DNA of 64,000 nucleotides, taken from positions 90,706,001 through 90,770,000 of the forward strand of contig NC_135656.1 of NCBI RefSeq assembly GCF_964188315.1, given 5' to 3'. Below the pieces are notes generated by a model. That model saw nothing but the letters and a program-made list of their open reading frames with translations. It did no database searches and was not told where the DNA came from. This DNA is from Podarcis muralis (lineage: Eukaryota). Each line of letters begins with the position of its first letter. Position 1 is the stretch's first letter. Of this stretch, positions 1-64,000 are shown in pieces. The position numbers were made by a program, and so were the translations under genes.

Positions 1-1604
1 AACAGTACTGCTCCCACGGCCCTGTCTGAGGCGTCCGTTTCAACCCTCATCGGTCTGCTGGGATTCACATGCAGTAGCTGCTCTTCGGACGAGAAGAGAC
101 GCTTGAGTTTCTGAAAGGACTGCTCCGCTTGCTCCGTCCAGATGAACTTCTTCTTCTTGGAGCTGAGCGTGTCGGTAATGGCCGCCGTCTGCATCGCGAA
201 CCCCTTGATGAACTTGCGGTAAAAGTTAGCAAAGCCAACAAACCGCTGGACCTCCTTCCGATTGCGCGGGCTCTTCCAGTCCAACACCGAGCGAACCTTG
301 GCGCTGTCCATGGCGAGCCCCTTGTCCGACAATTTGTAGCCCAGGAAATCCACCTCCGTCATGTCGAACTGGCACTTCTCCAGCTTGGCGTACAGTCTGT
401 GCTCCTGCAGTCTCTGCAGAACTTCCTTGACATCTCTCTCGTGAGCCTCCTGCGATTCTGAAAATATCAGGATGTCGTCCAGGAAGCAGACGCACTTCTT
501 GTAGAGGAGTCCCGCTAACACGTGATGCATGAAAGCTTGAAAACAGTGGGAGCCATTTTGTAATCCAAAGGGCATAACCCTGTATTCATAGGTGCCCAGG
601 GGCGTGAACATGGCCGTCTTCCACTCGTCGCCTTCCCGTATGCGAATCAGGTTGTACGCCCCTCGCAGATCCAACTTGGTGAAAACGCGTCCTTTTCTCA
701 CCGTCGCGAGCAGGTCGTCGATCTTGGGCATGGGGAAGGCTGAGGGCTTGGTTTTCGAGTTCAAAATTCTATAGTCCACTACAAGCCTTTTTTGGGGCGT
801 GTCCTTTTTCTTCACAAAGAATACTGGACTGCCCCCCACTGCCCTGGACTCCCGGATGAAGCCGCGCTTCAAGTTGTGATCTATGAACTCCCTGAGTTCC
901 TGCAGTTCGTCCTCAGACATGGAATACAGTTTCCCTGTCGGCAGCGTCGCCCCCGGCAGGAGGTCAATCTTGCAGTCATAAGATCTGTGGGGAGGTAGCT
1001 TGTCCGCTTCCTTCTCGCAGAAAACCTCCAAAAACGCTGCGTACTTGATGGGCACTGCTTGCAGCGTGCCTAATTGTAGCTGCGGGTCATCCTCTTCCCC
1101 TTCCGTGCTAGGCAGAATGCAATGTTCCGCACAGTAGGAGGAGCCGAAAGTCAGTTGGCGCTGGTACCAAGCCAATGCAGGGCTGTGCCTGTGCAGCCAA
1201 CTCATGCCCAATACTACAGGCGTGTCCGACAGTTGGGTGACATTGAAGCTGATGACTTCTCGGTGATTCCCAATTTGCATCACCATCGGAGGCGTTTGCT
1301 TCACCACCTGCCCCCCCAGCAATTCCCTGCCATCCACCGTGACAACCTTCAGGGGCAGTGTGGTTGGCAGTAGCGCTATGCTGTGTTGTTGAATGAAATC
1401 CAGTCCTATAAAGTCTGCGTTACTGCCAGAGTCAATGGTAATGGGTACTTCCATAGTGAGTCCATTGGGTAGCTGGAGCGATGCGGTGAGCTGCACCACT
1501 GGTTTGGGCGGGAGGGGGTCTGTGGGCTGCAAAATTTCTGGGGACTGCTTCACTGACTCGTCTGGCTGGGCCCCAGTGCCTCTTCCTCCAGCCAGACTCC
1601 GTCG
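1..1604 (-). CDS. Ty3/gypsy pol (aspartic protease and reverse transcriptase), running off the left window edge
   Basis: Manual translation of the -1 frame gives the protease motif ITIDSGSNADFI (DSG at 1425-1433), then RT motifs LDLRGAYNLIRIREGDEWKTAMFTP, YRVMPFGLQN and CFLDDILIFS (474-485), all in one frame. The ORF track shows no closed ORF in this frame, consistent with an ORF open to the edge. Confidence 0.95.
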
Positions 1605-1610
1605 TTTCCC
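1538..1610 (-). promoter_or_regulatory. -1 programmed ribosomal frameshift signal (slippery heptamer plus stem/pseudoknot)
   Basis: G GGA AAC at 1610-1604 in gag phase, 6-nt spacer, perfect 10-bp stem GTCTGGCTGG/CCAGCCAGAC. The -1 frame leads directly into the protease. Confidence 0.85.
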
Positions 1611-2627
1611 TGCTGTGGTTCTCTCTGCTGAGTTGCTTCTGTTACTGTTGCGGAGGCTGCAGTGTGCCTGTGGAGCCTCTGGGGACACTCTTTCGCCATG
1701 TGCTGCGGATTGTCGCAGATGTAACACTTCCTGTTCCCTCTAGGAGGCTTCGCTTTGACTGCTCCCGGTGTTAGGGCTCTGGTAGCTGACTGAGCCCTGG
1801 CGCCTCCAATCTCCATCGGTTCCTCTCCCCCTCCCTGCGGAGGTGTGGATTGCGCACGCGCTGCATCCCTGGGAAAGAGGGGAGGTGCTCTCGCTGGCGT
1901 GCGTCCCCAACGCCCTTCATCCTTGCTCCATGGACGTTCTTCCAGACGCACCCCAATTGTCAGCACCCGCTGGACAATTTCCTGAGTGCTCTTTGGTCTC
2001 TCCCCCCTTGCAATTTCATCTTTAACATTTGCATTCAAGCCTTCCCAAAAAAAGGTCTCTGACTGGAGCAGAATCTTTCTCCCAACCCAGCGCGTTGACC
2101 AATGCAAAAAAGCGAGAATGATACTGCCTTACAGTGGCTCTTCCTTGTTTCAACCCATGTATGTCTTTTCTGGCGATATCAATGTCTATATTAGATAAAA
2201 AACACGAATCCATCGCTTTAATGAATGCATCCGCACTTCGGAGTGCCGGATCCTTGTCTCTCCACAGATTGCGCAGCCACGCTTTAGCATCCCCATACAA
2301 ATGGGATAAGATAAACCCCACCTTCTCTTGCTCATCTCTAAAGTCTTTATCCAGCAGTTGCAGAGCAAACAGCACGTCTGCTCGGAAGTTAGGGTACTGC
2401 TGTAAATTCCCATCGAAATGAGATACAAGACTGCCTCCTCTCTTCCCCAGCCCAATCCCCTCTGATTTGGGTCCCGGTTGCCCTTGCTTAGTAAGCACTT
2501 CCAACCTGGCTTGGAGATCCTTGCAGGCTGCAGCCGCTTCATCTTCCCTTTTCCTGGATGCGAGTATCTCAGCGTTGAGTTGTGTCACTGCATTATGCAG
2601 GGCTGCTATTTGCTGTTCTGTAGTCAT
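1550..2627 (-). CDS. Ty3/gypsy gag (sushi/PEG10-like), split by a 1-bp frameshift near 2047-2053
   Basis: ORF 2022-2627 has a coiled-coil N-terminus and retrotransposon gag motifs (FDGNLQQYPNF, EKVGFILSHLYGDAKAW, LKQGRATVRQY). ORF 1550-2107 continues FWEGLNANVKDEI...EEPMEIG...CYICDNPQHMAKEC (CCHC knuckle). Confidence 0.92.
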
Positions 2628-2729
2628 CTTGCCTGACTTTTGTGAGCTCGCGAAGCACCAATCTTCGCCCCTCGCTGCGTAACCTCACGCTGCGAGGTTT
2701 TTGGTGCAAAACGGAGATGGAGCTTAATC

Positions 2730-2813
2730 CAAATAAAGTTTGCAGACTGGGACACGCACTTCCAGGTTTGGCGTGTTTGTAATCCAAAATGTATGCAAAC
2801 CAAGGTACCACTG
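2730..2813. mobile_element. Terminal fragment of a Tc1/mariner (Tigger-like) MITE
   Basis: Ends in AAGGTACCACTG-TA, the same terminus as the complete MITEs at 41381-41593, 57010-57214 and 59605-59846. Confidence 0.7.
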
Positions 2814-2999
2814 TACTATGCTTATTTACTAATTGTTCAAGAGGCAACTGTGAACTGTTGGGTGGTAAAAACATAAATAGCTGGACAAGAGAGAGAGAGA
2901 GGAAAGTGCTCTCTAGGCAGGTCAGAGGCTATATACTTGCAATTTCCAATAACAGTTTTTTAAGACCAAAATGTGCATATTAGTACTTCAGTGGTTTGA

Positions 3000-4850
3000 A
3001 TTTTCACTCATCTAATTAAAATGCTTCCGTAAGTTTTGCGAGTTTGAACTTCAAGTAACTTGCCTATCTTTGACCAACTTTGTGTCTGCCAGTTGAGAGT
3101 AATTATGTGTTGTTGTTTTCCAGTGGTGTTATTATTGTCCGGTAGGTGGCACTAGTATTTCTACCACAAATCTTCTGGAAGACACCTGGTCTTTTGAAAA
3201 CATTCATGCTAGTCCCATGCAGTTTTAAAGTGCTCTAAACAGCTGGTTTCCCCACTCTTATATGTTGATATTGTGTGCAGACTGTCATTTGAGTAATCCC
3301 ATCAAACAAGAGCTGCAAATAAAGAACAAAGTCTGGTTTGCAGTCCTGGTTAGGAGGACACAGTCCAACAATGAGTAGTTTAGCAATTTGGTGTATGAGT
3401 TCTGCTGAAGAGCCGTAGTGATGAATGATCCGCATGCAGCCGAACCTTCTTACGATTCCACTCTATGCCTAACTCTGCACACATCCACTCCACTCAAATG
3501 GTCAGCACCATAATTTTGGCATGTGGCTTGCCATTCCCAAATAATGCTGGTGGAATACATTGGAAACAAAAATAAATTTTGATGCAAGTCAACTTTTTTA
3601 TAAAGTCAGGGGGAAACACCTTAGGATACGGTGGGTTATAAACAATATATATATATTAATTCATTTAAGGATATGCATATTTACTGCTTGCCTCACGGGT
3701 GAATTGTGAAGTCCGGTAGGTGGCACTAGTATTTCTACCACAAATCTTCTGGAAGACACCTGGTCTTTTGAAAACATTCATGCTAGTCCCATGCAGTTTT
3801 AAAGTGCTCTAAACAGCTGGTTTCCCCACTCTTATATGTTGTTCTGAAACTGCTTTTTGCAGGTGTTGTTCCAATGCTGAGATACAATCAACTAACTCGA
3901 ACCTCCCCATTCTGCGAATAAACAAGGTAGTTTTCCTAACAGCAAAACCAATGTGCAATATGACAGCATTGACATCAGAAGGAATAATTAAAGTTTTCAG
4001 CCAACCATTATTATAAAAAAGTATTCCTCTGACAGTGACAGCACTGTCTTGTGAGGAGTTGTCCTCTTACACTAATTGTATTCCCCCCAGAGTTTGCATT
4101 AGTTGGTAACACATACTTTGTGGCGGTTTTGTTTTTGTTTTTTGTTGTTGTTTTTTTGCCAGCATTGCAACACTTCCCTATTGCAGGACAGGGCTTGTGT
4201 CTCTGACAGCCTCCACACTGTATGCACTTCTTTCAGGGAGGTGTTAATTCAACGGACAGTTCAGTGTAAACTTCCTCGTGTTGCATCTAGGACTCCTGCA
4301 GCTTCCATCTTCACTAATTGTATCTATGGAAACATTTGCAGTTTTTCCTCTCCAGGGCTTGCATTCTAGGCCATGTTGCAGCAGCAGCTTGTGCAGCCTT
4401 GAATGCCTTTCTAGCATTAGATTGCAGTCTTCCAAGAGTCTTTTTTTGCAGTTTCCAGTCTCTAATCCCCAAAGCTATCAGATCTCTAATTAATGACTCT
4501 GTTAAACTCCCAAAGTCACATATCTGATTCATCAGTTTAGGGTCAGTAAGGAATTCTTTCAATGTTCCCCCTTTATGCTACACTCTTGAGCTAAAACTCA
4601 CACCTTTCATAAATCTCATTGCTCCTGGTCATGCAATACTCAAATTTATTTAGAAGCAAGCCTGCTCTTCCTGGCTTGATTGCACGGCATGGAAAATATC
4701 TACTGCCTCATGCCCTGCTATATGCAAAAACGTGGTTATCTTTTGAAGATCCTCTTTTTTCTTCCATTCTTGTAGCTTGCATACAGATGGCGAAGCCATG
4801 CTTAAACCTTTCCCTGAAATCTGCTGCATTGCCATTCCATGTGTTATGTG
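3000..4850 (-). mobile_element. Old degenerate Ty3/gypsy remnant (gag, zinc knuckle, probable protease region)
   Basis: Fragmented translations: KEDLQKITTFLHIAGHEAVDIF, EFLTDPKL..QICDFGSLTESLIRDLIALGIRD, and a decayed knuckle KKCIQCGGCQRHKPCPAIGKCC (~4150-4230). Many stops and frameshifts; left boundary approximate. Confidence 0.65.
3137..3841 (+). repeat. Perfect 131-bp dispersed direct repeat (3137-3267 and 3711-3841)
   Basis: Base-by-base comparison from GTCCGGTAGG to CTTATATGTTG shows identity. Confidence 0.95.
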
Positions 4851-5015
4851 GCCCCTGACAGGTTTGTCATGAGGGAATGTGGCCCTTCTTCACCCCTGAT
4901 TTAGCTGCTACAGTACTGGCTGAAACAACACACCCAGGTTGCTTGTGCAACATATCCTTCTCTGTTGCCTGATCGGCCTAGAATTCTGTAGTAATTGGAC
5001 CTCCTTATCAACAAC

Positions 5016-5094
<79 letters not shown>

Positions 5095-5165
5095 TAATAA
5101 TAATAATATTTGTACCCCACCCATCTGGCTGGGTTTCCCCAACCACTCTGGGCGGCTTCCAACAA
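5016..5165 (-). repeat. (GAT)n(AAT)n microsatellite forming the tail of an L2 LINE 3' end
   Basis: Compound triplet repeat 5016-5107 abuts TTTGTACCCCACCCATCTGGCTGGGTTTCCCC, the reverse complement of the L2 tail seen at 60620-60665. Confidence 0.8.
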
Positions 5166-6487
5166 AGATTAAAAATACATTAAAATCTTATCACCTGCTT
5201 GCACTTTGTACCTGATAAAATGGACTCTAGTCCATAAAAGCTTATGCCACAATAGTTTTGTTCTTCTTTAAGCTGCCACACCACTCTTGTGTTATTTCAC
5301 TTAATATGCAACTGCGTTACGTAAATGGAAACAAAAGTGCTATGATTTTAATAAATTTTCACAGCGCTCCAATTTCCTCGTTCTGTTTTAGACAACCGCC
5401 TCCCGCAAGTTAGGTTATTCCACCTTGCCTTGCCTGCGATTGTGCAAATCAACTTTTGCTGACAACTTAATTCCCGTCCTTTCCTTTGAGCCTCCTTGTG
5501 GTGTCTCAGGGGATGTCCATCATTATTCAGGAGAACGCCTTGCATGAATGATGGTGTCGGCTGTTCCTCGCAAGCTCCTTCATTCATAGCTTTAAGCACT
5601 TACCTGGGGTAAAACTGTAACAAAAATTATTTCCCTTTGTGTTAAAATGTACACTCAGACTGCCTGATTTAGGCTAACCTGGACATTAAAAAAAAGACAG
5701 TGACACCTGTTATAGACAGCAATAAAACTGTCCCAATGATCAATCTTGTTTCAGGTTGGGATAAAACTCCGTGAACCGAAACATAACAATCCATCAGATT
5801 GACAGGAATACTACATGCATTATCTCTTGAAGTAGTATGCTTCCCAGCTAAGATTCCTAATTTGTCTTTCCTTTGCTTCTTGACAGGTACCAGATCTGTC
5901 ATTCATGCAATTCATGCAGTTACTCGCCATAAGCAAAATGAAGCTCGGAGCATCTCCATCTTCAGAGCAGGCCTATATTTTTTTCTGCAGTCAAAGTCCT
6001 ATTGTAGTCACAAAATGGTTTCTCTCAACACGTGCGCGCACACTTACACCAGGGATGGGGGAAGAGAGGGAATGAGTTCTTTGGAATAAGGGTGACAAAA
6101 TACTATAAAAATTGCTGCCTGGTATTCTACGCAGACGACTATCACTCTCTGGCTCTGTATGCAGTTAAAAAGCATTAAAGTGCCAGTATTGTGACACACC
6201 AAGACCTCACTGTCAAATAATCCTAAAACAGGTGTCAGGATTGCATACGAGAACTACAGGTTTGCATGCAAGTGGCACACTTCATAACAGTGCAAACACG
6301 CATAATAAAACTGCCTTTAAAGACAATTTGGAAACTGGGACTGGTCCAAAACTATAGGTTCAAGGAAGGGGTTCAAACTCAACACATCTTGCACCAATCC
6401 TATGTAAATTACATTGACTATGACCATTCATTTACAGACTCAATTTTCATTCTTGCCGTTGATCTTTAAAGGCCCTTAACGGCACAG

Positions 6488-6734
6488 AAGAAGAAGAGGA
6501 GTTTGGATTTGATATCCCGCTTTATCACTACCCGAAGGAGTCTCAAAGCGGCTAACAATCTCCTTTCCCTTCCTCCCCCACAACAAACACTCTGTGAGGT
6601 GAGTGAGGCTGAGAGACTTCAGAGAAGTGTGACTAGCCCAAGGTCACCCAGCAGCTGCATGTGGAGGAGCGGAGACGCGAACCCGGTTCCCCAGATTACG
6701 AGTCTATCACTCTTAACCACTACACCACACTGGC
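6488..6734 (-). mobile_element. tRNA-derived SINE (Squam3-like)
   Basis: Minus strand begins GCCAGTGTGGTGTAGTGGTTAAGAG (A box) with a B-box-like GGTTCGCGTCT and a (CTT)n tail. Near-identical to three other copies in the window. Confidence 0.85.
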
Positions 6735-7326
6735 GCAAGTTATGTGAATGGCGGGTTATGCTCAAATGTGATTAGCTGAGGCCTAAGACCTGTATCAGAG
6801 GCCTTCCTCTATGGTCCGCCTTAGTCAAGATCAGACTTTCAGGTGCCAGGAGCAGGGGCTTCTTGGTTGTGGTACTATCTTCCCACAAGCCCCTTTCTGC
6901 CAGGTTTTAACTGGTCTGTCGAAACCTTTTTATTCCGAGAGGCTTTTTATTATGGATTCTATTATTAGATTTAGATTAGATTCTTATGATGTTATGCAAC
7001 TGTTTAAATGGTTTAGATGCTGAGAAATTTTATTGTGAGCTGCCTTGGAATCTATTTTATTTTTTAGATAGGATAAAAATGTCCAAAATAGATAATTAAA
7101 TCACCTATCAGTATTTATTAAAACAGGTTTTGGGGGAGCAAATCAGCTATTTTAAATCTTGACTCTCCCTGATTAGATAAAAACATCAAATTTAATTAGT
7201 AGCTCCTGTGACATAAGGCCAACAAATTTACTGGAGCACCAGCTGTTGTGGGTCAGAGCTTACTTGAGCAGAAGCTTCAAAAGGTAACACTGTAAGAAAT
7301 TACAGGCATGTTTTGGGGATGGGATC

Positions 7327-7690
7327 CATGGCGGAGCAAGCCAATTGGGCTCCTGGGGTGGCGAGTGTGCCCTGCACCCAGGGGCAGGGCCAGCCGCCTG
7401 CAAGGTGGGGCAAGCTGGGGCAGGACGCTCCATGGGGCCTCTGAGGAGTCTGCCTGCCTCCTCCCACTCAGCCGCCCTACAGCTGAGGGGGAGCAGCAGG
7501 CAGACCATTTGAGGCAGTACAGAGCCTGCGGGTGCCCAAGCCACCGCGTCACTCCCAGGAGAGATGCGTGGCTCAGGCGTGCTGCAGGCCTCGCGGTGAG
7601 TGCCACCTCACATTTTGTCACTCCCCTCAGTGGTGAGACCCAGGGCGGCCCACATACCCCTTCCTCCACCCCTGGCTGGGATGTACTGTA
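7327..7690. mobile_element. Non-autonomous DNA-transposon-like repeat (sibling of 43495-43829)
   Basis: Shares CTCTGAGGAGTCTGCCTGCCTCCTCCCACTCAGCCGCCCTACAGC and CCCAAGCCACCGCGTCACTCCCAGG with the 43.5-kb copy; termini degenerate. Confidence 0.6.
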
Positions 7691-7709
7691 GCTCAGTGGC
7701 AAAGCACTG

Positions 7710-7958
7710 GAGAGCCAGTGTGGTGTAGTGGTTAAGAGCAGTAGTCTTGTAATCTGGGTTCGCATCTCCGCTCCTCCACATGCAGCTGCTGGGTGACCTT
7801 GGGTCAGTCACACTTCTTTGAAGTCTCTCAGCCCTACTCACTTCCCAGAGTGTTCGTTGCGGGGGAGGAAGGGAAAGGAGAATGTTAGCTGCTTTGAGTC
7901 TCCTTCAGGTAGTGATAAAGCGGGATGTAAAATCCAAGCTCTTCTTCTTCTCTTCTTC
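7710..7958 (+). mobile_element. tRNA-derived SINE (Squam3-like)
   Basis: GAGAGCCAGTGTGGTGTAGTGGTTAAGAG head, same body as the other copies, (CTT)n tail. Confidence 0.85.
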
Positions 7959-8982
7959 TTTGCATTCAGAAGGTTCCAGGTTCAATCCCTTACATCTCCA
8001 AATAGGACTGGGAGCATCCCCTGCCCAGAGTTGGCCCAGAACAGTTTCCCTATGGCCTATGCTGACTCTTTCAAGGTGCCACCAAATACATAGCTCTTGG
8101 TTCAGAATTCACTGGAGATGCCATGTTACCTAGCGAAGACCCATCAAGAGCTATGCACAGGTCATGTGCAACATTTGTGAGATGTCACTCCAGTCAATCC
8201 AATACTTCCATTCCATATCAGGAGGCACAGCTGACCCCTTCTCATGCTTTCTGAAAACGTTTCTGTTTTAGACTGCTTTTAATTAAAAAGGAAGGTCAGG
8301 GTTTTATTATGCTGTTGGACTCTGTTCAGACTTTATGCTAAAATGGATACCTAAATTGAAACTTATATATTGCTCTTTTAGTGCTTTCCATTTATTATTG
8401 CCCTTGCTGCTTATTTTGTAATTTTGGTGTTGGTAAGAGTTTAATTGGAGTTTTTTAACCCCTTTTGCTCTGCCACCATGGCTCATAAATCTAAAAATAA
8501 AACGATGAAGTAAGCTACAATATACACATACATGCCAAACACACCAGTTAAATTTCTACCACATTACAGAAGCACACCTTTCCCAAGAAAAAGCAGCAAA
8601 GCAGAGAAATTTGCAAGCAATTCTGATGTTGCTTGCAAACGCCCAGCACTTAGCAAGATTGCTCCTCCATTGCATCAGCTGCTGTGAAGAGAGAGCGATC
8701 CTGCTTAGCACTGGGTTACAAAAGGTGCCCCCTTTCACCTTTGAAGTGCTTCAGGCAGCACTTTTGAGAAGTGCTTTAAGGCAGCCCCCATGTTGAAACA
8801 CGAGACTTTGCCCCCAGCCCACTGCTATCAACCACCCATTCGCAGGAGTTATACACAAGCTTCTTAAAACAGTGCTTTTGAGCAAGATTTAATCAATTGA
8901 TAAGCAGAGATTAAATCCTGCTGTCTTGGCTGTGTGATCCTGTTCCTTCCTGGGAACTGGGCAGCCAAGGGAGGATTTAAAC

Positions 8983-9260
8983 CAGGGGTCGGCAACCTAA
9001 GGCCCATGGCCACAAGCGGCCCACAAGGGTCATTTAACTGGCCCACAAGCCGCTCCCGAAACAAGTCGCCCGCTTGGCGAGTCCGCGCACGCTGCGCTAA
9101 ACCGGCGCAGTGCGGTGCGGGGACTCACTTCTGTGGTGCTGGAAATCACATCTGCCCAGACACAGGTGCCGAAAATCATGTCTGCGCAGACACATTCCAG
9201 TCCACGGAGTGATCTCCACAGCAGTGAACCGGCCCAGGCAAGGTAAACTTTGCCGACCCG
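8983..9260. mobile_element. Non-autonomous hAT element with 8-bp TSD, nested in an older hAT-like repeat
   Basis: TIR CAGGGGTCGGCAA / TTGCCGACCCG; TSD ATTTAAAC at 8975-8982 and 9261-9268. An older terminus GGTTCCCCACCCCTG lies at 9391-9405. Confidence 0.75.
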
Positions 9261-9908
9261 ATTTAAACCCTCTCCTCCCACCCATCAGCTGACATCATCA
9301 GTGATGTCAGTAGGTGGGTGTGGTTTGGAGAAAACAGCCTGGCAGGCCAATTCGGAGCCCCTAGTGGACAAGGTTGGTACACCAACCAGAGGTTCCCCAC
9401 CCCTGTAGTATGGTAACCTTAGCTAACCTTCCCTTCTGCTGAGAACAACTATCCTAATGTGACAAAAGAGAAGAGTGTAAATCGTAACACAAATCACCCA
9501 GCTCCTCCCTCCGTGACCACTTAATACCTTCAGAGCAGGGAGGCGCAGCATGCTGCTGGGTCCTTTCCTTTGCACTTCAGCAAATCCTTATGGAATGCAA
9601 CATCAGGATGTTCCAAGTGCAGCAACATTTATTTACTGTAAAGGTGGAGCCCTTCTAAATATATCTGCCTTTTGCTTTGATATATTCTTCGCTTATGGGC
9701 TCTTTCCTATACAATGCAGAATTGATTTACATCCATCTCACTTCCATGCATTCTCAACAAGAATAAGAAGTGCATAAGCTGGAAAGTTATTTTTAAAGTG
9801 TTCAGTGCTACTTGCAGCAATGGCAATATACTCACACAATTGGCCTGCTCAGGTGGAAGGAGCGTTTTTCCTTTAGCTTACCGTGGTTTCCAGTTTGCAC
9901 ATATGATG

Positions 9909-10247
9909 TACCCTCCAACATTTATCTAGTGAAAATAGGAACGTCCCATTCCATAATGATAGTTTTACTATTTATACCCCACACATTTTACTGGGTTGCC
10001 CCAGTCACTCTGGGCAGCTTCTAACATAGATAAAACATAATAAAACATTAAACTTTTTTTTAAAACTTCTCTATACAGAATTGCCTTCAGACGGCTCAGG
10101 GATTAGATAACTCCATACCCCCCCCCCCAACATTTCTCCAGTGAAAATAGGGACATCCTAAGGAAAAGTGGGATATTCTGGGTTCAAATCAGAAACTGGG
10201 ACAGTTCTAGGGACATTCCTAGAAAATAGGGACACTTAGAGGGTCTA
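9909..10247. mobile_element. Composite TIR element containing an L2 3' tail
   Basis: Ends TACCCTCCAA / TTAGAGGGTCTA; left-end motif repeated at ~10114-10140; reversed L2 tail at ~9966-10030. Confidence 0.5.
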
Positions 10248-10454
10248 ATGTTATATAAACCAGACATTCTGGGCACCAATTAGATGGGCAGCAGGATTAG
10301 ACCCCAAAGTGTGTGGCTTTAAAAGTAGGTGCATTTTGTCACTGAATTGCAATGGCTCTCCTAATTCAGGTTTGTGCATATCATATAAGTGGATTGGAGT
10401 ATCCACATGTTTCTGCATTTACGATTCTGCATTGGTTGCAAATATTGGCATGTA

Positions 10455-10820
10455 CCGTATTTTTTGCACCATAACACTCACTTTTTTCCTCCTAGAAAGT
10501 AAGGGGAAATGTCTGTGCGTGTTATGGAGCGAATGCCTGCGGGTGGCGGGGGGGATCTGCTGCAGTCGTGAGCAGAGGATCCATCGTTCCCCTTCCTTCC
10601 CTCCTCTGTGGTTACAAAGCATGGATCCACATGGATCCTCAGGATTTTTGCATTGGGCTACTCCAAACTCACTGTCAGATCACATGTCTGTGGCCACAGC
10701 ATGAACCACAAAAATCATATATCCACTATTTCGTTTAGAATATTTTTTTTCTTGTTTTCCTCCTCTAAAAACTACGTGCGTGTTATGGTCTGGTGCGTGT
10801 TATAGAGCGAAAAATACGGG
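10455..10820. mobile_element. Tc1/mariner-type MITE (TA-CCGTATTTTT termini)
   Basis: TA-CCGTATTTTT ... AAAAATACGG(G)-TA; the first ~95 bp are shared with the element at 57957. Confidence 0.8.
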
Positions 10821-10952
10821 TACTTTATATGAAATGAAGAGATAAGCATTAGCCACAATCCATCCCTAGGAGCTGTAGCCCTGCAAACAAAAGAAAAAAC
10901 CCAAAAACAAAACCCAGAATAATTTCATCTCTCAGGCATTTTTGCGCACCTT

Positions 10953-11214
10953 AAGAAGAAGAAGAAGAGGAGGAGGAGTTTGGATTTGATATCCCGCCTT
11001 TCACTCCCTTTAAGGAGTCTCAAAGCGGCTAACATTCTCCTTTCCCTTCCTCCCCCACAACAAACACTCTGTGAGGTGAGTGGGGCTGAGAGACTTCAAA
11101 GAAGTGTGACTGGCCCAAGGTCACCCAGCAGCTGCATGTGGAGGAGCGGAGACGCGAACCCAGTTCCCCAGATTACGAGACTACCACTCTTAACCACTAC
11201 ACCACCCTGGCTCT
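10953..11214 (-). mobile_element. tRNA-derived SINE (Squam3-like)
   Basis: Same sequence family as 6488-6734. Confidence 0.85.
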
Positions 11215-25518: not shown

Positions 25519-26888
25519 CTAAAAGGAATAAAAAGCAATGTTTGATTCAAAACAATATGCTTTATCATTATATGTACAAGTGAAGCACACTGAAGACAAG
25601 ATTCCATTTCACTCCTGCTTCAGCATCTCAGAAAGCGGGTTGCTTCAGCTTGGACCACCTTGACCACAACCCACTTTGGCCTAGATCCAAAGTCTCATCA
25701 AAATTTGGCCTTTGTATGACCCCTCTAACTACAACAGAGAAATCAACCAACAGCTGTAACTTTTAAAAAACTTTTTGACAGAAATAGATAAAAATGTGTA
25801 GGCACAGTTGTTCCTTCTGAGAGTATGAAACCTGACAAACTTTAGACAAGTGCAGGATTTTTTTTGTGCAAGAAAATGAAGTCTTTTAGAGTCTGGGGAA
25901 TAAATTTATTTTTTTTAAAAAATCTTGCATGGGTCAATTTGTGTGCAAATAACTTTTAAAATACCTTGTAAAATTTCAAAAGGACAGATGCCAAAGTCTG
26001 AGCCTTTTGGCGAATGAATAAAATGTTGTTTTCTGCTCTACAACACAGACAGATAAAGTGAGATACATTCCCCCAAGCCCCCACATCCAGTGAACACAAG
26101 CAAAACTAAGTTCTCTGTAAAGTTATTCCCTGGCTGGAAGTTAGAGGCCTCTTCTCCCTCTACCAACCTTATATGGAGTTTATAACAATCATACAGTGTA
26201 GTTCACCATTATAACCCTACTTGCAGGATGGAGGGCTATGCCGAGAAAGTGTACGTACAGCATACCTACAACAGTGCACATGAGTTTAAAGGCTTGTGAA
26301 ATCTTTCAAACATGCTACAGCTTTGACTCCTCTGATGTCACCCAATCTCGGAGATTATAGCAAAAACTAAGCAGGTGGTAGCTTAGTATAAAGCTATCAC
26401 TGTGTATTGTTTAAGCATGATTATAATAATGTGGTGTGGATTTAATAGAATTATTTTTTAATTGGATCATTTTTTTTTTGGATTCTTTCCCCCAACACAA
26501 AAGTTTTCCAGTGTACATCAGAAAATTTTCCAGTGCTTTAGAGAGTAATCTAATTAACATGTTTATTTTACTTACATTGAGGAAACAAAGCTGGACACAT
26601 TTGAAACTGTGAAACCTGACTTATACTGTATTTGTAACTAGCATACATTCCTGTGAAATGGAAAATAGAAGCACTGGGAAACTTTCCACCCCACATCACT
26701 GTTACTATAATGTTAGAGTAGATGGCACTATATGGAGGACAGATCCTGTCCAGAGTTCTTACAATCAATGATTTGACACAGGGAAACCAAGGAAGGGGAG
26801 CTAAGAGGAGAGAGGAGTAAAGAGGGGGAAAACCATTTCAATTTTGTTTACTTAAGGTTGCAACCCAAACTATCTGCCTAGGATTCAG

Positions 26889-27030
26889 TTACAGATAGGT
26901 AGCCATGTTGGTCTGCCATAGTCAAAACAAAACAAAAATCCTTCCAGTAGCACCTTAAAGACCAACTAAGTTAGTTCTTGGTATGAGCTTTCGTGTAAGG
27001 TGCTACTGGAAGGAATTTTTTTTTGTTTTA
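26889..27030. mobile_element. Penelope-like element fragment with inverted repeat
   Basis: GTTACAGATAGGTAGCCATGTTGGTCTG start; 18-bp perfect inverted repeat at 26940-26957 / 26996-27013. Confidence 0.55.
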
Positions 27031-27438
27031 TCTGCCTAGGAGTGTAACTGACTTTCACTTACACAACAATATTTCACCTTCCACTCCTCCTCCCTGGAGG
27101 TTGGGGGGCTCTTTGGAACAGATCTGAGTGGGGTATGGGGTATGGGGAGAGGAAGGTGAAGTCCCATTGCACAAGCAGAAATCTGCTTGTACACATCTAA
27201 TTACAAGTAGGGCATGGGGATTAAGTGGTTATGCCAAAGACTGAACAACAACAACATGGGTTTGCAGAAGAATTTGAAGGTAGACAGTAAGAGTCATTTT
27301 AGTTTGTAGTAATAATCACAGTTTTTAAGTGTACATCAGAGGAACACATAATTATTCTTAAGGAAACTGATGTTCCATGTTCCAACCAGCCCAGGCAAGT
27401 TTTACAGCCTCCTGAAGATAGTAACGTAAGAAACATAC

Positions 27439-27613
27439 CCTCGCCTTAAGTAGTTCTGAATACTCTGATAAGCATCATTGAACATCTCTAGATCTTCTTT
27501 TTCTCCAAAGAGGATGTAAGATTTCAAAAGATATTCATAGAAGGAATCTAATCCTGCTCCCAAACCACTCTGCTTTCCAACCCAGTGGCCAGTTTGAATA
27601 TTCACAACATTGC
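27439..27613 (-). CDS. EDEM1: EDEM1 exon 6
   Basis: [57 protein letters not shown]; 175 bp. Confidence 0.97.
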
Positions 27614-28001
27614 CTATGAATTAAACACAAAGACAAAGATTATCCAAGAATAGCTACAAAAATTGTTGCATTTATACATTGTTTGGCTGATAATGCTCAA
27701 TGTAGTATAAAATTCCTGTATAGCATGAAAGAAATTACAATAAAGCGTATACAATCTCAAAAGCCAGAGGACATCAGTATAGAAGTCAAGCATTACACCC
27801 AAAACAAAAGTCTGGATGCAAAACATTCAGTATGGGAAAAGTACATCCCTTTGCATTGTCTTTTAAAAATAAAATTGTGGCTTGGGTGCTAGCGGATCTC
27901 CTTCAACAGTCTGCCAATATAAGCACTCCTAAAGGGGACTTTAAGCTTGGACTTCCCAAATCATTTCAAGAGGATTCTAGGACTATATGTTCATTAATGT
28001 A

Positions 28002-28260
28002 CAGTGGTACCTCCGGTTGCGAATGGGATCCGTTCCGGAGTCCCGTTCGCAATGTGAAAAGCCCGCAACCTGAAGCGTCATATCTGCACATGTGCGCAGC
28101 ACGATTTGGTGTTTGTGCACAGGCGCAAAGCATGATTTAGCGCTACTGTGAATGTGGCGAAACCTGGAAGTAACCCTCTCCGGTACTTCCGGGTTGCCGC
28201 AGGACGCAACCTGACCTAAAAAAACGTAACATGAAGCGGACATAACATGAGGTATGACTG
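28002..28260. mobile_element. Tc1/mariner (Tigger-like) MITE
   Basis: TA-CAGTGGTACCTC ... GAGGTATGACTG-TA. Confidence 0.8.
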
Positions 28261-28991
28261 TATGTGAAGCACTGAAAGTACAAGATTTTATTAAAAACAA
28301 ACTTTGAGAACAGGGCTTGGAAGACCAACAGCACAGTTCACAAATAATTAGTTGTACAGAATCCCATCTTCATCATCACGTGTGCACATAGCTGCATTCT
28401 ACACCAGGTGAATATATTGCAGTAATCAGTACCCATATTTGAGTGTTTCTAGAACATTGCCGTGGTGCATTACTGCAGAGATAATCATTCACTAAATTAG
28501 GGTGGCTTCACACAGCATGCAGCTAATGTATATTCCATTGTGTGTACATGCAGCAAGGATCCCAGACAATCCCATCTCCCGATTCTGTAATATGCCTACC
28601 TATGATGCACTGCTCACAAGCAAACATCGGATGCACTAGCGTAGAAGTAAAAAATTATTCCTAATGGAGGATTTTTAGGCAATTGGGCACAAAGGTCCCA
28701 GTGCGACCATACAAATGGTGCTGTGGTTAGTTCAGTGGTATAAGCTATCACAACTATGCAAGTACCATGTTGTCTCCCACAACTGCTCCCCTACCTTGCT
28801 GGGAGGGAGGGATATCTGATTAAAAAAAAACTTGCCTTCCACCCATTGCAGCTTGCCTTTGCTTTGTAAGTCAATCTGTGAGGCTCACTTGAAAAGCAGT
28901 ATATAAATATCTTAAATAAGTAACTTTTCGGGATTATATTACTGTTAAGAAATTCTGTTAATTATGCAAGACCCATAAACCTATTATGCAC

Positions 28992-29175
28992 CTAATAGTC
29001 CAGTGTCATTGCTCCTTAGACTCCAGAGTGCTTTCACAGCTCGGCGGGCAACCCATTCAAAAGTGGAATCGCCCAGAAGCCTGCTAAGAATTCCAAATTC
29101 CACCAATAAGGATCCAGCTCCTGCAGTGCAGGTCTCATTGTTGCTGCCAGAAGGAACTCCTGTTCTTAAGTTTAC
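28992..29175 (-). CDS. EDEM1: EDEM1 exon 5
   Basis: [61 protein letters not shown]; 184 bp, in phase with exons 4 and 6. Confidence 0.95.
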
Positions 29176-29347
29176 CTACACAAAGATAAGAAGGTTTAAA
29201 TGTACATTTCTTGAAAAGCAAGCAGCAATAAGGATCCAGCTCCTGCAGTGCAGGTCTCACTGTTGCTGCCAGAAGGAATTCCTGTTCTTAAGTTTACCTA
29301 TACAAAGATAAGAAGGCTCAAATGTTCATTTCTTGAAAAGCAAGCAG
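29104..29347. repeat. 122-bp tandem duplication spanning the EDEM1 intron 4/exon 5 acceptor
   Basis: Units 29104-29225 and 29226-29347 differ at 6 positions by my count. Confidence 0.95.
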
Positions 29348-29902
29348 TTATATTTCTGTCTTTTGCTTCCTTCATTTCTACCCCCTTGATAATCAAGGAC
29401 AAATATAAAGTGACTTGTGTGTTTCATCAGTGTTCTGTCATGAGGTTGCATCATATTCCACAGGGAATCTGTCTTAAAGGAGTATCCAGATTAACATTAG
29501 GCATGTAAATACCCAGCCATCAAAAGACCAAGGTCAGACACTGCAAAATCTTCAACATGGAACAGCTCCAGGAACGCAGTCATGTTGAGGAACCAACAGC
29601 TGACCTAGGGCATCCATTAAAGCAGTTGATTTTGACAGCAGATTTTTAAAGTGAGGGCAAAGATATTTTCCGCTGTCAGGCTGTATGTTTTAACATGAGA
29701 AAGCAAGGCCTGTAAACACAGATGTGCTGAGAAAGGCGTTGCTTCCTCCACAAAGCTGCTATACATGGATGATATTCCAATCTAATTTTTCAAAAAGTGA
29801 GCCTTGCGTTTAATATTTAAGACCCATCTAGCCCCCGCAAGTGAAAGTAGAATGAAGTATTAAAGAAGGTTCCATGAAAACCGTTCTTCATGGCACACTT
29901 AC

Positions 29903-30074
29903 CCGAGGATAAGGAATTCCTGTTTTGGTGTTCTCAAAAGCAGGTAACAGTCTTACAGCCAGGTCATGAGCCATATGCAAGAGCTCATTATCATAGCCCT
30001 TAATAGTCATATCCCCAAAAGGCTGTCTGGCATCTGTTATGATGATATGGGCTGAAAGCAAGCTTCCCAAAACC
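29903..30074 (-). CDS. EDEM1: EDEM1 exon 4
   Basis: [57 protein letters not shown]; 172 bp. Confidence 0.97.
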
Positions 30075-31572
30075 CTGTAAGAGACAGTTTTAAAGGAGAC
30101 AATATATAATTTGCTACATTATGTGTAATGTACAACATATCAGTTATCAAAGCTAGGTTCAAGCTGAAGAGCAAACAGAACATTAGCTTATATCAGGAGT
30201 GGGGAACATTTTTCAGTCTAAGCGCTGCAACCCTCCTGGTCAACGTTCCAATCACCTCCATCCATGGAAGCAAGGGTCATCATCAGAATTCAAGGACACA
30301 TACTAGTTGGACAAAAACCACCTGGGGTGCAAAGCAGGGCCACTGAGGGATGTGGCCTAGGGAAAGGGGTGAAGGAAGTTCCATGGGCAAAGCGAGGCCT
30401 GGCTAAGAGAGACATTTAGGTCTTGGGCCCAAACCGCATTCTATACTCTTCAACTGAAAGATCAAAATGTAAGAAGCAGAGCATCTTAATCTGCTTCTTG
30501 AGCTATTTCACATCAGTTTTGTCTACCAGCACAGAATTCAGAAAAATCTGCTGTCATTTACTTGCCATGTTTCCTACTATCACAATGTCTTAATACCAAT
30601 TTTATCATGTCCAAACACAATATAAATTATTTTATGTTTATTCTGCACACCATCCCATGCTCAGCAATATTCTGAGCTTGCATATCCTGAGCAAGCACAC
30701 ATCTGTGATTGTAGTCTCAGCTAACAAGGAAATACCAAGTACAGTAAAGTTGAATTAATTAATTTAAGTGCAGGACCTAAATTGAGCTTTCAGCATGTAG
30801 CTAGCCTCTAAAAAGGCTCTGAAAATTACTGGCTAACACTGAAAATTGCAAGCCAGGATGCAAATCACTGTGATAGGTTTATATATCTCCACTAATCTAT
30901 AAACTTGCTGTTTCTAAATTATTATTTTTCAAACCCCTCAATAGAAAGTCCTCTTAAGTAAAAAAAAAATCAAATCACTAGAACAGATTACAAACCTTTG
31001 CTCTATCTTTCTTATAAAGAAGCCAATGCCAAAATGCTGGCAATTTGCTTAGCTGCAAGAGGCAAAATAGATATATCATGACTCAAATGCATTGACACAT
31101 TCTTTTTATTTAACTAAACATAAGTAAACAAAAGGTAAAGCACAAAAAGGCAAGACTTGACAACCTTTAAGCAATGAAGTGGTCACAACTGGGGGGTAAG
31201 GAACAAAAAGGGTATGTTAATTTCAGTGGTTAATTTCAATTCTGCCAGTTACAGGTAACATACATTTCTTGCTTTTGAGTATCTGAATGTGGTTAAAATT
31301 GCAGGTGTTGGAAACAGAGTTGAATGTGGCAAGTTTGCTGCTCTCAAAGCACAGTGGAGTTCTATAACAAAATTAACTGACAAACTGAGGAGTACCTGCA
31401 TTAGTACTTCTGCACACAGCATGCAGTAAAAAGACTAATAAGCAGGACTTTTTTTCAGGGGGAACTTGCCAGAACTGAGTTCCGGCACCTCTCAGGTGGG
31501 CATCCTTGCCATTCTAAGAGAATGAGGGAGGCGTTCATGGTGAGTTCTGGCATCTCTTTTTTCTAGAAAAAT

Positions 31573-31664
31573 TGTTGTTCAGTCATGTCCGACTCTTCGT
31601 GACCCCATGGACCAGAGCACGCCAGGCACTCCCTGTCTTCCACTGCCTCCCGCAGCTTGGTCAA
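31573..31664 (-). mobile_element. BovB/RTE LINE 3' fragment with TSD, inserted into a MITE terminus
   Basis: TGTTGTTCAGTCATGTCCGACTCTTCGTGACCCCATGGACC (reversed BovB tail); TSD AGAAAAAT at 31565-31572 and 31665-31672. Confidence 0.75.
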
Positions 31665-32211
31665 AGAAAAATAGCACTGCTAATAAGGGCAGTCACCATG
31701 ATGCAAAGCAGCACTCCAACTTGCAGTGTGTTTTTTATATATAAAAAAATGAGAGTGCAAAAAGAGGATGTTGTAGGGAGGGAGATACTGTTGCATGCTC
31801 CCTTCATACAGCACAGCAGCACAATCCATTGGTACTGTACAGCGAAAAGTTTTTTATCTCTCTGTAGTAGATGTTTACAGTTTTACACTTTGCTCCTAAG
31901 GAACTTCATGCGTGTCCTCCTCTGCTTTGACTTCAGGGGTAAGTACAAAAAATATTGCTAGGCGTTTAATATTAAGAGGACTAAAATTATTGTCAGTTCC
32001 CTGTGGTGTTTGTTTATAATACAAGCGGGTCCTCTTTAACCATCTATTTTGCTTTAGTGAAATTCTATCTTCCATCACTCAGAATTACCAATTTATTACA
32101 CTATGTTGTGAGACAGCAAGCAAGCAAGCATAAATTAACTGTCTTCTGAAAATGTGATAAATTTAGTTGGTGCTCACATACAATGCTCTCAGATTTCAAG
32201 TGGCAACCTAC

Positions 32212-32315
32212 CTAATTGTTGCTTCAAAAACTTGGACGGTTGAATCTGTGTCAAACGATACAGTGTCTATCACTAGTTTCACTGCTTTCTGGAACTCTGA
32301 AGAATTTCCCATTAC
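32212..32315 (-). CDS. EDEM1: EDEM1 exon 3
   Basis: [35 protein letters not shown]; 104 bp. Confidence 0.97.
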
Positions 32316-33563
32316 CTTTAAGGCAAAACATAATTATCAGATTACAGAATCACAAGTTTTTGTACTAGCTGTTTAAAATGTTTAAAATCAAAAATTAAAT
32401 ATCAGGCATTACTAAAAATCATAGAAATTTCCATTGTTACATTTCCTAAATCCCAATAATATTTCAGGACCTCAAAAGGTACCGTCCTAAAAACAACAAA
32501 GTATTAGAACACAAAGCACCATAATTTAAGTGTGATTGTTTAGTAAGGTGTATGATTTATGCAAAAAAAAAAAAAAACCAATTGCAACAAAACTATGCCC
32601 TATACAAAGTTTCAAAGTATATGAAAACAACTTCCAGGGTTAAATGTATAACTGTCTAAACAACACCATGTAAAGAAGCTATAGTGATTTGTCCAAGCTA
32701 AAAGCAGGCTCTAACACTAATACAAATGGTGATGGAGTTAAAATAATCAGAATGCAGTGGCACTGGGGTAATTCCACCAGGAAGAAAATGATACAAAAGT
32801 CTACTGTGGTATGGATCTTAATAACAGTCAATAATCAGGGTGGTTATAAAAATATCAGATGTGTTGAATCGAGCTTGCTTGACAGAATTAGTTTACTTTA
32901 AATAAAAACCTTCCTCAGTTAAGAAAACTACCTTGGCAGCAAGACATTCAATTGCAACTGCTTACAATTGACTCCACTCTGCTCCATAGAGTCTGCTGGC
33001 ACATATAATCAAATCTCTCACTGCTTGTGACTATCACCAAAGCCAGACATGAACTGAAGCCAATAGATCCCTTTCCCCTGAATAAGGGAGTTCCGTTTCC
33101 AGCAGAAGAGAACTCAGGAAAGGGGAGTTATCTAAGGGGAAGATGTTGGCACCTGTCTGTCTCAAGAGACAATGGAGTGCACCTCCTGGGGTGAAATCAA
33201 ACTCCTGCATTAACAGCAACGAGGTGACCTCCCCAGGGCGCAAGCCTGGGCAGTGTGTATGGAGGTCCTGGATTGCCTACGAAACAAGACCTCCTTCTCG
33301 GCCTCACTGATATGGTCCAAAGAAAGCAGAACAATACATCTGGCACCAGCCTGGCTGCAGGAGTTGCCAGAAGGAGGTGTACAAGGCACCATCCAACCAT
33401 CTTAGGGACTCCACTCTGGATTTGAATAGTATGGGTCTTTGCCCAGAAGGCATGTGTGTTAACCAAGGCAAGGAAGGAAAACAAGAGGTGCATGTGTGGG
33501 GTTGTAACTACTTTTGATCATTTTTTCTTTTTTTCTAGTAATTAGAAAACATTTAAAACTCAC

Positions 33564-33636
33564 TGCTAGGGTATCCAATGCATCAATCAGAGTAAGCGAG
33601 TAGTTTCCCAGGACATCATTGATATTCAGATTTGAA
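33564..33636 (-). CDS. EDEM1: EDEM1 exon 2
   Basis: [24 protein letters not shown]; 73 bp. Confidence 0.97.
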
Positions 33637-33919
33637 CTGAAATAAAGTCAGTTAGAAGTTAGTTCTATCAGATTTTTTAAAAGTTAGTTCAAGAATGTAC
33701 TGGTAGTCTATAAATCTTGTAGCCCGATACTAAGCTTGATTATCTAGATGAGAGTCCTAAAGAATTTAATGGGATATGTTCCCAGCTAAGTACGCAAAGG
33801 ATTGCAGCCTTGGCCCCATAACATAGATGCAGTATTAGCACACTCCTACAGTAAATCAGTCTACTGCCATATTATACTTTTAATTCAGTCATATGCAATT
33901 TCTTTCATAGTAAGGCAAA

Positions 33920-34157
33920 GATGCAACCTTGGACCTTGAACGCCTTGGCTCCCGAACAAATCAGCTCCCAAATGATCAAAACCCAGAAGTGAGTGTTCCG
34001 GTTTTCAAACGATTTTTGGAAGCCGAATGTCCGACGGGGCTTCTGCTGCTTCCGATTGCTTCTGCAGCGAATCAGAAGCCGCGTTTTGGTTTTCGAACAT
34101 TTTGGAAGTCGAACGGACTTCTGGAACAGATTCCGTTTGACTTCCAAGGTACGACTG
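33920..34157. mobile_element. Tc1/mariner MITE
   Basis: Right end CCAAGGTACGACTG-TA; left end degenerate. Confidence 0.7.
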
Positions 34158-36439
34158 TAATAGGACACATGGTCTACCAAGGTCAGAAACAGGATATAAG
34201 TGAACTACGGTAGGCCTAGGTATTTTGACTTGATGGACTGGGCACATCTGAAATTAAAGTGACACAAATATCTAGAAGCTTTACTGCTGTCTGTGTAACC
34301 TAGTGAATAAACATATACAAGTCTAAACTGGGAGATGCAACTTCAGATACTTGTTGAACTATGAGCAAATTAGAACATCATCAGAAAATTGTTCATTCTT
34401 TTTCTAAATTAAATTAAAAATAATTCTTGTTATAAGGCTTGATACAAAAAGAAAGACAGGATTATTGTGCCACATCTTCTCACTGAGCGCTCTGCTGTTT
34501 AAAACAAAACAAAAACTGGTGCTCTCCAGATGTTGCAGACTACAAGTCCCATAACCTTTTGTCATGCTGTCTGCTGCTGAGAAAAGTTGCTGTTAAAAAT
34601 AGCTAGAGGGCACCAGGTTGTTGAAGGGTGGATTAGGGTATATATACTCAGGATCAAAACACAATTGCTTATTTCTTCAGACACACAATCAATAACAAGG
34701 CTGTAAAAGGGTGTATTTTTCCTTCTTTCAAAGTGTATGTAAGGATTAGGAAGGGATCCAAAGAAAGTACAAATACATACACTCAGAGCTTAGCATGCTG
34801 TTTTTGCTACAGCAACCACTGAAGTGAGAAGCCACTGTTCAGTTTAAGTTACCTTGTCTCCTTGTGAGAACTATTTAATCAAAACAGCAAGTAAGCTCTC
34901 TCATCTTTTTTTATTAACTTTTCTCTATTCTTCAACCCAGTCTTATAGTCTTAACTAGGCCCCAAAATGTGGCAGAAATGCATGATTTTCTAAAAGTAAC
35001 TTGAAATATCCATACAATTGCTCAAATCTGAGGCTGTTATACAAACATCTGCGTGCCAGTTAAGTCTCAAAGTCAGAAAAGGAAGTAGCTCAAAACTGGT
35101 AGACAAGAAACACAGAAGCTGCTTGCAGTGAAAATAGATTTTACAAAGCAAGAATAGCTAGGAACATGAATACAGCCATGATATAGACTATTTTGACAAA
35201 AGTAGGCAGCTATGTTTATAAATACAACATTTAAGCTTCCTTCCCCTTTTCAAGAACTGGAATAAAGTTACCAATGTAACCTTCAAATTACTGGATTTAG
35301 TCTACAACCAGCGTTCAACACTTCAAGATATTTTAAAGTTTTGAGTTGATACTTATATTTTGAAAATATGTTGATTTGTTTTAGGAAATAAAAAAGAGAG
35401 AGAGAACAGATGTCTTGGAGAAGAGATGTCTTTCTCCAAGAACACAGTGTTCTTTGGACCCAAAGTACAATTCAAAATTGAACAAGATGGCAAAGGTTGA
35501 CAACATCAGCTTGTTCATTATGAAAGCTTTAAGATTTACTCTGATGTTTCTCAACCCTGACAAAAACTACCCTAAAAGCACTTTCTAAGCATAAAATTAG
35601 ATTTTCCTTACTGGTGCATCTGTTGAGAAATAGCCACACAGGCAATTATAAATATAATCTGGAAAGACAGAGTGGGTGAAGTCCACACAGTATTATATAA
35701 CTTTATATGAAATAAAATTTTAAGCTCAAATTGCTCTGCTAGCACAGGCCTATTTGTTCAAGTGATACATAGCAAAGAGCCAAAATTAAATCCCCAAATA
35801 ATGTTTAGGCTAGGTCTAATTGATTTTCCCATGTGCTTCACATATGTAACTGTGATCCTGATCAAATTCCAGAATATCAAGCTCACATTGATTCCATCTT
35901 TGTGTAAGCACCTGTCTTACTTAATTTAGGATGTTGGGCAGAAGGCTATATTTATAGTGTAGCTTTTATATAAAATTTAATCCAGTTATTTGACAATACA
36001 TATTCCAATAAAACATGGATTATTTTGTATTCAAAATGTTTTTCAAAATCTGCCATTCAAAAGGTTCATTACCAAAGGCTCCTGATTAAACTTAGCGGTG
36101 ATAATAGGACATATAATCTTATAGATCACTGAACCGTTTTTTAAAAAGGGAAGCAGCAAGTAGACTAAATGGATAGTTCTCACAACAGATGTATGTAAGA
36201 AGTGAGGCTCCCTCAAGGATCCATTTTGTGCTTTTTCATAATGGCCTGGACTCTGGCACAGTCAGGTCAAATTATTAAGGGTGGTAAAAAGAAAAAGGGA
36301 TCACAAAGAGCTCCAAAAAGGTATTTCTCCAAACAGGACAATGTCAAATGCAGTTCAGTTTAAGTGTAAACTGATGCATAATGAGGCAAAAAATTATACC
36401 CGCAAAAAATATACACACCAATGGTGAGCTAGTGATGAC

Positions 36440-37125
36440 TGACCAGAAAAAAAGGTACTGAGGTTGTGGTGGGTAGTTCAATTAAAATGTTGAGCTGGTG
36501 TGTAACCATTGTGAAAGAGGTAGATTCTGTATTAGAGATCAAGATAAAACTGCCAATATTGTACTGCCTTTATACAGCTTTATGGTGCAACCACGTTTGG
36601 AATATTATATACAATTCTGATTTACACTTCAAAAAAAATATATGCGTAATTAGAAAAGGTGCAGAAAAGGCAACCACAGCGACTAGGGGTTAAAGCAATT
36701 CCCCTACAACTTTTGGGGCTCTTCAAATTAGAAAAATAGATGAGGGAGGAAGACACGATAAAATGCACAAAATTATGTGGTGTGTTGAAAGAGGATAGGG
36801 AGAAGGATAGGGATAGGAAGACACTTCAGAAACAATCCTAGAACCCATCCAGTGACACTCAGGACAGACAAATGTACCACTTTAGACACACAGCAGATAA
36901 ACTATGGTATTCAGTAACAGAGTTAGGAACTTGAGTGGCTTTAAAAGGGGATTAGACAAATTCATGGAGGATAAGGCCATAAACGGTTACTAGTGATGAT
37001 GGCTACATACTAGAATCAAAGGCAAATACCAGTTGCTGGGAAATCATGAGCAGGAGAGGCCCTGGATGCAGGATTAAAGAGGACTTTGATCTGATCAAGA
37101 AGGTGTTTCTTTATGTCCTTAGGTG
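36440..37125 (+). mobile_element. Degraded CR1 LINE (ORF2 C-terminus and 3' UTR)
   Basis: Decayed ANIVLPLYTALVRPHLEY / LEKVQKR-like translation followed by CR1 tail motifs. Confidence 0.65.
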
Positions 37126-38040
37126 TGTCTGTGTCGACTAAAAGCTTTTGTGATCTTATTTACAAAGTGTCATTTCAAGGCTCGCTTACAAATAAGCTTG
37201 CAGGAAAGCATAAAGAATATGGCATGTAGATTTACTTGCAAACATGTGAAGTTGTTTTAGTTAAACAATGCACATCACTGAACTGCGCAAATCAGTAAAC
37301 TGCTACTGCATGTATCTTACTTAACCTGTAGCCATTAGACAACAGAAAGAGACCTACCTATACAGAAAGGACAATGTATAGCTGCATGAAACCGAGAGGC
37401 ACCAGGAATCTATTAGTAGCAACCAAAGCTTTGGCAGCAAAGTTAGTCTTTGCAACCAAGGGAAACCCCACTGTCGAATGCATCCCCCTCCCAGGAGGAA
37501 TGAAGCAATGCTCATGCAATTTTTGAAGCACTCTACGATTTTTAAGACTGCAAACAACATGTAAGATGGCATCACTGGGTGCAACATAGTTGGGTCTGAC
37601 ACTTCTGTAAGAATAAGATCTGATAAAAGAAACTAGAGGAAACCAATAGCTGTCACACTCCAACCGTCACCTTTGCACTTTGGAAAGAGTACACATATGC
37701 AGTCACTACATAGCTCTTGTGACTGTTCAGTTTTATTGTTTCTGAAAGATTGCTTTTCCTATCCACAGCCATAACTTTACTGCCAGTTTCACTTCTCCTA
37801 AATCCGACCCTTCCCATCTCAAAAACAAGCTCCATGTTTTCACCTTAAACTCTGCTCCCCACCCATTTCTACATGCAGGGACCATTCAACACTGCTGTTG
37901 TTGGTTTTCCCTTTAACACTGCAACTGGAGTTAGCATCAATACATCCCTACCTTTGGGTTCCCAGACCAACCTAGGGTTCTTACACTCACAGTAGTTACA
38001 GTCATAGCTCCACATCGATACAAGACGGCTGGGGCAAGAG

Positions 38041-38318
38041 CAGGGCAAGATTTAGGTTTGATGAGGCCCTAAGCTACTGAAGGTAATGGGGCCCTTTATA
38101 CGTCCAGCTGTCCTTTGTCAAGACCCATTACTTGCATCATAGGAGCCTACACAACACCAAACACTGTTGCTGTATGAAGGTTTTATTATATTTGTTTCTT
38201 ATCTTATATTTTGGAAATGCACATCCATATTTCTTTTCCTTTAATTTTTTTGGGGGCCCCCAAGAGAGTCGGGCCCTAAGCTATAGCTTGTTTAGCTTAT
38301 ACGTAAATCTGGCACTGG
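38041..38318. mobile_element. Non-autonomous TIR element
   Basis: CAGGGCAAGATTTAGG ... GTAAATCTGGCACTG inverted termini. Confidence 0.5.
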
Positions 38319-38739
38319 GCAAGAAATGGGAACACATACTAATACCTATACTGTATGACTGCTAAACCACAGAGGTGGTAGTTGCTATCGGCTTCAAATG
38401 GGCTCCCTTTCAACTTGCTCCCAGGGCCTATGGCAGCATATCCCATAACCTGTTCCCTCCCCCCCCAAAAAAAGAAAATACTCTTTGAAAGGTGATTCAA
38501 AGTCTCCCCGCTTCAAGTCCTTAAGTTGCTCCACTCTTACTTTCTCGTTGAGTTCAAGTTAACCCGCTGAAACAGATGGGACAAGGTTTTCAAACCCACC
38601 CACCGAAAACCCTCTTAACTCCATTCTTTTGCCAACAGCCCAGGTAGACCACGTCCAATTCCCTCTCCTTGCCCGATCTCCAAATTCTCTTTTCTCTCTC
38701 TCTCGCCCCCTCGAAGCAAGGAGGGCCTACAGCCTGGTC

Positions 38740-39920
38740 TGCGGGGCCCCTGAACACGAGCAGAGCGCGCACCCCACCCAGACCCCCCCCCAAAGACCGT
38801 AGGACGGGCGTCGGGGAGGGCAGAGGAGGGCGGGGTGCCGAGCTCCGGAAAGAGTCCCCCTGGCGAAGGCTACTCACGGGTCGGCTCGATCGGGCCCCCT
38901 CCCGCTGCACTCGATGGGGTTCAGCTCGTCCTGGGGGAAAGCGTGCGCCATGTAGTTGTCGTAGCCGAAGGCGAACATGCCGCGGGCGGCGTCGCGGAGC
39001 TGGGCGCGGAGCTGCGGAGGGAAGGCGCGGCTGTAGCGCTGCTCGTACTCGTCGCCGCCGCCGCCGCCGCCAACACCGACGACCCTCCTGGGGGGCGACG
39101 AGGAGGAGGCGCCGCTACCGGCTCCCCAGGCCTTGCCCAAGAAGGAGGCCCAGTGCGGGGCGACCAAGCCGGCGTCGAAGCAGCGCGCGTCCGAGAGCGG
39201 GGAGGCTCCGGCTCCGCCACTGCCGCCTCCTCCCTCCGCCGGGCTGCAGGAGAGGCCCCGCAGGCGCTGGTGGTAGAAGCCCAGGCTGGGCCCCGCCAGC
39301 CACAAGAGCGCGTGCCCGGCCAGCTTCAGCGCCACCAGCGCCAGGACCAGCGACCGCCATTGCATGGTCGGAGCCGTCAGCAGCGGCGGCGGCGGCGGTA
39401 GCACCACGGCGGCCACCGCGCGCCCCTTTCACGCGCATACTTCAAGCGGAAGCTCCGCGCCTGTCGGAGGAGGGGACCGCGGAGGAGGGAAGCGCCCGGC
39501 CTCCCCGCCCCTCAGACTCCTCCTCCTCCTCCTTCCCACGTATCCTTGGCCGAAACAATAACACGTCTCCTTTAAGGGCCGACGGGTGTGAAGAGGCGCG
39601 AGAGGGGGGTGTTGCCGAGATGGGGAGGAGGAGGAGGATTGTGACAGGGCCGTGTCGGAGTCACCGTTGCCGCCGTCATCACGCGGAGACGGCGGCGCGG
39701 CGTTTCACGCCCGTCCCCGCCCACATGAGGTTTCTTTCCGAGAAGCGGTCGAAGGAAAATGACGACAGCAACAACGCCAGCCTTGGAACTGACGTGGCGA
39801 GCCACGATTTCACCCAGCCGAAGCGGTTAGCCAATCAGAGGGCCGGGAGTGTTGCCCTTGGGTGAACTCGGCGCGGCCTTCCTGGTGACGAGCGTGAAGG
39901 GAAGCGCTGCCGCCGCTAGA
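38740..39920. promoter_or_regulatory. EDEM1 CpG island and promoter with UPRE (TGACGTGG, 39790-39797) and CCAAT (39831-39835)
   Basis: Very high CpG density; motifs read directly. EDEM1 is an established XBP1 target. Confidence 0.75.
38878..39365 (-). CDS. EDEM1: EDEM1 exon 1 coding part (ER degradation-enhancing alpha-mannosidase-like 1, GH47)
   Basis: [17 protein letters not shown]...[59 protein letters not shown]; Kozak CCGACCATG; donor GTGAGT; the 12 exons total 1935 nt. Confidence 0.97.
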
Positions 39921-40729
39921 GGGAGTGCTTGCGTTTTACCTTAGTTTGTACAGCTGCTGTAAACAAGTTTGTACAGCTGTTGAAACGTGTTGTTTTTCCC
40001 CACCTCCCCCTTTTGAATTGTGTTTGGTAAAGAGCCGAATACCTTTTATTCCTCCCACCTGTTTGATTGCTTCACGCATTGGGGTTTGAATCACGCCCCT
40101 AACCCCAGTTATGATGCTGGGATAACAAGTTGTTTTATTAATTTGACAGCTGGTGGAAGTGATTTCATAGAACCACAGAATTACAGAGTTGGAAGACAGC
40201 TCCAAGGGTCATATAGTCCAGCCCCCTGCAATGTGGGATTCCCAACTATATCATATTCGACCGATTTACAGACTGCCTTCCAATTTGGGGGTGTGGCACG
40301 TGCTTCTCTGGTCCCTTTTCCAGAGAAGATGTGACACAGCTTTTTGCTGGTTTGGAAGGAGGGGCAGGTCGCACCATTTAAAAACCTCTATAAAACTTGG
40401 TTTTTTTATTTAAAAATTGTTAAAAAAATATGTAGACTCTACTGTACAACTTCAATCGCTTTTTTAAAGATAAGACAAATAAGTGGTTGGGGGCAAAATT
40501 AGCACGTGGAGGGTTTTTTAATCAACTTTCAAAATTGTGTTGAAACGCTTTCGTAAGAGTGGTACTACCGCAAAAAAAATTAAAATGGAAACGAAAGGAT
40601 TTCTTAGCACCAAGTACAAGATAGATTTTAAAAATTAAGACGCTAATAAAATGGCAAAGGCTGCCAAGTATAGATGCTTGTTGATAGTCTCGCGTTGACC
40701 AGTAGGTCACTGCACACATTGAAACCATA

Positions 40730-40951
40730 AAGGGTAAAGGGACACCTGACCATTAGGTCCAGTCGTGACCGACTCTGGGGTTGCGGCGCTCATCTCGCTT
40801 TATTGGCCGAGGGAGCTAATATGGCCAGCATGACTAAGCTGCTTCTGGCGAACCAGGGCAGCGCATGGAAACGCAGTTTACCTTCCCGCTGGAGCGGTAC
40901 CTATTTATCTACTTGCACTGGCGTGCTTTCGAACTGCTAGGTTGGCAGGAG
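40730..40951 (-). mobile_element. 5'-truncated Sauria SINE with 13-bp TSD
   Basis: TSD CATTGAAACCATA at 40717-40729 and 40952-40964. Confidence 0.9.
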
Positions 40952-41380
40952 CATTGAAACCATACCTCTTTAAAAAGACAGGAAAGTATTGCTAAGGCTA
41001 CCTACACCTGTGGAATGTGAGCTTTTATCTTCACCCTACACCCCTGGGGGCGGGAGCAGTGATTGAAGCAGGTTACTGTTTATGTCATTTAAATGCTTGT
41101 AAAGAGAGGGAACCAAGTGTGGCAATTCCAGAGTAAACCCTGCAATTTTGCATCCGCATGGAGGAAATAATGTGACAGAATCTAGCGTAAACAGCTGAAC
41201 ACATGCAACCATCTGTGTAGAGCAGCAAAAAAGAGGCTCCGTAAGGTAATATGTGCAAAGTGGGGGGTTGATGCTGTGAGGATGCAAGAAAGGTAATTTG
41301 CTTAAACTTTTCAAAAAGGATTTTTAAGTTCAGTATTTTATTTTGCTTTTGGGAGACCTCCTTTTGTGAGATACCCACTA

Positions 41381-41593
41381 CAGTGGTACCTCGGGTTAAG
41401 TACTTAATTCGTTCCAGAGGTCCATTCTTAACCTGAAACTGTACTTAACCTGAAGCAGCACTTTAGCTAATGGGGCCTCCTGCTGCCACGCCGCCGGAGC
41501 ACGTTTTCTGTTCTCAGCACAATTTCTGGGTTAGCGGAGTTTGTAACCTGAAGCGTATGTAACCTGAAGCATATGTAACCCGAGGTACCACTG
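41381..41593. mobile_element. Tc1/mariner (Tigger-like) MITE
   Basis: TA-CAGTGGTACCTCGGG ... CCCGAGGTACCACTG-TA. Confidence 0.9.
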
Positions 41594-43435
41594 TACTCCA
41601 TTTGTGTGTAGCAGTAACTCACCACAGCAATACCATTTCACTTTGTAGTTAGGTGACACATTTCATGCATCAGACAAAGCAGAATCTGGCCATGAAAGCT
41701 TACAACACATCACATTTTTAAAAGTCTTTTAAGGTACCAAACCATTTTTTTAACCACACAGATAAGATTTCAAACTGCTTCTACATGGACAAAAGCACCC
41801 TTCTCTGTAGATATATCAGAGACAAAATTTGACTATGGCTGTGATCCTAACCATGTCTACTCAGAAGCACGTACCATGGTAAGTGGGGTTAGATTACAGT
41901 CGTAGTGGGTAATATTGCAAATGATCAGTAAACATACCCTTCGTTCTAAAACAAATTTCTGAAGTATAAGACTTAGGTCTAAGCCCTACCTGTATGATCA
42001 CTTTTCAACTTTAGTGTTCACCCATAGCAAGCCAAAGCTACAGGAAATGCACAAATAATATAAGGTTTTACACAGCCCGTTTGCCATTTAGCTCTACCCT
42101 ATCCTTCCCTGAGTTGCTTTCTAAAGGTTAATGCTGTTACCTACACTGTGGGGGTAATGAGTCATTGAGCAGCAGGGACCAGCCTCGCAAGGAATCTCTG
42201 TCTCTCTCACTTTGTTTGAACACATAAGTGCTGGTTTGTATTGAAAATGAAGCATACTATGGTGGAACATAAATCACACTGATGGATCAAACCATTTTCT
42301 TGCAACATAGGGCTTGTCTACATTTGAGCGTTATTTCACTATTAATTAGACCAGACTAGTTCACACCAACATATTTGATTTTGTATATGAGAGCAACCTC
42401 AGACCACCATGCCAGTAGGCTTCTCTTTTGTCTGTCCCAGCCTTCAACCTTGTTGATTCTGTTATGCCAGATGCTGTATGCAGAACTTATTTTTTAAAAA
42501 TAAAAATCTCTGCCCCCAAAATGTGCAAAACCAGAGCCAGGGAGTTGTAAATTTGCTTGTTTAGTGTTCTGGTATTGTGCAAATCTGAGGGATCTAAACA
42601 ATTTATATCTAAATATATTAAAGCTCTTAAATTCGCAGCACACTTAAAAGAAAATTTTAGTGTAGATTGCTTGTGCAGTTTTTATTTTTATTTTGTGCAA
42701 ATCTCAAGGATCGGGGGGGGGGGCAATTATTCCATTCAGGAGCACACCAGATGTAGTTACAAGCACAGCTAAAGAAGAAACTGAAGCATTCAAGAAGTAG
42801 CAAACATGGAAAGGGGAGTAGCAGAGTAACAATTGACCCACCAACTAGAAACACTAAAACAAATTTGGAACTCCAAGGGGAAGTGGTTTTAAGGATTAAG
42901 TGGGTTACTTTAATTACTTTATTAGTAAAACACAGGCCCTCCCCACATTCAGTCCTCAACATATATTTGAGGGAATGTGACCCTCAAGAGGAAAGAGGTT
43001 GCCTACCTCTAATTTTTATGTGAAATGGGAACCATGTTGCAGATTGGTATTAGAGTTTGTTCCTACCTCTAAAAATATAAATATTAGGCAGGCACCCTCA
43101 CTATATACTGTTTTAGATGCCTATTTAAAAAATCATTTCAAGATTTTTCAATATTCATTTCTCACAGTGACCCAAAGTAACCAATTAAGAACTTCAAATA
43201 AAAATCTAAAAATATATAGCAATCCAGATAAAAGACAGGACTCCTGAACCACTAAGAGAGGCCACAGTGCCACCCTTCAAATTTAAGGCCCAAAGTTCAT
43301 GTAAAAAGGAGTGTCACTACATGGTGGCTGAAAAATTCATAAAGAGGGTGTCAGGCATGCCTCCCCGATGAAAGCATTCCACAGGCCACCATCAAAAGGG
43401 CCTCCTGTTGAGATGGCACATGAAGAAGGGCCTCA

Positions 43436-43900
43436 GATTCATAGAATTGTCAAGTTGGAAGGGACCCTGAGGATCATCTAGTCCAACCCCCTTAAAGTGG
43501 CAGAGCAAGCCAATCGGGGCGGCACAGGTGCCGTGTGCCCAGGAGCAGGGCCAGCCAGGGAACGATGCTCTGAGGAGTCTGCCTGCCTCCTCCCACTCAG
43601 CCGCCCTACAGCGGAGGGGGAGGCAGGGGGTGGACCATTTGGGGCAGCACGAAGCCTGCAGGCACCCAAGCCACCGCGTCACTCCCAGGGCACACGTGTA
43701 GTTTGGGCATGCTGCACGCCCCGCGGTGAGTGCAGCCCGCTATTTTGTCACACACACCCCTCAGTGATGACACCTGGGGCAGTCCGCCCCCACCACACTC
43801 CCCTTCTTCTTCGTCTGCCCCTGCCCCCTTACAATGCAGGAATATGCAGCTATCCCATATGGGGATCAAACCTGCAACCATAGTGTTATCAGCACCATGC
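43436..43900 (-). mobile_element. Squam2-like SINE interrupted by a DNA-transposon-like element (~43495-43829)
   Basis: The reversed SINE tail ends at ..GTCCAACCCCCT and resumes at CAATGCAGGAATATGCAGC; the insert is homologous to 7327-7690. Confidence 0.65.
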
Positions 43901-44390
43901 GGTTAGCTCAGTTATTACCATAAAGTTTAGTTAGAAAGATGATCACATGATCCAGATTGGTTCATAAGGTAAGACACAGCCCCTGGGGTCCTGTGTCACA
44001 CGAGCATTTAAAGGCAAAAACAACAACCAAAAAACCACCCAGCACTTTTGAGTCCAGAAGCTAATTGGTAGTCAGTGCAGTCATGCCAGAATTTGTGTAT
44101 TGACTGCCCTGCCCTGGTCAACAATCTGGTTGCTGAATTCTACACTAGCTGCAGCTTAGCTATGGATCCTTGTTTTTAATATTTTTAGACTTCAGCTATT
44201 ATAGTAGTAATTGTTTTATTTTAATTTCAGAAGAGGCTTTTTTTTTTTGATGAAGCAGTTTCTATTGTTTTTCTGAAGTAAGGAAGTTGGAAGGCTACAA
44301 TAGGAATCATTCTCTATGTGCTAGTTTTCTTTCGGTAATCCTTCTAAAGGACATTGCAGAAGGTATCTAAATAGGCGTGAAATCTTATGT

Positions 44391-45052
44391 CAGTGTTTCC
44401 CAACCGGTGTTCCGCGGCACACTAGTGTGCCGCGAGACGTTGCCTGGTGTGCCGTGGGAGGGAGGCGGGCGAGTCGGGCGGCGAGAGGCGGGGCGGCGGC
44501 GGCGAGGATCCGCGTCGAGCCGGGCGCGGCTCCGCGGTGGTGGTGCCGAGGTTTCTCTCTCCATTCTCCCCTCACACACACACACAGGAAACAACACAGG
44601 ATCAGCTGACAGGACCCGGCCAATGGGGCGGCGGCGGGGCAGCGCGCGCAAAAGGGAGGAGCGCGAGACAGCGGACGAGGAGGAGGCCGGCATGTCCGGG
44701 CAGCAGCAGCAACAAGAGCAGCAGCAACTCCCGGCGACGGCTCCTCAAGCCCCGGGCAACCCTACTCCCTCACCGGCCTCGGCCGCCCTCCTGCTCCACC
44801 CGCCGCCGCCTCCCCCGCCGCTGCCCCCTCCTCCGCCCGCTATCGCCGCCACCACCACAACAGCCGCCGCCGCCTCAGCTGGGCCCATGCCTGCCGGGAG
44901 TGGCGGCGGCAGCAGCAGCAGCAGCGCCCCGGCGCCCTTCCCTCCCGGCGTGATGCTGCGCGCTGACGTCACGGGGCTGTAATGGTGGTGTGCCTCAAGA
45001 TTTTTTTCATCAAACAAGTGTGCCTTTGCCCAAAAAAGGTTGGGAAACACTG
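44391..45052. mobile_element. Non-autonomous hAT element carrying GC-rich host-like cargo (Pack-type)
   Basis: Perfect 15-bp TIR CAGTGTTTCCCAACC / GGTTGGGAAACACTG; perfect 8-bp TSD TCTTATGT (44383-44390, 45053-45060); 22-bp subterminal palindrome 44413-44434; no transposase. Confidence 0.93.
44692..44949 (+). pseudogene. RANBP9: Captured N-terminal exon-1 fragment resembling RANBP9 (RanBPM), inside the hAT element
   Basis: MSGQQQQQEQQQL...AALLLHPPPPPPP...SSSSSAPAPFPPG matches the recalled order of RANBP9 motifs (MSGQ..polyQ-L, AALLLHPPPPPPP, SSAAAPFPHG). It stops before the DSALNEQEK/SPRY region. Identification is from memory and the region is low-complexity. Confidence 0.68.
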
Positions 45053-45751
45053 TCTTATGTTTACAAAAGGCTAAGCAGATTGGTGGGAGAAATTTCAGCA
45101 TCTTCTGCTGCCAAAATTCATATATCAACCATCATTGTTCCCCAAATGACTCAATTTTCTATTTTCTCACAATTTGAAGCCAGTTTTCACATTTATATGT
45201 AGCTTAAGGTAAAGGGTATATGCAGCTTAATTGGCCTTTAAAGAAACCAAAAACCATGGAGATTTAGGGATGTTGGGGAGGGGGAGATACAGACAGATAA
45301 AAATGTGTTTGTTTACAAGCACTAGACGCAATCATTCCAAAAGCAGTTTGTGGTTTCTTGAAATGCCAGTCAGGAAGACGGTTTTACTGCCTCTCCATCC
45401 ACCATCCCTAATTTAATTATCTTGTGAGAGCTGCAAAAAAAGGGGGGCGGGAGTCATAACGCATCACATGCCACTTTCCCCCTTTATTGGCCCTGTATCT
45501 TATTCTCCACCACACCCTCACTGCACAGAATCATTTTGACAACCATCAGTATAGTAGAGGCATGAGGAACCTATTATCCTCTGGATCTTGTTGGGTCATG
45601 GCTAGCATAGCCCATGCTCAGGGGTGGGGATTCTAGTCCAGACATTTGAAGGGACACAGACAGGTTCCCCATCCCTGATACAATGCTTAAAGACCTGTGC
45701 TTCTGCAAGTTGCTACAAGCCACCTTCATTGCTATTTCGAACACCCTAGTG

Positions 45752-45887
45752 CAGGCATAGGCCAACTCTGGCCCTCCAGATGTTTGGGACTACAATTCCC
45801 ATCATCCCTGACCACTGGTCCTGTTAGCTAGGGGTGATGGGAATTGTAGTCCCATAGGTCTGGAGGGCCGGAGCTTGCCTATGCCTG
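45752..45887. mobile_element. Palindromic hAT MITE
   Basis: TIR CAGGCATAGG / CCTATGCCTG; 8-bp TSD CCCTAGTG / CACTAGTG (7/8); arms largely self-complementary. Confidence 0.85.
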
Positions 45888-46761
45888 CACTAGTGGAAGC
45901 TGTACAAGGCAAATCTACAACTGTGCTCATCTTTCTGTGATACATCTTCAGGAGTTTGTGGTTTAGCACCAAATTTGAAATGACAACCGAGAAGTAAAAT
46001 TCCTCAAGTGTAAGGGGTTAACCTCTTTACCTTTCCTCACTACTTCAAAATAGTTCTCACATTGAGCTAGGAACTTTATCACTTTTTGCCCACTGTAATT
46101 TTACAACTTTCAACAAACGCTGAAGAGGCACCTTTTAACCCTGGCCTTTGTCACCAGAGGAGTTTTAGTAACCAACTTGCTTTAAGGGTTTTTAATTTTC
46201 AATTGTGCTAACCCGCCCTTGGACCTGCCACTGAAAGAGAAGTAGCAACTTTACTGCTAATAATCATACCACCAATAATCCAATTCTTGCAGAATTTTAG
46301 CAGGGATATTAACCTTTAACAGCTCATTGTCTCCCATCATTCAGTAATGTCATCTTTTCTGTTGTGCTTGCCTCCAATTTCATCCAAGATCCCAGAAAGT
46401 TTCATCTTTTCCCATGCCCTTGAGGAACACTTAGCTCCATAGCCCAGGCAGCAAAGGTATTTGTACCTTTCCCCCCATCCAAAAGTCTGGGAAGTTCAGG
46501 TATACCTGAATGAAACATCACCAGGAATAATTGTTCTTAGCCTAATTAGAAGCAAAGCATATACTGAAGATATTGTGGTGTGGGCATCTCTGCATTTTTC
46601 CTAGGCCAGCTGTGTTCTAATCTATATTAAGAAAGGGTTGTGGATCCCGTTTGCTGCCTGTTCCAAATAGCATGGCCAATGGGTCCAGGAATTATGGCAG
46701 TTTTCATCCAAGAAGCGCTGTAGGTCCACAGGTTCCTGAACACAGTTTTAAGGCATAGCTA

Positions 46762-47106
46762 AAGGTAAAGGGATCCTTGACCATTAGGTCCAGTCGCAGA
46801 CAACTCTGGGGTTGCGGTGCTCATCTCGCTTTATTGGCCAAGGGAGCCAGCATGCAGCTTCCGGGTCATGTGTCCAGCATGACTAAGCCACTTCTGGCGA
46901 ACCAGAGCAGCGCACGGAAACGCCGTTTACCTTCCCACCGGAGCAGTACCTATTTATCTACTTGCACTTTGATGTGCTTTCAAACTGTTGGCAGGAGCAA
47001 GGACCGAGCAACGGGAGCTCACCCTGTCGCGGGTATTCGAACCGCTGACCTTCTGATTGGCAAGCCCTAGGCTCTGTGGTTTAACCCACAGTGCCACCTG
47101 CGCCCC
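46762..47106 (-). mobile_element. Full-length Sauria SINE with 12-bp TSD
   Basis: TSD AAGGCATAGCTA at 46750-46761 and 47107-47118. Confidence 0.9.
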
Positions 47107-47429
47107 AAGGCATAGCTAGGTAAAGTACATTTTGTAAAAAGAAAAAGGGGGTGTATTAGGGAAATGGTACAGGAGTACAAATTTCTACATTTTGAACAGG
47201 AAAGACACCTGCATGAGGCTGGACTGGATATTTCACACACTAGGTTTTGAGGCTTCACTCGCTGTGGAGAGTGCAGTCGACCACAGTCTCAAGGACTTGG
47301 AATATATGCAAGTTTCAATAAGCACAGGAACAGTGAGAGTCTCTAATGTCCGAGTAAGAATATAGGCTTACTCCAGCTCTATTTCGGTCACATTGACACT
47401 TTTAAGGTCCAATTACATACATGCCAGCA

Positions 47430-49669
47430 TAACCCTGAAAACATAAGTTTATTGGTTAAAGCTAAACAGCAGTAAAACAAAATGCCATCCACCTAAATAA
47501 AAAAATTCACATATTTACAAAGTTTGGTAAATGTATAAATTCTTCACATGCCGAGATTAATGCACAGATTAAAAAGTTGATAGTGGTTTTTGATGTCGAA
47601 ATGCTGAAAGTTGTGAAGTATGCACAAAAAAAGAACCCACACTGAATTCAGCAACAGGCCAGTTTCTTTAACAGTAATTTGATTCTCAGAAGAAGAAGAA
47701 AAGTTGACACATTCTAGTTCAGCTTCCTTATTTTTAGGCACAAGCAGAGTTTCTCTAGTTAAGTGTAGCAGTCTGTAGTCAACTACAATAGCAAGTGATT
47801 GACCTCGTCTCTACAGCACCAACAATACAGGATTTATAGAAGCACATATGAAGTTAAAAATGCAAAAAAGCTCAATTTGCTAATGGAAGCAACAGTTGTG
47901 TCTGTGCAACAGTGCAGCAAGTTTGTATGGGAACAGTAAGGCCATGGCAGTATAAAGCAAAACTGGCTGTTGTGGGGCACATTTGTGTGTTAAGTCAACT
48001 TGGTCCAATTGCTGTTGCAAAGCTGCTGTAACTTTTTAATGAGTATTCATACATTCTGCCTGTGATGCACACATATTCGGCTATTGTGGCTAATGTATGA
48101 TCCCATGTTACTTTTCCCCCAGACCACCTGATAGCACTGTGGAGTCTTTTTGCAAACTCCATGTGATACTGTAAAGGCATGGCCTGTGGCCTTTTGGCAT
48201 AGAGCCTTTGAAAGTAAGTAACACAGGAATGCCAGTAGAAGACGAGAAGAGTTTTGCCATACATGCAGATTAGCAAAGGCATACTATACCATGGCTGATC
48301 GCAGTACTTGGGGGGTTCCAGTATGAAATATCTGTCCTTTGAGAAACCATTTTGTCCTTGAAAGACATATTATGAACGTGCCCTTAAATGTACCAAACCT
48401 GTGTTAACATGGACTCTGAAAAGCGCAACATCCAAGTACATGCAGGTGCTGCTTAAAAAAAACAAACGAAACAATGGGGGGCAACACAAGCAGGTGTATC
48501 ATATATTTGTATGCATACAGTGGGCTACATCGACATTGTATGAAGAAAACCAGCCTTAACAAGTCTGTCCCTTTAAATATTGACATTGCCAAGAAGGTAA
48601 AGCTACAAAAGTAGTGTTACAGTTTGATTCATACACCTCTATGCTGTGTAGAAGCTAACCAAGAAACAGGATCAGTTCATTGATTCTCTTGTGCTTCAAG
48701 ACACCATTCAACATTTCTTAGCCTGTGGACTTTTACACATGATTACACACCGAGAAAGCAGGCAAATCTAGAGTTGTCACAATAGCCTAGGCATTTCCTA
48801 GCACCAAGTGCAACTGTGCTCAATTATTCCATTAAGAGGACAAGCCAGATAACGACACGATTATTTTGTGCTGGGAGTCTGACACCATTAGGGTGCCATG
48901 CAGACTTTGCAAAGCATTTTGAGGAACAAGGTGTGATTGTTCAGTCTCGTCCGAGGTTCCCAGGTTCGTTTGACTTGCTTGTGTGTTCAAACACTTGAAA
49001 GCTTTATTTCAAAAGTACTCTATTCCCCTTAAGAATTTCAGCATATAAAGTCATTAGCAATGACCTGCACAGATACAAAAGTTGACAATTGGACATTTCA
49101 TTCATTAGAATGAAGGAAGTTTTGAGAAACCCAAGGTAATTTAGTGATTTAATATCTAGTGCCTGGCACTTTCCATTGCAAACCATTTTACAATACATAT
49201 CACACATGCATCTGAGAGAAAAAAGTTAGTATCCCATTTAAACAGTGTTTGAAAAGCTTTATAAGCACAATAAAGTGGTGCTAGAATCTTTGTGCTGCCC
49301 TGTGTCAGCATCTTCAACGAGCCACTAAATATAAGAATTAAATAAGTTTGTTGATAATCAAATATAAAAACCTGGCTCAGGAAGACCAGAGCAGAAACAC
49401 ACTGATTTAATGATAGCCTTTGAGAGGGGAGAAGCACCCACTGCCACTGCTTAGATGAACTAAGAAAAAACATTTGCACGACTCATGACAACTCTAGCCA
49501 ATTTTTATGACAGAAGTAGGAATATAAGTCTTCAGCAGTGCACATGGAGGCATGAACTGTGAAAAAAGGCAATTCCTTGGATACAGGAGGACTATCCTGA
49601 ATAACATTTCATCATGGAAGGAGCAGACAAATCAGACTATGGCCAACTGAGGGTGTTATCGGTGATATT
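47430..49669 (-). other. ARL8B: Probable ARL8B 3' UTR
   Basis: Repeat-poor region after the stop; candidate AATAAA at 47448-47453. The end point is inferred. Confidence 0.4.
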
Positions 49670-49719
49670 TCAGCTTCTTCTGGACTTTGAATGCTGAATA
49701 AGCCACTGAAGTGTGATAT
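49670..49719 (-). CDS. ARL8B: ARL8B exon 7 (last coding)
   Basis: DITLQWLIQHSKSRRS*; AG acceptor at 49720-49721. Confidence 0.96.
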
Positions 49720-51697
49720 CTAGAAGAAAAAGAAACAGTTGTCATTTATCTTAGATATTCTACTTCCTGCAGTTGAACATCCAATCTAAAAAGGAGATTA
49801 CACTTATCTACACAGATTTATATTCAAAAAGGTTAGACTAGGGTCTACATGTAAGTAATAATTTCCTTTTCCAGATTTGGGTGTGGGGAGACCATAGGAA
49901 AATAGCAGGCAGGTGTTCCAGTAATGATCCACTTACAGAAATACCTCATAGGGCTGCCAGGCTCCAGGACCCAGGCATCTTGGCAAAAGTTTTTTGGATA
50001 GGTTTCGGGGCAAACTATTACTACCTGTCCTTTCAAAAAGTGCTAAATAATAGGCAGGCAACAGTTGGCACCAAAGTCACATTAAGAAAGGGAAACCTAA
50101 TTAGGACAGAGGTGGATACTTAAAAGAAAAAATGAGCATGTACACTATGCTCTGCACAGCAATAAGTTTAGCTATATAAATGCTGTGTACATACACAAAC
50201 CTGTTAAGTCACACAACCATGAAGAACATTGTAGGCACAGTCTATGCTATATATTCAGTCAGTTATAGACCTATAAACAACAAACTAAATGAAATTCTAC
50301 AAGGGCCAGTGCTTGGAATGAACTAGTTTGGTTTAATGAAGTCCACTGAATTAGTTCAAAAATCTCTGAACTACACCTGAAAGTTGTTCCCATAATCACC
50401 AGGCTGAATGTGAATTAATTTTTTTTGGAAGCGCAGCTTTGAACTGATTCTAGTTCATCTTCAAGTTCATTTTCTTACACGTGCTTCTTGCCTCTTTCTT
50501 TGGGCCTTTAAGCTTGAAGATCATAATTGTTGGGGAAAGCTAGTCACATTGCTGTCTGTGTGTGCATATTTTGATGTTTTCTTCTTAAATAACTTTTATA
50601 CTTCAGCACACCAGCTTTTAACATTCTGAATGCTGGAAAAAATGCCAAGGATAGTTTGGATGAACTTGAACTGAAACAGACAGTTTTGTAAAGCGATGAA
50701 CATGAACTGGAATTAGTTCCTTTAAAAAATGAACTTTCCTAGTCCTGATTAGGGCCATATATTTTGCAGGAGGGACAGAAAGCAACTAGCCTAGTAACAC
50801 ATGGCAGACACAAACAAAATCAAGAGTTAATTTTAAAAACTAGAATCTAAAGGATGGCATGTGTAATAAGCAGAGTATTAGGTCAAACAAAATGCCAATT
50901 GTCAACTCCAAATCCTTTAGTGATGGCAAGTTGACTCTTAGGAGCATCAACACTTATTTAAGAATACTGAACAGCTAGAAGTTAGGTTGCTTCAGTGTCC
51001 CTCCCAAAAGAAGAGGGGGTGGAGAGACCCGGAAAAGCCATTCCCTGAATGGAAGCCATCAGTCACAAAGCCACACCACTCTCCCCCGCCACCCTTTTAC
51101 GGAGAGATAGCCTGTAGGTGGTTCAAAAATGTATCAAACAGGACTTACAAACTGAAACCAAGAACCACCCTCTGAAATGGACCTGAAGCTTCAAGAGAAG
51201 CAGGCTTTGGTTTGGAGTCGGTCCAAATCTATCCAAAGCACGCTGGCTTTACTAGACTATATTGCTTAACAGATTTCAGTCTTATTCACATTTTAAGTGA
51301 ACTGTTTGTGATCAGCCTGTTTTTCCTTGTCTTTATACGTAGTTTTCCAATTACCCAGGTGCTGCCATAGACCAATTCCACCGCTCTGGGCAGAAGAAAA
51401 GACGGAACAGAAACATTTGCAGCACACTGTCAGTTCAAGGGTATTCAAGGAAAGACACCTTATAGAGAGTAAACTCAGAGTTCCCATATTTTAGCTCAGA
51501 AGTGTGACCTGCCAGTTTCACTTTTATGAAACCATATGTCAGTTAATTACACAGTTCTGAATTTATAAAAAATGCTAGTATATGTGTTGGCATGAACTGC
51601 TAAATGTCTGAAAGGATGCATGCAGTTTTGCAAGAACAGCCTTTATGAATCCAATTTGTGCACCCAGTGGAAGTTAGCACCTATGCATTTTAATTAC

Positions 51698-51768
51698 CTA
51701 TATTGTCCTTTTCTTTGCAGGAAATGGAGTAGCAGCAGATTTCTCTGTCTTGAATAGCAGCCAGGTTC
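51698..51768 (-). CDS. ARL8B: ARL8B exon 6
   Basis: [23 protein letters not shown]; 71 bp. Confidence 0.96.
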
Positions 51769-51996
51769 CTGGAAGAGAAGCAGCACAGGAACACATTGGT
51801 GATAATCCCTAATTGTAATTAATAGGAATATTTATAAGGTAACCCACTGGAAAGCCATCTTACCACTATTCCTAAGAATCACATTACAATATGAAACTAG
51901 TCTCTTAGACAACACCCCTCTTACCATAACAAGTTTAATTTTGAACACAGCAAGTCAGCACAGAGCATCCTATCATATAATTACTTAGTCACTTAC

Positions 51997-52064
51997 ATTT
52001 TTTCAATAAGTTGCTTCTCATCCAAAGCATTGGGAAGGTCTCTTTTGTTTCCAAGTACTAGAAC
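51997..52064 (-). CDS. ARL8B: ARL8B exon 5
   Basis: [23 protein letters not shown] (NKxD G4 motif); 68 bp. Confidence 0.96.
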
Positions 52065-52946
52065 CTGAAAAGAGAAGGTACTGTATTTATTTGTACCCCG
52101 TCTTCATGTGAAGGCAAGCTTACATTCTGTTTAAAACAAGATACTTACTTGCCCAATTTCATGTAAACCAGAGCATAGAGGGAATAAATTGGTAGTGTGA
52201 AAGAACCAAAGTTTCAGGTTCTATGCAGTTAAGCCTCAACAAGCTCAGGCTTTTATCTATTTGTAGACACAGTTTGAATTCAAACCAAACCTATGAAGAG
52301 ACTTCAAAGGGACCCCACACTCTGGCGCCACTAGTCGTCCCATCAGATGCAGCACAGAAACTGCATGCAGAGGCAGTAAAGGAGCAAGATGTGAGCACAC
52401 CAAGCAAGAAGCAAAACCAGAGGGCTCGCTTCCATAGCACCCTAGTCAGATTTGGTAAGTTTAGGTATATAGTGGGCTTCTTCAGTTAGCAGCATTCGCT
52501 AACTAAAACTTTTTGAACACAGATTGTCAAAACCTCTTAACAAGTTATTTTTAAGACTTTTCACATTAATAGCTTCCACTCTGGGAAACATTTGAATAGC
52601 CTTCATGTTTTGGGTATATTGCTGTAGTGTATTAGTTCTACTATGGAAACTTCCAGACAAGGATTAATACAAGAGGGATGGAGCTCCCAGAAATGGCTGG
52701 GAGAGACTTCTGCCTAAACTCTGGAGAGCCACTGCCAGTCATTATAGATAACCAGGAGGTAGATGGACCAATAGTTTGATTCAGTAGAAGGTCAAAAGCA
52801 TGCTTAAGAACATGGAACAGATGGAGCTGCAGAAGCTGAACACAAATGGAGTTTGACTGATTTGTGCACAAGGTAGAATTCCTTTCAAAACAAGTTAAAA
52901 CCTTAAAAGTTTGTATGGGACGAAGGGCCAGATGTTTACAACTTAC

Positions 52947-53040
52947 AGGGATTCCTTGTAGCTGTGGTTTGTCTAATAGATTGTGCAGCTCATTTCTAGA
53001 GGCTTCTATTTTTTCACGATCCGCAGCATCCACCATATAC
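52947..53040 (-). CDS. ARL8B: ARL8B exon 4
   Basis: [31 protein letters not shown]; 94 bp. Confidence 0.96.
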
Positions 53041-53600
53041 CTGTTAAAGGAGTTCAGTAAGTGACCACCGGGTTTATACAATATAAAACATTTGTGTAAG
53101 GCAATCCTATCTAAGCCAAAGTAACTCTAGCAAAATTGCTGGAGGTTATAAAATAGCTCACCAGTAACGGGTCAGTGCTGAGGACATATGCAACCTGGTA
53201 AAGCCATAGATATTAACATTAGCAGTAGCTGCTGCAGTAGGCAACTAGGTAGATTAGAGACTCTGTGCTGCAGTGTGAACTAGATTGTGTTAGAGTATGA
53301 GCTAATGTTTGCAGTTTGCTGGTATCATGCTGGGAATCCCTGTGAGGGATTAAAGAACAATCAAGTGGATTCACAGGAAGTAGATATGCAAGTCTTATTT
53401 GCTAGAGAGATTGATAATGCTTTTGGGATCAGAGCATTCACTCGACTAGACATTCTCCTCTGCACTGTATGTTAAGAACATGCTTTTGCTTTTTTTCAAT
53501 GTTTTACTTTCAATGTTTCAATGTTTTACTTTTATGCATTGGATGTTGCCTTGGAAGTCCAGTTAAAAGGTTTTTGTTCACAATTGCTTACAATAAATAT

Positions 53601-53848
53601 AAGAAGAAGAGTTTGGTTCTGATATCCCGCTTTATCACTACCCGAAGGAGTCTCAAAGCGGCTAACATTCTCCTTTCCCTTCCTCCCCCACAACAAATAC
53701 TCTGTGAGGTGAGTGGGGCTGAGAGACTTCAGAGAAGTGTGACTAGCCCAAGGTCACCCAGCAGCTGCATGTGGAGGAGTGGAGACGCAAACCTGGTTCC
53801 CCAGATTACGAGACTACCGCTCTTAACCACTACACCACACTGGCTCTC
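53601..53848 (-). mobile_element. tRNA-derived SINE (Squam3-like)
   Basis: Same family as 6488-6734. Confidence 0.85.
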
Positions 53849-54271
53849 ATCTAAACTAATTGTCAAGCTTTCATTGTCAAGCCATGGTATTGAGAAACTT
53901 CATTTTGAACAGCATCCACCATTTTTAGGGTATAGGACCCCAGGTTTTTGTAGAAGTACTGTGTACCTATACAACACAGTCAGTTTTTTTAAATGACATA
54001 CTTTCGTAGTGCTCTGAAAAGCACTTTCGACTAATTGTAATACATAATAATAGCAATAAGTAATAAATGCTACCAAGTGGTTAATGCATTTCCTTAGACA
54101 GTGAAATTTAACAGAGTTCAAATGGAAGAAAACCCAAGCTTGCACAGTTTGCAAGCACATAGCTAAACAGTTAAAGAGCAGAACTTAGCAGTAGAGTAAC
54201 ACACCTGAAGAACTAGGTACAACACAACAAATGCAGCCACAACCAAGTAATCACAAGATGTATATACTTAC

Positions 54272-54345
54272 ACAATAGCATTTACTCCTCTGCAGTAGCG
54301 TTCCCACATACTTCGGAATCGTGGCTGTCCTCCTATATCCCAGAT
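54272..54345 (-). CDS. ARL8B: ARL8B exon 3
   Basis: [25 protein letters not shown] (G3 motif); 74 bp. Confidence 0.96.
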
Positions 54346-55420
54346 CTTTTTTAAGAGACAAAATGGAGAATTATGTCTGGAGGCTGAATATAAAATTGCA
54401 ATGACTAAACTCGATGTTATACAAGTCATAAAGGAAGCTATGTGGACCAAAAAACTGAAAGCATTTTGTCAGCCAGGAGGAATAACAAAGCAGGTTTTCC
54501 ACTAATATTGTTTTTACTGCAACATGAAATTTGTTCTGGGAGATGCTTACATCCGTAGAACGAATGACCCAAGTAACACAAACAGAGGACTAATCCCTAA
54601 TTCACAGTTACAGTGACAAAACCTGATACAGGCAGCGACCTTTTGGAGTGTGTTTAATTGATGCGCAACAACCGACGCAGGTTTGTTTTGGACCTGGAGG
54701 CAGAAAGGGGTGGGCTTATCCATCAACGCATGGGACAGCCAGGAACGCAACCCCCACACAAATAGGGGGTTACCTGCATATGCCACCAACCCTCCTCCTA
54801 TGCAGCATGAACAGCAGCAGCCGGTTTCAATGCTCTTTCTCTTTGTAGGCAGTTTGGAAGAGGTACAGCAGAGCTCCAAACCTTGCCACTCTGCTTTCCA
54901 CCAAAATGTCCACTGATGTGCTGAAAAGCTGCCCCACCTGCCCGTGAACCCTCAAGCATGACTCTTGCAGGCCCCACCTTAAGGAACAACTGGACTAATG
55001 GGGGTTGTGCATGTTCCCATTAACACTTTCCCAATAACTGCATGTCAGGGCAGCCAGGTCCTATTAAACACAGACTGCACACTTAATCACCCAAGTTGCA
55101 GGAACCCATTGCCTGATTTCCTCTAACTACCCTAAAATGCATATAATTCTAAAAAATAGCTATCCTTCAATACTAGATATGGGGAACCTATGGCCCTCTG
55201 TATGTTGTTGACCACCACTGGCCATAGTGGCTGAGGCTGATGGGAGCTGAGAGCCCTACACAATATCTGGAGGGCTGCAAGTGCTGCATCCCTGCTTTAT
55301 AATGTAATAATAATAGCAGCATCGGGGGGGGGGGGGTATCAACGAAGCTTACAGTTGTCTTGGTAGCCTTTTAAAAGTTATCAATTGCTTACAACCGACT
55401 ATAGGAAGCTAGGATTCATA

Positions 55421-55749
55421 TAAAGGTAAATGGACCCCTGAGCATTAGGTCCAGTCGTGGCTGACTCTGGGGTTGCGGCGCTCATCTCGGTACAGCTTCC
55501 GGGTCATGTGGCCAGCATGACTAAGCCGCTTCTGGCGAACCAGAGCAGCGCACGGAAACGCCGTTTACCTTCCCACCAGAGTGGTACCTATTTATCTACT
55601 TGCACTTTGACATGCTTTCGAACTGCTAGGTTGGCAGGAGCAGGGACCGAGCAACGGGAGCTCACCCCGTCGCGGGGATTCGAACCGCCGACCTTCTGAT
55701 CGGCAAGTCCTAGGCTCTGTGGTTTAACCCACAGCGCCACCCGTGTCCC
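55421..55749 (-). mobile_element. Sauria SINE with 16-bp TSD
   Basis: TSD CTAGGATTCATATAAA at 55409-55424 and 55749-55764. Confidence 0.9.
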
Positions 55750-56011
55750 TAGGATTCATATAAAACAGCATAAATAACTTTCAAGCTTGAAACAGCATCA
55801 AGTGTGGCACACAGTGCCCCTCTATTACAAATTTTGAGCCCAGCAGACAATATTAATAGGATGATGGGTACGAGAAGCAGTCAGGGAATGAATGGGTGGT
55901 AGAATGGAAAGGTTTTATGCCCCCCAGGCTTGAACTGGTCTCCTTTCATTTGCTTCCTGAGAAGTGGTTAGCAGGACAATGTATTTGCCTTCATAAACTA
56001 GAAAAACGTAC

Positions 56012-56092
56012 CTTTATTGTGACATTACCCTTGGTAACTTTCCGCATGTTGAAGCCCACTGTAGGAATCATATCCTCACTGAACTGACCTGA
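56012..56092 (-). CDS. ARL8B: ARL8B exon 2
   Basis: [27 protein letters not shown]; 81 bp. [10 protein letters not shown] and synteny with EDEM1 favour ARL8B over ARL8A. Exon 1 is outside the window. Confidence 0.95.
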
Positions 56093-57009
56093 CTGAAGAA
56101 AGGAAAAAGCACGGTCATTAGTAGGGGGCCGGCAGAGGATCTCTCAGGCAGATTAATTAGCTGTGCTAAGCATGTGCCTACATGTTTTCCCACTGATGCA
56201 AGAATCACGGTTGAAGTGCCAGAGAAAATTAAATCTGTAGGAGAGCTCTAACCAAGATTTCATGCTTCTTTCTAACATCCTTTTCAGAAGGAACAAGTTT
56301 GCAGTTGAGACAGTCAGTGAACAAAGATCACATGAGAGGCCATGAGCATCACCAATAGAAGGGAGGGAGGGAGGAGTAAGTCAGCATACGCTGAATCACA
56401 CACAATGACCCCAAAGGGCCTCCAGATTTATGAAGGTAGCATAGGAAGAGTTCTCAAGCTTCATAGCACTACCTGCAAGTTAAGCATGCCACTCCCAAAA
56501 ACAATTTTCCTGCAATCACATTAAGAAACTATTAGTCAACTTGGACAGAATGTCTCATCTTTTTCAAGCGAGTTATCTACCAGAAAAACAGTACACTCAA
56601 CTCCTTGGTGTGACAGGATAGTATCTGGAAGAACCTGAACAACGTATGCACATCATGGGAAGCTTTACTAGCATCAAATTGCATAATTTCTGAGTATTAA
56701 ACTTGCAAGACTACTCTGGGATGCGTCTGAGCCTGAAGAATCTGGGGAATATTTTTTCAAGGTAAGGTTTACTGTGCTGCAGGTGGATTACTGCAGACCA
56801 CGACTGAGCAACAATGCTGGAGTAGGTTCAGATACCAAGAGCTGTGTTTAACTCAACCCCAACACACACATAAAACTCACCTGCAAAAGATTACTTAGGC
56901 AAAGCCCTGTATATATTATTCTCCTTTCAAGTTGCCTGCTCTTTTGAGACTAAAGAATACAAAGCAAGGCTATCACCAAGCTCTTTGGCCATGAGTCTGG
57001 TATAATATA

Positions 57010-57214
57010 CAGTGGTAACTTGGGTTAAGTACTTAATTCGTTCCGGAGGTCCGTTCTTACCCTGAAACTGTTCTTAACCTGAAGCACCACTAGGCTAATG
57101 GGGCCTCCTGCTGCTGCCGCGCCACCAGAGCCCGATTTCTGTTCTCATCCTGAAGCAAAGTTCCTAACCTGAAGTGTATGTAACCTGAAGCGTATGTAAC
57201 CCGAGGTACCACTG
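57010..57214. mobile_element. Tc1/mariner (Tigger-like) MITE
   Basis: TA-CAGTGGTAACTTGGG ... CCCGAGGTACCACTG-TA; homologous to 41381-41593. Confidence 0.88.
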
Positions 57215-57956
57215 TACAGGAAAAGCCTGATCCAGTCAGTGCATTTCAAGTCCAGTCTTGATGTTACACATAACACATTATTTTGTAACATTGTGACTGG
57301 TATGATTAGCTGCCACTCATCACTTCAGTTGTAGATTGTATGTTCTATATAGACAGACATATTTAAAAGCCATTTTACAGTGACGCAATGGGCCTTATCC
57401 CACATGAGACCACGGTAGCACCGCTAAAGCCATTTGTAAGTTTTTGCCCTTACCACTCAATGAACACTTGAAGTCCTGCACTGTGCTGTTTTAGAGCTTT
57501 CCCACCAATTTTATATTACTTACTGAAACACAGCTTGCTGTTTTTACAAGCACATCAAAGTAGTGAAGATTATACTATGATCACAATGCATTGAACATGC
57601 CCCTGTACCTTAAAAAAGCAAAGCAGATCCACACAGAGAGTTTGCATTGATTCAATCAATTTGCTGAGTTATGAACTACAAGCAAGTACGGTTCAATTGT
57701 TTTTAATTGATAAATGTTTAAACAACCCTCTGCTCTTGTGTGACTGGCTATGGATAAATACCTTGTTTTAATTCAATCCAAGTGACAACACTTGGAGAGA
57801 GACACACATAGATTTGTTTTCTTCAAGTGTATCTTAGTATACCATCACTAGGAAAGGAGAACACCAGATCTACAAAATACAAAGACGCATTGCAGGTTTC
57901 TTCACTTTCAAAGCCAATATTATTAAGCACAACCACAGAAAAACAAATGTTAGGTA

Positions 57957-58418
57957 CCGTATTTTTCGTTCTATAGGACGCACTTTTTCCCCTCCAAAAA
58001 TTAAGGGGAAATGTGTGTGCGTCCTATAGAGCGAATGCAGGCTGCGCCGCTAGGCCCAAAGCCAGAACAGGGAGACGGAGCACTGCGGAGGGCTCCGTCT
58101 TGCTGTTCTAGCTTGGGGATTTCTGCGCGCACAGCCTCTCCAGGGCAGCGGGGTGCCTTCAGAAGCTAGCAAGGCTGTTCCCAAGCCAGAACAGCGAGAC
58201 GGAGGGCTCCGTCTCGCTGTTCTAGCTTGGGGATGGCTGTGCGTACAGCCTCTCCAGGGCAGCGGGCGCTGCGCTCCAAAGGCTTCAGGGATCTTTGAGG
58301 CTGGCGGTGGGGAAAAGCAGTGCTTCCCCACCACCACCAGCCCCACAAGCCCCTGAAGCACTATTTCTGGGTTAGCGGAGTCTGTAACCTGAAGCGTATG
58401 TAACCTGAGGTACCACTG
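57957..58418. mobile_element. Chimeric mariner-type MITE (left end of one family, right end of another)
   Basis: Left end TA-CCGTATTTTTCG resembles 10455; right ~65 bp match the end of 59605-59846 (GAGGTACCACTG-TA). Confidence 0.7.
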
Positions 58419-59604
58419 TATTTCTTTCCCGACTACAACCCACTTGGCAGTGCACTTGCAAAATGTGTTCAGCTCAGGTGACCCTTTCAACAGGTGATCC
58501 ATTAACCAGAAACCTCCTGTACTGCAGGAGTGGAAAAAGCTTAAAGTTGGCAGGCAAAGCAGTGAAGTCCAATGAGATCCTACTTCAACTTATATATAGT
58601 GTCACCAAATAAAGCAATCCTACAGGTAAGAACTACTGCTAAGGCCTGGAAACAATTATAAGAACAGGACTGGCAAGAATTAAGATGCCCAAATTTTACA
58701 CTTATCAGTCTCTATTCTGCCATGGAGGGGGGGAAACACTGGGCATTTCTTTCCATTCCCTATTCTACTTTGCTAGCTTCTCCTTTGTGCTCTTAGTTGA
58801 CAGCTCTACCACTTCCTCAGTTTAACCAAATGAAATAAAAGTCAAAGTGGTCATGAGTCTGTAATCCTACTCGTGACTAGGGAATCACCTGACTGTTTAG
58901 AAGCAGGCAGCTAGAGACCTATAATCTCTGAGTTACTGGAAAATATACTCATGAACGTGTTTTAAAACTGATGCTTCAAAGGAAGATTACAGCCAGGAAG
59001 TAACCTGAAACAACACTCATTAGATTTAGTGCTCCTTACACAGCTTTGTTATTTAGTATGATCCTATTTTATATGACCACTAAATTAAGGTTAAGTAAGG
59101 CTAAAGATACACACGCTACTACAATGATTTTGTAAACCTATTGTCCACCTACCAGTTAACTTACTGCTGTGCATGCTGCAAAATTTTATGCAGTAAAAAT
59201 TATCTATGATACTAATTTTCTGAGTATTAAAAATTGAGAATCCTACACTTCTATAAGTTTACAGAATTATGGTGCAGTCCTGAGTGCAGAACACTAAATG
59301 CTTATTAAGAATGAGGTTAGCCCAAGTAACTTTCCTATTATTGTATATAAAACCTCAGATTTAATAGTGATCCAGCTCCTCCCAAATTCTACAGTAAAAC
59401 AGATATGAGTCTATCAAGTTTAAATCAAAGATGGACAAGCCAAGTACTTCTATAGTTTAAGTTTCTAAAATGATACATCAGGAATTTAAAATGAAGGTAT
59501 TCACTTGAGATTCCTAGTTTTATATATATCAGTGCAAAATGATTAATTCCCAGAATATACAGGAGCCAACTTTATTTGTATTGCAAAATGAAACAAGTTA
59601 ATTA

Positions 59605-59846
59605 CAGTGGTACCTCGGGTTAAGTACTTAATTCATTCCGGAGGTCTGTTCTTAACCTGAAACTGTTCTTAACGTGAAACACCACTTTAGCTAATGGGGC
59701 CTCCTGCTGCCGCCTCGTCGCCGGAGCCTGATTTCTGTTCTTATCCTGAAGTAAAGTTCTTAACCTGAAGCACTATTTCTGGGTTAGCAGAGTGTGTAAC
59801 CTGAAGTGTATGTAACCTGAAGCGTATGTAACCCGAGGTACCACTG
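59605..59846. mobile_element. Tc1/mariner (Tigger-like) MITE
   Basis: TA-CAGTGGTACCTCGGG ... CCCGAGGTACCACTG-TA. Confidence 0.9.
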
Positions 59847-60303
59847 TACATTGACTAGCTGAGGACAGAATGCTGGTAGATCAACCTACTTTGGCATTTT
59901 GGACTTTATATGGCAAAATGGGAATATTGTTATCTACAAAAGTAGGATTTACTATACTTTGGGATATATCCAATGCCACACACATCAAGTTCCAATTGCC
60001 CAATGGGATTCTCTCTTCTTCTCCCCTCTTCTTCCAGCCCTCTGGAGCAGATTCTGAGGGGTTGCAGGAGAAAGGAGAGAGGAAAGCTTCACTGAGCAAG
60101 CAGAAGTCTGCTGCACTAGCAGAGCAAGTGTTGGATACACCCTTTTAAGCTCATGACAAAGCAGATTACTATTCCAAAGTAGTTAAACAAAACATACCAG
60201 TTTTGGAAGTATCGGAAGGAATACAGTTATTTCCATGTGTGATGAACTTGCTCAACTCCAAATAATTTTGCAATGAAAGATTTGGACCTGAGGTCTTTAA
60301 CAG

Positions 60304-60690
60304 TGTTGGTGCTGACCTTTAAAGCCCTAAATGGCCTTGGTTCAGTATACCTGAAGGAGCGTCTCCACCCCCATCTTTCTACCTGGACACTGAGGTCCGG
60401 TGCCGAGGTCCTTCTAGCGGTTCCCTCATTGCGAGAAGCAAAGCTACAGGGAACCAGGCAGAGGGCCTTCTCGGTGGTGGCACCCGCCCTGTGGAACGCC
60501 CTCCCACCAGATGTCTTCTAAAAGTCTGGTAGTTGTTGTTCTCTTTAACATCTGAAGGCAGCCCTGCTCAGGGAAGCCTTTTAATGTTTGATGGATTACT
60601 GTATTTTAATATTTATTTGGAAGCCACCCAGAGTGGCTGGGGAAGTCCAGCCAGATGGGCGGGGGATTATCTATCTATCTACCTATCTAT
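60304..60690 (+). mobile_element. L2 LINE 3' end
   Basis: VLVLTFKALNGLGSVYLKERL...RAFSVVAPALWNALP ORF2 C-terminus, 3' UTR and (CTAT)n tail. Confidence 0.85.
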
Positions 60691-60869
60691 TTATTTATTT
60701 TCACAGCATAAAATAACTTTTAGATCCATTGTATTTGTTAAAATGTGCAAAAAATGTGAAAATAATCAAAAGTAATCTTGCAAGTTATTAAATGCTGCCA
60801 GAATATGCATGTAAAGCACTGGAAACTGCCGACAGACAAAGTAGGAAATCAAGTTATACGAGTGTACCA

Positions 60870-62000
60870 CGATGTCAAAGTTAGCAGGTTGCATAAGAGT
60901 AGCAGAGAAGAGAATCATCCTTATGCATCTAAAATACCTCCCTAAAATACTGTACTGTGATTATCTGTCAAAAAGCAGCAACAGGTGGGACATTACAGAG
61001 CATGAACGCCTCCATGAAAAAGGTGAGGCTCTATACCCTCACTTCCAGCCTCTCTTTCAAGTACTGAGGACATACATATGGGAGGTGCCCTCGTGTTCAG
61101 AAGGCTGCCCCATAGTTACCAAAGCACAGAAGACAGGCACCAAACCCTTGTTCCAAATGAACTCCATCAGAGCTGGTGAATGGTATAATAGATTGTCACC
61201 ACCATTTAAAAACCAAGCAGAAAAGCCAGTGTTTAAGAGAACTTCCAGGCTATGCACCTTGTCCTTTAGGAGGGAGAGGGCAACCCCAGGGCAGGCAAAC
61301 ATCTGACTAAGAAACCCAAGGTTAGCAATTTAAACTCTTAACCTTGAACTTGCTTGTGCATGGATGTGGGCTGAATGAAGGCTAGCATCTTTTCAAGAAC
61401 TGAGCCCACTGTTTCTGGATTTGATGAAAATGGAAGATGGGCAACATCAGCATAATAATGACATCACATGCTTAGCCATCTTTTCCCATAGTTGCATACA
61501 GGTGTTGCAAGCATGTGATAAAACTTTGCAGCACCTCCGTCAGGTAGGGTGGAACCAATGCCAAGTAGTGCCCTCAGTTCCCATGTTTATCAAGTTATCC
61601 AAAAGGATTTGATGACCTCGCTATATCAAGCATCCCTGAGAGGTCCAGAAGAATGAATGGTAACAGTGCTTCTGTCCAATTCAGATGGAAGTTATTGACC
61701 AAGGCCACCACAGTAGGTCACTGCCCGAGGGAACACGATGCAGCCATTTTGCTGAAGCTAATTTCGGTTTGCAAAGTGCCCAAGTGGGAAACTGCCTGGG
61801 AATGCAATGTATGACACCTTGCGTGCCACGATGCAAGCAAGCTGGGAGATAAATTTGCTAAACAAAATATATCAACACAGGAATTATATTATTGGTTTGT
61901 CTAGAGCCAGTCGCCAAAATATTAGCTTCAGTATGTTCTGCAGAATCAAAGTTAGGATTGCTTTGAAAAGCAAGTCATCGCATCCTGCTTGCTAGACTTC
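60870..62000 (-). mobile_element. Degraded L2 LINE RT region
   Basis: Decayed RT-like translations, e.g. GVALSLLKDKVHSLEVLL and VFCALVT; boundaries approximate. Confidence 0.55.
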
Positions 62001-62809
62001 TTTCATTACCCAAGCAGTCTTTCAGCTATGATAGCCATTTAACAAGTAAATATAATCCTACAACACGTGTGGTGGTGGTGCTTCTTTAATGCTCAGCTCT
62101 CTCCACAGCATCACCAAATCTGCATGCCAGACAACTTGCAGAAACATTCACATTTATTTAGCACAAGTTCAGCATACACTGACAGACCTACAATTTTAAG
62201 ATTGTGAGAAATTTTAGTCTCTGAATCTTACATGAGAAATGCTTATTCTTTTCTCATATGCATGTACCTACTCGACCCAAGATTTACAGTGCTTACAAGC
62301 CATAATTGTAAGCTTCTACATGTACCATACTGCACCCTTCTTCCAGGGAGTTCCGGGTGGCACAAGGTTTTCCTGTGAAGCGGCTCAAGCAAAGAGACTG
62401 ACAACTTTCCCAAAACCACCAGGGGCTCAACAGAGATTTTAACACTATTTATTTATAGAAGTACTTATATACAGAAATATAATGGCAGCGTAAGGAACAC
62501 ATTAAATCGATAAACAGTGCAAAACAATCATTAAAATGACTGGCCGGTCAAATTAGCTTCAAACAGCTGTGCTGGTCAGTCAGCATAAAAAGGTCTTCCA
62601 AAAGTTGTCACTACACTGCAGAACCATAGTATCCCTATATAGATTATTCACTAAAACCATGCAAATGCATACCTAACTATCAGTCCATGTAAAGAATAGG
62701 GTACTTGTCAGATCATAGTTTGCTGCGCTCAAACTGAAAGCAGTTAGTACACACATTCTGCTTAACCCTCAAGTTAGTTTAGGGTAGTCCGGGGAACCAC
62801 CATCTAGAG

Positions 62810-62905
62810 CAGTGGTTCTCAAACTTGGGTCCCCAGATGTTTTTTGGCCTACAACTCCCATGATCCCTAGCTTGCAGGACCAGTGGTCAGGGATGAGAAC
62901 CCCTA
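62810..62905. mobile_element. Internally deleted hAT MITE
   Basis: CAGTGGTTCTC ... GAGAACCCCT; body similar to 45752-45887. Confidence 0.55.
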
Positions 62906-62980
62906 GACAGATGTTGCACCTAAAGTCTCATCCAATAGAACAAGTTTCTGAAAGTTGTCCTATTGTTAGGCTACTGTAGA

Positions 62981-62984
<4 letters not shown>

Positions 62985-63023
<39 letters not shown>
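62985..63023. repeat. (TG)n microsatellite
   Basis: Read directly from the sequence. Confidence 0.95.
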
Positions 63024-63026
<3 letters not shown>

Positions 63027-64000
63027 GTAAATACATATGTATGGCATTTATACACTGCTTAAACCTAAGCATTTCTAAGTACTATGCATAAAAACAAACC
63101 ATAGAGAATAACACAATAAAAATTCATTCTAAAACTGGACAAAAACCAAACACATGATCTAAACTTGGGAGGTAAAAAATCTTTTCAGAGCTCTAGAAAC
63201 ATACACCCATAGCTTCCCACTACATTTGGAACATTCCAGTTTTCCACACCGACTATTGCTAGTATCAGAACAAAGATTAATGCTGTTGCAATATTAAATT
63301 ATGCAATAACAAGCATGTAATGAAGTATCCAAAAGAGGAAATGTTGCTTTCCACTACTCTAAGAGTGAGTGACTTCCACTACTCTCAGAGCACCATATAT
63401 AGCAGACTGCAACACCACCACACCCTAATCCCAAACAGTCCAGCAGTAATAGACTCCTGGAAGATGCAAGTGGCCAAATAATCAGAGTTCGAAATTAGCA
63501 GGGCACCAGGCATATTTTGCCCCTAAAGATTCTCCATTTGTGAGTACCTCAAAAAGTCCAGGTGCCATTTTTTGCACCTAGCTAACACTCACAAGATTAC
63601 TGAAATGTATGTGCTTTGAAGCCTCGAAGTATACGTTAAAGATAGACAATATGTTATGGAGTTTAACCATAAAGAGTACAGTGTTTTGAAAACTGAAGTA
63701 TGGTACCAATATTTTTATTGTAAACACCAAATTAAACATGTATTAACAATTTCTGATAAAACGTGATATTAATAATATGTCTCTTATATGAATTGCATAT
63801 TAGTTCATGCTTATAAAAATAATAAAAGTGTTGCTGCTCCCTACCCCCCCACCCCATGGTGACTAGACATTCTGTTTTGGCACCCACAACCCAGGTCCCA
63901 GAAGCCATTTGGCTCCTAGCTTTTCTATCCCAGTTTCCAACACTGCAAATAATACTTCCCTCCAGCTCTGTAGTCCCAAGGCTACTAGCAGTTGGCGCCA

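What the first reader, a model, noticed from the sequence alone, without database searches (positions are those of the whole stretch)
44383..45060. Pack-type hAT transposon that appears to have captured the 5' end of RANBP9
Seen: a 662-bp element with perfect 15-bp TIRs and a perfect 8-bp TSD (hAT signature), no transposase, and a CpG-dense interior unlike the AT-rich flanks. The interior holds a Kozak-like GCCGGCATG at 44692 and 86 codons: MSGQ-polyQ-L...AALLLHPPPPPPP...SSSSSAPAPFPPG. Knowledge: the RANBP9 N-terminus carries these motifs in the same order (MSGQ, polyQ, AALLLHPPPPPPP, SSAAAPFPHG-DSALNEQEK), and RANBP9 is not a known neighbour of ARL8B/EDEM1. Gene-fragment capture by DNA transposons is established in plants (Pack-MULE, Pack-CACTA, Pack-TYPE) but sparsely documented in vertebrates. 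Inference: a DNA-level capture of RANBP9 upstream/exon-1 sequence, ending just before the folded SPRY domain. The perfect TSD and retained CpGs suggest a recent insertion, possibly from a family that has amplified with its cargo.
Basis: partly seen in the sequence, partly recalled or inferred. Interest (0 to 1): 0.9.

Follow-up and report, generated by a model that had tools for sequence, protein, structure and literature searches.

The report
Jumping gene carrying RANBP9's start
This is a small cut-and-paste (hAT) transposon, one of several hundred copies in a lizard genome that carry a stolen piece of the start of the RANBP9 gene, and this copy is missing from the same site in other individuals; gene-carrying DNA transposons this successful are very rare in backboned animals.

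Summary
A 662-bp element (44391-45052) has perfect 15-bp inverted ends, a perfect 8-bp target duplication (TCTTATGT) and a CpG-rich interior, and encodes no transposase.

The RANBP9 reading holds. Positions 44684-44950 (ATG at 44692) are co-linear with genuine reptile RANBP9 exon 1. The protein alignment score is 274 against 87±10 for shuffles, and the DNA z-score is 23.5. Podarcis muralis protein models show relatives of this element that carry the rest of exon 1.

Laid public reads add three points:
- An exact empty site, with a single TCTTATGT, is found in other individuals, so this is a true and fairly recent insertion.
- The element ends occur roughly 1,100-2,400 times per genome, and the RANBP9 block roughly 200-850 times.
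- Subfamily markers differ strongly between two labelled organisms, so amplification continued after they split.

The RANBP9 block sits inside an older GC-rich core shared with a commoner subfamily. Whether the 175 bp upstream of the ATG is RANBP9 promoter is unproven, and no function is shown. The element lies between genes, downstream of ARL8B and about 5 kb upstream of EDEM1.

This scan has already noted the same family on other DNA of this genome (12 notes, two followed up).

The parts
44383..44390 (.). Left copy of the 8-bp target-site duplication TCTTATGT
   Evidence: The empty-site joint 44382->45053 has 8 letters that fit both sides.
44391..44405 (+). 5' terminal inverted repeat CAGTGTTTCCCAACC (starts with the hAT-type YARNG motif, CAGTG)
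   Evidence: In one search, 1920 loose ends from other copies (X24) begin exactly before 44391.
44391..44459 (+). 5' transposon backbone: the TIR plus a subterminal region with GTGTGCC motifs (44425, 44447; inverted at 44416) and an 11+11 palindrome at 44413-44434
   Evidence: Read depth is about 2900 against a flank depth of about 1.5. Reads of cargo-free copies leave into AT-rich sequence behind 44459.
44460..44508 (+). Left part of an older GC-rich core ('A-type'), shared with a commoner subfamily that lacks RANBP9
   Evidence: Depth is about 1465 here against about 550 further in. Behind 44508, 453 reads (X24) and 566 reads (X23) leave into a different sequence, and there are joints 44508->44960.
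44509..44683 (+). Upstream part of the RANBP9 block (CCAAT at 44620-44624, GC boxes, a CA run). It is presumed to be RANBP9 5' flank/5'UTR, but the origin is not demonstrated
   Evidence: It shares the depth of the coding part in X23. It shows no homology to the upstream region of the distant RANBP9 locus L002 (z = -0.8). L001 matches from 44677.
44684..44950 (+). Segment homologous to RANBP9 exon 1, from 8 nt before the ATG at 44692 to codon 86 (...APAPFPPG)
44692..44982 (+). Open frame of 96 codons plus TAA. The last 10 codons (VMLRADVTGL) are read from non-RANBP9 core DNA
   Evidence: No Pfam domain.
44951..44979 (+). Right part of the A-type GC-rich core (contains TGACGTCA at 44964-44971)
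   Evidence: Depth rises to about 1840. At 44954, 2163 of 2185 X24 reads carry C where this copy has T, and that total exceeds the depth of the RANBP9 block. Joints land at 44960.
44980..45052 (+). 3' transposon backbone with GTGTGCC motifs at 44988 and 45018, and the 3' TIR at 45038-45052
   Evidence: Depth is about 3100. Reads of cargo-free copies join from AT-rich sequence before 44980.
45053..45060 (.). Right copy of the 8-bp target-site duplication TCTTATGT

Best explanation
This is one copy of a young, non-autonomous hAT DNA transposon, a 'Pack-TIR' or 'Pack-hAT' element. Its interior was replaced by host DNA.

**What is shown**
- The 69-bp and 73-bp ends are the mobile backbone: a 15-bp TIR plus subterminal GTGTGCC repeats.
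- The 520-bp interior is cargo in two layers. The outer layer is a GC-rich core shared with a commoner subfamily (44460-44508 and 44951-44979). Inside it lies a 442-bp block whose 3' 267 bp are the start of RANBP9 exon 1.
- The loaded element was mobilised as a unit. Several hundred genomic copies share the same internal junctions.
- This copy inserted between ARL8B and EDEM1 with an 8-bp duplication, and the intact empty site survives in other individuals.

**What is inferred**
- The cargo was acquired by template switching during repair or replication of a broken element (gap filling, or fork stalling with template switching and then transposition).
- One capture took in the whole of exon 1 and the start of intron 1. 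Serial internal deletions then produced this shorter version, which ends at codon 86 and lacks the exon's splice donor.
- Movement depends on a transposase supplied in trans by an autonomous hAT that was not found here.
- The 96-codon frame is a by-product, not a gene. It is only a disordered low-complexity N-terminus, it ends in core DNA, and family members carry many different deletions.
- At most, this copy acts as a stray CpG-island-like fragment about 5 kb upstream of EDEM1, pointing away from it.
For: **Structure.** TIR, TSD and composition.

**Mobility.**
- An X12 contig of 1293 nt (depth 9.8) runs 43900-44382 and then 45053-45599 directly.
- Five X24 reads and two X23 reads show the same 670-nt skip, with 8 letters shared between the two sides.
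- No other X12 contig covers the flanks.

**Copy number.**, summing both read-direction columns.
- Flank depth is about 1.5 in X24 and about 2.8 in X23; about 1.3 is expected from the letters read, assuming a genome of about 1.5 Gb.
- Depth is about 2900-3100 at the ends.
- Depth over 44641-44754 is about 1075 in X24 and about 555 in X23.

**Family target preference.** The flank consensus of other copies is ...CTCTAGAG|TIR and TIR|GTCTAGAC, giving nTCTAGAn, which fits the hAT rule nTnnnnAn.

**RANBP9 origin.**
- P0003 matches human RANBP9 7nsc_A at E = 1.1e-41.
- The element peptide matches P0003 at E = 4e-7, 54% identity, 88% coverage.
- The score is 274 against shuffles 86.7±10.5, maximum 133.
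- The DNA z-score is 23.5.

**One capture followed by deletions.** Podarcis muralis models show this.
- P0007 and P0010 read ...[14 protein letters not shown](S)[20 protein letters not shown]...HYKG.
- P0008 runs from HYKG straight into WETL, which is the translated TIR.
- P0024 and P0045 begin GGE[KR]RGGGGEDPRR, the translation of window 44478-44519. That stretch crosses the 44508/44509 junction, and it is fused to EKELKRRL.

**Recent activity.** One search shows markers that are abundant in X24 and rare in X23.
- Deletion 44550-44630: 455 against 69 reads.
- Deletion 44743-44826: 590 against 3 reads.
- CGC inserted after 44843: 522 against 0 reads.
Against: - The parental RANBP9 locus of this genome could not be read with the tools. 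The donor is therefore inferred from an orthologue in a distant reptile and from element-derived models in Podarcis.
- The 175 bp upstream of the ATG has no demonstrated source.
- No autonomous partner was found.
- Copy numbers rest on sampling at about 1.3-fold coverage, with a noisy flank baseline and GC bias, so they may be off by a factor of two or more.
- The empty-site haplotype differs from the reference flanks by 27 substitutions and 20 gap letters in 1030 nt. The individuals compared therefore belong to a well-diverged lineage, and the insertion may be lineage-specific rather than very young.
- This copy carries about 7 near-private substitutions against the family majority.
- Its own TSD (TCTTATGT) does not fit nTnnnnAn at positions 2 and 7.
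Confidence: 0.9

Rival explanations
1. The similarity to RANBP9 is a coincidence of low-complexity sequence (poly-Q, poly-P, poly-S). The interior is just the GC-rich core of a MITE family.
For: - The peptide alone finds no RANBP9 chain in the PDB.
- It finds only two proteins in a library of 1.8 billion.
- Part of the interior (44460-44508 and 44951-44979) is indeed a core shared with copies that lack RANBP9.
Against: - The alignment score is 274 against a maximum of 133 in 2000 composition-preserving shuffles.
- The DNA z-score is 23.5.
- The motifs fall in the same order from MSGQ to APAPFP.
- Family members in Podarcis continue into the unambiguous, non-repetitive RANBP9 sequence [52 protein letters not shown].
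Confidence: 0.02
2. This short cargo is an independent, separate capture that truly ended at codon 86. It is not a deletion derivative of a longer element that carried all of exon 1.
For: - In this genome's reads, no prominent loose end at 44950 leading into the rest of exon 1 appears among the listed ones.
- Template switching can stop anywhere.
Against: - The Podarcis models P0024 and P0045 share the left junction (the translation of 44478-44519 crosses 44508/44509), yet they continue into the distal part of exon 1. The long and short forms therefore share one capture junction.
- Many other internal deletion variants exist (P0008, P0012; joints).
- 324 loose ends were not shown, so absence from the list is weak evidence.
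Confidence: 0.2
3. The cargo matters functionally. The captured CpG-island fragment is an active promoter or start site (as in the bat HelibatN3 NUBPL element), or a source of small RNAs. Either effect helped this subfamily outcompete cargo-free copies or alters nearby genes such as EDEM1 or ARL8B.
For: - CpG o/e is 0.89, against 0.22 in the flanks. That fits a young age but also protection from methylation.
- CCAAT, GC-box and TGACGTCA motifs are present.
- Copies with cargo make up about half of all copies with these ends.
- Contigs from an RNA library contain pieces of the element.
Against: - RNA contigs with element pieces are expected from hundreds of intronic copies or from DNA carry-over.
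- No read-out transcript from this copy was seen. The RNA contigs on the flanks are short and have a depth of 5-7.
- This copy lacks the exon-1 splice donor.
- The origin of the presumed promoter part is unproven.
Confidence: 0.1
4. The loaded element did not arise in this lineage. It captured RANBP9 in another species and arrived by horizontal transfer, as several vertebrate hAT families have.
For: - hAT families are known to transfer horizontally among tetrapods, squamates included. This rests on general knowledge and was not tested here.
- The parental locus in this genome was not examined.
Against: - The cargo carries lacertid-type RANBP9 features ([22 protein letters not shown]) that are shared with the Podarcis models but not with the more distant reptile P0003. 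All of those Podarcis models are themselves element-derived, however.
- L001, from another public run, is 94.5% identical over 163 nt and keeps a gene-like PATSAPPPP stretch that the element has lost.
Confidence: 0.04

Closest known systems
Pack-TIR elements of animals (Tan et al. 2021, Nat Commun 12:4280, PMC8277862), e.g. Pack-hAT-N8_XT carrying the CAPSL 5'UTR in Xenopus tropicalis
   Same: A non-autonomous TIR transposon (hAT in the frog example) whose interior is host gene DNA, here a 5' end. It is bounded by TIRs and distinct TSDs, and its multicopy forms favour GC-rich cargo. The proposed origin, by template switching during gap filling or fork stalling, is the same.
   Different: That survey of 100 animal genomes found 370 Pack-TIRs, of which only four were multicopy (three in frog, one in alligator). 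The example it describes, Pack-hAT-N8_XT, lies on three chromosomes. Here the read depth indicates hundreds of copies of the loaded element, nested cargo, many deletion derivatives, and amplification that differs between lineages.
HelibatN3 Helitrons of vespertilionid bats carrying the NUBPL promoter, six codons and a splice donor (Grabundzija et al. 2016, PMC4778049)
   Same: A vertebrate DNA transposon that picked up the promoter-proximal 5' end of a host gene and amplified it massively. Promoters of 15 genes reached 4,690 copies. It is the best functional analogue if the cargo here proves to be an active promoter.
   Different: That is a rolling-circle Helitron, which captures by read-through of its 3' end and makes no TIRs or TSD. 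This is a cut-and-paste hAT. This copy lacks the splice donor, and promoter activity is untested here.
Pack-MULEs, Pack-CACTA and Pack-TYPE elements of plants
   Same: TIR transposons carrying host gene fragments, often GC-rich 5' ends, sometimes stitched from several loci, and amplified as non-autonomous elements.
   Different: They belong to other superfamilies (Mutator, CACTA) with 9-bp or 3-bp TSDs, and they are plant elements. This comparison rests on general knowledge and, not on a sequence test.
Genuine RANBP9 (RanBPM) gene, exon 1
   Same: Positions 44684-44950 are co-linear with the first 89 or so codons of reptile RANBP9, including MSGQ, the Q-run, AALLLHPPPP and APAPFP.
   Different: The element has no SPRY, LisH, CTLH or CRA part and no splice donor. 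The frame ends in transposon core DNA. It is flanked by TIRs and a TSD in the ARL8B-EDEM1 spacer, and it is absent from that site in other individuals.

Membership tests
hAT superfamily (non-autonomous member) | 8-bp target-site duplication | tested here: met
   TCTTATGT occurs on both sides. The empty-site joint has 8 letters that fit both sides.
hAT superfamily (non-autonomous member) | Short TIRs beginning 5'-YARNG | tested here: met
   A perfect 15-bp TIR beginning CAGTG.
hAT superfamily (non-autonomous member) | Target-site consensus nTnnnnAn | tested here: inconclusive
   The flank consensus of other copies gives nTCTAGAn, which fits, but letter agreement is only about 0.39. This copy's own TSD, TCTTATGT, has C at position 2 and G at position 7.
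hAT superfamily (non-autonomous member) | Cut-and-paste mobility: an exact empty site exists | tested here: met
   The joint 44382->45053 appears in an X12 contig (depth 9.8), in 5 X24 reads and in 2 X23 reads.
hAT superfamily (non-autonomous member) | A cognate autonomous element encoding a hAT transposase (DDE plus hAT dimerisation domain) with the same ends | not testable with these tools
   There is none in the 64-kb window.
Pack-TIR / transduplicating TIR element | The interior is host-gene DNA, not transposon DNA | tested here: met
   Positions 44684-44950 are homologous to RANBP9 exon 1.
Pack-TIR / transduplicating TIR element | The parental copy of the cargo is identified elsewhere in the same genome | not testable with these tools
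   Only an orthologue from another reptile (L002) and a related public contig (L001) could be fetched. The species' own RANBP9 locus was out of reach.
Pack-TIR / transduplicating TIR element | Cargo-free relatives with the same ends exist | tested here: met
   Reads leave into AT-rich canonical interior behind 44459 and enter from it before 44980. A short form joins 44454 to 45030 through 9 letters.
Pack-TIR / transduplicating TIR element | Multicopy: the loaded element itself transposed | tested here: met
   Depth over the RANBP9 block is about 555-1075 against flanks of 1.5-2.8. Shared internal junctions are seen in hundreds of reads.
Functional RANBP9 paralogue | SPRY, LisH, CTLH and CRA domains and an intact exon structure | tested here: not met
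   No Pfam family is found on the 201-aa frame. Homology stops at codon 86, before the conserved LNEQEKEL... stretch.
Processed retrocopy of RANBP9 | mRNA-derived copy: a poly-A tail, a variable-length TSD and no TIRs | tested here: not met
   There is no poly-A tail, and the copy is bounded by 15-bp TIRs and an 8-bp TSD. In Podarcis relatives the sequence after HYKG looks like the G-rich start of an intron. That last point is an inference.

The most novel reading that the evidence does not exclude
The RANBP9-loaded subfamily owes its success to its cargo. Under this reading, the captured CpG-island fragment stays unmethylated and transcriptionally active. It would then scatter hundreds of orphan promoters and start codons through a lizard genome, as the bat HelibatN3 Helitron does with the NUBPL promoter. 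It might also feed small RNAs against RANBP9, which general knowledge describes as a germline factor. That would make it the first cut-and-paste transposon in a vertebrate shown to spread a working host promoter at this scale, and it is still polymorphic and active.
Probability: 0.1. Interest if true: 0.85.

Novelty: new variant of a known kind. Interest (0 to 1): 0.6.

Why it matters
Host-gene capture by cut-and-paste transposons is well documented in plants. In animals, the one broad survey found almost only single-copy cases, and it concluded that most arise without transposition (PMC8277862).

A lizard hAT family would be an outlier for three reasons. The loaded element has reached hundreds of copies. 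It keeps producing deletion and subfamily variants. It is still polymorphic for presence or absence at individual sites. It therefore offers natural material for asking how cargo is acquired, because the junctions are still readable.

It also lets one ask whether GC-rich or promoter cargo helps an element spread, and what hundreds of dispersed mini CpG islands do to neighbouring genes.

There is a practical consequence as well. The family seeds false 'RANBP9/RANBP10-like' gene models in lacertid annotations. Six such Podarcis muralis entries turned up here.

Tried and rejected
- **PDB search with the 96-aa peptide.** It returned only low-complexity chance hits and no RANBP9. The link had to go through P0003 instead.
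- **Exhaustive search of protein representatives.** It gave two hits: P0001, which is useful, and P0002, a bacterial proline-rich repeat protein that is a chance match.
- **Word-indexed protein searches with the 96-aa and 201-aa frames.** Only P0001 and P0003 came back, so no further copies could be fetched as DNA.
- **Full-length lacertid RANBP9.** The search's length window excludes it for short queries, and I did not type sequences from memory.
- **L002 upstream region against 44460-44683.** No homology was found. This neither supports nor refutes promoter capture, because that species is distant (the coding part is only 67% identical).
- **L001.** It matches 44677-44838 at 94.5% and then runs into a different CpG island, with no TIR in the following 1.5 kb. 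It may be a chimeric assembly at a CCG run or another locus, so I did not use it as proof of the parental gene.
- **Second copy in the window.** There is none. The TIR-like pair at 58318/58727 (2 mismatches each) encloses unrelated sequence, and the seed hit at 57095 lies in a SINE-like repeat.
- **Exact-pattern scan of metagenome contigs for the first 30 nt of the element.** No match.
- **Rfam.** Nothing near threshold.
- **Literature.** No paper holds the TIR string, and none holds all three of RANBP9, transposon and Podarcis.
- **Read shares from the run search.** I did not take shares of 0.5-0.73 as genotypes, because divergent flanks and the repeated interior confound them.
Full report
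**Observation**

- TCTTATGT stands at 44383-44390 and again at 45053-45060.
- CAGTGTTTCCCAACC stands at 44391-44405, and its exact reverse complement at 45038-45052.
- A scan of the whole window allowing up to 3 mismatches finds these two as the only perfect matches.
- The 662-bp element has GC 0.69. Its interior 44460-44979 has GC 0.74 and CpG observed/expected 0.89. About 2.8 kb of flank has GC 0.44 and CpG o/e 0.22.
- The ATG at 44692 opens a 96-codon frame that ends with TAA at 44980-44982.
- No Pfam family is found on the longest frame through the element. Nothing in Rfam comes near threshold.

**Anatomy of the ends**

GTGTGCC occurs four times directly (44425, 44447, 44988, 45018) and once inverted (44416). 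All five lie within about 70 bp of the termini. An 11+11 perfect palindrome sits at 44413-44434. The CAGTG terminus, the 8-bp duplication and the subterminal short repeats are the hallmarks of a hAT element. That assignment rests on general knowledge of the superfamily.

**Is the interior RANBP9?**

The peptive-only searches were uninformative. The peptide found only low-complexity chance hits in the PDB and two proteins in the 1.8-billion representative library.

The word-indexed search was more useful. It returned P0003, a 153-aa ORF from a public reptile contig (L002). P0003 matches human Ran-binding protein 9 (7nsc_A) at E = 1.1e-41. That match runs from AALLLHPPPP through [15 protein letters not shown] to LRVHYKG, and it is weaker to RANBP10. 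P0003 is therefore genuine RANBP9 exon 1.

The element peptide aligns with P0003 from MSGQQ to APAPFP.
- A Smith-Waterman score of 274 compares with 86.7±10.5 (maximum 133) for 2000 shuffles of the peptide. Composition therefore does not explain the match.
- At DNA level, 44684-44950 aligns with L002 1537-1818 at 67% identity. Its z-score is 23.5 against dinucleotide shuffles.
- The stretch upstream (44460-44683) and the tail (44951 onward) score no better than shuffles against L002.

So the coding start of RANBP9 is demonstrably present. The claim that promoter DNA came with it is not demonstrated. It is not refuted either, because L002 comes from a distant species.

**Relatives show a longer original cargo**

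A search with P0003 returned six small UniProt models from Podarcis muralis.
- P0007 and P0010 read ...[14 protein letters not shown](S)[28 protein letters not shown]...LRVHYKG. The first part is nearly identical to the window's peptide.
- P0008 runs from ...HYKG straight into WETL, which is the translation of the TIR GGTTGGGAAACACTG.
- P0024 and P0045 begin GGE[KR]RGGGGEDPRR, the translation of window 44478-44519, fused to EKELKRRL.
- P0012 and P0008 begin with frame-shifted translations of the Q-run and GNPTPSPASAALLLH regions.

These are element copies with different internal deletions. Some share this copy's left internal junction yet reach the end of exon 1. The sequence that follows HYKG (RGTEGGRGRG...) resembles the G-rich start of intron 1 seen in L002. 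That points to capture of DNA rather than mRNA, though this is an inference.

The most economical reading is one capture of all of exon 1, followed by many deletions. This copy is a derivative that lost everything after codon 86, including the splice donor.

**Reads from public runs**

I laid two raw whole-genome runs on 43900-45599 at 90% likeness or better: X24 (organism A) and X23 (organism B). I also laid one set of DNA contigs (X12, organism A) and one set of RNA-library contigs (X25).

*1. Empty site.*
- A 1293-nt X12 contig (depth 9.8) covers 43900-44382 and continues directly at 45053. No other X12 contig covers the flanks.
- Five X24 reads and two X23 reads show the same 670-nt skip, with 8 letters fitting both sides.
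- This is the pre-insertion allele with a single TCTTATGT.
- None of the four runs showed the filled junction, although coverage of the raw runs is only about 1.3-fold.
- The empty haplotype differs from the reference flanks by 27 substitutions and 20 gap letters in 1030 nt. The insertion may therefore be specific to a diverged lineage rather than extremely young. That also fits the seven or so near-private substitutions of this copy against the family majority (44525, 44592, 44716, 44822, 44954, 44997, 45011).

*2. Copy number.* Depths below sum the two read-direction columns.

| Region | X24 (organism A) | X23 (organism B) |
|---|---|---|
| Flanks, measured | about 1.5 | about 2.8 |
| Ends | about 2900-3100 | about 2900-3300 |
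| 44641-44754 (RANBP9 block) | about 1075 | about 555 |

- About 1.3 is expected in the flanks from the letters read, assuming a genome of about 1.5 Gb.
- Depending on which baseline is used, this gives about 1,100-2,400 copies of the ends.
- It gives about 700-850 copies of the RANBP9 block in A and about 200-430 in B.
- These figures are uncertain by a factor of two or more, from baseline noise and GC bias.

*3. Borders.*
- Reads of cargo-free copies leave into AT-rich sequence behind 44459 and enter from AT-rich sequence before 44980.
- A short form joins 44454 to 45030 through CGAGCGAGT.
- The cargo is therefore 44460-44979.

*4. Nested cargo.*
- Behind 44508, 453 reads (X24) and 566 reads (X23) leave into a different GC-rich sequence. 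More than 200 reads per run rejoin at about 44960.
- Depth over 44470-44526 and 44926-44982 is two to three times that of the RANBP9 block.
- At 44954, 2163 of 2185 X24 reads carry C where this copy has T, and that total is far above the depth of the RANBP9 block (about 300-790 in the preceding bins).
- So 44460-44508 and 44951-44979 belong to an older, commoner GC-rich core. The 442-bp RANBP9 block (44509-44950) replaced the middle of that core.

*5. Lineage-specific bursts.*

| Marker | X24 reads | X23 reads |
|---|---|---|
| Deletion 44550-44630 | 455 | 69 |
| Deletion 44743-44826 | 590 | 3 |
| CGC inserted after 44843 | 522 | 0 |

- Linked base changes at 44540, 44676 and 44715 follow the same pattern.
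- The loaded element therefore kept amplifying after the two organisms separated.
- This copy belongs to the older form that both share.

*6. Target preference.* The flank consensus of other copies is ...CTCTAGAG before the TIR and GTCTAGAC after it. That gives nTCTAGAn, which fits the hAT rule, though letter agreement is only about 0.39.

*7. RNA.* RNA-library contigs contain pieces of the element and about 150 nt of each flank at depth 5-7. This shows neither promoter activity nor read-out from this copy.

**Genomic setting**

EDEM1 exon 1 lies on the minus strand at 38874-39416. It opens the GH47 profile and reads ...[21 protein letters not shown]...[15 protein letters not shown]. It sits in a CpG island at 38.6-40.0 kb.

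ARL8B exons lie on the minus strand at about 56.0, 54.3, 52.9, 52.0 and 51.7 kb. Its last codons (DITLQWLIQHSKSRRS, then stop) are at about 49.69 kb.

The element is therefore intergenic, about 4.6 kb beyond the ARL8B stop codon and about 5 kb upstream of the EDEM1 start. Its RANBP9 frame is on the strand opposite to both genes. RANBP9 is not a neighbour here.

**Mechanism**

Shown:
- a mobile hAT backbone;
- a composite host-derived interior;
- amplification of the loaded element as a unit;
- an insertion that is absent in other individuals.

Inferred:
- cargo acquisition by template switching during double-strand-break or gap repair, or at a stalled fork, followed by transposition. [quoted passage not shown];
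- mobilisation in trans by an unseen autonomous hAT;
- serial internal deletions by abortive gap repair.

The open frame is best read as a by-product of the capture, not a gene.

**Comparison with what is known**

Tan et al. 2021 (PMC8277862) found 370 Pack-TIRs in 100 animal genomes. Only four were multicopy, and the example they describe is a hAT-N8_XT element carrying a CAPSL 5'UTR on three chromosomes. They noted that multicopy cases favour GC-rich cargo.

The closest vertebrate analogue in scale is a Helitron, not a TIR element. HelibatN3 carries the NUBPL promoter, six codons and a splice donor. Captured promoters of 15 genes together reached 4,690 copies and drive chimeric transcripts (PMC4778049).

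The present family is the same kind of thing as a Pack-hAT, but it lies far outside the reported animal range in copy number and in ongoing diversification. I found no paper describing it.

**Earlier notes of this scan**

This scan has noted the same family repeatedly in this genome. Two follow-ups reported hundreds of copies and a two-piece cargo. My read-depth and junction analysis reaches the same conclusions independently from this copy. It adds the empty-site allele, the target consensus, the lineage-specific subfamilies and the single-capture-then-deletion argument.

**Verdict**

It is a real and fairly recent insertion of a highly amplified Pack-hAT. As a phenomenon it is interesting. 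As a single locus it is one copy of hundreds, with no demonstrated function.

Noticed in passing
Proteins P0007, P0008, P0010, P0012, P0024, P0045 (Podarcis muralis UniProt entries): Six small gene models in a lacertid annotation are pieces of this transposon family's RANBP9 cargo. One is named RANBP10, and one reads through the TIR (…HYKGWETL). The family appears to seed false RANBP9/10-like gene models.
   Followed up: partly
L001:1-1751 (public contig): The first 162 nt are 94.5% identical to window 44677-44838 and keep a gene-like PATSAPPPP stretch. The contig then runs into a different CpG island with an ATG and a GTGAGT donor, followed by unique AT-rich DNA with no TIR. It is either a chimeric assembly at a CCG run, the true RANBP9 locus misjoined, or another kind of RANBP9 fusion.
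   Followed up: partly
window 44014-44184: The left flank contains a moderately repeated segment. DNA-contig word depth is 37-59 against 9.8 around it, and raw-read depth is also raised.
   Followed up: no
window 43400-43900, 7260-7765, 6503-6775, 53600-53900: A GC-rich interspersed repeat recurs in the window. ORFs share strings such as AAEWEEAGRLLR, and FITTRRSLKAAN...SPRSPSSCMWRSGDAN. The copy at 43.4-43.9 kb lies 500 bp from the hAT insertion and explains the second GC peak.
   Followed up: no
window 1550-2627, minus strand: Two adjacent ORFs look like a retroelement gag. One contains a CCHC zinc-knuckle-like string, CYICDNPQHMAKEC.
   Followed up: no
window 44444-44452 and 44444-45018 (joints on opposite strands): Tens of reads, more in X23 than in X24, join the 5' subterminal region to itself or to the 3' subterminal region in inverted orientation. 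This suggests fold-back or head-to-head rearranged copies of the backbone.
   Followed up: no
window 38600-40000: The CpG island holding EDEM1 exon 1 (minus strand) is the only large native CpG island near the element. The hAT cargo forms a second, imported island-like patch 5 kb upstream of it.
   Followed up: partly
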